Source: Mantamonas sphyraenae STR306 (Eukaryota; Protista; CRuMs). From it: DNA of 64,000 bases. Every line of letters starts with the position of its first letter. The stretch's first letter is position 1. Where the stretch lies: NCBI GenBank assembly GCA_026936335.1, contig JAPMXV010000013.1, positions 183,156 to 247,155 on the forward strand, in the 5' to 3' direction. The notes below the pieces were generated by a model. The model did no database searches, was not told the origin of the DNA, and saw nothing but the letters and a program-made list of their open reading frames with translations. Of the stretch, positions 1 through 64,000 are shown piece by piece. Position numbers and translations under genes: made by a program.

Positions 1-440
1 GGCAGCGGCAAAGAAGAAGGCTGAGGATGAGGCAGCGGCCAAGAAGAAAGCTGAGGATGAGGCAGCGGCCAAGAAGAAGGCTGAGGATGAAGCAGCAGCC
101 CAGAAGAAGGCTGAGGATGAGGCAGCGGCCAAGAAGAAAGCTGAGGATGAGGCAGCAGCAAAGAAGAAAGCTGAGGATGAGGCAGCGGCCAAGAAGAAGG
201 CTGAGGATGAGGCAGCGGCCAAGAAGAAGGCGGAGGATGAGGCAGCAGCAAAGAAGAAAGCTGAGGATGAGGCAGCGGCCAAGAAGAAGGCTGAGGATGA
301 GGCAGCGGCCAAGAAGAAGGCTGAGGATGAGGCAGCAACAAAGAAGAAGGCTGAGGAGGAAGCATCAGCAGCCCAGAAGAAGGCTGAGGATGAGGCAGCG
401 GCCAAGAAGAAGGCTGAGGATGAGGCAGCAGCAAAGAAGA
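1..440 (+). repeat. Coding tandem repeat, 30-nt unit (gaggcagcggccaagaagaaggctgaggat), about 14 copies, continues off the window edge
   Basis: Directly visible near-identical units with mostly synonymous variation. Encodes (EAAAKKKAED)n. Confidence 0.95.
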
Positions 441-1981
441 ATGCCGATCAGGAAGCCCCCAAGGACAAGCCCACATCATCAACAAAGGCCACAAACAGTG
501 GAACGTCCAGCAAGAAGAAAGCGCTGAATGCATCCACTGGCAATGCCAACACCGGCCTGGAGAGCACAAAGGCCAAGCAGAAAGGCAAGAAACCGGCTGC
601 TCCGTCCACAGCCAACCACAAGGCTCAGGAGGCCATTCGCAAGGTGCATACCAAGCCCAAGACAAAAGTGCGCCCCACAAAGCCCCCCAAACCTGTCGAC
701 ACCGCCATGCAGGGTGTGCCCGCCACCGAGGACGAAACCGCGGTCATCCGCGCTGCTTTTGAGCCCCTTGCTTCCCTCAGTGCAGTGGACATCACCGAGA
801 TGGCTGCCTTCAAGGTGCCTCCCATGACAGTGCAGCTCGTGTGCTCTTCGCTCATGCCCGTCATCGGACAGCCTGACGACTGGTCCACAGCATCCAAGCA
901 CATGCAGGAAGGCGCAGATTTGATCCGGAAGCTCGCCAATGTCGACGTACGCTACCTTTCTGCTCGTCAACGTGGCAAAATCCGCAAGCACATCTCCGGG
1001 CTCGATTTCGACGCCATCGCAAGCATATCTGTTGCCGCTGCATCTCTCTTTCGCTTCGAACAGGGAATACTTGAAGCTTGCAACGTCGTGCAAGGCATCA
1101 AAGACCGCGGCGGAGCACTTCCATCCCCTGCAACGCTGCATGGCGACGACGCACATGCTGCGATCAACCCCGACCAGCCATCACAACAACCCAAGAAAGA
1201 AGCCACTCAGGGCAAGCGCAGGCGCAAGAAGCCACCCACGCCTCAGGAAGGCGCGCCGCCCAAACCTCCTGCAGACAGTAGCGATCATGACAACCTGGAC
1301 CAGCTGCTGGCAGACAGCGGCGAGGCTGCGGACACGGGAATGGCCACCGTGCGCAAGCCGACCACCAAGCGAAACCAACGTACGCAGCGCTCGCAGCACA
1401 ACCGCACCACCTCTTCCACACAGTCCACAACATCGACAAACAACGACAACAACAACAACCGCAACGCACAACCGCAGCGCCGCAAGAAGAAGGCTCGCCG
1501 ACCACGCAAGCGCAAACAGCCAGCAGAGCTTGTTCAGCATGAGCTCGCCGTCCTTGAGGACGAGTTGCAAAAGATCCAAGCACGGCTGTCCAAGCTCACC
1601 AAGATCGACCGGCGCAACCTGCTCAAGGACGAACAAGCCCGGGAACGCATGTTTCAGAATCGCGTCAACAAGGAGACCGACATCGGCCTGCCCAAGTACG
1701 ACGCCCTGACCGACCCGCACTGTACCTACACACGCAATCCCCGCGTCAAGAAGCTCATGCATGTCGAAAGCGTCGAGCTGCCCTCCATCAAACCCGTTTA
1801 CACGTTTTCCGTCGTCAAACTCGACGACGACAAGGTGGTTCACTCGGACGACGGACGTGTTCTCCTCCAACCCTACAAAACCAGTCGCAATCATCAGCAA
1901 AAGGCAATGGAGCGGCTTGCTCAACGGCAGCCGCCGCCGCCAGCTGCGGACCAGCCACAGGAGGTCAATCCTGCCAATTGA
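2..1981 (+). CDS. 5'-truncated protein: EAAAKKKAED charged-helix repeat, dynein heavy-chain MTBD-like domain, low-complexity linker and C-terminal coiled coil
   Basis: Frame 2 is open from position 2 (gca gcg gca aag aag aag gct gag gat gag) through the listed ORF 644..1981. The segment LASLSAVDITEMAAFKVPPMTVQLVCSSL...DW...LIRKLANVD...KIRKHI...FDAIASISVAAASL resembles the dynein stalk-head MTBD. Confidence 0.8.
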   Translation, partial: AAAKKKAEDEAAAKKKAEDEAAAKKKAEDEAAAQKKAEDEAAAKKKAEDEAAAKKKAEDEAAAKKKAEDEAAAKKKAEDEAAAKKKAEDEAAAKKKAEDEAAAKKKAEDEAATKKKAEEEASAAQKKAEDEAAAKKKAEDEAAAKKNADQEAPKDKPTSSTKATNSGTSSKKKALNASTGNANTGLESTKAKQKGKKPAAPSTANHKAQEAIRKVHTKPKTKVRPTKPPKPVDTAMQGVPATEDETAVIRAAFEPLASLSAVDITEMAAFKVPPMTVQLVCSSLMPVIGQPDDWSTASKHMQEGADLIRKLANVDVRYLSARQRGKIRKHISGLDFDAIASISVAAASLFRFEQGILEACNVVQGIKDRGGALPSPATLHGDDAHAAINPDQPSQQPKKEATQGKRRRKKPPTPQEGAPPKPPADSSDHDNLDQLLADSGEAADTGMATVRKPTTKRNQRTQRSQHNRTTSSTQSTTSTNNDNNNNRNAQPQRRKKKARRPRKRKQPAELVQHELAVLEDELQKIQARLSKLTKIDRRNLLKDEQARERMFQNRVNKETDIGLPKYDALTDPHCTYTRNPRVKKLMHVESVELPSIKPVYTFSVVKLDDDKVVHSDDGRVLLQPYKTSRNHQQKAMERLAQRQPPPPAADQPQEVNPAN

Positions 1982-3110
1982 TTGTCACAATACCACCCAT
2001 GGTTGTCGTCTCTCGCTTCACATCCATCATTTCCCCATCGATGTCTTCCACCTGCTCGGTGTGCGTTTCCAACACTGCGTACCCGCTGAGCGCCTCTTCC
2101 ATGCTCCCAGGCACCATGGACTCTGCGGCTCGCTCTTCCTCCAGAAGTACCGACGACGATAACGACGCCGACGATGCGCCTGCGCTGCCTTCACGCAGAT
2201 GCGACGACGACGCCTCCACCAAATCCTGCACCCAGTCTTTGCCCTGTCCGTCCAGCTCTTTCGCCCATTCCGGCTCGTAGTTCAGTTCAATTCCCTGTGC
2301 AAATGCCTTTACCTTTGCTTTGTGCTCCTCCGACATCTTGGTCACGTGGCCTTCGCTCTGCAGACTCGCTTCCAGCTTCTCACGCAAGCTCACCTCCGTC
2401 TCCCCGGCCTCTTCTGAGCCCTCATCATCTCCCTCGCCAGCTTCCAGAGCCACGTACCCCAGGTCTTCCGCACTCGGTTCCCCTTGCCTGTGGATTCCCT
2501 CAAACATCATCTCCATGCGCTGTGCCTGAAAGTCGAATTCCGTCTCCTCCTCGTCCGACTCGCCGCCTAGCTGCGCATATGCTCCAAAGTCTTGGTCAAA
2601 GGAGCTGAATGCCTCCTCATACTCGTATTCCACCACCTGCACCACGGTGCCCTCGTGTTCCATGTCGTGCAGCGCGCTAGCACGTCGGATGGTGTCGTTC
2701 TTGCCCAGCTCCGCCGCCTCGCCAAACTCGGGCGTCTCGTCGCCCAAGCTCTCCTGTGCAAACGCACTGTCAAAGTCTGCAAACTCTGCAAAGCCCGCCT
2801 CTGCTTGCTCGCCCTCCTGCTGTCCCTGCTGGCCCTCGGTCTCAACCTGTGTCCAGTCCACGCCTCCGACATCCGCCTGCGTTTGCCGGGCCGCCTCCAC
2901 CCGCCGCTGCAGCATGGCAGCACTCGCCTGCTGCGCACGTTCCATGCTTGCGGCAATGGCTGCGTCCGCTAAGCTTTCACTGCCACTCTCCATCACCAGC
3001 TGCGCTCGCAGGGCCTCTTCCAGCGCCTTGGCGTCAGGAACCCGCTCCATCGCTCTCTCGCAGGTCTCTCTTGGCCCCGACCGCGCCAATCCAACCTTGG
3101 TCGTAGGCAT
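1965..3110 (-). CDS. Acidic hypothetical protein (start ATG 3110 or 3050)
   Basis: Long ORF 1965..3359 with protein-like E/D-rich composition from MPTTKV/MERVPD onward. No family recognised. Confidence 0.6.
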   Translation of the reverse strand: MPTTKVGLARSGPRETCERAMERVPDAKALEEALRAQLVMESGSESLADAAIAASMERAQQASAAMLQRRVEAARQTQADVGGVDWTQVETEGQQGQQEGEQAEAGFAEFADFDSAFAQESLGDETPEFGEAAELGKNDTIRRASALHDMEHEGTVVQVVEYEYEEAFSSFDQDFGAYAQLGGESDEEETEFDFQAQRMEMMFEGIHRQGEPSAEDLGYVALEAGEGDDEGSEEAGETEVSLREKLEASLQSEGHVTKMSEEHKAKVKAFAQGIELNYEPEWAKELDGQGKDWVQDLVEASSSHLREGSAGASSASLSSSVLLEEERAAESMVPGSMEEALSGYAVLETHTEQVEDIDGEMMDVKRETTTMGGIVTINWQD

Positions 3111-3267
3111 GACAGGTGCGTTGGGGACTCCATTCGCAGGGAGACACAGCACAGGGACACTTGGACAAGGTGCACGTGGCACACCGGACACCGCTGACAC
3201 GGCCGCGCGCCTCCACGCAGATCTCCAGGGTCTGAAAACGACCACCAATGCCAGGGGCGAAGAGGAG

Positions 3268-5700
3268 ATGAGTGTGGAGAGCTGGCAAGAGCTTCGTGCG
3301 AGGCTGGGTCTGAAGCCCCTGCGTACAGGGTCATCCAAGGCAAAGGGCAAGCAGAGCAAGAAGGCTGACGAGCCGGCTGAAGCGGAAAGCGAGCTCGATC
3401 AGGGCTCGCTGGCGTCCATCAAGGACAGGCTGGTGCAAGCACGCAAACGACGCATCCGAGCACAAGCCGAACAGAACGAAGGCGACTCGTTTTCGCTGGA
3501 GAGTGGCCTCGGGAGCACGCAGAAGGAGGCGTCGGCCGCGGAGTGGGCAGCGCAAATGCGCGCCCGCCGCGAGCGCAACAAACAGGAAACCGCAGCCAAG
3601 CTGGCAGCCGCTGACGAAGAGGACATGGACGAGGAGAACAACGCCGCGGTGGATGCATACACCACAGCACACCTGAAGGGGCTCAAGGTGGCGCACAACA
3701 CAGATGCGTTCCAGCAAGGCCAGGAGATCATCCTGACGTTGAAGGACTCGGCGGTGTTGGATGAACACGGCAACTTGAACGAAGAGGCAGACGCGTTGGA
3801 GAATGTGAATCTGCGGGACGTGGAGATTGCAGAGCGGAACAAGAAGCGCAAAAGCGCGTCCAAGGTGTACAATCCGTTTGAAGAGGACGAGTATGACGAA
3901 GAGGGAAACAAGGTGCTGCTGAGTCAGTACGACGACAAGGAGGCGCGGGAGGAAGCTGCACGCGGGTTTGTGCTGGACGGCGTCGATGCAGAGGCAGAAG
4001 CGGCAAAGCAAGCGCAGCTGGCTCGTGTGCGTGCACGTCTGCAGGCCATGGCCGGTGGGGCAAAAGCACTCAAGGCAGCGGCGGCTGAGGAGGACGACAC
4101 ACACGTGGGCGAACTGATGGATGAGGAAACACGAGAGGCCATGTCGACGATCAAGACGGGAGGAGGCAAGGACGGCAAGGAGAAGAAGAAGAAGAAGAAA
4201 AAGAAAAAGTTGCGAAAGAAGGACAAGGAGCAATCCAAGAGATTGGATGAGGCGGTGGTTGCCATGCAGGCCGAGCAAAGCAGGCGGTTGAACAGCGCAC
4301 AGATCCTCCGAGACGTTGTACTTGACGACGAGGACGCAGAGGAGGAGGCCATGGCCGATGCTCTGGCACGCACCAAGCCCAAACGTGCAAAGAAGAAGCG
4401 TGTGGAGCAGCAGCCGACACGCAGGCGCACACGCAGCATGGATCGCGAGGAACACGAGGTGGAAGAGGCCGAGGTTGCCGACCCGGCCATGGTGGACGAT
4501 GACGACAATGCACGATGGATGGCAGAGAGGCTGAAACAACGCGAGGAGCATTCAGCAAGCGCAGGCATGGACACAGAGGGCACGTCGGGTGGCACGACGG
4601 ACGACGGTGACGCACTTGTGTTTTCCTCCACAACCGACTTTTTGCAGGGGTTGCGTTCTATCCAGCGCGGCAAACAGGAACAAGAGAGTACTACGGCACG
4701 CAAGAACGCCGAGGCTGCGGCACAGGCTGTGCTGGACGAGGTGAAGCAGGAGGAAGAGGAAGAGGAGGACGACGACAAAAGGCAAAGTGGCACGCGCACG
4801 AGCAAACGCGAACCACACCTCGACGTTGAAGCAACCACAGCAGGCACCGATGCGCACAGTGATGACGATGCCATGGACACAGACGAGCCGAAAAAGACGC
4901 GTATGCCTCCGCCGCCTGGAGCTGGAGCGACAACTCGGGGTGCACAGGCAAACCCAGCGGGCGAAAACGACGAAGAGGAGGAGGAAGAGGAGGAGGAAGA
5001 GGTGGGATCGGGCCTTGCAGGTGTGTTGTCCATGTTGAAACGAACAGGCGAGCTGGCCAAGAACAGACAAAGCAGCACAGCGCGGCGTCCGTTGATTGGT
5101 GGCCAGAAGACAGTGATGGACTTGTCGTTGGGCCAGCGCGACGACGTGCTACGCGGAAAGGACACCAGTAGCCAGCCTGTGATGACGGAAGACGGTGTGG
5201 CGCTGAAGGAAGTGGTGTTGGAGTACCTGGACGAGCACGGAGTGCAGCAGACACCGCGAGAAGCGTGGAAGTCGCTTTCGCACAGTTTCCATGGCAACAA
5301 ACCCAAGCGCAAGAAGCAGGAGTTGCGCGAGAAGAAGCGACAGGAGGAGATGCGCGTGCTGAACATGGATACCAAGGACACGCCGCTGAACACGGTGAAG
5401 CGGATGCAGCAGCAGATGAAGAAGAGCAAGACGCCTTACCTGACGCTGAGTGGAAACACGGTGGTAGACCTGCAGAAAGAGGCGGAGAAGCAGATGGCGC
5501 GTGCAGAGAAGCGAGCAGCCAAGAAGAAGCGGAAGGAGGCGCGCAAAGCAGCCGAAGCGGCTGCAGGACCGCAATTGGAAATCATCAACACGGTGTCCAC
5601 CACGAGCACAAGCAGCAAGAGGAAACGGGACGAGGTGGAGGGAGAGGAAGGAGGCCAAGCAGGCGGGCAGGGTGGAGGGAAGCGAAGCCGCGTTGGATGA
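3268..5700 (+). CDS. SART1: U4/U6.U5 tri-snRNP protein SART1/Snu66
   Basis: HIND motif MSVESWQELRARLGLKPL, plus LKGLKVAH..FQQGQEIILTLKD, ENVNL, EYLDEHG..TPREAWKSLSHSFHG and DTPL..KTPYLTLSG. The ORF extension upstream of 3268 is probably not coding. Confidence 0.92.
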   Translation: MSVESWQELRARLGLKPLRTGSSKAKGKQSKKADEPAEAESELDQGSLASIKDRLVQARKRRIRAQAEQNEGDSFSLESGLGSTQKEASAAEWAAQMRARRERNKQETAAKLAAADEEDMDEENNAAVDAYTTAHLKGLKVAHNTDAFQQGQEIILTLKDSAVLDEHGNLNEEADALENVNLRDVEIAERNKKRKSASKVYNPFEEDEYDEEGNKVLLSQYDDKEAREEAARGFVLDGVDAEAEAAKQAQLARVRARLQAMAGGAKALKAAAAEEDDTHVGELMDEETREAMSTIKTGGGKDGKEKKKKKKKKKLRKKDKEQSKRLDEAVVAMQAEQSRRLNSAQILRDVVLDDEDAEEEAMADALARTKPKRAKKKRVEQQPTRRRTRSMDREEHEVEEAEVADPAMVDDDDNARWMAERLKQREEHSASAGMDTEGTSGGTTDDGDALVFSSTTDFLQGLRSIQRGKQEQESTTARKNAEAAAQAVLDEVKQEEEEEEDDDKRQSGTRTSKREPHLDVEATTAGTDAHSDDDAMDTDEPKKTRMPPPPGAGATTRGAQANPAGENDEEEEEEEEEEVGSGLAGVLSMLKRTGELAKNRQSSTARRPLIGGQKTVMDLSLGQRDDVLRGKDTSSQPVMTEDGVALKEVVLEYLDEHGVQQTPREAWKSLSHSFHGNKPKRKKQELREKKRQEEMRVLNMDTKDTPLNTVKRMQQQMKKSKTPYLTLSGNTVVDLQKEAEKQMARAEKRAAKKKRKEARKAAEAAAGPQLEIINTVSTTSTSSKRKRDEVEGEEGGQAGGQGGGKRSRVG

Positions 5701-5707
5701 AAGCTTG

Positions 5708-7336
5708 TCACTTGTTCTTCCATCGCCCCTTGCTCGTGGCACTGTCGATCTCGTTGACCCACTGCTGGGCTCCAGAGGCACCCAACTGCTCGACGAGATA
5801 GTTGCGGAACTGCTGGATGCGTTGGTAGTCCTTGATCTTGGTCAGGGACTGGATGGCAACGCCCCAGAGGGCATGGTCACGTGCGCAGTAGAAGCGCTCC
5901 TGGTCGTCCTCAATCTTGTCGGCAAACCATTCGAGGACAGAGTCTGGGGCGTGGAACCCGGCGCAGATTTCCACAAAGGGCACAAAGCCGATTTCAGAGG
6001 TGTAAGAGATGCGTCCGAGGAATCCCTTGGAAGTGACGTGCTTTTGCAATTGGTCCCAGTCCTTGAGATGTGCGCGCGCAGTGAGAGTGATCCACAGGTA
6101 GCGCCGGTCGGTTACGTCAAAGTCCTTCTTGATTCCCACGGGTGAGCTGAGCTTCTCTTTGCTCGCAAACGGGTGGTAAAACAGGCAGTAGTAAAGGGTG
6201 TCATGGAGGGGTTTGCCCAGGATCTGGGAGCGCGGAAACTCGAGGTAGATCTGCTCGGTGCCCGAGGCAGCAGCCTGGGCGTCGTAGTCCTCGATAGGCA
6301 CCTGGCGCTTGAGGAGAGAAATGTAGTCATTCACTTGTTGAGCATACCATGGCTCCTTGTAGGCGGCAAAGAGTTCCTGGCACGCCTCAAGAGCCTGTAT
6401 GCGTTCGCTGGGATCCTTCATGAGCAGGGCCTGGCGGTACTTGGTGATCCCGTGGTCAACGTGCTCTTCCATGGCGTCGTAGACGTTGCCCAGAGTTTTG
6501 GTGTCGCCCGTGTCGGCAAGATACTTTGCGTACAGAGAGAGGGCTTGCGGGTGGACGCGAATGGTCTGGAAGAAGAGGCGCGGTTGCATGGAAGTCTGCA
6601 GGTGGAGGACAACAGTGAGGACGGCATTGTCGTCGCCACTCTCCACACACAGACGCAGCAGCTCCTCCTTGTCGTGGCGTGAGTTGCAACCGGCGACATA
6701 GTACGGGGCGCCGCCTGTAAGCAGACGCTCCAGATTGCCCTGCACCGACGTGGAGCTCTCCAGCTGCTTCTCTGCACGGCGCAAGGCACGGCGAAGCGAC
6801 TCATTTTCACTTTGCAGCTGGTCGACCTTGACCAAGGCGTCCTTGAGCTGTATGCGAAGCACTTCGTCGCCAGCGTGGCTTCCCGCAGCGCCTGCACCTC
6901 CACCGCCTCCCCCGCCAAAGCTGGACTCCATGTCTGCAAAGCGACGCTCAAACTCATCAAAGCTGTCCCTGTGCTCTGGTTCGTGCGACTCGTGTGCGGC
7001 GGCATAGGCCGACACTTTTTCTGTGAGGGGCTGTTGTTGTTGCAGCTGGCGTGTCTGAACGCTCTCGGGTCGCCTGCGCTGGCGCACGGGCATGGCACGG
7101 ACGCCCGAGGAGGCGGAGGAGTCGGATGGCTGTACAGATGACTGGGAATCGTCGGTGTTCTTGCGCACAGGCGGGGAGCCGCGCACGGGAGGCGGGTTGC
7201 GGGGAGGGACCTTGGGAGGCGGTTTGTTGGGCAGTGGGATGCTGTGGGAGCTGGCCGAGTCAGTTCGGCTGCGAGATTGTTGCGGTTGGTTGGCGTAGGA
7301 TGTGCCAAGGGATCCCTTTGCGGACGTGGTGGCCAT
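5708..7336 (-). CDS. VIPAS39: VIPAS39/SPE-39 (Vps16B-like) (alternative start 7474)
   Basis: ELLRLCVESGDDNAVLTVVLHLQTSM and SSPVGIKKDFDVTDRRYLWITLTARAHLKDW..TSKGFLG..SEIGFVPFVEI match VIPAS39 motifs. There is no Vps16 N-terminal propeller. Confidence 0.8.
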   Translation of the reverse strand: MATTSAKGSLGTSYANQPQQSRSRTDSASSHSIPLPNKPPPKVPPRNPPPVRGSPPVRKNTDDSQSSVQPSDSSASSGVRAMPVRQRRRPESVQTRQLQQQQPLTEKVSAYAAAHESHEPEHRDSFDEFERRFADMESSFGGGGGGGAGAAGSHAGDEVLRIQLKDALVKVDQLQSENESLRRALRRAEKQLESSTSVQGNLERLLTGGAPYYVAGCNSRHDKEELLRLCVESGDDNAVLTVVLHLQTSMQPRLFFQTIRVHPQALSLYAKYLADTGDTKTLGNVYDAMEEHVDHGITKYRQALLMKDPSERIQALEACQELFAAYKEPWYAQQVNDYISLLKRQVPIEDYDAQAAASGTEQIYLEFPRSQILGKPLHDTLYYCLFYHPFASKEKLSSPVGIKKDFDVTDRRYLWITLTARAHLKDWDQLQKHVTSKGFLGRISYTSEIGFVPFVEICAGFHAPDSVLEWFADKIEDDQERFYCARDHALWGVAIQSLTKIKDYQRIQQFRNYLVEQLGASGAQQWVNEIDSATSKGRWKNK

Positions 7337-7540
7337 GGTGGAGGCCAGGCCGGCCTCGTCTGCGGAGCCGATGCGGAGCAACGAAGGCTGCTGCGACGGG
7401 GCAGAGCTGAGGCGAGTGCGATGCACAGGGACGTAGGAACGCCTGTCACGCGCCCAGCTGAATTCCACGCTCATGGGATGGATGTGGTGGGCTTGGCGCA
7501 GGCGGGAGCAAAACCACAGCACCGCACACAACCCGCTGCC

Positions 7541-10500
7541 ATGTTCCGCGCCCAGGCTTTCACGGAACAGGTGGTGAGCAAAGTGAAGGAGCTGGACGGG
7601 GAGGTGGTTGAGCTAGAGAAGCAGCTGAATCGGTATGCAAAGGCGTGCGAAGATATGGTGGCGAGTGCTCGTGCGGTAAGCCAGCTGTTGGTTAGGGTGC
7701 AGCTGATCTGCAACAACAAAGCGCCCCAATACGAGGCCATGCTGGCGTGCAAGGAACGCACTGCGTTGGATGGGGTCGACAACACGCTGTCCATGCGCCA
7801 CGACGAGTTGCAGCAGCTGATCAAGAGCTGGCGGGTGCTGTTGGGCACGTCCAAGGTAAGGAGGAGGGGACAAGGCTGGGAATCTGTGTGCGCTGCTTGC
7901 CTTGCTGCCGCGGCTGCTGACACGGGATCGGGTGCGTGTGTGCTGGCACAGTTGGATATGGCCATTCTCAGCAAGAGCTTGGAAAGCTATGACAAGCACG
8001 AGCGCAACCTGGTCACGTACCTGCAGCGGCCAAAAGGGAAGGCCCAGCAGGAGGCCATGGAAGGCGTTGCCAAGGTAAGATTGGAGGTGTGAGACGAGAC
8101 ACGAGACGTATGGCCAGTGGACGTGTCTGTGAGGCGTACGGTGTTTGCGACCGGGGCTGCGCGTGGGAGAGTGGCGGCGGTGCACAAAGAGGGCCACAGA
8201 ACATCTGACGCTGGAAGAATGGGGCACACAGAGTGCGCGGAGCATGCAGGAACTGCATGGACGACACGAAGAGGCACTGTTGCTCGCTTCCCAGCTGATG
8301 GAGAGCAGCGATCGCATCAACGAGGATGTGTTTGGTCAGGTTCGTGTTTGTTGTGTTGCTTTCGTGCTTGGGAACCGTGCGGGGTGCCTGCCAGCGAGCG
8401 TCGCCTCTTGCGGGTGGACGGCGACCCACACTCAACACTGACACACATCAATCACAGTTTGTAAGTATGGAGACGCTGGTCAGCAAAACGCTGGCTACGG
8501 CGGTTGAAGAGCGGCTCGCAGCGACAATGCCGCCCACAAGTCCGTCTGGCTCGGGCAAATCCGGCACAGCCACACCGTCATCGACACCAGAGCATGTGGA
8601 CAAACGCCGGGCATCGTCCGATGCCAGTTCAGACGCCCCCGAGGAAGACGAGGACGAAGAAGACGACGAAGACGACACCGATCTTGTCGCACAGCCGCTA
8701 GGGTCTCAAGAAGACGACACAGATCACATGGAATGGTGGATGGAACGTACAAACAGCGTGCCTGACCTATCAGATGGCACGTCTGGCGATGGTGAGGGCG
8801 AGAAGAGGCAACTAAGCGCTGAAGACGAGAAGCTGTTGGCGCTGGTCAGCGAGGAGCCGCAGAAGCTCAGGCGGACTTCGGTGAGTGCCAAGCAGGCGCG
8901 TACAAAGGGTATGCAGGACGGGGCGGGCAGTGGAAGAGAGGGGGGAGGGGAAGACGAGGAAACAGAGAACGATGAGGACGATGGAAAAGACGGCGGTGAG
9001 GAGGCAAACAAGCGCATGTCGACCATGCAAATGACACCGACGCTGATCAAGGCTATCAACCGGTCAGCGTCGATGCGCTCGGCGTCGTCGTCGTCGTCGT
9101 CCCTGTCGAGCGAGTCCAGTGTTGGAGCGCGCGTGGAGGCCATGTCACGTACGAAGAAGCGCAACAGCATGCAATTGGCGGCCGCGGTCAATCTGCACAA
9201 CATCAAAGCGAAAACCAATGATGGCACGCTCCCGACACTGGAGAATCTCGTGGACAATCCCGTGTCGCTGTGCTACTTTGTCAAGTTCCTGCAGGACCGC
9301 ACAGTCGTAGAGGCGTACCGCAACACACTGAACAGCAGCATGAAGCGGTCGACCACACACATGGGCAAAGTGGCGGTGTCGGGCACGAATCCAGACGCAG
9401 CGGCAACCGAGTTTTACATTGATGTGCTGTACTTCCGCAAGATGTACAACAAGCTGAATGGGGACAGCGTGGTGCAAGAGGCCAACCGCATCTTTGAGCG
9501 GTATCTGTCGATGGAGACCAAGGCCAAGGTGGCAGGGGTGAGAGACAGCGAACGCCACCGCGTGTTCACCATGGTCATCAACGGCGAGACGAGCGTGGAC
9601 ATGTTTGATGCGGCGGCGGACACGGTGGAGGTGCACATGGCACGCACAGCCATTCCAGACTTTGTACAGAGTGCAGCATTTTCCAATTACCTGCAAATGG
9701 AGAAGCGCATCCAGCAGGATCGAATCGAGGCCGTGGAGAGTGACCTGCGCAAAACCGACGACGCGCGACGAGCCGGATCCACGTCATCGCAAGGCAGCAG
9801 CATCGCAACCACAATGGGTGGATTACTGAGTCCACGAGGAAACAGCAGCAGCAGCAGCAACAGCAGTATGAGCAGTATGGGAGCAGGGGGGGCAGCGACC
9901 GCAGGGTCGATCACAGGGTCAAAGAGCATGCGACATTCACACAGTGCCGACGAAGCAGAGGGATCGTTGAATGTGATAGGATCCACTCCGTCGTCTGGAT
10001 TCTCTCTGCAAGCCCTGAAGCGGTTCACGGGGGCACCGTTTGGCAAGAGCGCGTCGTCGGCCAATCTGTTTGCGTCGACAAACGGGTCTGGCAGTCCGTC
10101 CAACAGCGGGAGAGCACGTGGAAGTGCACGTCGTGGCATGTCGTTGTCACAGCGGTCGGCAGAAAGCCAGCAGATGATGGGAACAGCGGCAGAGATGCTG
10201 AGCAGGTTTGGAACAGCAGGGAGCACGTCGATGATCATGCAGACGCTGGAGCCGTCGGAGCTGGTGTCGTGGAACTTTTCCACGCTGCACCACATGTTTA
10301 CCCCTGATTTCGAGGGCATTCACGTCATGGAGACAAAGGAGATGCGAAGACGCAGCAGGATCGTGTCGTCTCAGAGCGAGAGCACGAGTGCGGAGAGCAG
10401 TGTGGACGAAGAAGAAGCAGCAGCTGCAGCAGGGGTCATGAGTGAAGGTACGTCGTCGTCGGAAGATGAAGGGGACGACGCTCGGGCTATCTGGAGGCCA

Positions 10501-10569
10501 GGCGACTTGGACGAAGCAGAGCCGTGCTCTCGCATTCCTCGCTTCCATTGTCCACGGCCGCAAGGTTAG
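7541..10569 (+). CDS. BAR-like helical N-terminus plus RGS domain protein, 4 exons
   Basis: Exons 7541-7855, 7952-8074 (or 8086), 8232-8339 and 8458-10569, with GT-AG introns and CTGAC branch points. RGS motifs: LENLVDNPVSLCYFVKFL..EFYIDV..ANRIFERYL..MFDAA..IPDFVQS. Confidence 0.72.
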
Positions 10570-10697
10570 CGGGCGGTTCACGTGCGTCGGATGCAGCGAC
10601 TGTGGGCAGCAAACAGACGCAAGCGTCGGATGTGGCATAGGGGAAGGGGAAGGAGAGAGTGTCGCGGCAATGGAAGCAAGAAAAACCTCCTTCCGCA

Positions 10698-11393
10698 ATG
10701 TTTACCCGCTCCCTGCGTCAGACCAAGCGTACGATGGGCGCCCAGGCCAACCGAGGACTGCATACAAGTGCTGTGGTGGACGGCGTGAAAACCTACTTTG
10801 ACGTGGAGATTGACGGCGAGGAAGCTGGTCGCATTACATTCGAGGTGGGTTTCCGGCGCGGGCCTTTGTGTGCTTGGACGGGAGGCAGCTTGCGCCACAG
10901 AGTGCGGTGAGGCGTGGCATAGACTGTGGCGAAGCGACTGACGCTGGTGTGGGATCAGCTGTTTGAGGACGAGGTGCCCAAGACGGCAGAGAACTTTCGC
11001 CAGCTGTGCACGGGCGAGCCCGGCTTCGGCTACAAGGGATCCGTGTTTCATCGGGTGATCCCGCAGTTCATGTGCCAGGGCGGAGACTTTACGAACCACA
11101 ACGGCACAGGCGGAAAGAGCATCTACGGCGCGCGCTTCGAGGACGAAGGGTTTGGCATCAAGCACGACCAACCGGGCCTGTTGAGCATGGCCAACGCAGG
11201 CCCCAACACCAACGGCAGCCAGTTTTTCATCACCACGGTGCCCACGCCGTGGCTGGACGGAGCACACGTGGTGTTTGGCAAGGTGATCGATGGCATGGAC
11301 GTGGTCAAACGCGTCGAGTCGCATGGCTCTGCGCCCGCGGGCCACGTGTCGGCCAAGATGGTCATCGCTGACTGTGGCGAGATTGAAGAGTGA
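10698..11393 (+). CDS. Cyclophilin-type PPIase with probable mitochondrial presequence (CypD-like), 2 exons
   Basis: Exons 10698-10844 and 10959-11393. [58 protein letters not shown]-terminus [22 protein letters not shown] is Arg-rich and has no acidic residues. Confidence 0.95.
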
Positions 11394-11455
11394 TGATGAA
11401 CACGTGTGGCGGCGCAATGAACCCGCGAGGGATTTGTTGTTCAGAGATTCTGTCG

Positions 11456-14400
11456 TCAATCCGTGGCCAATTCGACCAGCAATTGTCGTTTGAGCCGTCC
11501 CACGCGTTCCATGACACCGTCGCCCTCCTTGTGCACACACAATTCGACGTCTGCACCAGCGCGCAGCAGGGCGGTAAACATGTGGTCAAACGTCTCGTCA
11601 CGCTCCATGTCGAGGAGACAGGCGAGAGCGGGACGGCCGCGACGATTGAGGCAATTGACGTCGGCCCCGTTGGCCAAGAGCCAATCAAACACATGCCGGT
11701 TGCCTGTGCGCACGCAAGTGATGAGTGGCGTGCGTCCTTCGTTGTCCTGCAGGTCGAGGTCTGCGCCGTGACGCAGCAGCATGTCGCAGAGTTTGGGCAG
11801 TTGCAACTCATCGTCTTCCGTGAGCATGGTTGCCAACACATGCAGACCGCCCATGCCAAGATTGCCTGTCAGGTTTGCATCCACCTTGACGGTGCCCAGC
11901 AGCCGTTGCAGTTCTCGCAGGTTGCGATCACGCACGGCAAACAGCAGCAGCGGCTCTTTTGTCTGCTCCAGCACACGCACCTCTTCGTCCTCGTCGTCCG
12001 CCGTATGTTGCTCGCTGCGTCCGCCTTTCAAGTATGCTTCCGCGCCGCCGTCGACATCATCGCCCTCGCCTGCGTTGCCTGCATCCACATTGTCGGCCGA
12101 GTGCGCATCGGCCTCGCCCGTGACCTCACAGGCGAGCCGCCACAAATCCGAGGCGTGGGCATAGAAGGAGGTGCCACTGGGCAGGCAGGAGAGAGCCCTG
12201 TACAGTGTGGCTGTCTCGAGCATGCTGATCATGTGGGTGACGTTTGCGGCGTTGCCGTGGCACACATCGGCGAGACAAACGAGGGCCGCAGCTGTCTGCT
12301 CAGCGGTCATGTCCTCACGCGCAAGAAGGGTACACAGCACATCCAAGCCACCCTGTTCACGGAAATACTCCTGGTTTTCGGGCATGTCGTAGCAGGTGGC
12401 AGAGACAAGGCCAAAGTAGGCCGCGTTGCGTGTGGTTGGCTCGTTCGCCAGCTGTCCGATCACTGTACGAAGGGCAGTGCCGCCCAACAGGTCGCGTGCC
12501 TCGGAACTCTCCTTGGCGAGCACAAAAGCCAGGCGCACGGCGCTGTGGCGCAGCGGCGCAGGCTGCCGAGCGTTGAGAAACGGCAGGATGATGGAGGCCG
12601 AGACGGAAGCTGCCACGGCGCCAGCTGCTCGTTTGTTGCGTTTACACAGGGCTACAGCAAGGTCCATAGCAGCCACAAGGTACTCTGTGTCGCGGTGCTG
12701 CAGGTAATGGAGGATGTAGCCGAGGATGCCCGCGTCGAGAGCGGCAGTTTGTACAGAAGGTGCGTCCTGGGCCACGTCGGCCAGGCTGCACAGCAGGCGC
12801 GGTGAAATGCACAGGGAGTCGATAAAGGATACGGCCGCAGAGAGGACGTCGGTTTCGACCATGTGTTCGAGACACACTTCGTCCTGGCGGGCGGCGAAGA
12901 AGATGGCGAGGAGTGCGGTCTCGCGCAGCTTGTAGCGTCCTCGGGTGGCGTTGACAATGTGGTGCAGCATGTCCATGAGGCCCAACTTGACAAAAGCGCG
13001 CTTGAGGTTGAGCTTGTTGTCTGAGCAGGCAGAACAGGTGGCTGCAATGGCCGCGGTGGTGACGTTGACATCGCTGCTCTCCTGGATGACACGCACAAGC
13101 TCAGCCAATCCATCGGCACGGTCGAACTCCAGCTGGTTGCGCAGGTCATCTTCACAAACTTGGATGACGAGGGGCAACACGTGTGCGACGTAGCTGCGGG
13201 GCGCATCGAGCAGCTGCACCATGTGTTCGATGCCGTCGTTCTCTCGCAGCATACTACGATTCTCGCTGTTGTTGTCACACAATGCCCGAGTGCACTCAGC
13301 AGCGACTGGAATTCGGTAAGGCCGGCCACATTGGCACTCTGCTGTTTCATCCCGGGAGTGCTTGGCGACGGCCCTGGCCCCTTTGCACCGCTACCGTCTG
13401 TACTGCTGCCTGGGCTTCGTGGGCTGCTGCTGCTGCCCAAGGCGGCCATCTGCGCAGCCATGCGCTGCCGTTGCAGATGTGCTTTTTGGGCCGCCAGCAT
13501 GCGCGCCCTCCGCGATTGCTTGCGCTCCGCCAACTCCTCGCCTGTCATGGATCGATCGACGGAATTTTTGCGAGCTGGCAGAATGAGCAGAAAGTTGTTG
13601 ATGAGACGGGCCAGCAGACCGGAGGAGCGTGCCAGCTCGCAAAACTGGCGTCCCTCTTGTGCACGTGCGTGCACCTCCGCGTAAGCCTTGAGCCGAATGG
13701 CCAGGATATGCGACGACACGTCTGTGTTGACGCGTCGCAGCATCTCCGATCGGCTCACATTGCCGTACGCGCTGCCCTGGCTCTGGAAAGCGGTGCGTGA
13801 GCGCCTGCGCAGGTAGGCTTTGGTGTGTCCATCCTCGTCGCCCTTGGCCCTCGCTGTCTTGTCTTGTTGCTCATCGCTCTTGAGAGGGGATGGAAGCACG
13901 TCTTCGTGCTTGCCCTGCACGAGGAAGCGCGCATGCTGGTTTTCGCCGCCAAAGCTAGCGCCGTATGATTTGAGTGAGCGCACAGAGTTGGACCAGTCGT
14001 GCGCAGAAACAAGTGCCTTTTGGGTCATCTGAAAGGGTCTGTGCGTGGCCACATGTGTGCGTATGCTGCGGTCAGACTCCTGTCGATCATACTCCTCCTT
14101 TTTGCCATCCCGCGTGCCAGCCATTTGACGTGCGCCCGATGCCGCTTGCTGCCTCCGCCCCCACTTGCACTGTGCCGCGACGTATGTGCAGAATGACCCC
14201 ACATGCTGCCCTGGAGCTGTGTAAGCTCCTGAATGGAGATGGCGGAGGCGTCCATGTCGTCGTCGTCATCGGTGAGCTTGTCACTCGAGTGCCCGCGTGG
14301 GCTGAAGCTGATTCGTGACCGTACGCTGGAGGTGGGCGATTGAGCCTCTGCCAACAGTTGGACACCGAGAGCACGTGCACTGTTGACGCGCGCGTGGAGC

Positions 14401-15197
14401 TCGACATGGTCTTGGTCCAGATTGCTGTAGCGCAGGACGTCCTGGTGCATGCGTGGACTGTGTGTGTATGTGCGTGGCATTTGGTGCTGGTGGTAGAAGC
14501 GTTGTACGCGGATGGGCGGTTCCGGCACGTGGGCATTGATCTGGGAGCTGATGGACAGCAGCACAGGCTGCGCTACTTCAGTGCTCGGGTACGCTTCAAA
14601 CCCGGGAGATGGCATGGTGGCCTTTCGCATGCGTTCCAGCTCCTTCTCATTAGGCTGGCTGCCCTCTCCACGAGCAGACTTTGGCCGCCGGCTTGCGGTG
14701 GAGGCAGACGACGGCCGAGACGACGGGCGTCGCGGCCGCTGGGCACTTTGCGGTCGTCCCTGTACAGAAGTGTTTGTGCTGCGTGCCACAGACCCCTTCT
14801 GGGCACGTCCTCCGTCCAATGTGACCGTGGAATCGCTTGGATTCTGATTGTCGACGTCGTCGTCATCGTCCTGGGGCTCCTGGTCGCGACGGGGGATGAC
14901 GACGGATTCGCTGAGTTTGGAGCTCGACGCGGGCGTGGCGCTGAGCATGACGCCCGGCTTGCTGGATCGTGGACTGGGCGAGTCTGCAAAGACCCTGCCG
15001 TGCGATGGGGCGCTGTTGGGAGTGCTGTGGACCTCGTGGGCGTGGAGAGGACGGTCGAGGAAGTCAAAGGTGCCGTTGGCGCTGGGACTGGGGCGTGTCT
15101 CGCGAGGCATGGTTGCACTTTGGGGCAAATCCATGGCCAACCATGGATCCATGTCCAGGAGGGAGGACACAGTGGGAGCCTTGTCTGTGCTCGACAT
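11456..15197 (-). CDS. Armadillo-repeat plus C-terminal ankyrin-repeat protein with a disordered N-terminus; spans three frames (two unresolved junctions)
   Basis: ORFs 14025..15218, 12652..14202 (part) and 11456..13282 read as one continuous protein. ARM-like repeats (NQEYFREQGGLDVLCTLL) and ankyrin repeats (QDNEGRTPLI..LLANGADVN). Junctions near 14035 and 13282 need an intron or a frameshift. Confidence 0.62.
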
Positions 15198-15229
15198 GGC
15201 TTGCGAGGCGGGCAGCAACAGAAAAAGTG

Positions 15230-16476
15230 ATGCTGCGTTCCGTTTTCTTGGTTGCGGTGGTGATGTGCCTGATTGCAGGCTCCCACGCGCTGTTTTTCAA
15301 CATGGATGCGGTGAGTTGTTAGCATGCGGCGTGCGTGACGCAGACTTGGACACACGGGCAATGCAGGGACAGGGGTGCGGGACGCCGTGGCCAGTTGACG
15401 TGGCAAGGCAGCACACTGACGCCGGCACAATGCGCTCACGCACGGCACACACGGAGCACAGGGCACTTCCCGCTGCTTCGTGGAGGATCTGCCTGCCGAG
15501 ACGCTTGTTCTCGGCACGTACCGTGTGGAGTATGTCAACACGCAGAACGGCCAGGACTACGTGCAGAACGTGGATATGCAGGGCGGCACCGGAGGTGAGT
15601 GGACACGGAGTGCACCGCACCGCCCCAGAGTGCAGAAGCGACCTCCCCTGTGGTAGCAGTCGATGGGTGGCGTAAGCACACTCGGCTGCGGCACAGGGAC
15701 GAGAGAGTGCCTCGTGAGCGAAATGCTGACTCCAATGCGCAGTGCTTTCGGTGACATTCACGGACCCCATGGGCTCCGAGGTGCGCGCCCCGACCAACAA
15801 CATGGGTGGTCGGTTTGCTTTCACCTCCCACGCTTCGGGTGAGCACCAGGTGTGCCTTCAGGCAGCGCCTGCGGGCTCGCGCTGGTTCGGCAGCTCCTCG
15901 CACATTGTACGTTTCCGCCCTCTCCGTGCCTGTAACGGACACCACGGCGCACACCACGCTGTGCAGCCGCTGTGATGCACAGGCCACACTGCTTGCAAGT
16001 CGTTGCACGCAAGTCCAGAGTTTGATGGGTCGTCGTCCCCCATGAAGGGGCGCCGTTCGCATCCTTTGGCGCGCATGACCGTCCTTCCAAGCGCCCTCCC
16101 ACGCGGCAGAACGCGGTCCAAAGCAGCCGAATGTTTTGTCTCGGGACTACGACTGACACCCAATTGCGCGTATCCGCAGCGTGTGCACTTTGAGCTGAAG
16201 CTGGGCGACGATGCCGTGGACTACAAGGATGTGGCCAAGAAGGAGCATCTGGACGATCTGCAGCTCGAGGTCCGCCGCACTCTGGACAAGATTGCAAGCG
16301 TGCGTGCCGAGCAGGACTACCTGCGTGTGCGCGAGCACCGCATGCGCGACACCAGCGAGTCCACAAACTCGCGTGTCATGTGGTGGAGCGTGGCGCAGGT
16401 GGCCATCCTTGTCGTCGCCACCTTTCTGCAGGCCAAGTACCTGTACGACTTTTTCAAGGAGAAGAAGATGGTGTAA
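15230..16476 (+). CDS. p24/TMED alpha-subfamily (TMED4/9-like) GOLD-domain cargo receptor, 4 exons
   Basis: Exons 15230-15310, 15462-15594, 15743-15906 and 16180-16476. Signal peptide, RCFVEDLP, GRFAFTSHASGEHQVCL, EQDYLRVREHRMRDTSESTNSRVMWWS, tail FFKEKKMV. Confidence 0.92.
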
Positions 16477-16520
16477 AGCAATGAACATTGAGCATGAGCA
16501 GTGAAGCGTCGTTTCTCCTG

Positions 16521-18247
16521 TCACACGAGAAAGATGCGCTCCGTGGAGGTGATGGACGTCCTGCAGGCGGCACACAACTCCAGCTGCCGTGCACACCCGT
16601 TGCAAAACACATGGCCGCATGGCTTCAAGATCACGTTTCCTTGCCGATCGAAACACACATTGCACAGTAGCCGCCTGCGCACGGTACCCATGACCCGCTG
16701 CTGTGCCTCCAGCAGCTTGCCGTTGAGTTTCAGCAGCTCATCCAGCGACATTTTGTCCAGCTCACTCTGCTTGGCCTTCATCTGCTTGTTCTCTTGTCGT
16801 AGCTGCTTCACCTTGACCGAAAGTTCCACCGCACGCACCTCCAGTGCAATCATGCGTTTGCGCGAATCGCCCGTCAGCAGACCACCGTCCTCTCCTGCCG
16901 TGGCCATTTCTTCGCTCCCCCAGCTTCGCTGGCTGTCCAATAGCACCACATCACCATCTTCGATTCCATCTGCCAGCGCGTCGTCTCCTTCCTCCTCCTC
17001 GGAGAACAGGTACTGGTCTGTGAGGTCACTGCGTGGTGTTGCTCCAAACGCCAGTGACCGTTCCGAAGACCACGCCGTCAATGGCTCCTCGTCTTCCTCT
17101 TCCTCATCCTGTCTCTGTGCAAACGAGGCTTCCCATTGCCCGGCCTTCTCGTTGTTGAGCGTTGAAAGGTCGAGTTTAAACGCACCGTCCCTTTCGTCGT
17201 CCTCGCTGCCCTCCTGTGTGCGACGCCACGCCTCCACCGCAGCAGATGTGTCCACAGACGAGGCTTTGTGGGCATCCCACTTGCTGCTGTCGCCATCCAA
17301 CCGCCTCTGCGCTCGTGGCGGCTCGACAAAGGTTCCAGCAAACTCGTTCTTTCCGTAGGAGCTGGAGCTGGTCGTCGATGTGGTCGTGGTGGTCGTCTTG
17401 GAACCCAGATGTGCTGCTACTGCTGCTGCTGCTGCTGCTGCTGCCCGCTGCACTCTCCTCTGTTTGATATGTGCGTGCGTACAGCTCACTGACGGCGCTG
17501 GAGGTGGGAGAGTCTTGGAGAGAGTTGCCGTTCATGAACGAGGCGATAAACTCGGAGGATCGCTGCATCCTGTTTGTGCGGCTGCCGTCGTTGCCTTGGC
17601 CTATACCGTCGCCTCCTCCACGGCTGCTGTTGCTTCCATTCCTGCGGTTCTTTGTATGTACAGAGTCGAGCCACGTGCGTTTGCGCGCTTTGATCCCGCT
17701 CGGGGCACAGGCGAGCTCGATGGCCTGCACGAGCTGCGGATGGTCCTTCTTGTGGCGTTGGCCCAGATGGACGACCACTGTCGGATTGTGTGGCAGCATC
17801 TTGAGGATGCGGTTCAATCCAAGGTGGCTGAGCGGATTGTCGTACAGCCAGATGTCCTGTGCAGGGTATGAAGGAAGCAGGGTTAGAAGGACCGAGGAAT
17901 GGAAGGAGGGGGGAGGGGACACACCCCATGCTTACATTCAGCACGGTGTTTGTGCGCAGGGCGTCGCAAAGGTAGCCAACGCCCGTGTCGGTGAGTTTGT
18001 TGCCGCCAAGCCCCAGATACAGCAGCGTGTCGTTGACCAGTAGACACTCGCTTATGTACAATGCCCCCTGGTCTGTGATGCTGTTGCTGTCCAGGTACAG
18101 CTCCTTCACATGCTGGTTGTTTTTGAGCGCATTGGCCAACACAAGCACTTCCTTGTCCCCCACGCCCGCGGCACTCATTGTTACACTCCGTAATCGCTTG
18201 TCATTGTTCTCCAGCCGGTTGAGGGTCTTTGTCAGGTTTCCGCCCAT
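16521..18247 (-). CDS. Possibly N-myristoylated RNI-type LRR plus C-terminal RING (IAP-type C3HC4) E3 ligase; one unresolved frame change near 17350
   Basis: Start MGGNL. LRRs (LANALKNNQHVKELYLDSNSITDQGA). Intron 17935-17857. C-terminus CNVCFDRQGNVILKPCGHVFCNGCARQLELCAACR. Confidence 0.7.
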
Positions 18248-18424
18248 TGCTGGCGGTCCTGTACGTGTTGCTTTTGCTCGGCAAGCGTGTGCGTGCCCAC
18301 ACAGGCATCCATGGGCGGATTGTGGAGTCTGTGCACCATCATCGCCTCCACGCGTCCCGTGTGCGCACGCTTGCACATCAGCCCGTTTCGGAGGAGTGCG
18401 CACGGTGCGCGCGACACACCAAGG

Positions 18425-21200
18425 ATGTCCCGCGTCAAGGCCTTCTTTGACAAGTTCAAAGGGAGTTCCGACATCAAACTCAGCGATGGATCAGTGCTGC
18501 AGGAGGTTTGTTTGTCATTTGTGGTGCTGTGTGCGCGATTGAGCCTGGGGAGCCGGTGCTGACGCGTTGATGATCAACGCCACAGGTTTTAGCGCAAGCG
18601 CTCGAAGCCGAGGAAACACACCTCGACTTGGCCAAGAAGGGAATCACAGACGGGGCAATGGGGGAAAGTACGTTGTGTGTGTGCGTGTTTAGCGTTTTGG
18701 GATCGCGTGTACGCGGTGCTGACACAGAAACACAACTTTCTCCGTTGAAAATTTCCTCAGTTGGCCGCTTCCTGATGACAAACGCAGCCCTGCAGAGCCT
18801 GGACCTGTCTCACAACGCAATCACAATCGAGGGAGCCGATGTCATCTTGAATGCACTGCGCCACAACTCATCGCTCACCTCCATCTCCCTGGAGGACAAC
18901 CAGATCGACGTGTGCGTTGCGAGGCGCAATCTCAGTCGAAGCCGTCACCGCCAAACTCACACCTTTGTGGTTCATTTTCGCACCAACGCCCATCACGCAC
19001 AGTGACACGGTTGTAGAGATCCGCCAGCTGTTGGCGTTGCGAAAGGTGAGTCTCACAACGAGGCACGAGGGCGAGTGTTCAGCTACCAATCCTAACAATT
19101 CATGCCCATTCCCATCCACAGCTATTTTCAACACCCATCGCAACGGCACCCATTCTGGAGTTTATGCACCAGCCGGTGTCGGGGGAGGCGGCGCGTACAC
19201 TTTGCCAGCAGCTGTGCACGGACGAGAGCATCAAGCGGCTGACTCTACATTGCTGCGAGTTTGGCGACTACGGCTGCTACGAACTGTGTACCACGCTGGA
19301 AGTGAACCGCTCGCTGCGTACACTCAATCTGTACAAAAACGACATCAGTCATGTGGGCATGGAGAGCCTTACAAGCGCGCTTGCCGAGCACCCGACAAAC
19401 ATAACCACACTTTCCCTGTACCAGAACCCGATTGGGGACAAGGGCGCTGTGTACCTGGCCAACCTGCTCACAAAGGACACCTGCAAGCTGCGCGGCCTGT
19501 ATCTGGGCAAGTGCAGCGTGGGTCCGATGGGGGCGAAGCAGCTCGGGCGTGCCCTTGCCTCCAACACCACTCTCCGTGAATTGGATCTGTACAAAAACCG
19601 CCTTAAGGACGCTGGGCTAGTGTATATTGCTCAGAGCCTGCGCAGCAACACGTCACTCATCGCATTGAACGTAGCTGGCCACCACGCTTCTTCGAGGACT
19701 ATGATGACTGCGGCCGAGCACGTGTGCGAAAGCACGAGCCTCCAGTCCCTGGATCTGGGGCTGGGTGTGTTTGACGCAGACACGTCAGCCAAGGTGTCAG
19801 CCATGGTCGATCCCGTGTTGGCCGCCAACGCAAAAGCTGCCCAGGAGGCAGCGTCGCTCTCGCCGTACCAGAAGAATCTGCAGCAGCTTCAGCGAGCTCG
19901 TGAGTTTCGCAAAATGATCGGCGACACGGATGTGCGGCGTTTACTCAAGTACCGCAAGATGAAGGAGCTTGCGCAGAGCGACGGCGGCAGCGCAGGGTTG
20001 CGTTCGTCCGTGCACGTCGATTCCCGCTATTCGCAAATGGTGATGCAGATGGAGCAGCTGGAGGCCATGGCATGGTACGGAGCCAATGTTAGCCTGGATC
20101 AGGCCAGCCAAGAGGCGCTGGTGTCGCAGGGTGCGGCCAAGCTTGGATCGGGCGGGGAGTCCTCGTTGTCGGGCTCGTTGCCGTTGGTCATGTCGTCTCC
20201 GTCGTCATCATCATCATTGTCGTCATCGCCGTCGTCTTCAGCGACGTTGGCGTCTCGCAATAAGCGCATTGGGAGCGGCAGCAGCAGCTCGCTGGCATCC
20301 AACTCGCCGCCAGGCTCACCGCGGTCACCGCTGCGAAGTTCGACGCGAGTGTCGTCGACCGACAAAGACGCAACGTTTGGGCGCACGAGCAGCTTGCTGA
20401 GTGGCAAACGACGCTCTGCAGCACGCCAGCTGTCGATGATGTCGGACGATTCACAGGCGAGCAGCGAAGACGGCGAAGACGAGATTGGAGAGCTCTTGGA
20501 CAAGAGCACACCACTGGAGCCGCCCAAACGCACACACAAGAAGAGCATGGCGCAACGCAAGCGAAAACTGTCGCTGTTGGATGGGAAACTGGTTGGAGAA
20601 GTGCACTTGGAGCAGCGCCAGGCTCAAGGGAGTAACAGTGGCGGCACACAGGCCTCTCAGGTGCTTTCGCGCAGCCGGGAGAGCTCGACGTCGAGCACAG
20701 AATCTGCCGAGGTGTTTGAGGATGTGTGGTGGGCGACGTCGTTTGCAATCGTCGAGATGATGGACGAGACGTGCGGGCCCACGAGTGGTCTGCGCAAGGC
20801 GGCGTCCATGTCAGACTTTGCAGAGCTGCGTGTTCTGTTGGACACATTGGGCACAGGCAAGATGGCGAAGGAGGAGGCTGGCGGCAAGGACAGCTCTGTT
20901 GATTCGCTTGTGCAGGTGCTCGTTTCGTCGCGCACAGAAGCCATGGAGGGTGATCTCACGCTTGAGTGGGAATCCGAGGATGGAGGAGATGGCCTTGGAA
21001 GCGACGTGGGAAGTAGCAGCAGCAAGCGTGGCTCAATGCGTTCGTCGTCAATGGGCCAGAAACCTCAGACCCAGAGTCTGAAGCTGGAAACCACGCTTCT
21101 CCGAGTCAAGGAAAGCAACGCACGAGCACAACCTCGCAGTGGTCAGTCTTCGGGCGAGTCCCGGACGAGCTTGCATGACCTTGTTGAAGAGGATGAATGA
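18425..21200 (+). CDS. RNI-like (NLRC3-type) LRR protein with long Ser-rich tail, 5 exons
   Basis: Exons 18425-18505, 18586-18667, 18761-18911, 19003-19045 and 19122-21200 splice in frame. About 28-aa LRRs such as LASNTTLRELDLYKNRLKDAG. Confidence 0.82.
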
Positions 21201-21249
21201 AGTGCAGCTCCGAACGAACCACCACAACTCGTCAACCTCTTTTCCACAC

Positions 21250-21889
21250 ATGGCAGACAACAAATTCTCGTTCCGGGACCTCACCGGAAAAGATTTTCTG
21301 AAGCTGGTGTTTCCTTTTGGATGGGGTGTAGGTGGAGTTCATGTGGAAGGGTCTCGAGATCCGTCCGCGCATTCCGCCCTTGCTCACTCGTCGTCGCACA
21401 GGTCACTGCATACGCGGCCGTGGCCGCATACGCAGGTGTAGGACGTGCCGTGCCGTCTCTTTTGGCGTTTGTGTCTGGCACCATTGCGTTTGTGCTCTTT
21501 CATCACATTTGTGAGTCGTGGCCTGGTTCTTCGGAACATTTTCCGCACAACCTCCGAAATCCACTTTCGCGCCCTGACACACATTCACAGGGAAGCACCA
21601 CCGCGACGCGTCGTACGCCCTGCAGAACAAAGAGGTGGAGGAAGCCACGATGCGCAGGCACTTTTGGTTTGGTATTGGCAATGTGGTGGTCGGGTTGATT
21701 CTGACGATTGTCTTTGCCGCACACATTGGCACAGCCATCCCTGCGCTGGACACACCTGCCGGAGCCGCAGATGCCATTTGGGGTGCGTTTCAGATGATCT
21801 GGGGTGCCATCTACGCATGGGACTTTCACAAGCTTCACCTGCACTCCGATTCCAAGGAACCGGCTCCCGAGAGCGGGGCAGAGGTCTGA
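21250..21889 (+). CDS. Small multi-pass membrane protein (about 154 aa), 3 exons
   Basis: Exons 21250-21306, 21402-21510 and 21591-21889 join in frame (introns end cacag). Contains 3-4 hydrophobic segments. Confidence 0.62.
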
Positions 21890-22261
21890 ACAGACCCTGC
21901 CATGATGCATGATGAGCCCCGGCAGATATAGCAGAGGACAGTAGCAGTATGGGCAACCAGCCCGTTGGTTGTTTCGGCAGGACCAGGAGCTCATCGACCA
22001 CTTTTCCCCCTTTTTGCCATGTGGGACCGACGCTGTGAGACCATGCACATACACAATGCATTGTTTGATGACCTGTGAGGGTATTCGTCTGTTAATTTTC
22101 ACAACAGCGTCCATGGAGTCTTGCACTGCGCATGGTGGCCCAGCATAGCCCTTGCCTGGAGATCGTCTCGTCGTGGTCGTTGGTCCCTCATCAGACAGAC
22201 ACACACATACACAGCACACACACAGAGAGAGATATAGTGAAAGAGAAAGAGAAAACGAAGC

Positions 22262-25200
22262 ATGTCGCAGTCGAGCGAGACGCCGTTTGCGAGCTGCGAG
22301 GACATCCTGAAACACCCGGCGTCCTCGTACTACCTGCAGGAGTACCTGAAGAACATTGATGAGGAGCATTACATGGCATTTTGGAATGTGTGCAGCCGGC
22401 TTGCGGGCATGAAAAACAAGTTCAAGCTCATGGACGCGGCCAAAAAGGCGTACGACCAGCACATCCGCAACAGCGACAGGAAACTGGAGCTGAACGAGCA
22501 GGTGATGCAGGAGCTGCAACGAGAACACATCGAAGGAGAGGCCAGTCTATGGAGCAAGTAAGTGGGAGATGGACAGAGAGACGGTTCGGACGGCCTTTGA
22601 CTGGGGTGAGGCGGTCAGGTGTGCGTGGAAAGCCACGCAAAATCGCTCGCCGCGCTGACAAACGAGGTGTATTGATGGGTTCGGCATCGACAACGCATCG
22701 CAGAGTGCAAGAGGAAGTGGCGCGCGTGCTCAAGGAGCGATTCTACGAAGACTTTGAAGACTCGAGTTTCTACAACAGCTATTTGCAGGCTTTGGTAGGT
22801 TGGGCGTCCCCTCCCGCTGCCATTTGCACCGTGGATTTTTGAACGGCCCCACTGACACACGAGCGACCGCACGACGTACGCCACATTGCGCACGGGGATG
22901 CATGGACGCGTTTGCTGAGGACACAGGAGCCGAGCGAGGAAAAGGTGAAAGGTTCGCTGCAGAAGCAGGGCGAAAAGGGACTGACCAAGAGCTGGAAGAA
23001 GCGGTACTTTGCCTTGTCGGGCGACCAGCTGGAGTATTTCAAAAGCGAGGGCAAAGCCGCACAGGGAGCCATTGACATGACGCAGGTGACAAGTGTGCCG
23101 CTGCATCTGCGTGACGGCGAGGTGTCTCCCACGCCAGATAAGAAACACTGGGGCTGTGGCTTCCAAGTGGTACGTTTTGGTGACGCGCGTGGCCAAACGC
23201 ACACACACTCACTCACGCACGCACGCACGCACTCACACCGAACTGGGACGACCTGGGACGACCCACTCGTGCGCAGATTACCGAGTCGCGTACGTATTAC
23301 CTCTGTGCAGAGACCCCGTACGAAAAGCTGGAATGGATCAAGAACCTGAAGCGTGAGCTGGGCCGCATCCATGCGGGTGAGCAGCAGCAGATGGTGAACC
23401 GACGTGGATCTGTGGTACGCCACAACACACGTACAGACATGGGATCGGGTAGCTCGTCGCGCTCGTCGCTGCTGAGGTTGCAAAGCGAGGAAGGCGGGTC
23501 GTCAGGGCGCAACAAGCAGCGTATCAACATGGAAGAGTCGGAGAGCGCGGCAGAAAAGGAACAGGACGCAAAGAAGCAGGCTGAGGAGCAGCGTGCACAG
23601 GCTGAGGCGGCGGAGAAGGAGGAAAAGGCGCGCAAGGAGGAGGCGGAGAAACGCAAGCGGGAGGAGGAAGAAGCGGAACGAAAGAGGCTGCAGGAGGAGA
23701 AGGAACGTGCGGAGGCCGAGGCTGAGGCGGAAGCACAACGCAAGCGCCAGGAGGAAGAGGCAAAAGCCAAGGCGGAGGCGGAAGCCGAGGCAGAACGCAA
23801 ACGCAAGAAAGAAGAGGAGGAGCGCAAGGAACGAGAGCGCCTGGCAGCGTTGAAAGCCAAAGAGGAAGAGGACAAACGCTTGGCAGAACTCAAGGCCAAG
23901 GAAGAGGCGGAGCAGAAGCGCAAGGAGGAGGAGGCGGCGGAGAAGAAACGGGCTGAGGAAGAAGCGGCGCGGTTGGAGGAAGCTCGCAAGCAGGCGGAGA
24001 AGGAAGAAGCAGAAAAGAGGCGGCAGGAAGAGGAAGAAGCGGCGCGTCAAAAGGCGGAGGAGGAGCGCAAGCGAGCAGAGGAGGAGGCGAAGCAGAAGAA
24101 GGCAGCGGAAGAGGAAGCGAGGAAGCAGAAAGAGGCGGAGGAAAAGGCACAGCGGGAGCGAGAGGCACGGGAAAAGAAGGAGCAAGAAGAAAGGGAGGCT
24201 GCGCGTCTGGCGAAAATCCAGGCGGAGGAGGAGGAGCGGATCCGAAAGAAGCTGGAGCGGGAAAAGGCGGAGCAGGCGGCAAAGCAGGCGCAGCTGGAGA
24301 AGGATCAGGCCGCGTTGGAAGCAGCACGGAAAAAGCAGGAGGAAGAGGAAAGGGAGCGAGCACAAAAGGCAAAGGAGGCAGATGAAGAACGCAAGGCGGT
24401 GGCGGCGGCGGAGGCAAAGGCGGCGGAGGCAAAGGCGGCCGCGGAGAAGGCACGCGCAGCGGAAGAGGAGCAGAGGCGCAAGGCAGCAGCAGATGCAGAG
24501 GCTGCCAAAAAGGCACAGGAGGCAGCTGAGAAGGCAAAGGCGGAGGAAGAGAAAGCCAAGGCAGAAGCTGAGCAAAAGGCTGAAGTGGAGTTGCAGGAAA
24601 AGGTGGAGGCTGAGCAGCAGGACGAGGAAGCACTGGTGGATGAGTTGCAGCAGCAGCCGGAGGAAGAAGAAGTGGAAGGGGAGGAGGAGGAGGAGGAGGA
24701 GAGGGAGGACAACGTGGTCAAGGTGACCAACGAGACGGAGCTGTTTGATGCGCTGGCAGAGCCGGACACAAGCGGGGCGGTGACGACGTTGGTGCTGTCA
24801 GAGATGGAATTTGCGGTGGGTGACGGTATGGTAGTGCTTGCAAGCGAGACGGAAGCTGTGGAGAGCGACGGAGCACGCATGGCAAGTCTTGCAGGGCGCA
24901 AGGCGGCGGCTGTGGAAGCGGAGGAGTTTGAAGAAGCAGCGGCGCTGAAGAAGCAACTGGCAGAGGTGGAGGCGAGCGCGTGCACAAACACAGTGTACAA
25001 AGTGCCCGTGGAAGGCGCAGACGAAGAGGTGTTTGTGCAGCTGGACAACAATGGGACGTGGAGGCGTGTGTTGCCTGGTGGGAGCGACCGTGTGCAGCTG
25101 GTGAGGTCGCGACAGCGAGCAAGCACGACTGTGGCGCAACGAAACGCTCTGGCGAGCCTGCTGGATGAGATGGTGAAGAGTGTGGACGAGGGCAATGCGG

Positions 25201-26948
25201 AGGAGATGGTGAGTTTTGTGCGGGATTTGTTCTACTACCGGTTCCTGTTGACCAAGCAGGTTGCGGAGGAGCCCGCGGACGAGGACGAAGACACGGAAGG
25301 AGAGATGGCTGGTGACGCAAGGCCGCTGGTGCTGCCGAGGCACACCCATGCCAGCCGGATTGTGAAGATTGTGGTGGGAGTGCTGGGTCACGGGGTACGC
25401 AACCACAACACCAAGTTTTGGCAAAGCAAAACGACGCTGTGGGACGCCCTTCAGCGTGCGCCGTTCTTTGCAGAGGCGGGCCCAATGCTGGAGAAGATCG
25501 AACGTGCGCCGCTGCACAATTACCCGTCGCACCAGGCGGGAGCGCTGCGTGCGGGACTGCTTGTGACAGAGGCGCTGAACCAAGGGGTGCTGAGCGACTG
25601 GCTGCGCACCATGCTTTTGGACGTGGATTACATGAACCACACGTACGTGAAGGAGGCGCTGCTGTTCAATCCGGACACGGGCAAGTACTTTCTGATTGCT
25701 GTGCGTGGCGTGCAGCAGCGCATGCGCTTCCGCATTCGCCTCAACGCCCAGATCTTTCTGGCTCCGTACCAAACGGCTGTGTCGTATCTGGAAAGGCAAA
25801 TGGAGGCGACGGATGGGCGGCCGGTTGTACGTCCTGGCGCGACAGCGGCAAGGCAGCCGAGCACTCCCGTGCGTGCACAGGTGACATCAACGTCGAGCAG
25901 CAGTGGCAGGGTCAATGGCAGTGCACAAGAAACATTGCAGGCAGCAACGACGACGCCAACGCAGCAGCAGCAGCAAAAGGCGGTGGTGGCCCAAGAAGAG
26001 CCACAACAGGAGCAGCAGGTTGTACAAGAGGCCAACACGTCGATTTTCACGGCGCAGCAAGCGGCTGCGTATGGAATTGGGTCACCAAGCACACCGTTGA
26101 GTGGATCCGGAGCGAGTGGCGAGGGTTCGGGCCTGAATCTGGGCGCCCTTGGCACAATCAGCTTTTCGTTGGGCGGCAGCAACAGCAGCAGCAGCAGCAG
26201 CAGCAGCAACTCGTCTTCTGCGAGCGCCTCATCGAACGGGTCGTCGCCAAATGTGTTCAATGTGATGAAGGCGACGAGCATCTTCAAGTCGTCGGGACGG
26301 GGACGCAACGAGAGCGACGATGGCAGCTCTGTGGGCAGCACAGAGAGCGGAAGTGAGGGCGGGATGGCGTCGCGGGACGAGCGGCTGGCAGAGCTGATCA
26401 ACAAGTTGCTGGGTCCAGTGACCGAGGCAACGGAGGCAGTGGTGGCGCACGTGAAGGAGAGCGGGAGCGGATCGGACGCAGAGGACAAGGTGTTGGCCAA
26501 GTTGGTGCGAGATGACCTGTGTGGTGCGCTTGTGTCGCTGATTCTGAAGCGGTTCAAGTACCAGCGGCTGTTTGCAAAGGACTACACGGCGGCAGACATG
26601 CTGGAAGAGTTGAGCGGAGGCAACGCGTCGTCGGACGTGGTGATGCTGGGGTACAACAAACTGGTGGCACGGCTAAAAGCAAACAAACACCTGCAGAACG
26701 ACCCACACATGCGGTACCGCACTTGGGTGGTGGGGGCGCTGAACGCAGGAATGCTGGCCGAGTGGCTGGGCATGCTTCTGGAGAACAAGGAGGTGGCCAA
26801 CAAGTACTACGAGCCCAACGCTCCGCTGCGCAACAAGCCGCTGGTTACACAGTTGTTGGAGGTGCTGCGGCAGCTGAACGATGTGCAGTTTGAGCTGGAT
26901 CTGTCGTACGAGTTGCGGAAGCTGCAAGCGCGTGCAGGCAGGCAGTGA
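22262..26948 (+). CDS. RGS - PH - long E/K/R helix - UVR-like motif - RUN - RUN protein, 4 exons
   Basis: Exons 22262-22557, 22704-22794, 22927-23169 and 23277-26948. RGS (EDILKHP..YLQEYL..FW..YDQHI..F..S), PH (KGSLQKQG..SWKKRYF..RTYYLCAE..EWIKNL) and two RUN-like domains (RTWVVGALNAGMLAEWL..KYYEPNAPL). Confidence 0.82.
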
Positions 26949-26989
26949 AGATTGGATGGTGCTGTGGCTTTGTTGCGTTTTGTTGTTCT

Positions 26990-28303
26990 CTATCCCCTTC
27001 GCATTCCTCTCTTGCCCACAAAGATGACCTCGCCGCTGCGGGTGAAGCGAAAGTTGGGGTCGATGATTTCGCCGGCCGGGAGGGCCACGTTGCGGTAGTG
27101 CTGGGAACAGGCGTAGCCGACACGGTTGGGCACGTAGGTTGCAAAGAGTCCCCACTTGTTGCCGCAGCCGTAGGTGCGGGCAGTGTCGAGAAATGCGCGG
27201 TGTTCCTCCTCGGACCACTCGCCAAACCATTCCTCCTTGCCCGGGGCCACGTGGCGGTAGAAAAACTGGTTTGGGTTCTTGCGCATCATGACATAGGCCT
27301 GCCATTTGGCCTGGGACCAGCCTGCAGGCTTGCTCTTGCCCACCTTCATGCCGCCGGTGGGGTCTTTGCGGCTAAAGGTGCCGCCGCCGTTCTGTTCCCA
27401 GGCGGCGTTTGCGTCCTCTGCAATGCCGAGCTCAATGCGCACGTCCTCATTGACCCATCCTGTGAAACGGCCAGTGCTGCGGTATGCGTCTGTGATGTCG
27501 ACGCCGATGAGGGCGAAATACTCTTCGGCTGTCAGCAGTTCCTGTGGCTGCAAGGCCTCCTCGGCAGCCTTGAAGAACTCTGGGTTCTTCTCCTTCTCTG
27601 CAGGCTCTGCCAGACGCCTGGATCGTCGTGTAGGCTCTGCTGGCGCCTTGCTGCTGCCTCCCTCGCCGCTGCTGCGCTTCTTGCGGCGTTTGCGTGCGGG
27701 CGCCCCTGCTTTGCTGCGGCCTCCCTCGCTCTCCACCTCCTTTGCAGCCTGCGCCATGCCCAGCTCAAGCATCATGCGCTGGTTTTCTCGGATGCGCTCC
27801 ATTCTCGCGCGCTCGTATTCGTTGTCTGCCGACACTGCGTCCACGGGGGGCTGCAGCATGAAGCCGTCGTCTTCTTCGTCCTCGTCGTCTTCCTCGTCGC
27901 TGTACCCTTCCTCTTCCTGGTCCTCCTTGTGCTCCACAATCGGGGCGTGGCCCTGTTTAGGTGTGTCTTGCACGCGGATGGGCATCTTTCGCTTGCGCTT
28001 GCGTGTGCCTGTGCTGTTTCTGGCCGCGTTGGTAGCTGGTTGCTGAAGCAGCTCTTCGACCATTTCGTTTTGCTGAGCCAGAATGGCAGCCAGACCACCC
28101 GAGGGTGCCGTTGTGGCAGCCGCCGAGCTAGCTGGAGTGCTTGGCGATTCTTTGATGGCACTCACTGCCTTGATTGCATCTGCGCTTTGCGCCAGGGGCA
28201 CGGACTAGGGGGCGCACTCAAAAACGTCAGCCGCGCGAAATTGGCGCCAAAAATTGCGCAGCGGGGCCTCGCTACATACCTGTCTGACTACAAACCGATC
28301 CAT
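26990..28303 (-). CDS. Myb/SANT-domain nuclear protein with a 24-nt first coding exon (MDRFVVRQ)
   Basis: Exon 28303-28280, intron GTATGT..GCTGAC..CTAG (28279-28205), exon 28204-26990. KNPNQFFYRH..GEWSEEEHRAFL..WGLFATYVPNRVGYACSQHYR. Basic NLS-like stretches. Confidence 0.78.
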
Positions 28304-28402
28304 GGGTGTGATGATACTTTGGGGGCGATTTGAAGGGACGGGGCAGGTGTGTGGTTGGGAGTGTGTGTGTGTGGATTGTGTTGGATGGGCAGGAGTTTGT
28401 TT

Positions 28403-29605
28403 TTACCCGTCCTTTTTGTACACCTGCGGGTTGTACAGCTTTGCGGCGGTGCTGTTCTGGTCGAGAGCAATGAACCAACCGATGATGGTGAGGGGAACCT
28501 GCATGATGAGCTCGAACCAGATGTTGACGCGGGGCGAGACACCGGTGGCCAAGATGCGGAGCCAGTTGAGGAGGAGCTCGTTGCTGACGTGGTACTCACC
28601 GAGCTGGAGGCCACGGATGAGGGCGTCTGCGGCCTGGTCGCAGGTGGCGAGGTCAGAGGTGCCCTCGATCTGGCGGGTGACCTCTGGCTTGCGCTGCTCT
28701 TCGACGGCAAAGCCGGGCGAGTCCATGTTGCCTGGGTAGTAGTTGTTGACGCGGATCTGGAAGCCCGAGAGTTCGTTGGCCAGTGCGTCGCCAAAAGCTC
28801 GCAGGGCCCACTTGCTGGGGGCGTAGGCGGCATAGCCAGCAAAGGAGACCAGAGCGGCGGCCGAGCTGACCAGCGAGATAAGACCCTGGTTACGTGCCTG
28901 CATGCTGGGGAGCACAGCCTTGACCGCATGCACTGCGCCCAGGTAGTTTGTGTTCTGTGCACGAGGAGGTGGTTGTAAACGCGGTCGTGTCAGCGGGCAA
29001 CACGCATTTGTTGCGTGGCGCCTTGGCTCGAGGTTTCCGGGCGCCGCACCAGTGCAGGGAGCCGTTTGTGAGGGTGACAAACACACACGCCAACATACCA
29101 TCTGCTGTGCAAATACACTTGCGTCGAGGTCGACAATCATTCCCGGGTGGGCAGAGCCGGCACAGGCAAAGAGCACGTTGACGGGCGCCCCTTGCTCCTC
29201 GACCAGTTCCTCGACAGCGGCCTTGACGGCGTCAAAGTCGCTTGCGTCGGCACTCTTCCACAGGTACTTGCGTGAAATGGTGCCCGGGCCCTTCTTGCCA
29301 GCCTCGGCGATCTCCTTGCAGGCGTTCTCCAGCTTGGTCGGGTTGCGTGCGATGATGCTGACGTTGGCGCCGCGTGCAGCCATCTTTTTGGCCAAGGAGA
29401 AGCCTAGGCCCGAGGAGCCACCGGTGATGAGGACGTGTTCGCCCTGCACAACGAGACCCGGGGCGGTGATGGCCTTGTAGACCCAGTTGAGCATGGCCAG
29501 GGTGGCGGTGAGGAGGAACAGGTCCAGCATAACCATGCCTGTGGGCAGGACCAGCTCGTAGTCGACGTAGGGAAGCGGGATGGTGACAGACGGGATGGTG
29601 AACAT
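28403..29605 (-). CDS. KDSR: 3-ketodihydrosphingosine reductase (Tsc10/FVT1, SDR family), 2 exons
   Basis: N-terminal TM, HVLITGGSSGLG, NYLG, YAAYAPSKWALR, PGNMDSPGFAVEEQRKP, C-terminal TM. In-frame intron 29098-28955. Confidence 0.9.
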   Translation of the reverse strand: MFTIPSVTIPLPYVDYELVLPTGMVMLDLFLLTATLAMLNWVYKAITAPGLVVQGEHVLITGGSSGLGFSLAKKMAARGANVSIIARNPTKLENACKEIAEAGKKGPGTISRKYLWKSADASDFDAVKAAVEELVEEQGAPVNVLFACAGSAHPGMIVDLDASVFAQQMVCWRVCLSPSQTAPCTGAAPGNLEPRRHATNACCPLTRPRLQPPPRAQNTNYLGAVHAVKAVLPSMQARNQGLISLVSSAAALVSFAGYAAYAPSKWALRAFGDALANELSGFQIRVNNYYPGNMDSPGFAVEEQRKPEVTRQIEGTSDLATCDQAADALIRGLQLGEYHVSNELLLNWLRILATGVSPRVNIWFELIMQVPLTIIGWFIALDQNSTAAKLYNPQVYKKDG

Positions 29606-29886
29606 GGCGTCGTGGACGCTTGGGTGGTTGGGTGGTTGGTTGGCACGAGGGGAGCACCGGAGTGCGCTGGCGGACGCAGCAGGAAGGGAAGCAGCATGGT
29701 AGGGGCGTATTCCCCATGGGGAAGGGAAGAGAAGGGAGCCACAGGCGGCTGAATTGGCATGCAATTGTGTGGGTGTGGCATGGACACGGCTGGTGACGGT
29801 ACACAGGGGGTGCGAGAGCGCGGGGTTGCTCACACTCACAGGCGCGCGTTGACTGGCAGAGCAAGAGGAGTAGCAATGCGCGGACA

Positions 29887-30441
29887 ATGTGGGAAGGGGT
29901 CAAACTGGGCGTGGTGATGATTCCTGCGCTGATGTGTGTGCAGAACAACGTGGGGGGCTACGTGCACGTTGTCGGGGCGTCGATGACGCCGACGCTGAAC
30001 CCGGAGTGGGACTCGTACGCCAAAACGGGCTCCGAGTACGTGCTGGTGGAGCGGTTCTCCATTGTGCACCGTTTCCAATACCGACGAGGCAGCATTGTGA
30101 CGCTTCACTCGCCGACACAGCCCGGACGACACATGGTCAAGCGGTTGGTGGGCATCGAGGGGGACCGCGTGCGTCCACGCCGCAGGGTCAACAAGGGCTA
30201 CTGGCGCGAGCAGCTGGAGGCGCAGCACATCGGATTGAGTGTGTTGCGTGAGGACGGCGGTGCAGAGATGCCTCCGGTGGAGCGTGAGTTGGACCTGCCC
30301 GAGGGTCACTGTTGGGTGGAAGGCGACAACACACACAACAGCATCGACAGCAACGACTTTGGGCCCGTGCCGTTGTCCATGATCACAGGCCGTGTAGTGT
30401 GTGTGATCTGGCCACCGAGCAAGTGGCGGTGGGTGGAATAA
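29887..30441 (+). CDS. IMMP2L: Mitochondrial inner membrane peptidase subunit 2 (S26)
   Basis: GASMTPTLNP (catalytic Ser), VKRLVGIEGD (catalytic Lys), PEGHCWVEGDN..SIDSNDFGPV..IWPP. Confidence 0.9.
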   Translation: MWEGVKLGVVMIPALMCVQNNVGGYVHVVGASMTPTLNPEWDSYAKTGSEYVLVERFSIVHRFQYRRGSIVTLHSPTQPGRHMVKRLVGIEGDRVRPRRRVNKGYWREQLEAQHIGLSVLREDGGAEMPPVERELDLPEGHCWVEGDNTHNSIDSNDFGPVPLSMITGRVVCVIWPPSKWRWVE

Positions 30442-30474
30442 TGGAATAGAACGAAGCTGTACATTTCGGGTGCC

Positions 30475-32673
30475 TCAAAGCGGGTCGTACATCTCGCGAT
30501 CACGCTTCCTCTTCCAGCGGTAGCCGACAAAGGCAGCGGCGACGGCGCCGAGGGCACTGAAACCGACAGCGTAGAGGACGGTTTGATCTTGGTAGACGAC
30601 GAGCGTGAACGGCGAGTCGCGAATGGCACGATATTGGCCATCGGAGTCCTTCATCGTGATGGAGACGGAATATGTGTTTGCAGCCTGGCTGGCGTATTCA
30701 ACAAGGTAGCTGCCGTTCTTTTGGTCTCGCACCGTGGCAAAGATTGAGTCGCGCGGTGAGGTCATCTCGACACGAAAGTCGTTGCCGCCGTGCAGCAAGT
30801 GGTTGCCAAACGAGTCAAAGGCGTTGATGTAGAAGACACTCAGGCGTCCCGGTTCGGTGAGCTTCAGGCTTTCGCCCGAGGCGACGCAGTGGGAAGCGAC
30901 GGCGTTTGCTGGTTGCCAGTGTGTGGCGACGGCGCCCTTGGACGCCTGTGCGCCAATGGGTTTGTCGTTGACCTTGAGGGTGAGGACGTAGTCTCCTGCA
31001 ACTGTGGCTTGGTAGCGCACGAGGGCTGTGCCGTTGTGAAACGGCTGCACGTGGATGGCCTTTTGCAGTTCGGCCGAGTCGATGGGCGCCGAGGCGACGA
31101 CAGCGGCGACGGCGGTGTCGGCCGGCGTGTCGTGGAGGGTGTTGTTGTATTGGTCGCGCAGAAAGAGGGTAAAGGCGATGGGTGCGCCGACAACGGCTGC
31201 AGGTTGGGCGTTGGTGAAGCATTCGGAGGGGTCGACGTCGCCGGTGGGCTGGACGACAGTGGTTGTTTCGCCCGAGGCCACGTCGTTGAACTGGTACTGG
31301 ATGGTGAGGGTGTACGAGGCAGCGTGCTGCGGGGTGTAGGATACAGTGAAGTGTTCGCCAAAGTCGTCCCACTGGATGTCGATGTGTCCTGTGGGATAGG
31401 CGTCCTTCTTCTTCTGACGGACGTCAAGGTCGGTCTTGTCGGCGTCCTTGATGACATTGCCGTACTTGTCCTTAAGAGTCACCTTGATTTCGATCTTTTC
31501 GCCTGCAGTGGAGGTTGCCGGGGCCTCGATGGTGGATGCATCGGTGTTCATGTTGCCCGGGACGATGTGCACCTCCCACGGGGAGCCCTGGAGTTGGGTC
31601 TGGGCCTGGCCGACGCGCACAGAGAGAGAATAGGTGCCGGCGACGGTTTGGGTGTAACGGATGTCAAATGTGCCGTCTGCGTTGTCTGTGACGGCTGCGT
31701 CGTCGTTGTCGAGCTTTGCGGTGACGAGCCAGCCGCCAAAGGTGATGGGTGCGCCAAACTGGTCGATGGCCTGGAGGGTTGCGGTCTCGCTGAGGCCAGC
31801 TTTGCCGCCGGTGAGGGCCTGGCCCTGAATGGTGGAGCGACGCGGATCGATGAGGCCCGTGTAGTTGTATGACCAGGAGAGGATGCGGTGGGTGTCGGCA
31901 AAGGTCTCGCCGGTGGTGGAGGTGAAGCCAACAAAGGCGAGGTTTCCGTTGGTGAGGGTTGTGTAATTGCGCAGGTCGAAGGGGCTGATGCTGAGGACGG
32001 GACCGGGCTTGGCGCCGTCGGTCCACATTCGCAGTTCGAAGGAGCCTGCGGCGTCGTCGAGGGTGGGGGGAGTGATGATGAGGCGGGCGTTGTAGATGCG
32101 GCCGTCGTCAAACTGGGGCACAGTGATGGAGGATTTGAGAGAGAAGTCCTCGTGGGCGTTGTTGGGCAGGTTGGGAGCGCGGGCGTGTACGCTGATGTGC
32201 GGGACGGCCGGGTCGGCGAGCTCGGGGTTTCGAAAGGTGTCGAATTCGAGGGCGAGGGTGTTTGCGAGACCGACAGCCGGGGCCGGGGTTTTGCTGACGT
32301 CGCCATAGCCGAGGCCGCTGTAGCGGGGGCCGATGGCGTCGTGGGCGTTGTTTGAAATCAGAAAGGTGAAGCCCTCGTGGTTGGTGACTGGAGGCGGGAT
32401 CTGGAAGCGAAAGGTGGTGTCGAGGCCGAGGACAACCACTCGATTGATGTAGTATGCAGAGCCGACCTGGCGTGCGACGCCTTGGGTCAGGTCGAGGGCG
32501 GTTGCGGTGAGGGCGGCGGACGGATTGAGAAACATGCTTGCGGCATCCTGGGTGGTGAGGTTGCCGAGGTTGAAGTTGGGCGAGGAGGCAGCATGTGCGG
32601 TGGGGCTGTGCAGGAGGAGGAGAGTGAAGAGGAGGAGGAGGAGGAGGAGGAGAGGGAGAACGGGCCGGGACAT
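30475..32673 (-). CDS. Type I membrane protein: signal peptide, legume (L-type) lectin domain, 4 filamin-type Ig repeats, TM, short tail
   Basis: MSRPVLPLLLLLLLLF signal peptide. Lectin motifs GFTF, LGY, LALEFDTFRN, FVGFTSTTG..HRILSW. Filamin repeats DxxGN..DNADGTFDIRY..GTYSL..GSP. TM followed by KRKR..YDPL. Confidence 0.85.
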   Translation of the reverse strand: MSRPVLPLLLLLLLLFTLLLLHSPTAHAASSPNFNLGNLTTQDAASMFLNPSAALTATALDLTQGVARQVGSAYYINRVVVLGLDTTFRFQIPPPVTNHEGFTFLISNNAHDAIGPRYSGLGYGDVSKTPAPAVGLANTLALEFDTFRNPELADPAVPHISVHARAPNLPNNAHEDFSLKSSITVPQFDDGRIYNARLIITPPTLDDAAGSFELRMWTDGAKPGPVLSISPFDLRNYTTLTNGNLAFVGFTSTTGETFADTHRILSWSYNYTGLIDPRRSTIQGQALTGGKAGLSETATLQAIDQFGAPITFGGWLVTAKLDNDDAAVTDNADGTFDIRYTQTVAGTYSLSVRVGQAQTQLQGSPWEVHIVPGNMNTDASTIEAPATSTAGEKIEIKVTLKDKYGNVIKDADKTDLDVRQKKKDAYPTGHIDIQWDDFGEHFTVSYTPQHAASYTLTIQYQFNDVASGETTTVVQPTGDVDPSECFTNAQPAAVVGAPIAFTLFLRDQYNNTLHDTPADTAVAAVVASAPIDSAELQKAIHVQPFHNGTALVRYQATVAGDYVLTLKVNDKPIGAQASKGAVATHWQPANAVASHCVASGESLKLTEPGRLSVFYINAFDSFGNHLLHGGNDFRVEMTSPRDSIFATVRDQKNGSYLVEYASQAANTYSVSITMKDSDGQYRAIRDSPFTLVVYQDQTVLYAVGFSALGAVAAAFVGYRWKRKRDREMYDPL

Positions 32674-32724
32674 GATTGAAGTTTGGGATGCTGGCTGCGC
32701 GAGGGGGAAGCCAGCAAAAAAACC

Positions 32725-33829
32725 ATGGGGTGCGTTCCAAAACAACCGACGCTTTTTCGCGTTTTCGATGGCAGCGCTGAGCGATGAGCGATGGGGCAGG
32801 AATGGCCGGCGCGGATGCATGGTGGATAGAGATGTGGCAGAGGAGTGCATGCGAGGTGCGGGAGAGTGTGTAGGAAGGCGTGGCGGGCGGCTGCGGGCGG
32901 AGAGCAAGTTGCACCGCTCGGCTTGCATGCGCAGCCGCGGCCGACACTGGGCTGTGGAGGGTCGAGGCAAACAGACACACAGAGGAACACGTGCGTGCAC
33001 ATGTGTGTGTGGCTGTATGCGCGACAAAGAGGGCCACGGCGATGTGCTTGGCCTGGGGGGCGGCGGCAAAGGAGGGAGTGCATGCAGAAAATGGTGGCGC
33101 CGCAAATGGAGTGTTTGCACTCGGCGGCCCTGCACGCCTGGGCAACGAGGCGGCAGGAGCCAGAGACATTAGCATTGCATGTGTGGGCAAGGCAAAGAGG
33201 CGTGCATGTGGATAGACAAGGCGCAGAGGGGTGGCAAAGGGTGTTGTGGGGCCGTTGGGGGAACGAGCCAAATGCGCAGCCGAAGCTGCGAGAGGGGCTT
33301 TTTCCGAGCAAGCGCAAAACCGGCGGTTTGCAAGGTGGATGGAAGATGGAAACATACGCAGGGCAACACTGACGCAGTATACACGGCGCACATACACCAC
33401 AGCAAGCCGCACGGACTCCGTCAAGGTCGCAACTACAAGGCACTGCGCCGCAACGAGCGCTGGGCCGATCTGGTGTACAAGAAGCGTGCTTTGGGCACTG
33501 CGCTCAAGTCGAACCCGTTTGGAGGTTCGTCGCACGCCAAGGCCATCGTGGTGGAGAAGATCGGCATTGAGGCCAAGCAGCCGAACAGCGCTATCAGGAA
33601 GTGCGTGCGTGTTCAGCTGATCAAGAACGGCAAGAAGATCACTGCGTTTGTGCCGCGTGACGGTTCGCTCAACTTTGTTGAGGAGAACGACGAGGTTCTG
33701 GTGGCCGGTTTCGGTCGTAAGGGCCACGCCGTGGGTGATATCCCGGGTGTGCGTTTCAAGATCGCCAAGGTGTCCAACGTGTCGCTCCTGGCCCTGTGGA
33801 AGCACAAGAAGGAGAAGCCCCGTTCGTAA
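32725..33829 (+). CDS. RPS23: 40S ribosomal protein S23 (uS12), 2 exons
   Basis: Exon 1 ATGGG (32725-32729), intron GTGCGT..CTGAC..CACAG (32730-33402), exon 2 33403-33829, giving [31 protein letters not shown]. Confidence 0.96.
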
Positions 33830-33847
33830 ATGACTGGGATGCCCAGA

Positions 33848-34201
33848 TGCGCAAAAATGAAGTGCTCGATGTGCAATGGATGGTGTGTTTTTGTTGTCTT
33901 GGACGGACGGTGCGAGTGCGTGGATTGAAGCAAGGGAACGGCATGAGTGGGGCGGACACACAGCACGGAGCGCAGAGCATGGGGTTGGCAGGTTGCCATC
34001 GACTGCGACATGTCATGCTCCATGTTTCAATTCTGCCAAGCGTTGCGCGAGAACGACGTGCTTGGGCCCGGTTCAACCCTGACGGTGGCCGAAGATGGCC
34101 TCATTCTGCCAATCCAAACGGCGAAGAACCTAGAGATGCTCAAACAGCTGCAGCTGGGCAGCCCAAACACCCGATTCAAGGTGCAGGTGACCAACAAATG
34201 A
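33848..34201 (+). CDS. Candidate small protein (63-81 aa; start 34010, or spliced from 33848)
   Basis: Protein-like frame MSCSMFQFCQALRENDVLGPGSTLTVAEDGLILPIQTAKNLEMLKQLQLGSPNTRFKVQVTNK. Its stop lies 5 bp from the convergent USP47 stop, like other convergent pairs here. Confidence 0.4.
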
Positions 34202-34206
34202 ATTCA

Positions 34207-37200
34207 TCATGATGCCTCGCCCTCGCCCTCGCCCTCTCCTTCCGCATCTGTGCCCGAAGGACCGGCGTCCTCACCAGCCTCGGCTGCAGCCGCTGCCTCC
34301 GCATCTGCCTTTTTCTTGGCTTCTTCCTCGGCATCCCACACCTTGATCTTCAGGCTCTGCTCCTGGCGGCGGTAGGTGGTGCGTGGGCCAGAGGACGAGT
34401 AGCCGGCGTGCACGATGACGCCTCCCTGGATGGCCACGGGGTCGTCCAGCTTCTTGATGTCCTCCTCCGACATCTGCTCCTCGGTGGCGTCCTTGAACAC
34501 CACACACTCGCCGTCCTTGAGCACGTAGATGGAGTTGACAAACGGACGCGCGTCTCCATCCTTGGAGCACGCACGCCACTTCTGAGCAGCCATCTTGCTG
34601 GCCAGCACCTGCTTGTTGGCTACGGGCCGCAGCATCATCACATTCTCTGCCTCGATGCCTGCCAACCCAGCCAGACGAGCCACAACCTCGTCCACAGACT
34701 CGGTCGAGCCCACAATGAGCTCCTGCTTCGGCTCCATCTGCGACGTGGATGGCTTCCACTGTTGCACGTACAGGATCGTGTCACCCGGCTGCCACGGGTC
34801 GCTCTCGCCCTCCAAGATCTCCACTGCAATTTCGCGCCCGTCGTACAGGTAGCTGATGCAGTCGCCAAGCGTCAGGTCCACGTCGTATGCCTTGTTCACC
34901 TTTTTGCCATACTTTTCGCGCAGGCGCACACGCTGCGCATCCACACCCAGCGTGTTGGCCACCAGCGCGCGGATCTCCGAGATCTGCATCGACTCACACA
35001 GGGGGATGTCAAACGAGTCGGTCGCCACATCGCCCTCCACCGTCGGCTGCACCACAAAGAAGCTGATGCGGAACTCGTTCCCAGACATCGGCGTGCCCTC
35101 CACCACGTACACGCAGCTGTTGTTGCGCAGATACAGCGACTCCAGTGTGGCCTCCAGCTTCTTAAACTCTTGTGTCGTCGTCATGCCGCGGCGCACCTTG
35201 AAGGCCTCGGGCTTCAGGTCGATCGCCTTTGCAATGGCGTCCTTCAGCTCGCTCAGCTTTTGCTTCTTGTCCATGGTGATCACCTCGGTGTACTTGGTGC
35301 TGCCGGGCTTGTTGAACTTGATGTCGATCGTGTTCTTCGACTGCGTGAACGACTCAATCAGCGGCGAGTCGTCCTCTTCGTTCTCATACGGCTCAACATA
35401 AATCTTGTCGCCGTCAAAGATTCGCAAGTCGGCCTTGATGCGCTTGTCGTCGCCCGAGTGGATGATCACACGGTTCGTCAGCTCCAGCACGCGCACCTTG
35501 TCCGCGTCCCATCCCGTAAGGTCGGACACACGCTCCTTGAACTGGCTCAGCGGCGCGTCGCGGTTGATGACCACGTGCACGGGCTCCTCCGGCAGCGGCT
35601 TCTCCGGATCGGCCAGGAACAAACGGATGGTCATGTCGTTTTCGCCGTACACCTCAAACGACTCGTCGGGGCTCTTGGTCTCCGCCATGATGGCCTTCTC
35701 CGCGTAGAAGCGCATCTTTTCCAGCGACAGCTCCTCCCTGCCCTCAAAGGTCTCGCCTCGCACCTTGCTGTACGAGGAGTAGTTGCGCAGGCGGAAGTCT
35801 TCGCGGCGCACGCCCTTTGTCTCCAGATCCAGCGTTTCGTACGTGTGGTCCTCCAGCTCCTTGATGGAGCGCGTGCGATCAAACAGCACGGGCACAAAGT
35901 CCTCCTCGTCGGGCTGGAACACCTTGAGGCGGATTTGGTCGCGCGACTTTTTCCACTCGTCCTGGGCGCGCTGCAGCTCCTCCTGCTGCTTGACCATGAG
36001 ATCACGGATGTGCTGCGGCACTTCGTCGTCTGAAACGCTGCTGACGTTGCGCTCTGCGTCCACGCGACGGTATACAAGCATGTATCCGTTGCTGGAGCGG
36101 TTTCGTCCGTACGACGAAGTGGTCGTCTGCGGGCCGCCCCACGCAGCTGCAATGTCCTCCTCCTTCATAGGCGTCACCGACGAGTCGTTGAAGTTGTACC
36201 AGTTGCCGTCGACCAGGTTCTTGATGTACGCGTAGTAGTGGCCGCCAAGCGCCGAGCCGCTGTGGATGAGCACGGAAAACAGCTCGTACACGTTGTCGCC
36301 CTCCTTCTTCTCGAACCACTTTGCCTTTTCGGCAGCAATGCGTGCCTTTTTGGCCTCCTTTTCCGCCTCTTCGGCGGCCTTCTTCTCCTCGTCCGTGAGC
36401 TCGGCGGCGTTGTCCGCCTCGTTCTCGTCGCCGTCGGCTGCCGAAGCGGAAGAGTTGCCCTTGGCGCTGTCGTCGGTCTGGGCATCGTCTTCTGCATCGT
36501 CGTGCGTGCCGCTGCTGCTGCTGCTGGTGGTCAGCTCGAGGGAAGCGTCCTCGTCGACGAGCCACGGGGTCATGTCGAGGTAGGTGGGGAAGCGCACCTC
36601 GTTGTTGAGCTTGACGCGACGCAGCGTCTGGTAGTCAAAGTCGAACCGCTTGAGCTGGAGGGTGAGGAAGTAGGGCAACGAGGCGATCTTCATGCCCTTG
36701 AGATGGTCTGTCTTTTTGGCGCAGGTGTCGCAGGTGACCTTGTTGTCGCCGTCGAGGCACTCGGCCTCGGTGAACTGGTCGAGGGCCTCGTAGACATTGG
36801 AGGCGTTGCGGATAAAGAGGGGAATGTCCATGTAGGCGTCTGTGTGCGAACGTGCGTTGTTGCAGTCGCGGCACTCGATCTGGTCAACCATTTTGCCTGC
36901 GTAGAGGTCACTGACGAGGGTGGAGAGGTCGGTCTTCTTAAAGGTGAGCTCGAGGGCGTCAAAGAGCACCCTGTTGAGTTCCTCGACATCGTGCTGCTGG
37001 AAGGCCTCGCTGCCGGTCCAGCCGAAGGACGTGGTGAGCGCACGCGTGCCGACGGCGGACAGCTTGCCCAGCTGCAGGTTTGCAAAAAGCATCTGCAGCT
37101 GGAAGGGAATGCAGGTGTCTGGCGGACCGTCGCGCTCGGGAACGTGTTCCCACGTGTACAGCGCGTGCCGAAGCTCGGGTGTCATGAACATCGTCTGCAG

Positions 37201-37832
37201 CAGCGAGTTCATGTAGCAGGTGGCGCCCTGGTTGGCCAGACCCACAAAGCGACGCTTGGGGCCTCCCTCGGCGTCGTCAGCCACGGCGTCGGCCTGGTCG
37301 TCGTCCTGTGCGGGGCGCAATAGGCGTGTGCAGAATGTGAGAATTCGCCAGTTTTCTCTTCTCCTGCCCTGCGGAAACGAGCACTCCCGGCCAACATACG
37401 CCGTAATACACAACTTCGCCCTCAACGTTGACGGTGGGCACTTCGTCGTCGTCATACTCTCCGTCGGCATCGTTCTACGGGACCAGGAATACGGCGGGAG
37501 GCGGTGAAAAGGAAGCGGGTGTGAGAGGGCTTTCAGATCGTGCAGATGCGTCTGCAGGGCGAGGTGGGCGCCCGCGGTGGTCCTGGGCTGTTTTGTGGAC
37601 GTGGGGCGGCTGTAGACTGTTGGAAGGCGATAGGAGGGCAAGCAGAAGCAAGAGGAAACGTGTGCAAACGATGGGAGGCGAGGGAAGGGCGCGGTGGGCG
37701 TGTGTGTTTGCGGCGTGCACACGATGCCTGCAACTACTCTGCGCGGCTACGTACCCTGGCAGCAGCCTCGATCGCGTCGGTGATGGACATCATTTGTCCA
37801 TCCTCTTCGGTGGATGTGGAAGCGTTGGGCAT
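34207..37832 (-). CDS. USP47: Ubiquitin C-terminal hydrolase USP47-like (C19) with C-terminal UBL-like region, at least 3 exons
   Basis: Exons 37832-37755, 37474-37400 and 37305-34207. Cys box GLANQGATCYMNSLLQ, EAFQQHDVEELNRVLFDALE, His box IHSGSALGGHYYAYIK, C-terminal EQSLKI. Confidence 0.85.
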
Positions 37833-37906
37833 GGTGTGGACAGTCAGGGACGATGCGGTGGGTTGGGAAGGGCCACGTCTCTTCATTGGTCAGTACTGCT
37901 CAATGA

Positions 37907-40041
37907 TCAGGCAAGGTAGGCACGCTGCACCTTGTCGATGTGCACACGACAGATGGGACAGTCGGATACGAGGTCGGCACAGCCCTGGCAAAGGGCAAGA
38001 TGGCCACACGGGAGGAGGATGGTCTCGATGGGCTTGTCCATGCAGACTCGGCACTGGAAGCGGTCGTCTTCGCTCTCTTCCTGCAGTAGACTGGGCAGCT
38101 CTTCGTGCTTGTAGACTTCGTCGACGCTGTCGTTGCTTGCGGCGTCGTCCTTGTCGTCGTCGGTGGTACCAGCGCTGTCGGACGGATTGGACTGTTCCTC
38201 GTTGTCGTCGTCGTCGTCGTCGTCATTGTCATTGCCATCGTCGTCGTCCGCGCCATCGGAGTCGTTGCGTGCGGCTTCGTACTCGTTGATGAGGTCGGCG
38301 ATGATTTGGTTGGAAGCCTCCTCGATGGCGAGGTTGCCGACGTTGTTTTCAATGTCCGTGAGGACGCGGCCGGAGGCAAGGAGAGCACGGACACAATCGA
38401 CGTGGCCAAAGGCAGCGGCGCCGTGGAGAGGTGTGGAGCCGTACTGCTGAGTGATGTTGACATCTGCTCCAGCGTCGACGAGAAACTCGACAATGTCTGC
38501 ATGGCCTGCACGGGCAGCACAGTACACGCTGGTCTGACCACGGTTGTTCTGGCGGTTGAGGTGCTGGGGAAACAGTTCCAGGGTGGATCGGCACAGCTCG
38601 AGATTGCCGTCCCAGGCGGCATTGTTGAGGGTGGCCTCGTTGACGACGGAATGTGAGGTGGTGAGGGAGGAGGTGCTTGTGCTGTTGCTAGATTCACCGA
38701 GCTTGAGGTAGTACGAGGCGTACTTGCGCTTTCGGTCCTTGATGCTGATGTCCGCGCCGGCGTCGACGAGGATGTCGTACAATTCCTTGTCGCCGCGCTT
38801 GGCCGCTTCATGCAGGGGCGTGCTGTACCATCCGATATTGAGGTCGCAGCCACGTGCAATGAGCATCTCTGCAATGCCTGTGCGGTTTGGCTTGACACAG
38901 GCGGTAAAGAGAGCTGTGTTGCGGCGTTTGTTCTGGGCATTGATGATGTGCGGTTCGTAGTCGAGGAGCATCTGCACTTTGTCTACGTCACCGCACCACA
39001 CCGCGTGGCAGAGTTGGTTTGCGAGCGGGTGCTCAAACGAGCGTTGGTAGTCGTTGTTTGGTGGAAGGACAGGGTCGCCCTTGTGGTGGGTGGTGAGGGC
39101 GTCCAGGAGCAGCTGGTTGTTGTCGGCAAAAGTGGTTGCGCTACGGTCCAGCCTGCTGCGAGGGTACAAGTAGGCGCCATTTTCCAGGAGAAGTTTCACA
39201 GAGCGAGTGTTTTTTGTCATGCAGGCATCTGTAGGCCAAGGGAGGAGGGGTGTGAATTCCGTGTTCCGAGCTCGTGGCAAGGCAGTTTGCGGCAAAGGGA
39301 AGAGCGAGGGAGAGAGAGAGACGACATTGGGAGGGCAAGGCTGTGGGTGGAAGGAGTGTACGTACACATGAGCGGGGTCACGTCGTCCAGGTTGGGCTGA
39401 TTGACGTCTGCGCCGCCGTCGATGAGTGACTGCATCACGTCCAGGTTCTCGAAGCAAGTGGCAAAGGTGAGCGGCGGGTTTCCTGTGACGTTGACGATGT
39501 TGACCAAGTGGGGCAGCTTGGACAGGATGTACTCGACGTGTTCCTTGTCGTTTGTCTTTGCAGCCTCGGTGAGGTTGAAGCCCTTCTTTGCCTGGGAGTT
39601 TCTGCTGCCGCTCGAGGAGGTTGAAGTGCGCCTGTTGGAGGATGGTGAAGAGGAGTCAGAGTAGGAGTCTGACTCGCGGACGCTGTTGTCGCGTGCTCGC
39701 CAGCGTGTTCTCGATCCGCTGCGGCGTTGTCGGCCGCGGCTGTTGTCCTTGTCATTCTCGGAACGTCTGTGGCGGTCGCGGCGCCCACGAGAGCCCTCGT
39801 TGTTGTCGTTGCCACGGCTGCGGTACGAGGAGGTGGTGCCCTCGCTTGTGTTTGTGTTTGAGCTTCGCGATGAATGCCTGCGGCGGCCGTTGTTGCGGTT
39901 CTCGTTGTCGTTTCGGTCGCGTGACGAGCTGCGACGACGACTGCCACGACGGCCACTGCGGTCACCTCGTTGGCGGTAACGGCCCTCCGAGGAATCCTCA
40001 GATTGGGATGTGTTGGGGGAGTTTCGGAAAGATCGACTCAT
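37907..40041 (-). CDS. Ankyrin-repeat plus C-terminal RING E3 ligase with RS-rich N-terminus, 2 exons
   Basis: Intron 39365-39229 joins TPLM|YAC. Multiple ankyrin repeats. CRVCMDKPIETILLPCGHLALCQGCADLVSDCPICR. Confidence 0.85.
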
Positions 40042-40202
40042 GGTTGGGGTGGTGGAGTTGGCGCAGATGGACGCGGAAAGTGGTGTTGATTTTCTTGTGG
40101 AATTGTGTGTGTGTGTGTGTGTTGGGAGAGGGAGGGGTATGCGGTGGGATGGGTTGGGTGGGGCGCACGTGCTGTGTGCTACTCCATGTGTTGCCGTGGA
40201 AA

Positions 40203-41351
40203 TCACCACGCGTTCTGGTTCATGATGGCGAAAAACTCGTTCTCGTTGATCTCGCCGTCCTCGTCCTGGTCAAACTCGTCAATCATGGCCTGCAGGTCCT
40301 GGTCGTCGATGGACTCGCCCAGCTCCTTGGTGATCTGGCGCAGGTTCTTGAGTGAGATGGTGCCCGTGTTGTCTGCGTCAAACAGCTGAAATGCCTTGCG
40401 GATCTCCTCCTCGGGATCGCGCGACAGGATCTTGTCGGTCACTGTGGATGGATGTGTGAGAGGTGAGAGATGGTAGGCAGGAATGGCAAGGGGCAGGAGG
40501 GTGAGGGACCACGTACTGATGGACTGGAACTCGTCGTAGTTGACGTTCTCCGACTGCTGCTTGCCAATGTCCTTCATGATCTGGATGACCTCCTGCTTCT
40601 TCTGCGCTCGGGAACAAAAGGGGCGGTGGCGGTGTGAGACGGGATGGCGGGGAGGGGAGGATGCTGGATGGCGTGTGAAGAAACGAACCACTTGGAAGCC
40701 CAGAGCGCGCATGGCGACCTGAAGGGACGGGTGAGTGCGCAGTGTGGTTGTCGATGCGTCGATGTACGTGTGAGCAGGGTGTGCATGATGCGTGTGCGTG
40801 TGTGTGAGGTACACGGGAGCTGTTTGGGCGCGAGCCCGTTTGCCCATTGCGCGCGCCAAAACACACGGCGTTTCTGCGCCCCTGTGGCTGTGTGGGATAT
40901 CGCTACGTCTCACCTTGAGTTCGTGGTAGTTGATTTCGTTGTCGCCGTTGGTGTCAAAGAGCTCAAATGCCTCCTTCATCTCTGTGATGCGTGTGCGGGC
41001 CGGCAGAAAGCAACGCAGCGCCGTCCGTTGGTGTGGCCTCGTCGTGTCAGTGGAAGCAGCACAGCCTCAGGCGGGGGCTGTGGGCACCGGACAGCGCACA
41101 CCGCTTTGCAAAGGGGGAACATATGCCATCGCACACCCTGTCGTGGTTGTTGGAACGCCTGGTGACGTGTGCAACAGGTGCGAGGGCGGAGAGTGGCTCG
41201 TGCTGGAAAAGGCGGCGGTGGAAATCGTATCGTCGTCCGGGCGGTAAAACGCACCCTGCTTCTGGTCCTCCGTCAGCTCTGGCCTCTTGCTGCTGCGGCG
41301 GATGCGCGGGTTGGGCGAATCAAACATGGAAATGCGACCGAGCTGCGACAT
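40203..41351 (-). CDS. CETN3: Centrin-3/Cdc31-type EF-hand protein, 5 exons
   Basis: Exons 41351-41255, 40981-40914, 40718-40689, 40601-40517 and 40441-40203. [60 protein letters not shown]. Confidence 0.88.
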
Positions 41352-41551
41352 GGTGTCTGGGTTGGGTGGAAGTGTGTGTTTTGTGTTGGCTGGGCACGGG
41401 GTGCCATGCAAGAGAGACGTGGCGAGGGAGCGAGTGGCGGAGGGTGGTGCAAAGGGTAAAGGTGACGGCTTGTGTGAGGTTTGGGAGGGCGAGGGTGGGA
41501 CAGGGATTGCGGAAGCGCAACGAAGCGCTGGCTGGACCAATCCCAGACCAC

Positions 41552-42807
41552 ATGTTCTCAGCGGTGACGTGTGGACACGCAGAGAGGAGAGCGGGGTGTG
41601 TGCGGAGTCGGCACACATGGGAAGGCATTGGAGTTGCTGGGGTGGTTGCGTGGAGCGCTGCGGACGAGGAGGAAGATTCCGGAGGGTCGTCGCTGCCACC
41701 CTTGGCTGAAGGGCCGAAACGGTTGGAGCTGACGAATCTGCTGGCTGGATCGGGGGCCGGGGCTGTGGCAGCTGTGTTTACGCAGCCGCTGGACATGGTG
41801 AAAACGCGCCTGCAAACCCGTCATGACTACCAGGGGATGTGGTCGTCGATGAAGCGGATCATGGGCAACGAAGGGCCCAAGGCACTGTACAGGGGACTGC
41901 CGGCCACGCTGATAGCATTGTGTCCAAACTGGGCGGCGTACTTTACCGTGTACGAAGTGCTCAAGTACACAATGGCCACAGGGGGGTGGTTTCGAAGCGA
42001 CGCGTATCCGGACAGTTCACGACATCCTTACGTGCACGTGCTGAGCGCCATGGGCGCAGGCGTGTCGACTGCGTCGCTGATGAATCCGTAAGTGGGAGTG
42101 CGAGGCAAGGTTTGCGGGAGGTGGGACGTGCGTGTGGATTGTGTGGCGTGAGGGGCGGGTCGTGTGGCAGAGGTTGCGAACCTGTGCCGACCCTCTTGCG
42201 CGGTTGGACGTGCTGTGGCGACGAGCTGACACAAAGAGCCTGGCGATGGGCATGTGGTGCGGATATGGCGCGGAACACTATGGAGAACAGGCTGTGGGTG
42301 GTCAAGGTGCGCTGGCAGTCGCAACGGTGGCGGCAAGGCGAAGAGCGGATGTACAAATCGCTGCCGCACGCGTTTAAGCGGATCTACGCGGACGAGGGCC
42401 TCCGAGGCTTCTACAAAGGGTTGACGCCGTCTCTGATTGGCGTGCTGCATGTCTGTGTGCAGTTCCCCATCTACGAGTACATGAAGAATCACTTTGCAGA
42501 TGCGGCCGGGACGGAGCACGCGGCAGTGCCGTACGTGATGTTGTCGTCGGTGGTGTCCAAGCTGATTGCCAGCGTGGTGGCGTATCCGCACGAAGTGCTG
42601 CGTGCCAAGCTGCAGAACCAGCATGCAGGCAACACACGATACACGGGGTTGCGCCACGCAATCACCACCATCCTCGAAGAGGAAGGCGCCAAAGGCCTGT
42701 ACCGAGGGATGGGCACGAACCTGACACGCGTTGTGCCTGCGAGCGTGATCACCATTACTTCGTACCAAGTCATCCACGACTGGTTTGAGGACCTGTTCAA
42801 CGCGTAG
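41552..42807 (+). CDS. Mitochondrial carrier, NAD+ transporter (Ndt1/SLC25A32-like), 2 exons
   Basis: Three Px[DE]xx[KR]-type repeats (PLDMVKTRLQ, PLWVVKVRWQ, PHEVLRAKLQ) and PNWAAYFTVYE. Intron 42088-42290. Start codon uncertain. Confidence 0.88.
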
Positions 42808-42977
42808 GCACGCGCGAGTCGGAACACGAGAGAGAACGAATGAAGGGGAGGTTGGAAAGGGAAACAGGGAAGCAGGGTGTTGGGTTGCGTGGATGGAAGG
42901 TGTCCAATGTCTCGACAACGTGGTTGTGGCGACGGTGCGCCAGAAGCGGCAATAAGAACCAAGCCGTTTTTGAGCAC

Positions 42978-45900
42978 ATGGGCAAAGGAAACCTTGCTCT
43001 CTTTGTGGTGTCGACGTATGTCATCGCACAGTCGGCTTTGATGATGGGCCGCTTTGCGGGCGGGTTCATCTCGTGGCCTGTGGTATGTTGGCGCGGGAGG
43101 ATTTGGGGGCCGGGAGAGAGTTGCACCGTGCATACAGCGTAGCATCCGCTTGCATGCGCGGTCGTGTGTGGCAGTCCATTTAGACATGTATGCGTGTCCA
43201 GTGCATGCGGGTGGGGTCGGTCGGGTCTGTGGGGTGGAGTTTGCAGCGAGTTTGCGGAAATTCGTGGTGGGCGTTTCGATGGGACGTGGGGTTTTCGGAC
43301 CCGCGGGCTAGCATGCAGGGGTAAGGGAGTGTGGCGCACAGGAGCATTGATTAGCTGACAGAGAGTACACAAACGGTGCGCATGTTTCATGCGTGTGCAG
43401 GTGTTGGTTCCGACGTTTGTGGCCATTGTGGTTTTCAACTGTGGGGTGTTTGGGAAGTACCTTTCGTCATGCAACGACAGCTCGGATTGCGACTCCACGG
43501 ACGGAGGGTATTTCATGGGCTGTTTTGTGCCAGGAACGTTGATCACTGTGTTTTTCATCATCCTGGCAGCGCGCATGGGCACGGAGGACTCGTTGCATGG
43601 TCTGCGCAGCATCGACGACATGAGCAGCAGCTGCTGCGCATACATGCGAGTGAACAGTACGGTGATCATGGGAATCTCATCGAGCTCGGCCACGCGGTAT
43701 GCAACGTTCAACGTGAGCAAATCGGTGGACGTGAGCGTGGAAGGCACTGTGATGGCAGGGGACTTTCGCTATGTGGGGCTGCGGCGTGCAGCAAGGACGT
43801 CATTCTCTACGTCGTCATCCAGCTCATCGGTTGCATGGACGGGCAGCTCGGGCGTGGACTACACCAAGGTGAAAAACAAGTTCAGGGTGGATGCCGCGTG
43901 TCTGACGCCTGGCACGTACTTTGTGCCCGTGCGTACGGACGACTCGGATTCGCGCATCAACATCACCGTGTCCGAGACGGGCAAGTGTTCGTCCGAAAGC
44001 ACAGCGCAGGGCTCTGGATTCACGGTTCTGGACGACGGGTCGATCAGGCTGCAGTATCGGGGCGTGTATGCACAGAGAGTGGCGACAGTGTCGCAGTACA
44101 CCATGCTGTATGTGGAAGTGGAAACCTTGACGGGCACGTCGACGCGTCTGCTGCTGCATCGCAACTATGCGCCGACGTACAACCGGTTCACTTACCTAGG
44201 ACACACCTACGGCTCGCGAAGCGTGATTGCCATGTGTGTGGACGCCGGAACGTGGTACATGGGTGTGGAAGGACGTGTGTCGTCATCTGTCGAGTCGTCG
44301 CTGACGAGAGTGCGCATCCACACCGTGTATGCGTCACCAAACACCTGCGTGCCCGGATTGGACGTTCCGCTACTGCCCACAACGGGCGGCAACGTGTATG
44401 TGGGCACACCGTACACCTATACGGGTGGCGTGTCGACGTCGAGTGCAGAGACAAGCAGCGCTACCGAGCTGCATCTCGTGGAGGGACAGGTTTACCGATT
44501 CCGCGTGCCGTCGCTGCTGGGCGACCAGCCCGTGCGTCTGTTCAGCAAGGACGTGGGCCAAACTGTCAACGTGACGGGCGACGTGGTGACCCAAGGCGTG
44601 CAGTTTTCATACCCGACGACGTGGCCGTTCTCGCCGCGCTCGGCCAACCGCGAAGACTTTTTCCAGTACATGCCGCATCCGTCGGACGTGGGAGCCAAGT
44701 ATGCGATTGGCACGACAGTTCCTGGTCTGCGAGTGCGCGTTGTTTCTGCAGCAAGCACACCTGCAGTGCAGTACGGCGGGACGGTGCAGTTCCAAATGCC
44801 TGCTTCGTCATCGACTCTGGGTCGGGGCCTGGCGTACATGGATCTGGACAGTCCGCGATCGGTGCGTGTGACGCTGACGCCTGTGGCGACATCTACGTTT
44901 GGCGCTCGTCTGGGCGTAGCGTCGGGCCTGTTCCGGGAATCGGCCTACTTTCAGTACTCGACGCGCTCGTCGTCCACAAGCCAGCTGAATGCGTATTTGT
45001 GTCTACGTGCAGGGCGTCACTGGTTCAGCGCACTGCCGTACACCAGTCAGACATCTTCAGAGACGGTAGAGCTTTCAGTGCAGCCATACGGGGCGTTGTG
45101 CAACAGCTACCTGAACCCTGTGGATCCAAATGCGGTGAGCACATCGTCGTCGAGTCTGTCCAACAGGTGGTGTCCCAGCTGTCTGCCTACGAATGCCGAT
45201 GAGGTGGTGCCTCGTGAGCACCTGTTCATCCCGCTGTACATCTACTTGTGCTGGATGTGCCTGTTCCTGGTTGTGCTCAACAGCGAAATTGCGTCGCCGG
45301 GCAACTCCATTTCCAAGGTGGAACTTGCGTTTTCATTGCGCATGTCTTTCCAACTGGAGATGTTGCTTGTGCTTGTGTTTGCGCAGCTGTTGCTGTTCAA
45401 CGCGTCGGCTGTTCAAGCCACGTCCATTCCCGCGTGGCTTGTGTCGCTTCCGATAACCATCATGTTTCTGCTGCTGACACGCTACTTTGGGCGTGTGCGC
45501 TCAGACGCAAAGTCTGTGCCTGTGGCGGGCTCGGCCAATCGGTCCTTGAACCTGAACTCAAACCACTTGTTGATCTGGGTGCACCTGCTTGCTTTTGTGG
45601 TGCTTCTTCCGCTGTCGATGGCCGGCCTTGTGTCACCTGCGCTTGCTGCTCTGCCTATCCTTCTCTTGGGGGTGTTTATGCTCCTGCTTGCGTGCTTGAA
45701 CCAGGTCCGCGGCGTGGATCTGCCACAAACGATGTTTGAGTTTTACAAAGCGCAGTTGCGTCAGGTGGACTACTTGCCGTCGGACGAGAGGGACCGCGAT
45801 GCTAACGCGCAGTTTATGAGCGATGAAGAGGAGGAGGGCGCGGGCGCGGGCGAGAGCGAGGACGGAGGGCGACCGAAGCCGACGTTTCCGTTTGAGCAGC

Positions 45901-47495
45901 ACGAGTCGATCCGGCGCACCATTCTGCAGCTGGGCTCCTACGTGTTTCTGATGATGGCATGGGTGATTCTGGCAGCAGGAGTTGCGTATGTGGGTCTGAC
46001 GTCTGTGGCGGAGCCTGTGATGGGAGGGATTGTGGCCGCGCCTTGGTTTCTGCTGTTTGTGGCGACGCCCGTGTTTTCGTACTTTGTGTGCAAGGCGATC
46101 CACCGTGCGGTGTTTACGCGTGTGACGGGCTCGAATATCACGTACAACGGAATGTCGGACAACTGGAAGGTGGCGGTGGTGCTGATGGGCATGTGCGTGA
46201 TGGCGTGCGGGCTTGCGATTGCGGGCATGATTGCCGATTCAGAGTATGTGTACGGAGGGTCAGACTACATTGCGCCTGCGTACGTGATCTCGGGATTGGG
46301 TGTGCTGTCGTTGCTGTCGATGCTGTTTGTTGTGGACGAGCAGTCGCTGCAGGACCCGCGCACGGGGTTCCTCATTCGCCTGTATGGAGGTTGCGTGGTG
46401 CTGTTTACAGCACAGGTGGTCCTGTTCAATCTCTGGTGGAACTACATGGTGGGCCCGCTGGTGGTGTTTGTGCCGATGTATTTGGTGGGTGTGGGCGAGA
46501 TGGTTGTGGCAGTGCGCATGCTGGGCTTCTACGACGCCAAGGGCTACCGTCCGAAGAAGGCGATGACGGTGTACCCGCTGGTGGTGGTTCTTCTGGTGAG
46601 TGGTGTGTGCCAAGTGGTATTCTTTGTGATGCTCGGCTACGTGATTTCGGGAGACCCGTCTCTGCGTAGCGTGCTGGCTGTGCCTGTGCTTGTGTTTGCG
46701 CTCTCGTGGATGGCGTTGGTGGGCCTGTGGAACTATCGGTACGACTGGGCGCCAGACAGTGTGTTTCCGGCGCGTGTGGAGGACAAGAACAAGGTGGTGG
46801 AGGTTGCTCCCAGTGGAAACGGAGACATTGTGCTGACGGCTCTGGACGAAACCGGTCGAGCCATCCCCATGGCGATGAGTGAAGAGGGCGGCGCCGGAGT
46901 GGGTGGCCAGGGAGTGGCACGGCACAGTGCGTTCTTCTCCATCAACGGGCCGTCGTCGTCGGCGTCGCCGTCGCAGTACAGCAGCGGCGTGCAGCAGCAC
47001 AAGGGAGGGAGTGAGGCGCCGCCAAGCTTTGAAAGTGTAGTGAGCATGCAGATGTTGGCGGAGCAGAAGCAGGAGGCAGGCGGGTCATCGTCGTCGTCGT
47101 CGTCATCGGCAGCTTCGCCGTCGGGAGCAGACATGAAGCGTCTGTTTGAGGCGCAGTCGCTGGCGGTGCAGGATGGAGAGGGGCGGCGACGAAGCAGTAG
47201 CACGAGTGGGCGAGGTCACGGGGCAGATGAGACACCGATGATGTCGCGAAGGCAGTATGTTGGGCGGCTGGGCACGGTCGAGTCGCTGTGCTCTGCGTCG
47301 ACGTTCAAGTTTCTGGAGAGGGAGGTGGAGAAGCTGAACGATGCTTACTTGGGCAACCATGGCGCGCATCCAAAGATGACTCAGCGGCAGTTTAACGCGT
47401 TGGTGGAGCTGACGATTGCGGCCGGCGATCCCGAGTTCCGTGACACGCTGAAGTTGATTGTGTCGCACTTTGACAGGGTGGACAACTTCATTTAA
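42978..47495 (+). CDS. Large multi-pass membrane protein with a roughly 500-aa beta-rich extracytoplasmic region and TMEM185-like TM hairpins, 2 exons
   Basis: Exon 42978-43082, intron GTATGT..GCTGAC..GCAG, exon 43401-47495. About 15-17 hydrophobic segments with recurring xxFxP-type motifs. Confidence 0.72.
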
Positions 47496-47558
47496 GGAGG
47501 CGACGAAATGTAGAGTAGCACCTCTTGCTTGTGTTTGTTTGAATGTTTGGATTTGCCG

Positions 47559-48626
47559 TCATGGCGCCAGCCAGGAGGCGATGCGCCACAGGATCTCGAC
47601 TGGGAGACGGTGCCACAGACTGTCTTGCTGGTCGTCACGAGAGCGAAGGGCGTTGATCATGACCATGGTCCAGACTTCTTGCCAGAAGGGTTGGTCGGCG
47701 TAGAGGGCGTGGTTCTGCGGGGACCAGGAGCAAAGCACCCAGGGAGCCGCAAGGAGCCTCAAACAGGTGTTGAGGTCGACCCAGAGCTCGTCGCGACCAA
47801 AGGCACACATGAGCTCACGTTGATTGTACATGCAAGCACCCATATAGCGTGGAGAGGCGTCGGGAAAGTCGTAGATAGTGCTGCGGCCGGTGTGGAGATT
47901 GACGACTTCGCCACCGCCAAGGACACCTTTCGAGGCAATCCATCCGCCAAAGCGGACGAGGTGGTCGCCAAAACAGGCTGCTGCACCGCCGTAAACGCGC
48001 TCGCGGCCCGGTCTGCGGACGAGAGGCTTGAATTCGAGGGTGTCGCGCTGGAGCAGAAGGATGTCGTCGTTGCGGTCCTCGTCGACGCCGTCATAGCCGC
48101 CGTAGAGGACAAAGTCGTCGTGCCAGGGCAGGAGAAGGTGGTAGGCGCGGACGACGGGGTCCTTTTGTGGGACGGTGGTGACCGTGAGGGAGGTGGGCCC
48201 TGTGCGAGTGAGGAGGAGGAGAGTGGACTGGATTGACAGGGATGAGGCAACACCGCCATGAATAAGAATACTTTGGGGATTGTAGGCGCAACTGGCGGAG
48301 TTTTGCGTGGGATGGACGTCGTTGTCGAGCTGAAGATCGAGGTCGAGCGGGCGAAGATCAATGAGCTCCTGGAACTGTTGGAATTGCCAAGCAAGGAGTT
48401 GGAGGGAAGAGCCAAACGAGCCACCAATGACAAGGATCCAGTCCTGGATGACGGTTACGATGGGCGCGACGAGATCTGGAGTCTGTTCGACAGCGAGGAG
48501 GTTGCCGCTTTCGATATGTAGGACAAGGAGGTCCTGGCGTGCTCCACCCGCGACGACCCGCGACGTCAAAGTCGAGAAGGGCGCCAGACATGTCAGAGGC
48601 GCCCATGGCGTCGAGAGGTTCGCCAT
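47559..48626 (-). CDS. Kelch-repeat beta-propeller protein with C-terminal F-box-like motif
   Basis: Repeated hydrophobic-GG motifs (ILVIGG, ILIHGG, FVLYGG, LVRFGG). C-terminus WSPQNHALY...LPVEILWRIASWL. Confidence 0.68.
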   Translation of the reverse strand: MANLSTPWAPLTCLAPFSTLTSRVVAGGARQDLLVLHIESGNLLAVEQTPDLVAPIVTVIQDWILVIGGSFGSSLQLLAWQFQQFQELIDLRPLDLDLQLDNDVHPTQNSASCAYNPQSILIHGGVASSLSIQSTLLLLTRTGPTSLTVTTVPQKDPVVRAYHLLLPWHDDFVLYGGYDGVDEDRNDDILLLQRDTLEFKPLVRRPGRERVYGGAAACFGDHLVRFGGWIASKGVLGGGEVVNLHTGRSTIYDFPDASPRYMGACMYNQRELMCAFGRDELWVDLNTCLRLLAAPWVLCSWSPQNHALYADQPFWQEVWTMVMINALRSRDDQQDSLWHRLPVEILWRIASWLAP

Positions 48627-48686
48627 CGAGGGCCTGCATTGGGTGCGCGAGCGAGGGCAAGAGAAGCGAGGAGAAGACGGGCGGCG

Positions 48687-49178
48687 ATGTCGATGCGTAG
48701 GACGACGCTGCGGTCAACTGTGGGATGGATTATTGGACGGGCAGGGCACACGGTTGCAACGAATCGACGGGCGCGGTTTGACTATGAACTGCAGGGCTCT
48801 GAGCTGGAGGCCGGCCTTGTGCTACAGACGAGCGAGGTAAAGGCGCTTCGAGCAGGGCACTGTGACATTGCAGCGGCACATGTGGGCCACCGCAAGGGAG
48901 AATTGTATCTATACAACGCACACATTCCGTGCAATGACCCTCGGTACGGGGTACACGAGGCGCACCGTGCGCGGAAACTGCTGACGTCAAAGAGGGAGCG
49001 ACTGCGGCTGATGCAGGAGTACCAGCGGAACGGAATGTCCATTGTGCCGCTTCGTGTGTACTTCAACAACCGAGGGTATGCCAAGGTGGCAGTGTCACTT
49101 GCGCGGGGGAAAAAGTCGAGGGACAAGCGGCAGGCGATCCGTGAGCGGGATCTTGCACGAGCGGCATCCTCATGGTGA
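48687..49178 (+). CDS. smpB: SsrA(tmRNA)-binding protein SmpB, probably mitochondrion-targeted
   Basis: NRRARFDY, EAGLVLxxSEVKALR, LYNAHIP, RKLL, IVPLRVYFNNRGYAKV, LARGKKxxDKRQAIRERD. N-terminal extension MSMRRTTLRSTVGWIIGR. Confidence 0.93.
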   Translation: MSMRRTTLRSTVGWIIGRAGHTVATNRRARFDYELQGSELEAGLVLQTSEVKALRAGHCDIAAAHVGHRKGELYLYNAHIPCNDPRYGVHEAHRARKLLTSKRERLRLMQEYQRNGMSIVPLRVYFNNRGYAKVAVSLARGKKSRDKRQAIRERDLARAASSW

Positions 49179-49299
49179 TGTGGGATTGTAGGGGGTCTTG
49201 GAAGCAAGTAGGCTGAGGTGGGATGGGGCGGTTGGACGTGGTGGTTGGACGGGGCGGTTGGAAGGGCGACGGGTCGAGCAAGGAAAACGGAGCGTGAGG

Positions 49300-51261
49300 A
49301 TGGCGAAACATGAGCAGGCCGACTTGATGCAGGATCTGTTTGACGACGACAGCCCGCCGGTGGTGAACTTGAACGATCGGTCGTTCTCACACATGTCGGT
49401 GGAGAGCGGAGAGCGAGAGGGGGAGGCAAAGACGGGCGGGAGGCAGGGGACGTCGCTCGCTGATGAACTGCATTGGAACGACATTGGGTCGATCAACAAT
49501 ACAGCGTTGATGCGGAATATGAAGTGTACGAGGGAGTGCGGAAGAGGGATGGGAGGCGTGGATGTGATTGGCGCCAAAACGCTGACACGAAAACGGGATA
49601 TGGGGCCTGGCACAGCGGTGGACACGACACGGAGCACAGTGGGGTCGTCATACGGTGGGCAGGGAGCGGGGTGGGCACCGGCAGATGACATCCAGATGAG
49701 TCTGGTGGAGCAGGAGGTGGCGAAACAACTGCAACTTTCGACGAGGGCGAGTGGGTCAAGTCGGCCTTTGCAGCCGAAGCGGACGTTTACAAGCCTGTCA
49801 CGCCTGCATGGAGGGTCGACGGGAGTGGGAAGGCCGTCGGGAACAGTGGGACCACAACCACAACCGACGGCTCCGCAGCTGGAGGCGACGTCTACGACAC
49901 GAGTTTGGTCGGCAGCGCCTGGTCACACGGGGGCGACACGAGTGGCACAGCAGGACGCCGAAAGGCCACCGCCACCGCACAACCCGGACACTGCGGAGCC
50001 GACGGCGCCACAGCTGGACGTAGTGGCTGGGCAAACGGGGTTTGACGCAGAGGCGTTGATTGCGAGGTTGAGCAAGCCCGTGGAGGAGGTGGTGCATGCT
50101 CAGAGGCATCGAGTGGAAACTATTGCGAAACAAGATGCCGAGACTGATCTGCAGCGACAACTGGCGGCTATGCGGCGTCAATTGGGTGCTCTGGAAGGGA
50201 AACTGAACCATATTGAGCGGCACGAGCACCCAGAGGCGGAACGGCGCACGCATGAGCAGGATCATGACCGTGTGGACGCCTACGTGGATGCAGCAGTGCG
50301 GCATCACGGGGAGTTTGCTCCGCTGGACGAGGACACGCATGCGTCGCTGTACGACGAGCATCATTCGCCACAGATGTATTCGTCGATGGTGCGGAAGGGT
50401 CAGTACCAGGCTCCGTCGCAACCATACAGTGTGAGTAGCATTGGGAGCATGCCTGGACTGAGTGACGTGGAAAGGGAGAGCGGTGACGTGCGAGGAGGGA
50501 GGCGCAGGAGGGGAGGCGGAGAGAAAGAGAAGTACTCGCCGGCATCGGCCACATCAAGGAGGTCGGGGAGGTCGAGGAGGTCGGAGAGGTCGGAGAGGTC
50601 GCACCGTCCGTCGTCGGCGTCGTCGCGTGGGGCAGGAGGAAGGCGGCGTTCGGGGAGTGTGTCGTCGAGCGGATCGAGTGTATCGAGCGTGTCGAGCGTG
50701 TCGAGCAGATCCTCAGCAAGGCGTGGAAGCAGAAGGGATGGATCGGCGTTGGAAAGGACGAGGGCGACGTTGGAGAAGGAGATTGCAGCGAGGAAACGGG
50801 CGCAACGGAGGGCCAAGGAGTACAAGCGGCGAATGGAGCAGCTGGAGCAGGATGTGGCACACGCGTCGACGTTCCAGCAAAAGGCAAGCAAACTGGCAAG
50901 CAAGCTAAGCAAGTCTGAAGAGGCGCGCAAGGACCTGCAGCACAAGGTGGAGATGCTGAAGAAGCACGTGCGGAGGCTGGAAGACGAAAACCACGAGCTG
51001 CAACTGCGTGTGGAAGAGGCAGAGTCGATGCCCACGTCGGCTGTGTTTACGGTGGATGACTATCTGCACAAGCTGACGGGAGGGGCCAAGCACAGCAGCA
51101 GTACAAAGGGAGGAAGCAAGAAAAAGGGCAGTAGGCGAGGAATGTCGACGTCGACGTCGACATCGTCGACAGCGAGCAGCTCGGCAGCCAAGAAAAAGCG
51201 CACGCGAAAGCGCAGCAGCACGTCGACGACGAGTGGGGTGCGGCACATCGCGTGGCGCTGA
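49300..51261 (+). CDS. Hypothetical coiled-coil/low-complexity protein
   Basis: Long ORF with heptad segments (LERTRATLEKEI..LQHKVEMLKKHVRRLEDENHEL). No family recognised. Confidence 0.7.
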   Translation: MAKHEQADLMQDLFDDDSPPVVNLNDRSFSHMSVESGEREGEAKTGGRQGTSLADELHWNDIGSINNTALMRNMKCTRECGRGMGGVDVIGAKTLTRKRDMGPGTAVDTTRSTVGSSYGGQGAGWAPADDIQMSLVEQEVAKQLQLSTRASGSSRPLQPKRTFTSLSRLHGGSTGVGRPSGTVGPQPQPTAPQLEATSTTRVWSAAPGHTGATRVAQQDAERPPPPHNPDTAEPTAPQLDVVAGQTGFDAEALIARLSKPVEEVVHAQRHRVETIAKQDAETDLQRQLAAMRRQLGALEGKLNHIERHEHPEAERRTHEQDHDRVDAYVDAAVRHHGEFAPLDEDTHASLYDEHHSPQMYSSMVRKGQYQAPSQPYSVSSIGSMPGLSDVERESGDVRGGRRRRGGGEKEKYSPASATSRRSGRSRRSERSERSHRPSSASSRGAGGRRRSGSVSSSGSSVSSVSSVSSRSSARRGSRRDGSALERTRATLEKEIAARKRAQRRAKEYKRRMEQLEQDVAHASTFQQKASKLASKLSKSEEARKDLQHKVEMLKKHVRRLEDENHELQLRVEEAESMPTSAVFTVDDYLHKLTGGAKHSSSTKGGSKKKGSRRGMSTSTSTSSTASSSAAKKKRTRKRSSTSTTSGVRHIAWR

Positions 51262-51280
51262 GGGAGCCAGCGAATCGAGG

Positions 51281-52819
51281 ATGCCACGACCGCGGGCTGG
51301 AAAGAGTGCGGGATCTTCAAAGAAACTGTTGTCGGTGACGCTTTTGGAAGCGTCGCCCATTGTGTATGGCTCATTGATTGTGTGTGGCCTGCTGGGCGTG
51401 TGGGGATCGCTGCTGAACCATTTTGCGCTGGAGTCTGTGGAGGAGCATGTGTCTGCACTGCAGGATTGGGTGCCGCCGTTGCTACGTCGACCAGTACTTA
51501 CGTTTGTCGTGCCTTTTCTACCCGCAGGGGGCCATGTCATCAGCACGGCTCTGCTGTGTTGGGTTCCTCTGGCAGCGGCGTTTCTGTATGCAGAAGGCGT
51601 GGCCAGGCGGACTTCGCAGCGCTCTCCACTGCTCTATGCCTTTGTGCAAACCTGTGTGGCCATCTCGGCCGGGTTGCCGCTGTTTCTGATGCACCAGGCG
51701 GCGGACAAGCTTGCGGCAGCACAATCGCCCCGGGCGGAAACGAAGCCAGATTCAGAGGGGAACAAGGAGAGGGCAGCAGAAAGAAGTGAACCACAGGCTT
51801 CGTCGAAAACAACGCCGCTGACGCTGTCGACGGTGCACAAGCGGTCGCAGGGCGGGAACGAAGGACTGGCCAGCGCGCGACCGCGGCTCGAGCGGTCGCG
51901 GCCGACGCACCTGGATCATGGGGTGTTTCTGCGCTCAGAATCAGAGAGCAGAGTGGTACTGGAGGGATCTCAGGGGGCTGTGCATGGATCAGAATCGCCC
52001 ACGGCCACGTTTGAGGGCAGCTCCGGGATGCTTTTCGAAGTGAGCGAGTCTGTGCCTGACGACGAGGAGCCTGGACCGACCCCGCTTCGGCGGCGGTTGG
52101 ATAGCATGTACAAGTCGGAAGCGCGGCCGGGGGAATTTCAAAAACAGCTTGATGAGATGGTGAGCACGCTGAGCGAGGAGATTTCAGAGGACGTGGCGAG
52201 TGCGCCTGTGGTGCGTACGGTGACGATGCACGTGGTGCCAGCGGCGGCTGTGTTGGTGCTTCTTGTGACAATGGCAGCGGTTGCTCTGCTGCCGCGAGCG
52301 GCGGTGGGCCACGACACCGCGATGTTTACCGGGGCGCTTGCTGTGGCGGCGGCCTCGTCGCTGTATGTGGTGACCATCGAGCCTGTGGTGGCGCGTGTGA
52401 AGTCGGACTCGGAGGTGGTGAGGCTGCTTGCACAGAATCGGATCATGCTGGCGGTTCTGTATACGGTGATCGGGGCGGCGACGTCGACACTGCTTCTCGT
52501 TGCGTCGCAGCACGGGACGACGGACACGTCTGTTATAAGTGCAGTGTGGCACGATGCGTGGCACGGGTCGTCGTTGCTGACTGGCTTTTCGTTGGATCTG
52601 ATCTTTGTGGCAGTGAGTGCGCTTGCTTTCACACTGATGGACATCGTGCGGCATCGGCACACGAGCATGCACAATGGCGCAGTGGTGGCGGTGTCCCTTG
52701 CACTGCAGTGCAGCATTGTTTGGAGTCCCGTTGGCTTTGCACTGTACCTGGCGTTTCGGGAACTGGCGAAGCTGGATTTGTTTTTGCGTGGGTTGAAGCT
52801 TGCAAGTGAAGAGGAGTGA
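51281..52819 (+). CDS. Multi-pass membrane protein, two TM halves separated by a polar loop (DUF2834-like endings)
   Basis: Hydrophobic blocks ending SAGLPLFL and GFALYLAFRE. 51281 is the only in-frame ATG before the first TMs. Confidence 0.68.
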   Translation: MPRPRAGKSAGSSKKLLSVTLLEASPIVYGSLIVCGLLGVWGSLLNHFALESVEEHVSALQDWVPPLLRRPVLTFVVPFLPAGGHVISTALLCWVPLAAAFLYAEGVARRTSQRSPLLYAFVQTCVAISAGLPLFLMHQAADKLAAAQSPRAETKPDSEGNKERAAERSEPQASSKTTPLTLSTVHKRSQGGNEGLASARPRLERSRPTHLDHGVFLRSESESRVVLEGSQGAVHGSESPTATFEGSSGMLFEVSESVPDDEEPGPTPLRRRLDSMYKSEARPGEFQKQLDEMVSTLSEEISEDVASAPVVRTVTMHVVPAAAVLVLLVTMAAVALLPRAAVGHDTAMFTGALAVAAASSLYVVTIEPVVARVKSDSEVVRLLAQNRIMLAVLYTVIGAATSTLLLVASQHGTTDTSVISAVWHDAWHGSSLLTGFSLDLIFVAVSALAFTLMDIVRHRHTSMHNGAVVAVSLALQCSIVWSPVGFALYLAFRELAKLDLFLRGLKLASEEE

Positions 52820-52852
52820 ACATTGAGAACACCCACAACGATCATTCATTGG

Positions 52853-54754
52853 TCAGCCGTTTCGGCGAGGCATGCGCTGCTTGGCGCCGTAGGCAAAGCC
52901 CTTGCCGTCGACAAAACCTGTGGCGCCAGCACTGGGCGGCCCCATGGTCGGGGGCTGTGCAAAGTAGACGTAGGGGAGGAGAGAAGTGAGCGGGACGTTG
53001 GAGAGGAGGGATTCGCGCTTCTTGAGCGCGTTGCGGATGTGGTGGAGGAGCTTGGACTCGTGCTGGAGCATCTCCTCACGACTCATGTCGAGGAGGCCGT
53101 CGCGGCGGTCCTCCTGGAAGTGCATGCGGCGGATAAAGATGTGTTCCACCTGTTCGTCGCACTTGCGCAGCTCACGGGCGCCGTTTTCAAAAGGGCGAGT
53201 GGCCGTGATTGTGTTGAGGAGGCGTGCGCGCATCTTGTTGTTGCGATCGACCTGGCGCTTGAGGGCCTTTTGCAGGTAGCGGATACGGCAGGAGATTTCG
53301 TCGTCCTGACGTTCATCTGCAGCCAGGTGTGCCTCGGAGGTTGTTGTGGAGAGGGTGACGGAGTTGCCGCCGTGTCCGACTTGGCCGCTCTCGCCAAGGA
53401 GGCCAATGGCCTCGAGCTCCATGCGCATGCGCTCCTCGAGCGGAGCAGAGGCAATGCCAGCTGCGCGCTTGCCCTTGGAGGAGCCGCCGTAGAGGGCGGC
53501 GAGGTCGGAGTCTGTGTGGATGCCCTGGGCCTCGCTCCACTCCTCCTCTTCTTTGGTGAGGGTTTCCTGGTCGTCCTCGTCTTGGGTGGCGGTGTCGCGT
53601 TCGTCATCGCTGGGCTTTGCGTCGTCGTCGTCATCGTTGCCTTCTTCGTCAAGCTGGTCGTCCTGGCCGACGAGGACCTCGCGCGGGACGAGCTTGTCTT
53701 CGACCAGAGCGCTGAGGATGCGCTGGGTGAGGGTGTGCTGCTTGTGCTCACGTGCTACAGGCAGCTTGCTGACGTCTTCATCGAGTCCCTCGAGGACCAG
53801 GCCGTCAGCGCTGCCGCTCAGGACGCTGTCGTCGCCACCCATGCTCTCGACATCCATGGAGCGTTCGTCGCCGAGTTCGCTGCCGCCGCGTCCGCTGCGG
53901 CCACCCTTTTTGTAGCGCGCCTGGCGGCTGCTGGAGTAGGCAAGGTTGTCTTGCATGGCCCAGACCTTTGTGTAGTGTGTGCCGAGCTTGGGCATGTCAA
54001 AGACCTCGTCGTTGGGCTCGAGAGCACGGACCTCGAGGAGCTTCATGTGTTCCTCTGTGAGAGGGTCAAAGTACTGTTGCATGTCCTTCCAAAACGCAGC
54101 TGTGGGTTGGTCGTGCGGACGTTGAATGATGGCCAGAAACTCATCTGTGGTGAGACGTTCAGCGCGCTTCTTACGGCGCTTGCTCTGGCTGCCCGGAGAT
54201 GGAGGCTCGACGGGCTGGGAGACGACACTAAGGGCAGTCTCGATCTTGTGCTTGCTCTCTGCGTGTGCTCTGCTTGTGGCGGAGGAGTGGGAGCTGTGCC
54301 TGCTGCTGCTGCTGCTGCTGCTGCTACTGCTACTGCTGGCGGCACCTGCGCTTGATTGGGACGCGGCTGCGGCTTGTTGACGCTGCAGGCGTTGCAACTG
54401 TTGCAACTGCAGTTGCTGCTTCTGGGCCGAGGTCAATGGCTGGCCGCTGCGGTTCTGAAGGCCACCTGTGGAGATCTTGATCTTGAGGCCGGCTCCCGGA
54501 GCATTTGGGGCAGCGCCTGCGCCCATACGCTCGCTAGAAGACTGGCGAATAATAATACGTGGCATGTTGCCGTTGCCAGTTGTGTTGGCGGCCCCTTGGG
54601 CAGCCACAGACCCGGCAGGCGGGGGAGTTGTTCGACTGCGCCCCACGCTCTCCCCACTGTTGCTCATGGACCGCTTCAGCGTGTAGTCTGTTTCATAGAT
54701 GTCACTGTCCATGACCTCGGACCGCTTTCGCTTCCGCCCTCCCCTGGAGCTCAT
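52853..54754 (-). CDS. TADA3: Transcriptional adaptor 3 (Ada3/Ngg1; SAGA/ATAC HAT module)
   Basis: FWKDMQQYF, MPKLGTHYTKVWA, LTQRILSALVED, LEERMRMELEAIGLL, QDDEISCRIRYLQKAL. Confidence 0.87.
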   Translation of the reverse strand: MSSRGGRKRKRSEVMDSDIYETDYTLKRSMSNSGESVGRSRTTPPPAGSVAAQGAANTTGNGNMPRIIIRQSSSERMGAGAAPNAPGAGLKIKISTGGLQNRSGQPLTSAQKQQLQLQQLQRLQRQQAAAASQSSAGAASSSSSSSSSSSSRHSSHSSATSRAHAESKHKIETALSVVSQPVEPPSPGSQSKRRKKRAERLTTDEFLAIIQRPHDQPTAAFWKDMQQYFDPLTEEHMKLLEVRALEPNDEVFDMPKLGTHYTKVWAMQDNLAYSSSRQARYKKGGRSGRGGSELGDERSMDVESMGGDDSVLSGSADGLVLEGLDEDVSKLPVAREHKQHTLTQRILSALVEDKLVPREVLVGQDDQLDEEGNDDDDDAKPSDDERDTATQDEDDQETLTKEEEEWSEAQGIHTDSDLAALYGGSSKGKRAAGIASAPLEERMRMELEAIGLLGESGQVGHGGNSVTLSTTTSEAHLAADERQDDEISCRIRYLQKALKRQVDRNNKMRARLLNTITATRPFENGARELRKCDEQVEHIFIRRMHFQEDRRDGLLDMSREEMLQHESKLLHHIRNALKKRESLLSNVPLTSLLPYVYFAQPPTMGPPSAGATGFVDGKGFAYGAKQRMPRRNG

Positions 54755-55131
54755 TGTGCGGTGTCCGATCTGGGCGCGCGCACTTGTCGTGTCAGTTGAA
54801 ATGGGTGGCTGGACGGGCAGGACAAGGGTACGAGGGCCCGGGGAAGGAGCACTCATGGGTGGTTGGTGGCACGTGCGAGTGCAGAAAGGGCCAACTGGGA
54901 GTGCTGGGAGGCAAAGAGGGCCTGGCGATTTTGCGCGCGCATGTGGCCTTTCCTTCCGGCCGTGGTTTGCGGGGCCCTACGTGTGTGGGGAAAGTGTAGG
55001 ATGGGCGCAGAAGGCAGCACGGGCTAAGGGTAGGAGACACACACACTGGAGACATACCTGTGCCCAAGCCAAGTCGTGTTGGCGGTGCAGACGCAAAGTG
55101 GGAGGAAGGCGAGATGGAGCTGGGGGCGGCG

Positions 55132-58101
55132 TCAAAATTCTTCATCCAACATGCCCGAGTACGGGTTCTCGACAACCGGGTGGAGAAAGACACGTTCGCC
55201 AGTGACGACATCCTCGTACTTGTCCAGGAGCTGCTGCCAGGAGTGGAAAAACGCGCCGTGTTCGCCTTCAAGGCCATGGACAACCTGGCCTTGCCATGTG
55301 CGTGTTTTGCTGTCCACAAGCAAGTGCGCAGCATGGCCTCCGTCGTCGATGACGTATGAGATGACAAACTTGCCTGGTTGATTGTGGCTGAGGCGGATGA
55401 GGAAGCTGCCCGGCCCTTTGCCGCCATTGCGGAGCCGTTCGACAGCAAGGCCACGGCGCAAGTAGCCATGGAAGCAGTTGCGGTGCTGCTGGTGGAAGCG
55501 CCAGGCAGCCTCGAAGCAGCGCACGCTGCCGTTGGTGCCGGTGAAGGGGCCAAAGAGCTCGAGGAACGTTTTGAAGGAGGAGACGCTGACCTGGCCGTCG
55601 TTCTCGACGAGAAAGTCACGGATGCCACGGAGTTGAGCCGGGGTCACGACGGTGCGACCTCGGACGGCGGCGGTGAACTCTTCCCAGGGGACGACGAGCT
55701 GGTGGCCGAGAGCGTCGATCCAGAACTGGCGGGCCAGATCATCCTCAATGTTAATGTCTGGCAGCTCCTCGGGCGGGGCCATGAGTTCGTCCTTGATCTC
55801 ATCGACAAGGACTGCGAGGGAGTCGAGGGTTTCGCCCTGGCCAAAGGCGAGGGCGAGCTGTGTGAGGACACCCGGATTGCCGACGGCGCGTCGGATGAGC
55901 TTGTGCTTGGCGAGGATCTGCCAGGACTTGAGCGGCCCTGTGTCTGCGCTTGCAAGGTTTGTGGAGGCAGCAAACGCGTGGAGCTCGAGGCGTAGCCTGC
56001 GGAAGGCCTTGCGATTGTAGCGGGCGTTCATGTGCTTGACGAATACGCGTGCGCTGTCGACGAGAGTGAGGGGTTCGAGCTCGACGGCGTTGGGTTTGTG
56101 CATGCCTATGGAGGCGCTGACAAAGTTGCTTGCGGTGATGACGAGCTGGAGGCCTTGGACGTTGGTTAGGAGTTTGAGGAAGCGGTAGAATTCTGTGTTG
56201 GCACTGTACACGCTGACCATGTTTTCCTGGACGCTGTCTGCGGCAGAGAGGACGCTATCTGTGGAGGAGGCAGTGCCCAGTCGAGCAGCGCCGGACGGGG
56301 CGACCTGGACAACGAGGCTGGAGGTGGAGGACACGGAACTTGTGCTGGAGGAGCCCGAGGAGGCTGAGGAGCCGGAACCGGGAGCAGTGCGACGCATTTG
56401 CTTGTACTTGCCAATGAGGGCGTCACAATTGTCGAGGACAAGGAGCATGCGGGCACTCTGGGAGGAGCTATGGACGCAGGCGCCGAACGAATCTCCGCGC
56501 AGGGCGTGTTGGATGTCCTTCCATGCACTCTGGTCTGTGTCGAGGCCAAGGAGAGTGGCGAGGGCGAGGCGCACGTCGCGTACGCTGGCGTATTCGCTGA
56601 CATCGAGCCAGAACGCGCCGCGCTCAAAGTAGCGGCGGTCGTTCATGTAGTGGGCAACCATCATGGAGATGGTGGACTTGCCGATGCCGCGGGGACCGTG
56701 AATGTACAGGGGTTGGTTGACGCCGCTGAGCTGGGAGGAGACGAGGAGGGAGATGAGGTTGTAGAGCTCTCTGGTGCGGCCTTCAAAAAGCGGCGGCAAG
56801 GCAGCAAGGTGGCGAGAGCACACGGGATCGCGCTCAACAAAGGTGGTGAGGTCATTGGGGGTCGCTGCAGGCAAAAGGACGACGTCGTGGTCTGCATCGA
56901 GGGGCAGGAGGGCAAAGCTGTTTGCGACGTCTTGGGGCGACGGGAGCTGCTGTGATGGGGTCTGCTTGCTGAGATTGGTGCGTGCGACCTCAAAGGCTTG
57001 GCGGACAGTGTTCTGGTGGGACAGGGAGCGGTAAAACTGGTCTGAGAAGAGGCGTGCGGCGAGATCGGGAATGCGGTTCTGATCTGCGCAAACGACGTGT
57101 GCGACGCCCACGTCGGCAAACATTTCGCCAATGGCCCTGGAGTAGCAGGAGGCGACAAATACAAGTTGGACACGGCAGGTGGCGGTCTGCATGAGGGCGC
57201 TGAGGTCGTCGCTGCTGACGACCTTTCCTGCACCGACGTCTTCAAAGAGAAGAGAGCCCGGAAGGCCATGGCCAGTAAAGTGGAGGATGCGACACTCGTC
57301 TGTGATGAGGTGGCCAAGGTTGCTGACTGTTGCGTTGCTCTGCTTGACGGAGATGGGGATGCCGCTGCTTTCCAGGGAGGCAAAGAGGGCACGCATGTCC
57401 GCCTTGACGTCAAGAGGAGGGAGGGACATAAAGACAGTTGTGCCGTCGGCGACTTCGTTGATGGGGCTGGGGGCTACTGAGGAGGCAGAGTCTGCAGAGG
57501 CGACGCGAGGGTCAGCACCAAAGTATTGGGCGGTCTCTTGCTCGTTGAAGAGGACCAGGGGCGCACTGTACAGGTAGCCAAAGAGGGGAGGTTTCTGCGC
57601 CTGGCTGTAGAGGCTGGAGGAGGAGGCGGCGGGAGCAATGGAGGCGGAGGAGGAGGAGGAGGAGGAGTTGTTGGCGTCGAAGCGGGTGCCGTCAAGGGAG
57701 AAGCCCTCGCCAAAGGCGTCGATGGCAAAGGTGCCACTGGGGGTGCGAGGCATGATGCGGGGTGAGACGACAAGCTGGGAGGCGCGCAGAGTGGGCTGGG
57801 TGTTGCCGTGGAGCTCTTCGGTTTCGGCTGCGATTTCGCGAGCATGTCCTTCGTCTTCGGAGGGGTCCTGGTCGTCGTGACCGTTTGTTTGGAGCTCGAG
57901 GTTAAGCTGAAGGGCTTCGCGCATGTGTTTGCTAGGCCTGCGAGTTTCATCGGAGAGGATGCGAGGGGAGTGCATACGAGGCCAGCTTCGGGACCACTGG
58001 ATCACCCTCTGCCGCTTGTCAGAGGCACCCGCCTGTTGTCGGGCAAGTTCGTGGTCGAGAGCACTGTCATGGTCGTCCCCGTCGCGATCCCGCTTGCTCA
58101 T
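55132..58101 (-). CDS. CHAT caspase-like protease - STAND (NB-ARC-like) ATPase - EF-hand/SH2 protein (989 aa)
   Basis: CHAT: ILHFTGHG and LVFVASCYS. STAND: FEGRTREL, Walker A GPRGIGKS, Walker B LLVLDNCD, LVITAS, LEPL, GNP. EF-hand-like ARQFW..VPWEEF..FGPF. SH2: FHGYL..GSFLIRLS..FVISYV. Confidence 0.88.
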   Translation of the reverse strand: MSKRDRDGDDHDSALDHELARQQAGASDKRQRVIQWSRSWPRMHSPRILSDETRRPSKHMREALQLNLELQTNGHDDQDPSEDEGHAREIAAETEELHGNTQPTLRASQLVVSPRIMPRTPSGTFAIDAFGEGFSLDGTRFDANNSSSSSSSASIAPAASSSSLYSQAQKPPLFGYLYSAPLVLFNEQETAQYFGADPRVASADSASSVAPSPINEVADGTTVFMSLPPLDVKADMRALFASLESSGIPISVKQSNATVSNLGHLITDECRILHFTGHGLPGSLLFEDVGAGKVVSSDDLSALMQTATCRVQLVFVASCYSRAIGEMFADVGVAHVVCADQNRIPDLAARLFSDQFYRSLSHQNTVRQAFEVARTNLSKQTPSQQLPSPQDVANSFALLPLDADHDVVLLPAATPNDLTTFVERDPVCSRHLAALPPLFEGRTRELYNLISLLVSSQLSGVNQPLYIHGPRGIGKSTISMMVAHYMNDRRYFERGAFWLDVSEYASVRDVRLALATLLGLDTDQSAWKDIQHALRGDSFGACVHSSSQSARMLLVLDNCDALIGKYKQMRRTAPGSGSSASSGSSSTSSVSSTSSLVVQVAPSGAARLGTASSTDSVLSAADSVQENMVSVYSANTEFYRFLKLLTNVQGLQLVITASNFVSASIGMHKPNAVELEPLTLVDSARVFVKHMNARYNRKAFRRLRLELHAFAASTNLASADTGPLKSWQILAKHKLIRRAVGNPGVLTQLALAFGQGETLDSLAVLVDEIKDELMAPPEELPDINIEDDLARQFWIDALGHQLVVPWEEFTAAVRGRTVVTPAQLRGIRDFLVENDGQVSVSSFKTFLELFGPFTGTNGSVRCFEAAWRFHQQHRNCFHGYLRRGLAVERLRNGGKGPGSFLIRLSHNQPGKFVISYVIDDGGHAAHLLVDSKTRTWQGQVVHGLEGEHGAFFHSWQQLLDKYEDVVTGERVFLHPVVENPYSGMLDEEF

Positions 58102-58152
58102 GTTGGGGGAGGAGCGCGTGGGAGATGTGTGCGATGGCGCAGGGAAGGAAAC

Positions 58153-61042
58153 ATGGACGAGGAGGACGAGTTGCAGGCGTGGGTTGTTGAGATGGAAACG
58201 GTGCTGGGTGGGGCCAACGGGCCTGTGTGCTGACACGAGTGCTTGATGCGTGTGTAGACTGCTGGCACAGATTGACGCAGAGGCGTTGGAGGAGCAGAGA
58301 AGCAATGGGAAGCGTGTGCTGGAGCAACATCAGATGGCGTTGGGGCAGCAAGCAAGCAAGCGGCAGCGTGTGGAGTCGCCAGCGTCACAGGAGTCGTCCA
58401 CGTCAGCAGCAAGGACGCCTACGCCGACTCCTGAGCGAGCACAGCCGTTGACGACGCGGCAGGTGAGAATAGTGGACTCGGAGGACGGAGAGACGACGGT
58501 GGAGGCGTTGACGGTCGAGCGGCCTGTGCGTGTGCAGAGACGACGGCCAAAGGCCAAGCGGTCGAGGGCTAGAGCGAGGGCAGAGGTGGGGGTGGGGGTG
58601 GGGCAGGGCGAGAGCTCGTCGTCGTCGGGGTATGAGCGGGCAAACGTGTATCCGAAGCTGGACATTCCCGAGAATCCGGAGGAACAGTACCCGCTGGTGT
58701 TGGACGCGGAAGCAGGGGTGATGGTGCCGGCAGGCGTGAACCAATACCTGAGAGACTACCAGAGAGACGGCATTACGTGGCTGTACGACCGGTTCTCACG
58801 GTCGACAGGGGCGATTTTGGGCGACGACATGGGCCTGGGCAAAACGGTTCAGATTGTGGCGCTGTTGATGGCGGTGCTGGGGCGGGACTGCTCGTCGGAC
58901 GGAGGCACGTCGGCACGCTACGATGAACCGTTGCCGCCCGTACTGATTATAGCACCCAAGTCGCTGTTGTACAACTGGAGGCGGGAGTTGACAACGTGGG
59001 GCTTCTTTTCGACGCTGATCTACCACGGAACTGGACGAGCAGCAGACTTGGAGTCGTCGGCACACTATGACGTAGTGATCACGACGTATGGGACGGCAGC
59101 AAACGACCACGAGTTTCTGCTCCGGCAGCCGTGGCTGTGTGCGATTCTGGACGAGTGCCAGGAGATACGGAACCACGAGTCACAGCGGCATGTGGCGCTG
59201 TTCAAGATGTTGCAACACACGCCGGTGCGGATTGGGCTGACGGGAACACCGATGATGAACAACTACAACGAGCTGTGGGCACTGTTCAACTTTTTCGTTC
59301 CCGGGTCGCTGGGCGCACTGAACCACTACATTGCAAGCGTGGCGCAGGTGCTGCGGATGGGCCAGAGTGCACACGCAAACGAACGTCAGGTGGCGGAAGC
59401 GACGGTGGTGCAGAACAAACACGCGGTAACGCTTGCGCGGCACATGCTGCGCCGCGAGAAGAGTCTCATTGCCCACCAGCTGCCAAAGAAGCAGGACATT
59501 GTGTTGTTCTGCCCCATGAGCCAGCTGCAGGCCAAGGTGTACTCGAATCTGGTGAGCGACTCGGGCAAGGAGATGTACTTGTCGCACGAAAGGACGTCGG
59601 GTTTGTCATACATGTTCAGCGTGATGGCGGTGCTACAGAAAGCGGCCAACCATCTGCGCATGATCTTGCCAAAGACGACGAGCGATCACCTGTCGCGTGA
59701 AATCGAAGAGTTGTGGAGCAGCATCGGATTGGGCCCAAACTGGGAGCGATGGGCACAGCAGACGAGCGGGTTCGACGCAGTGACGAACTGGAAGTACTGC
59801 GGCAAGCTGCGCATCCTGCAAACGATGATTCCGCTGTGGCGGGAGCGGGGAGACAAGGTGCTGCTGTTTTCGCGGTCGCGGCGGATGCTGGACATCATGG
59901 CCAAGTTTCTGACGGCACAGAACGAGTTTGACTTTCTGCAACTGGACGGGAGGACGTCGATGCAGGCGCGGCAAGGGATGGTGGACGAGTTTAACAGCAA
60001 CGAGCAGAAGAGGATCTTTTTGATCTCGACGCTGGCAGGCGGGGTGGGGCTGAATTTGACGGCAGCCAACGTGGTGGTGATCATGGATCCGCACTGGAAC
60101 CCTGCGCTGGATTTGCAGGCGCAGGACAGGAGCTTCAGGATTGGGCAGAGCCGGGACGTGACTGTGTTTCGGCTGCTGAGCGCAGGGAGCATCGAGGAGA
60201 TGATGTACATGCGTCAGGTGTACAAACAGCAGCAGAACAACGTGGCAGTGCGCAACATGATCCAGGAGCGATACTTTTCCGGGGTGCAGGACACGGAAGA
60301 GAAGGGCGAGTTGTTTGGGATTGACAACTTGATCCAGACGATGCAGTCGAAGCTGCTGATGTACAGGCTGATTGAAACATCCAAAGGCAAAGACGAGATT
60401 GCACAGCACACGAGGATGAGCCGTGACTTGCTGATGTACGACCAGGAGGAGGATTGGGAGGGAGACGAGGAGGGCGGGGCGTTGGAAGGGCTGATTGGGG
60501 GCGGGGACTACGCAGACGCTCTGCCAATGGTGGAGGGATACGGGATGGGGACGCAGGTGGATCGGAAAAGGGAGAGGGGGTCTTTGAGCAGGAGTGCAAT
60601 GAGGAGAACGGGTGGGAGCGGGCCAGTACAACTGGAGCCGAACGATGATGCATTGCCAGACATTGTGGCGGAGCTGCAGCAAAAGTGCGGAGTGCCGTAT
60701 GCGCACTTGTTTGCAGAGGTGACGCAGCAGACGCATGCAGAGACGGAGTTTCGGGACAAGCTGCTTGAGGGGTCGTTGCCAGAGCACATGCGGACGGGGG
60801 TGACGCGAGTGAAGGAGAAGCAACAGCAGCAACAGGTGAGGCAGAGGGATATTTTGGGCAAGACATACGCGGAGAGGAAGACAGTGGTGTTGTGTCAGCA
60901 GTTTCGGGAGATGGCGGCGATGGTGGAGATGGAGGAGGCGGAGTTTGCGAGGTGGATTCTGAGCGACGACGTGCCGGTGACGGAGAAACAGGGTGTGTTG
61001 GATCGGTTTGCGCATAGCATGATGATGGGGAGGGGTGGGTGA
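58153..61042 (+). CDS. ERCC6L2: SNF2-family helicase ERCC6L2/Rad26-like, 2 exons
   Basis: Exon 58153-58178 (MDEEDELQA), intron 58179-58257. LRDYQRDG, ILGDDMGLGKTVQ, DECQ, LTGTP, WNPALDLQAQDRSFRIGQ, RQVYKQQ, RYFSGVQ..GELFGIDNL. Confidence 0.88.
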
Positions 61043-61076
61043 GGAGGGAGGGGGAGGGGTAGAATGAATGGGTGGT

Positions 61077-63540
61077 TCATTCGAGGCGTTGGCGTTTGGA
61101 GGAGGAGGAGGAGGAGGAGGAGGTAGAGGAGGAGAGGTCTTTGCGCTTGGGCAGGGTGAAGGAGGGGATGGGGTAGGCGTTGACTAGTGCGGAGGTGGTG
61201 GGGCGGGTGGTGATGTGGGGTGTGATGCGGTCGATGAGGGTGTGGAGGAGGGTGTGCAGTGTGGCGTCGCTGGGTTTGGGTTTGTCGAGCCAGGCGATCT
61301 TGAGGGAGACGGAGGTGACGCCGCGGGTGAGGGTGGCGCTGCTGGCATCCATTACCTGCTTGTAGGTAAGGTTTGGCCTGAGGAGGCGGACAAAGAAGGC
61401 CAGGTCAACAGGCGGCACGCCAACGTTGCCCAGAGCCAGGATGATGTGTCGCAGCAGGGACCGCAGGTCGCCGTTGTTGATCAGCTCACGCAGTGCTTGG
61501 TGCTCGTTTGTGTGCTCATGTCGAGGGTGCTTGGCTGCGCGTGCCTTCATGTGTGCCAGCAGCGTCTGGAACTCCCGCTCAGTGCAGCTGCCACGCTTGT
61601 CGCCGGGGGTGGCACTGCTCCAGCCTCTGCGCACAGACACAGGATGCCACTTGTCCACCTTGGTGGTGGTGAGATGGTGGTCGTAGTCGCATTGTGTCCA
61701 GTGTGGGTCGCTGTCGTTGTCAGCTGGGCGTCGTGCTTTGTGCAGCCACAGCTGGGTCTGCTTGTGCTCCTTCCAGGTGGTGGGATGGGGCCTGTTGCCG
61801 AGAGTGTCCATCTGTGTCATGATGAGGTGGAGGAGGGCGTAGTTGGGGTCACCGTGGTCGTGTGGCTCCTCCAGCCAGCACACCTTCAACCCAGTCTTTG
61901 TCACACCCATGGCCAGACCTGCGTGGAGGATGGCACTGATGCACGCCTGTTGATCCATTTCACGGCCGAGAAGGGAGAGGCAGAGGGCCATGTCCCCCTG
62001 GGAGAGGGTGATGGTGCCCAGAGCGAGCTGAATCTGTCGGACCAGCGTGGTCGTGGTGCCATGGCAGACCACAACACGCGCCTGCAGTGTCATGAGGTCA
62101 GGGATGTCATCGATGGGATGCTCGTTGGCCAGGGTGTGCATGTGGTTCAGCAGTGCCGTGTGCTCCTTTTTGTTGCTGTGGCTGCGCTCTTCACTGCGCC
62201 AGTCCCGCGACCACCCTTTACGCACAACGCCATCTGGCAACTTGTTCGTCTTGTTCACGCCTGCGTTCTTAAGTGCGCCGTTGTCTCCGTTCTTGGCCCT
62301 CCTTGCCCGTGTGCTCGACGTTCCTGTCTCGGTGCCACTGCCAGCCGTGACCCTGAGCCTGCGCTGTCCGCTGACTTTAATCTTTTGTGGACCGGTGCGT
62401 CGGCTGGTGTGGCACCTGCGTCGTCGTGTGTGGCCTCTGCTTGTGCGTCTCGGCTGCCATTCGTCCGCGTCCTCCTGCTCCAAGTCGTCTTCGTCGTCGT
62501 CGCTGTCGTCTTGCGGTATGTACTCCTCATCCATGGCATCACCAGTGTCTGCAAAGCTGAAAGTACCCTGCATTGCCATCCCGTCATCCACATGCTGCTG
62601 GGTTGCGTCGAGTGCCTCGCCTTCTTCATCATACGCCTCCATTCCTGAGCTGGTTATCCACTCTGAGTTGCTGGAGATTGACCGTGGTACACGGTGGCCA
62701 AAGTTCAGGAACATCAGGTCCTCCACGTCTCCAGTGTCATGTGTGTGTGTGTCTTGGTCTGCGTCGTCGTCGTCGCTGTCTCCAGTCTGCCGTGTGGCCT
62801 GGTGGGAGGAGGACGACGATGTGGTGGTGGATGTGGTCTGTGTGATGCCCACAAAGGCAGGGCTGATGCGTTTGCGGACGCGGTTGTGGTTTGTGGTGGG
62901 TTGAGCAGGCGGACGGTGCGACGGAGGCTGAGCGAAGTGCATCTGGGCGGTTTGTCGCGGCTGAGGAGGCGGCGGAGGAGGATAGGCGTAGTATGGGTGG
63001 CCCTGATGGGCGTATGCATGATGCTGCTGGGAATGGGTGTTGACAGGGATCCAGATGATGGGTGGTTGTGGGTGCTGGTACGGGTTTTGTACGCCAGAAA
63101 CGGGCAGCATGTTCGGAAACGGCTGGGCAGCCATGGGAGGGACCATGTACCCGTAGCTGTGTGGGAGACGCGGAGGGGCAAGGAGGGATGGGAACGGTGA
63201 GCGGAAAGCGGAATGGACGCCGTCAGGGCAGAAGCGGGGGTGAAGGGAGGCTGGAACGAGCAAAGAGGGAAAACGAAGGAGATTGGCAGACGGAGAAACT
63301 GGCAACGGGGAGGGCAGTAACAGGGGAGAGGGGATCGGAGAACAGCGGAGAAGGCAGCAGCGGTGGTGAAGTGGAAGTGGAGATGCAGGAGAGGAGTGCA
63401 GTGAAGCGACGGAGGCATGCAGGAGGCAAGGGAGCGGGAGAAGCTGGGCAGTCAAAAAACGGAGTGGAAGGCAGAACGCACGCTGGGTAGGTGTTGGGTG
63501 TGTGTTGTTGCTTCGGAGTGTATGAGCAGTCTTCGTCCAT
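61077..63540 (-). CDS. Telomere-adjacent hypothetical protein with P/Q/H-rich N-terminus and a tandemly duplicated unknown domain of about 140 aa, 2 exons
   Basis: Exon 63540-63482 (MDEDCSY..), intron GTGCGT..CACAG (63481-63157), exon 63156-61077 in frame. Two copies of VRxGWS..LLxHM..LxRxIxLALG..GVTxxxLKxxWL. Confidence 0.7.
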
Positions 63541-63814
63541 GGTGGTTGTGGTGGTACTGGAATGTATGTGGATTGTGTTGGACTGGTGGAGGGTGTGGTG
63601 GGTGTTGGTGATACTTTGGTTGAAGGCGGATGGGCAGTGCAGACTGCGCGGCGTAGCAGGACGACGGCCACTCACCAGCAACGTTTCCACTCCCACCCAT
63701 TGCCCACTGCCCCACGTCCCCACCCTTCTCAGCCACCCAGCCAGCAGACACAAGCACGACTCAGATGACGTAGACCGGACTCATCACATCCGAAGCAATG
63801 AAATCAGACTACGG

Positions 63815-64000
63815 CTAGGGCTAGGGTTAGGGTTAAGGTTAGGGTTAGGGTTAGGCTTAGGGTTAGGGTTAGAGTTAGGGTTAGGGTTAGGGTTAGGATT
63901 AGGGTTAGGGTTAGGGTTAGGGTTAGGGTTAGGGTTAGGGTTAGGGTTAGGGTTAGGGTTAGGGTTAGGGTTAGGGTTAGGGTTAGGGTTAGGGTTAGGT
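63815..64000 (+). repeat. Telomeric (TTAGGG)n array with proximal variant units (CTAGGG, TTAAGG, TTAGGC, TTAGAG, TTAGGA)
   Basis: About 31 hexamers running to the window end, with the G-rich strand oriented 5'->3' toward the end. Confidence 0.97.

Follow-up and report, generated by a model that had tools for sequence, protein, structure and literature searches.

A bacterial-type SmpB encoded in the nuclear genome of Mantamonas sphyraenae and its probable role in mitochondria

The stretch of DNA analysed here, referred to as the window (64 kb of a Mantamonas sphyraenae contig), contains at positions 48687-49178 of the forward strand an intronless reading frame that runs from ATG to TGA (163 codons plus TGA in the ORF listing) and encodes a complete SmpB protein of 163 amino acids. 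The product matches the Pfam SmpB family PF01668 with an E value of 4.7e-40 and 137 bits, against a cut-off of 27, in an alignment that spans residues 23-160 of the protein and positions 1-137 of the 143 positions of the model. It also passes two equivalog models of NCBIfam, NF003843 (146 bits vs. a cut-off of 130) and TIGR00086 (135 bits vs. a cut-off of 119). The part covered by the Pfam match (48753-49166, +) constitutes the SmpB core, formed by the beta-barrel, the central loop and the start of the C-terminal tail. Among solved structures, 15 SmpB chains were matched by phmmer (best E 4e-34), and an AlphaFold2 model built on an input alignment of 60 sequences has a mean pLDDT of 86.4. When this modelled fold was compared with the PDB, all 21 matches with an E value of 0.001 or less were SmpB, the best of them with TM scores of 0.85-0.91 and an rmsd of 1.3-1.5 Å. 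A profile search of the 25-Mb assembly gave a single SmpB match, and an exact-sequence look-up of the 163-residue protein found no identical protein on record. The SmpB gene is genuine and intact: the coordinates given for a complete SmpB in an earlier note on this DNA are exact, and the Pfam family, the NCBIfam equivalogs and the predicted fold all agree on its identity.

The assembly comprises 25,061,354 bases in 78 contigs, with about 59-60% GC and TTAGGG ends; the published FALCON assembly of M. sphyraenae, from which the mtDNA was removed by its authors, is described as 25.06 Mb in 78 contigs with a GC content of 59.19 and TTAGGG repeats (PMC10492846). The contig bearing SmpB is 247 kb long and telomere-capped, and the telomeric TTAGGG repeats seen at its end (63813-64000) lie about 14.6 kb from the gene. 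The upstream neighbour, transcribed divergently, encodes a Kelch-repeat protein of 355 amino acids (47559-48626, -; PF24681 E 3.5e-12, below the family gathering score), and 60 bp separate its start codon from that of SmpB (spacer 48627-48686, from the ORF coordinates). At a distance of 121 bp from the SmpB stop codon starts the gene of a 653-amino-acid Ser/Arg-rich coiled-coil protein (49300-51261, +; an ORF with weak coiled-coil Pfam matches). Further neighbours include Ada3/TADA3, a CHAT-SH2 protein, an SNF2 helicase, a mitochondrial carrier, an ankyrin-RING protein and a USP deubiquitinase. The claim that SmpB is embedded among intron-containing eukaryotic genes is thus sustained in part, since the neighbours are eukaryotic, with introns verified only elsewhere in the genome (in Hsp60). 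The composition of SmpB, for its part, does match that of its host, as had been proposed: its GC3 is 0.65 vs. 0.67-0.74 in the neighbouring genes, and its synonymous-codon log-ratio of +0.21 falls on the side of the host genes (-0.03 to +0.19) and not on that of bacterial smpB genes (-0.17 to +0.02, from 35 genes of similar GC). Eukaryotic genes lying 60 and 121 bp away, a telomere on the same contig, the single copy and the host codon usage together identify SmpB as a single-copy nuclear gene. As to the neighbours themselves, the 653-amino-acid protein has long Ser/Arg-rich tracts, a C-terminal coiled coil and host-like codon usage, and the 60 bp between the Kelch (-) and SmpB (+) starts imply that both genes share a very short bidirectional promoter region or that their 5' ends overlap.

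To assess the state of the protein, its residues, tail and N-terminus were compared with those of 119 alphaproteobacterial relatives. Of the columns that are near-invariant in these SmpBs (at least 95% conserved), 35 of 38 are kept in Mantamonas, despite an overall identity to the relatives of 46-54%; the three altered positions are G48T, Y83N and W156L, of which the second lies in the central loop and the third in the tail. The central loop, which is gone in degenerate SmpBs like those of Carsonella and the hemoplasmas, is undeleted in Mantamonas, with a gap of one residue at most in comparison with Thermus and Thermotoga SmpB. That invariant residues have been retained on a long branch in phylogenetic trees speaks for purifying selection over long periods and would thus point to a working protein.

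The C-terminal tail comprises everything from the DKR motif onwards (residues 146-163; 49122-49175, +). Counted from the D of DKR, it has 18 residues vs. 22-26 in 119 of 119 alphaproteobacterial relatives, which makes it the shortest of the 120 sequences compared, 4-8 residues below the relatives. Both the GKK and the DKR motifs are present, position 156 is L in Mantamonas and W in 98% of the 119 relatives, and R162 has changed to S. A helix is predicted for residues 147-162 in the AlphaFold2 model. The shortened tail and the replacement of the usual DW by DL had been noticed earlier, and the observation is correct relative to the Alphaproteobacteria. Still, the shortening, real as it appears from the alignments, need not disable SmpB, since the tail of the functional Thermus SmpB is equally short; the position of the W is V in this protein and M in that of Thermotoga.

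At the opposite end, the Pfam match is preceded by an N-terminal lead (residues 1-22; 48687-48752, +) that is a candidate mitochondrial presequence. Ahead of the NRRA motif Mantamonas has 25 residues, while the median of the 119 relatives is 13 and none of them exceeds 20; these 25 residues include four Arg and seven Ser/Thr, with no Lys and no Asp/Glu. An N-terminus that is rich in Arg, Ser and Thr and free of acidic residues is the typical composition of a matrix presequence. The model assigns residues 1-20 a low pLDDT and gives them no secondary structure, and the amphipathic (helical hydrophobic) moment of the N-terminus does not exceed that of shuffled sequence. The frame upstream of the start codon is open for 54 codons and contains no in-frame ATG, and the 60-bp spacer leaves no space for an upstream SmpB exon unless this overlapped the Kelch gene. 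Judged by composition, a mitochondrial presequence on SmpB is plausible; the presequence-like extension proposed in the earlier note holds as to its length, greater than in all 119 relatives, and its Arg/Ser/Thr-rich, acid-free character, and finds no backing in the amphipathic moment, which is no better than in shuffles. In the Mantamonas genome, presequences are in general hard to read because introns split the 5' ends of genes such as those of Hsp60, ATP synthase beta and citrate synthase. The gene of mitochondrial Hsp60 (G000:C50:143669-145441, +), for example, is interrupted after model position 33 by an intron of some 190 bp, and since its first visible exon contains no in-frame ATG, another short exon probably precedes it.

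The organelle to which such a presequence would direct SmpB has retained numerous bacterial traits. The Mantamonas mitogenome, of 53 kb and with 62 protein genes, is the most gene-rich outside the jakobids and includes rnpB, ccmABCF, tatA and secY/A/E/G (preprint 10.1101/2024.01.30.577968). The ancestral, gene-rich mitochondrion that had been anticipated from the SmpB sequence is therefore borne out by the published mitogenome, with its 62 protein genes and its rnpB, sec and ccm genes. The nuclear assembly encodes in addition RnpA, the bacterial-type RNase P protein (G000:C30:274313-274711, +; PF00825 E 1.8e-17), with a basic N-terminus. Nuclear RnpA and mitochondrial rnpB would form a second bacterial RNA-protein pair likewise divided between both genomes, a combination that in Andalucia is said to have been singled out earlier as a primitive trait. 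Genes with an RF-1 domain are two only in the assembly (G000:C35:278346-278648, +, and G000:C75:32874-33206, +), one being a full-length release factor and the other a short GGQ protein that resembles ArfB/ICT1, with a C-tail rich in Lys and Arg and an N-terminus that looks like a presequence. The presence of this ArfB/ICT1-like factor suggests a back-up route of mitoribosome rescue that would be independent of SmpB, a point against the mechanism proposed below.

In the plastid-less Mantamonas cell, mitochondria are the only compartment with bacterial-type ribosomes, and SmpB probably works there. The mechanism proposed here, which builds on the established biology of SmpB (reviewed in PMC8786322) and is favoured with moderate confidence, is that the nuclear SmpB is imported and pairs with a cryptic, divergent mitochondrial ssrA to rescue mitoribosomes. 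SmpB would be made in the cytosol and imported via its short Arg/Ser/Thr-rich, acid-free N-terminus. Once in the mitochondria, it would bind a small mitochondrial tmRNA charged with alanine, through the tRNA-like domain of this RNA, and EF-Tu would bring the SmpB-tmRNA complex to mitoribosomes that have stalled at the 3' end of truncated mRNAs and whose A site is empty. The SmpB tail would then probe the vacant mRNA channel and license Ala-tmRNA to take over the nascent chain, leading to the release of the ribosome. Because the tag reading frame is missing in the known mitochondrial tmRNAs (PMC11915505; PMC3590771), the Mantamonas system is expected to free ribosomes rather than to tag proteins. 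A tail that is 4-8 residues shorter and lacks the conserved Trp would fit such a reduced role, in which there is no resume codon to place. In every lineage checked, nuclear SmpB co-occurs with mtDNA ssrA (PMC7050145 Table S3B), and the model predicts that a divergent, unannotated ssrA resides in the approximately 5 kb of non-coding DNA of the 53-kb Mantamonas mitogenome, which also stands out by its rnpB and a complete Sec system.

A search for this partner gave the following picture. In the 64-kb window, ARAGORN found no tRNA or tmRNA genes and no Rfam family scored above its gathering score, and the models of mitochondrial and alpha-type tmRNA (RF02544 and RF01849) produced zero matches in the nuclear assembly. 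Four sub-threshold matches of 75 nt to RF00023 in the nuclear assembly are tRNA-Ala genes according to ARAGORN, not tmRNA. A cox1 gene was not found in the nuclear assembly either, in line with the removal of mtDNA by the authors (PMC10492846). In the mitogenome of M. sphyraenae, annotated with MFannot, the rRNAs, 26 tRNAs, rnpB and the proteins are listed and ssrA is not (preprint 10.1101/2024.01.30.577968). By its own account, a 2025 paper ran RF02544 on the Mantamonas and ancyromonad mitogenomes; the result is not given and no ssrA is reported. Our literature search found no report of ssrA or SmpB in Mantamonas, nor of SmpB in CRuMs. Mitochondrial ssrA genes are 60-110 nt long, poorly conserved and repeatedly missed in annotation (PMC10352661).

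These searches, whose negative outcome counts against the main reading, bear directly on a first alternative, in which SmpB is imported and the tmRNA gene has been lost, so that the protein would act at stalled mitoribosomes alone, e.g., by sensing the empty A site, or together with another tRNA-like RNA that is unrelated to tmRNA or has diverged beyond recognition. We regard this as unlikely, although several observations speak in its favour. Two independent mitogenome annotations report no ssrA, one of them using the dedicated covariance model RF02544; the C-tail lacks the conserved Trp and is shorter than in the other 119 sequences; and precedents exist in an isolate of Carsonella with a degraded ssrA and an smpB without relaxed constraint (PMC4131195) and in the jakobid J. 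bahamiensis, in which ssrA is undetectable (PMC3590771). On the other hand, the tmRNA-binding surfaces are conserved, with 35 of 38 positions kept and the central loop intact, which would be hard to explain without an RNA partner, and it is precisely mitochondrial ssrA genes that are notorious for being missed (PMC10352661). The alternative, if true, would represent the first tmRNA-independent function of SmpB in a eukaryote. To our knowledge, no tmRNA-independent activity of SmpB has been established, which counts against it as well.

The origin of the gene is a related matter. Among the best 120 database matches listed, every named protein is from Alphaproteobacteria, with 48-56% identity, 56% being the highest identity to any database protein among the matches listed; SmpBs of other eukaryotes are not found in this list of 120. 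The ranking is similar in BLAST comparisons, with a median of 46% identity and 114 bits against an even draw of Alphaproteobacteria, 39% and 91 bits against a gammaproteobacterial clade, and 38% and 84 bits against evenly drawn genomes of other phyla. A cyanobacterial or plastid affinity is excluded, every named protein among those best 120 matches being alphaproteobacterial. Three maximum-likelihood trees were built, one quick tree of 131 rows and a quick and a careful tree of 77 rows, in which the Mantamonas protein is the only eukaryotic SmpB. In these trees the terminal branch of Mantamonas SmpB measures 1.1-1.2 changes per site, vs. medians of 0.06-0.32, and emerges from a weakly placed node with no supported sister in any of the three; forcing it into the gamma clade is not rejected by the AU test (p 0.149). 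Scans of genomes and metagenomes for close relatives returned bacterial-type loci only, with at most 51% and 46% identity, respectively, and no mantamonad relative. The alphaproteobacterial look that had been ascribed to the sequence is thus upheld by the similarity ranking and not by the trees, which leave the placement without resolution and a gamma position unrejected. On the similarity evidence, an alphaproteobacterial affinity is favoured, and SmpB may have been inherited from the mitochondrial ancestor or acquired later from an alphaproteobacterium, two origins between which the trees do not decide.

Such a later horizontal transfer from an alphaproteobacterium, occurring well after the origin of mitochondria and leaving a gene with a mitochondrial function or none, partly overlaps with the main reading and appears to us rather improbable. 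With free-living Alphaproteobacteria SmpB shares a high identity (54-56%), its location is subtelomeric, and no particular placement is supported by the tree, all of which would accommodate a transfer. Against it stand the long terminal branch (1.1-1.2) without a specific donor clade, a codon usage that is fully host-like, and the N-terminal lead that SmpB has acquired. A further point in its favour is the distribution of the gene, as SmpB was scored absent in 2020 in the transcriptome of M. plastica, which counts against the main reading too, and likewise in other CRuMs (PMC7050145 Table S3B). However, these absences rest on transcriptomes, and in the decontamination of Mantamonas transcriptomes sequences were treated as contaminants when their best GTDB hit reached at least 50% identity and coverage (PMC10492846). 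With 54% identity and 84-88% coverage, SmpB would be expected to be discarded by this rule, and the filter may explain the earlier absent scores. Finally, that SmpB derives from bacterial contamination or from an assembly made chimeric by a bacterial read is very unlikely, since, bacterial as its nearest relatives all are, it is a single 492-bp ORF on a telomere-capped contig of 247 kb, flanked by eukaryotic genes 60 and 121 bp away, with no bacterial neighbour genes, host-like codon usage and no more than 56% identity to any database protein among the matches listed.

Reading the gene as that of an imported SmpB that would pair with a mitochondrial ssrA has implications beyond Mantamonas. Mitochondrial trans-translation is a patchily distributed relic of bacteria, and a SmpB in CRuMs adds to it a deep lineage next to Amorphea, strengthening the case that the last eukaryotic common ancestor already possessed the system and that many losses followed. 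There is also a methodological warning in the case, in that a rule based on at least 50% identity and coverage to a prokaryote would strip conserved organelle-derived genes of this kind from protist proteomes.

Nuclear genes for a mitochondrion-targeted SmpB accompanied by an ssrA in the mtDNA occur in jakobids, oomycetes, Palpitomonas, Ancoracysta and vannellid amoebae (PMC7050145; PMC4131195), and mitochondrial ssrA is found as well in haptophytes and malawimonads (PMC10352661). Within this group, the SmpB of the jakobid Andalucia godoyi (ANDGO_03389; PMC7050145) resembles that of Mantamonas in being of bacterial type, encoded in the nucleus, of an alphaproteobacterial affinity that for Mantamonas is favoured on similarity, and associated with a very gene-rich, bacteria-like mitogenome. 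Both organisms keep RnpA with a mitochondrial rnpB, and both keep SecY, Tat and Ccm. They differ in that the tmRNA partner is known in Andalucia and none has been reported for Mantamonas, in that bacterial SmpBs are far more similar to the Mantamonas protein (about 54% identity) than to that of Andalucia, and in that Andalucia belongs to Discoba and Mantamonas to CRuMs, with a mitogenome that lacks the jakobid RNA polymerase genes. In oomycetes (Phytophthora, Albugo and Saprolegnia), SmpB is also nuclear and bears an N-terminal import signal, and the partner, where known, is a reduced mt-tmRNA without the tag reading frame, as far as these are described in PMC4131195 and in Hafez et al. (2013) as cited there. 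The oomycete SmpBs are scored as mitochondrial by predictors and have been reported to cluster apart from Alphaproteobacteria (PMC4131195).

Among bacterial proteins, the best matches are the SmpBs of alphaproteobacteria such as Lutibaculum baratangense, Microbaculum marinum, Stella humosa and Rhodospirillum rubrum (48-56% identity), with which the Mantamonas protein shares the motifs NRRARFDY, GELYL-N-HI, RKLL, VPL-YF and GKK-DKR, the fold and the central loop. Differences concentrate at the two ends of the protein, with 5-12 extra N-terminal residues that are acid-free and carry Arg instead of Lys and a tail 4-8 residues shorter, to which are added the substitutions W156L, G48T and Y83N and the location on a eukaryotic chromosome with host codons. 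The SmpB of Thermus thermophilus (PDB 1j1h, 4v8q), which we take to be the structural reference for SmpB on the ribosome, aligns without gaps to residues 23-159 of the Mantamonas protein with an identity of about 45-47%. In each of the two proteins 20 residues follow GKK, and Thermus has V where Pseudomonadota have W; the partner of Thermus SmpB is a full-length tmRNA with a tag frame. Placed beside these systems, the SmpB of Mantamonas is not a new system but a known kind of system in a new supergroup.

Follow-up and report, generated by a model that had tools for sequence, protein, structure and literature searches.

In the 64,000-nucleotide window of the Mantamonas sphyraenae STR306 genome analysed here, an open frame on the reverse strand spans 55132..58305, and its first ATG, at 58101, gives a single-exon ORF of 989 residues (Table 1). 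This one ORF is a fusion of a caspase-like protease, an immune-receptor-type ATPase and a predicted phosphotyrosine (pTyr) reader, and the CHAT, NTPase and SH2 domains lie in the order given by a first-pass annotation of the locus. Its GC content at codon positions 1, 2 and 3 (0.64, 0.45 and 0.74, respectively) resembles that of the adjacent Ada3 and Snf2 genes; the gene neighbours are of the housekeeping kind. The AlphaFold model of the full protein had a pLDDT of 78.4 and a pTM of 0.71. PADLOC returned no match for the 989-residue protein, and no kinase domain was detected in it by Pfam.

Table 1. Features of the locus (window coordinates; all on the reverse strand)
Feature	Residues	Position	Strand	Basis
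Single-exon ORF, CHAT-STAND(NBD+HD1)-EF-hand-SH2	989 aa	55132..58101	-	ORF, Pfam, codon GC
N-terminal region, low complexity, unconserved among homologues	1-170	57592..58101	-	Homologue matches start at ~aa 200-230
CHAT domain (caspase-hemoglobinase fold)	~171-414	56860..57591	-	PF12770 above cut-off; Z 23.8 to 8tl0
STAND-type nucleotide-binding domain (NBD)	~432-675	56077..56808	-	Motifs, AlphaFold model, structure matches
Disordered Ser-rich insert within NBD	~575-636	56194-56379	-	AlphaFold model
HD1 helical domain with GxP (P743), no winged-helix domain (WHD) after		55777..56076	-	Model, profile, control model
EF-hand-like helical domain (Cbl_N2; STAT-linker counterpart)	~787-872	55486..55743	-	PF02761, Cbl TKB matches
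SH2 domain	~874-968	55198..55482	-	PF00017; alignments to RASA1 and Cbl-c SH2
Short acidic C-terminal tail; Y981 (55159-55161) a candidate phosphosite		55135..55197	-	Tyr recurrence

Domains and conserved residues

The CHAT domain scored 39.2 bits against Pfam PF12770 (aa 177-383; cut-off 24), and its catalytic His and Cys are intact, as first annotated: H278 of HFTGHG (57268-57270), followed by G279, and C319 of VASCYS (57145-57147). The structure closest to the CHAT model was SAVED-CHAT 8tl0 (Z 23.8, rmsd 2.3, 195 aligned); caspases and separase gave Z 12-13. The His-Gly and Cys of the dyad are intact in 28/29 and 27/29 SH2-bearing homologues, respectively, and the intact dyad predicts an active cysteine protease.

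The STAND module was annotated initially from its Walker A, Walker B and GxP motifs; these stand, together with HD1, but the absence of a WHD had been overlooked. Pfam NB-ARC, NACHT and AAA_16 matched aa 441-570 at E ~1e-4, all under their cut-offs. The NBD carries an N-terminal GR motif (the GR helix of the ASCE P-loop NBD), followed by Walker A GPRGIGKS (K475 at 56677) and Walker B LLVLDN (D557 at 56431); the GxP motif is G741-N-P743 (P743 at 55873), and HD1 helices are seen in the model. The Walker A Lys, Walker B Asp and GxP Pro are each kept in 30/30 homologues. Sensor-1 is a Thr without Arg (ITASN), the Arg of T-x-R being present in 11/30 SH2-bearing homologues. Structurally, the NTPase model matched ZAR1 6j5t (Z 17.0, rmsd 3.4, 234 aligned), with which ORC/CDC6 ties. 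The Ser-rich insert was considered as an intron and rejected, as the M. plastica transcript of an orthologue of a M. sphyraenae paralogue has an insert at the same site.

The NTPase thus consists of NBD and HD1 only, and the EF-hand follows GxP after 36 residues. A WHD profile matched 0/34 SH2-bearing members and 27 non-SH2 relatives, 9 of them outside its training set. Because Pfam is blind to the WHD of TPR relatives, a control TPR-bearing relative was folded instead; its model includes a WHD, and the alignment to PH0952 (Z 25.1) and Apaf-1 (Z 22.8) extends across that domain. In STANDs, the WHD completes the NOD module and mediates ADP-locked autoinhibition (PMC10427625). Without it, the protein is a derived STAND rather than an NLR of the canonical kind, so that an apoptosome switch is not to be assumed, and the earlier analogy to an apoptosome or inflammasome is weakened. 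As the WHD and the sensor-1 Arg are both missing, the switch known from other STANDs does not apply here; that all SH2-bearing members tested have lost the winged-helix lock implies a switch unlike those of Apaf-1, ZAR1 and MalT.

The assignment of the C-terminus to an EF-hand-like plus SH2 unit of Cbl-TKB type was borne out by Pfam matches to Cbl_N2 (PF02761, aa 787-854, 26.9 bits, cut-off 22) and SH2 (PF00017, aa 877-935, 33.6 bits, cut-off 21), and by the Cbl TKB being its best match (Foldseek E ~1e-9; sequence E 5e-6). The pTyr-pocket Arg noted previously, R903 of FLIRLS (betaB5; 55393), is part of a complete pocket with alphaA2 R882, betaB7 S905 and betaD4 H926; the betaB5 Arg is found in 33/34 homologues and the betaB7 Ser in 32/34. 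From these residues, we infer that the SH2 domain binds pTyr. C13, C49a/M. plastica P0005, C73 and C51, four dyad-intact Mantamonas lineages, each have a Tyr 5-11 residues beyond the SH2, against a 2% background of Tyr; the pseudo-protease paralogues C3 and C49b lack it. As a family-wide feature this tail Tyr was rejected, since most non-Mantamonas members do not have it. Altogether, the retention of catalytic, nucleotide-binding and pTyr-pocket residues in ~30 homologues supports selection on all three modules.

Family, origin and genome context

The gene is not unique. The paralogue search that had been proposed revealed eight M. sphyraenae loci with the CHAT-STAND-EF-SH2 layout, five with an intact dyad, with spliced paralogues searched exon by exon, their exons unjoined, and the C67/C68 loci and kinases read in part. 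The seven paralogous loci keep the identical domain order, and the paralogues are clustered and divergent, with pseudo-protease copies and one head-to-head pair; by analogy, they resemble immune-receptor families. The layout also occurs in M. plastica transcripts, chlorarachniophytes, Mataza, one foraminiferan and further eukaryote contigs, amounting to 30 of the best 150 matches. That the mRNA might split the domains, a doubt raised in the first-pass annotation, does not hold for the family, where single ORFs in transcripts of M. plastica and of Rhizaria encode all the domains. Homologues share ~25% identity, and one non-Mantamonas clade has 63-65% identity between samples, a degree of conservation as compatible with routine signalling as with immunity.

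The protein descends from CHAT-STAND-WHD-TPR proteins, and its EF-hand/SH2 unit took over from the ancestral WHD and TPR sensor, with the SH2 occupying the TPR-sensor place of sister proteins. A 152-row tree was built with FastTree. The Mantamonas EF-SH2 units cluster with the Cbl encoded in the same genome (SH-aLRT 86) and the non-Mantamonas units, which match STAT_linker/EF-hand_12 profiles, with STAT-like proteins (support 86); the AU test does not reject a single clade (p 0.45). Presence in CRuMs and Rhizaria implies that the fusion is very old or that the same kind of protease-ATPase core acquired a pTyr reader more than once. The ESM Atlas neighbourhood held bacterial CHAT-STAND clusters only, none with SH2, and a search with the family profile returned bacterial AfsR/SARP-type STANDs and missed the family members themselves.

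The genome encodes pTyr machinery, namely four loci showing long matches to classical PTPs, one Cbl (EF-SH2-RING) and two STAT-like proteins, which implies pTyr signalling. The suggested search for tyrosine kinases yielded numerous TKL-type kinases but no classical HRDLA[AT]RN motif in the genome, near matches to the pattern being TKL-like only. The parallel search for gasdermin-like substrates produced no Pfam PF04598 match in the genome, and no substrate gene was found near the locus, in agreement with the initial reading of the window. With no gasdermin, substrate or classical tyrosine-kinase motif found, a function in immunity or death stays unproven; the proposals of such a function and of guarding against pathogen kinases gained no direct support from these searches or from the housekeeping neighbourhood. 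The statement that no system of this architecture had been described agrees with the full-text literature, where we found none, most subscription journals being outside reach and an earlier mention being possible (Leipe 2004, protist genome papers). One paper covers STAND NTPase, SH2 and caspase, with SH2 there only for TRADD-N proteins (PMC8195603), and a 2026 survey of prokaryotic STANDs mentions neither SH2 nor CHAT (PMC12803255).

Possible modes of action

In the explanation that we consider best, with a probability of about 0.5, predicted pTyr binding by the SH2 domain clusters or unlocks the protein and the protease is thereby activated. The SH2 would bind pTyr in the tail of a kinase or receptor or, alternatively in Mantamonas, the phosphorylated Y981 tail of a second copy, like STAT dimers; clustering, aided by ATP-dependent NBD-HD1 contacts, would bring CHAT domains together; and proximity would activate the protease, as in initiator caspases and SAVED-CHAT filaments, to cleave a substrate in a pathway concerned with stress, defence or death, which is the weakest step. 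This model is supported by the closest CHAT structure being an oligomerisation-activated SAVED-CHAT filament, by the conserved dyad, Walker A/B, GxP, betaB5 Arg and betaB7 Ser, by the pTyr machinery of the genome, and by the kept tail Tyr, the SH2 in the TPR-sensor place and the immune-like paralogues. Against it stand the missing WHD and sensor-1 Arg, the lack of a tyrosine-kinase motif, gasdermin or nearby substrate in our searches, the tail Tyr unconserved outside Mantamonas and the one well-conserved clade.

The absent WHD also removes the usual relay from sensor to ATPase, and the Mantamonas EF-SH2 groups with the genome's own Cbl and matches the Cbl TKB best; both favour an SH2 that merely targets the protease to tyrosine-phosphorylated substrates, like a proteolytic Cbl TKB-RING shutting signalling off. 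We regard this as rather unlikely, as it leaves unexplained why Walker A/B and GxP are so strictly conserved and why the SH2 lies exactly where TPR relatives have their sensor. That the EF-SH2 begins 36 residues past GxP, at the site of the inhibitory WHD, could instead mean that it is a brake in the WHD's stead, held closed via the phospho-tail, a partner or NBD packing and released by dephosphorylation or a competing pTyr ligand. The tail Tyr kept by active copies and absent from two dead ones, and the classical PTPs, speak for such a brake; it is nonetheless unlikely, given that 5-11 residues past the SH2 is probably too near for cis binding and that most non-Mantamonas members lack the Tyr. 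With a brake of this kind, the competing ligand could come from a pathogen enzyme (compare Src and guard receptors).

SH2 domains that bind pSer/pThr exist, e.g., in Spt6, and the lack of a classical tyrosine-kinase signature in the genome would suit a ligand other than pTyr (pSer/pThr, lipid or unmodified peptide), to which a protease switch of STAND origin would respond; the complete, conserved R882/R903/S905/H926 pocket and the pTyr signalling implied by Cbl, STAT-like proteins and PTPs make this quite improbable. Misassembly or read-through of separate genes is scarcely credible: a look-up of RNA runs returned none for the M. sphyraenae gene itself, yet the frame is single and stop-free, seven paralogous loci have the same order, and full-length homologues come from transcripts of M. 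plastica and Rhizaria.

The fusion physically unites SH2/pTyr signalling with STAND/caspase activation, which are separate systems in animals, and through it tyrosine phosphorylation may switch on a protease directly. The protein offers a single-protein test case both for the role of pTyr signalling in protists without classical tyrosine kinases and for the control of caspase-like proteases in unicellular eukaryotes. More tentatively, it might belong to an ancient, undescribed pathway in which pTyr directly brings together and triggers a caspase-like protease through a WHD-less STAND and SH2-pTyr contacts, a protist defence or death switch in at least two supergroups. In this scheme, SH2-pTyr contacts would replace the NLR lock and sensor, taking a reciprocal, STAT-like form in Mantamonas.

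Relation to known systems

The CHAT-STAND-TPR proteins of bacteria, archaea (e.g., Methanothrix P0001) and oomycetes (e.g., Phytophthora P0002/P0003) have a homologous CHAT+NBD+HD1 core (E 1e-41 and 35% identity to P0001) and likewise an N-terminal protease and a C-terminal ligand-binding module, but carry a WHD and TPR sensor where the Mantamonas protein has EF-hand and SH2. Fungal CHAT HET-Q2-like/NLR-like proteins (PMC8851545) belong with them among the closest known systems; from this whole group the Mantamonas protein also differs in that neither a gasdermin gene nor any other substrate gene is linked to it. The AP-ATPase/MalT-class STANDs (PH0952, Apaf-1, CED-4, ZAR1/NRC, MalT and AfsR-type) share the NBD+HD1 fold (Z 15-17), whereas the Mantamonas protein lacks their WHD, arm, repeat sensor and sensor-1 Arg, and its protease is fused in cis, not recruited. 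In place of the C-terminal LRR, TPR, WD40 or ANK repeats of NLRs, it has EF-hand and SH2.

SAVED-CHAT (8tl0) is alike in fusing a ligand sensor to CHAT; its sensor, however, is a cyclic-oligonucleotide SAVED domain, whereas the Mantamonas protein has an SH2 with an ATPase in between. As in STAT, a Tyr lies just past the SH2 in Mantamonas members, but nearer to it; the STAT coiled-coil and DNA-binding domains were not detected by Pfam in the Mantamonas protein, and the non-Mantamonas members that group with STAT-like proteins mostly lack the tail Tyr. The EF-hand+SH2 unit is common to Cbl and the Mantamonas protein, in which Pfam detected neither Cbl_N, the four-helix bundle of Cbl, nor its RING; the output of Cbl is that of a ubiquitin ligase and that of the Mantamonas protein is a putative protease.

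Domain layout and conservation

The query gene lies in an open frame whose codon-position GC resembles that of neighbouring genes, and an artefact is a very improbable explanation of its product. The motif residues named in the first-pass annotation were confirmed at H278, C319, K475, D557, P743 and R903. In an AlphaFold model covering residues 161-989 (pLDDT 78.4), the protease part resembled SAVED-CHAT (Z 23.8, rmsd 2.3, 195 residues) and the NTPase part ZAR1, ORC/CDC6, CED-4 and Apaf-1 (Z 15-17), while the C-terminal EF-hand and SH2 unit (EF-SH2) matched Cbl TKB. By Pfam, an Ada3 gene lies downstream and a Snf2-family helicase gene head-to-head; nothing substrate-like is among these neighbours, as the annotation had said of the window. 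A look-up of RNA runs returned none for the query gene.

Features of the query protein and of related loci in M. sphyraenae
Feature	Position	Strand	Remarks
Query gene, open frame	window 55132..58305	-	989 aa from first ATG at 58101
CHAT	aa 177-383		Pfam, above cut-off
NB-ARC, NACHT, AAA_16	aa 441-570		Pfam, each below cut-off
Cbl_N2	aa 787-854		Pfam, above cut-off
SH2	aa 877-935		Pfam, above cut-off
Interval between first ATGs of query and helicase genes	window 58101-58334		~230 bases
Tandem protein, C5	L026:2960-10000	-	2387-aa frame; two CHAT-STAND units, TPR
CHAT-STAND paralogues, C1	L028:4018-6387; 8193-9839	-; +	head-to-head
STAT-like (two) and Cbl-like EF-SH2-RING proteins	L043:1333-2781; L044:640-1986; L047:1126-2424	-; +; +	
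SH2-kinase protein, C42	L049:1-3213 (G000:C42:395485-398697 onward)		STAT-type linker-SH2, then two kinase domains; one 1354-aa frame

A search of 1.84 billion representative sequences gave 3568 matches, and in 30 of the best 150 an EF-SH2 unit, supported by Pfam in most, followed the same CHAT-STAND core; the layout sought by the architecture search that the annotation had proposed does recur. Among SH2-bearing homologues, the residues of the catalytic dyad were kept in 28/29 and 27/29, Walker A Lys, Walker B Asp and GxP Pro in 30/30 each, and the SH2 pocket residues betaB5 Arg and betaB7 Ser in 33/34 and 32/34, respectively. This conservation suggests that all three modules are selected for function. 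The CHAT-STAND-EF-SH2 protein is real and kept across two supergroups.

Relatives, paralogues and origin

The best homologue comes from M. plastica, whose transcripts P0005 (68% identical to paralogue C49a) and P0104 encode EF-SH2-bearing members. Rhizarian sources include the chlorarachniophytes Norrisiella and Partenskyella, together with the cercozoan Mataza sp. D1 and the foraminiferan Nonionella stella. Several further members adjoin clearly eukaryotic genes, e.g., IFT57, clathrin light chain and phosducin, and one non-Mantamonas clade shows 63-65% identity among its members. Among the remaining matches, 19/46 C-terminal extensions, including those of Methanothrix and Phytophthora, carry a TPR sensor; others have N-terminal LRR, SPRY or kinase domains. 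In many relatives, among them P0044, P0092, P0112, P0114, P0139 and P0148, the CHAT-NBD-HD1 unit closes the chain, preceded by LRR, SPRY or kinase domains. Of these sequences, some possibly truncated gene calls, 11/20 end 20-73 residues past GxP; this placement and these chain ends suggest that the unit, lacking a winged helix (WHD), may be a mobile module. An ESM Atlas cluster of 1060-aa oomycete FHA-domain proteins (score 0.85-0.86, 180+ shared features) may, as a lead only, pair CHAT-STAND with a phosphothreonine reader.

The M. sphyraenae assembly (25.06 Mb, 78 contigs, GC 59%; PMC10492846) was searched as 25,061,354 bases in 78 contigs, with exons of the several intron-containing paralogues read one by one, unjoined. 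Paralogues, for which the annotation had proposed a search, were found: a CHAT(-like)-STAND-EF-SH2 layout occurs at eight loci, namely the query on C13, three copies on C49 and single copies on C73, C51, C3 and C1, with 20-30% identity to the query in those aligned. The dyad is intact in five (C13, C49a, C49c, C73 and C51); C3, which also bears an N-terminal CLU domain, C49b and C1b are pseudo-proteases. SH2 is lacking from the CHAT-STAND-TPR tandem on C5 and from additional CHAT genes on C67 and C68. In the C5 protein, the first unit retains its dyad and includes a winged helix, and the second looks degenerate; both C1 paralogues have degenerate catalytic motifs, and one carries EF-SH2.

When the core was analysed by FastTree, members with SH2 formed a Mantamonas group (support 87) and a larger group (93), weakly joined (80). 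In the EF-SH2 tree, Mantamonas members fell beside Cbl of this genome and all others beside its STAT-like proteins, each grouping with support 86, and Pfam matches ran parallel (Cbl_N2 versus STAT_linker/EF-hand_12); a single origin was not rejected (AU p 0.45). The data allow either one ancient fusion or two captures.

Phosphotyrosine machinery and possible output

The gene set of this CRuMs flagellate holds many PK_Tyr_Ser-Thr kinases, and long matches to classical PTPs occur at four loci. It also includes a Cbl-like protein of EF-SH2-RING layout and two proteins that resemble STAT, one of which has a PYI tyrosine motif at its C-terminus. The SH2-kinase-kinase order of the C42 protein resembles JAK, with a STAT-like region upstream. 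About ten kinases of near-equal score in 1200-1600-aa frames on C25, C2 and C9, clustered on the first two, are possibly receptor-like TKL kinases and candidate phosphotyrosine writers. Because no HRDLA[AT]RN motif was found within any single exon of the genome, we infer that tyrosine is probably phosphorylated by TKL or dual-specificity kinases. A Tyr lies 5-11 residues past SH2 in four dyad-intact Mantamonas lineages (Y981 in the query); it is missing from two copies with a dead protease and from the majority of members outside Mantamonas.

Fungal CHAT domains cleave gasdermins (PMC8851545). Pfam found no gasdermin in the M. sphyraenae genome, although distant ones may escape the model. The paralogue pattern is immune-like, but outside this genome there are well-conserved clades, orthologue-like in character, that suit ordinary signalling; any function of the query is putative.

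Loss of the winged helix and a proposed model of activation

The STAND NOD module comprises NBD, HD1 and WHD, and NBD/WHD contact via ADP is pivotal to autoinhibition (PMC10427625). Only 36 residues separate GxP from the EF-hand in the query, and its alignment with ZAR1 ends at chain residue 410. A WHD profile built from the post-GxP region of TPR relatives matched 27 non-SH2 proteins, 9 of them outside the training set and including the C5 paralogue, and 0/34 SH2 members. As a control, the folded Methanothrix relative (pLDDT 87.8) contained a winged helix and aligned through it with PH0952 (Z 25.1), Apaf-1 (22.8), NRC2 (22.2) and MalT (21.9). The sensor-1 Arg is missing from the query and present in 11/30 SH2-bearing homologues. 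The core thus derives from a true AP-ATPase/MalT-class STAND, and EF-SH2 replaced both WHD and repeat sensor.

In the reading we favor, at a probability of about 0.5, SH2 would bind phosphotyrosine on a phosphorylated partner, or reciprocally on the tail of a second copy, and so cluster the protein; ATP and NBD-HD1 contacts would stabilize the assembly, and CHAT would be activated through proximity. Each step draws on STAT, caspase or SAVED-CHAT precedent. With the C-terminal unit matching Cbl, SH2 might instead target substrates as in Cbl, a distinctly less probable arrangement. Slightly less probable again, EF-SH2 could occupy the place of WHD as a brake, released by dephosphorylation or competition. 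That SH2 has a ligand other than phosphotyrosine is unlikely, its pocket Arg and Ser being nearly invariant.

Clustering and proximity activation remain our preferred model, and the apoptosome-like switch first proposed is a weakened analogy because the query lacks WHD. Each component part is already known, as are CHAT-STAND-TPR proteins. In the searchable literature outside subscription papers, we found no account of a protease-STAND with SH2 at the place of its sensor or of a WHD-less CHAT-STAND-EF-SH2 family, in agreement with the annotation, which knew of no described system of this architecture. Its STAND/NLR reading holds for the descent of the core but overlooked the absence of WHD. The query is a WHD-less STAND derivative that may still act like a STAND or NLR; whereas canonical members have WHD and a repeat sensor, it carries EF-SH2 in place of both.
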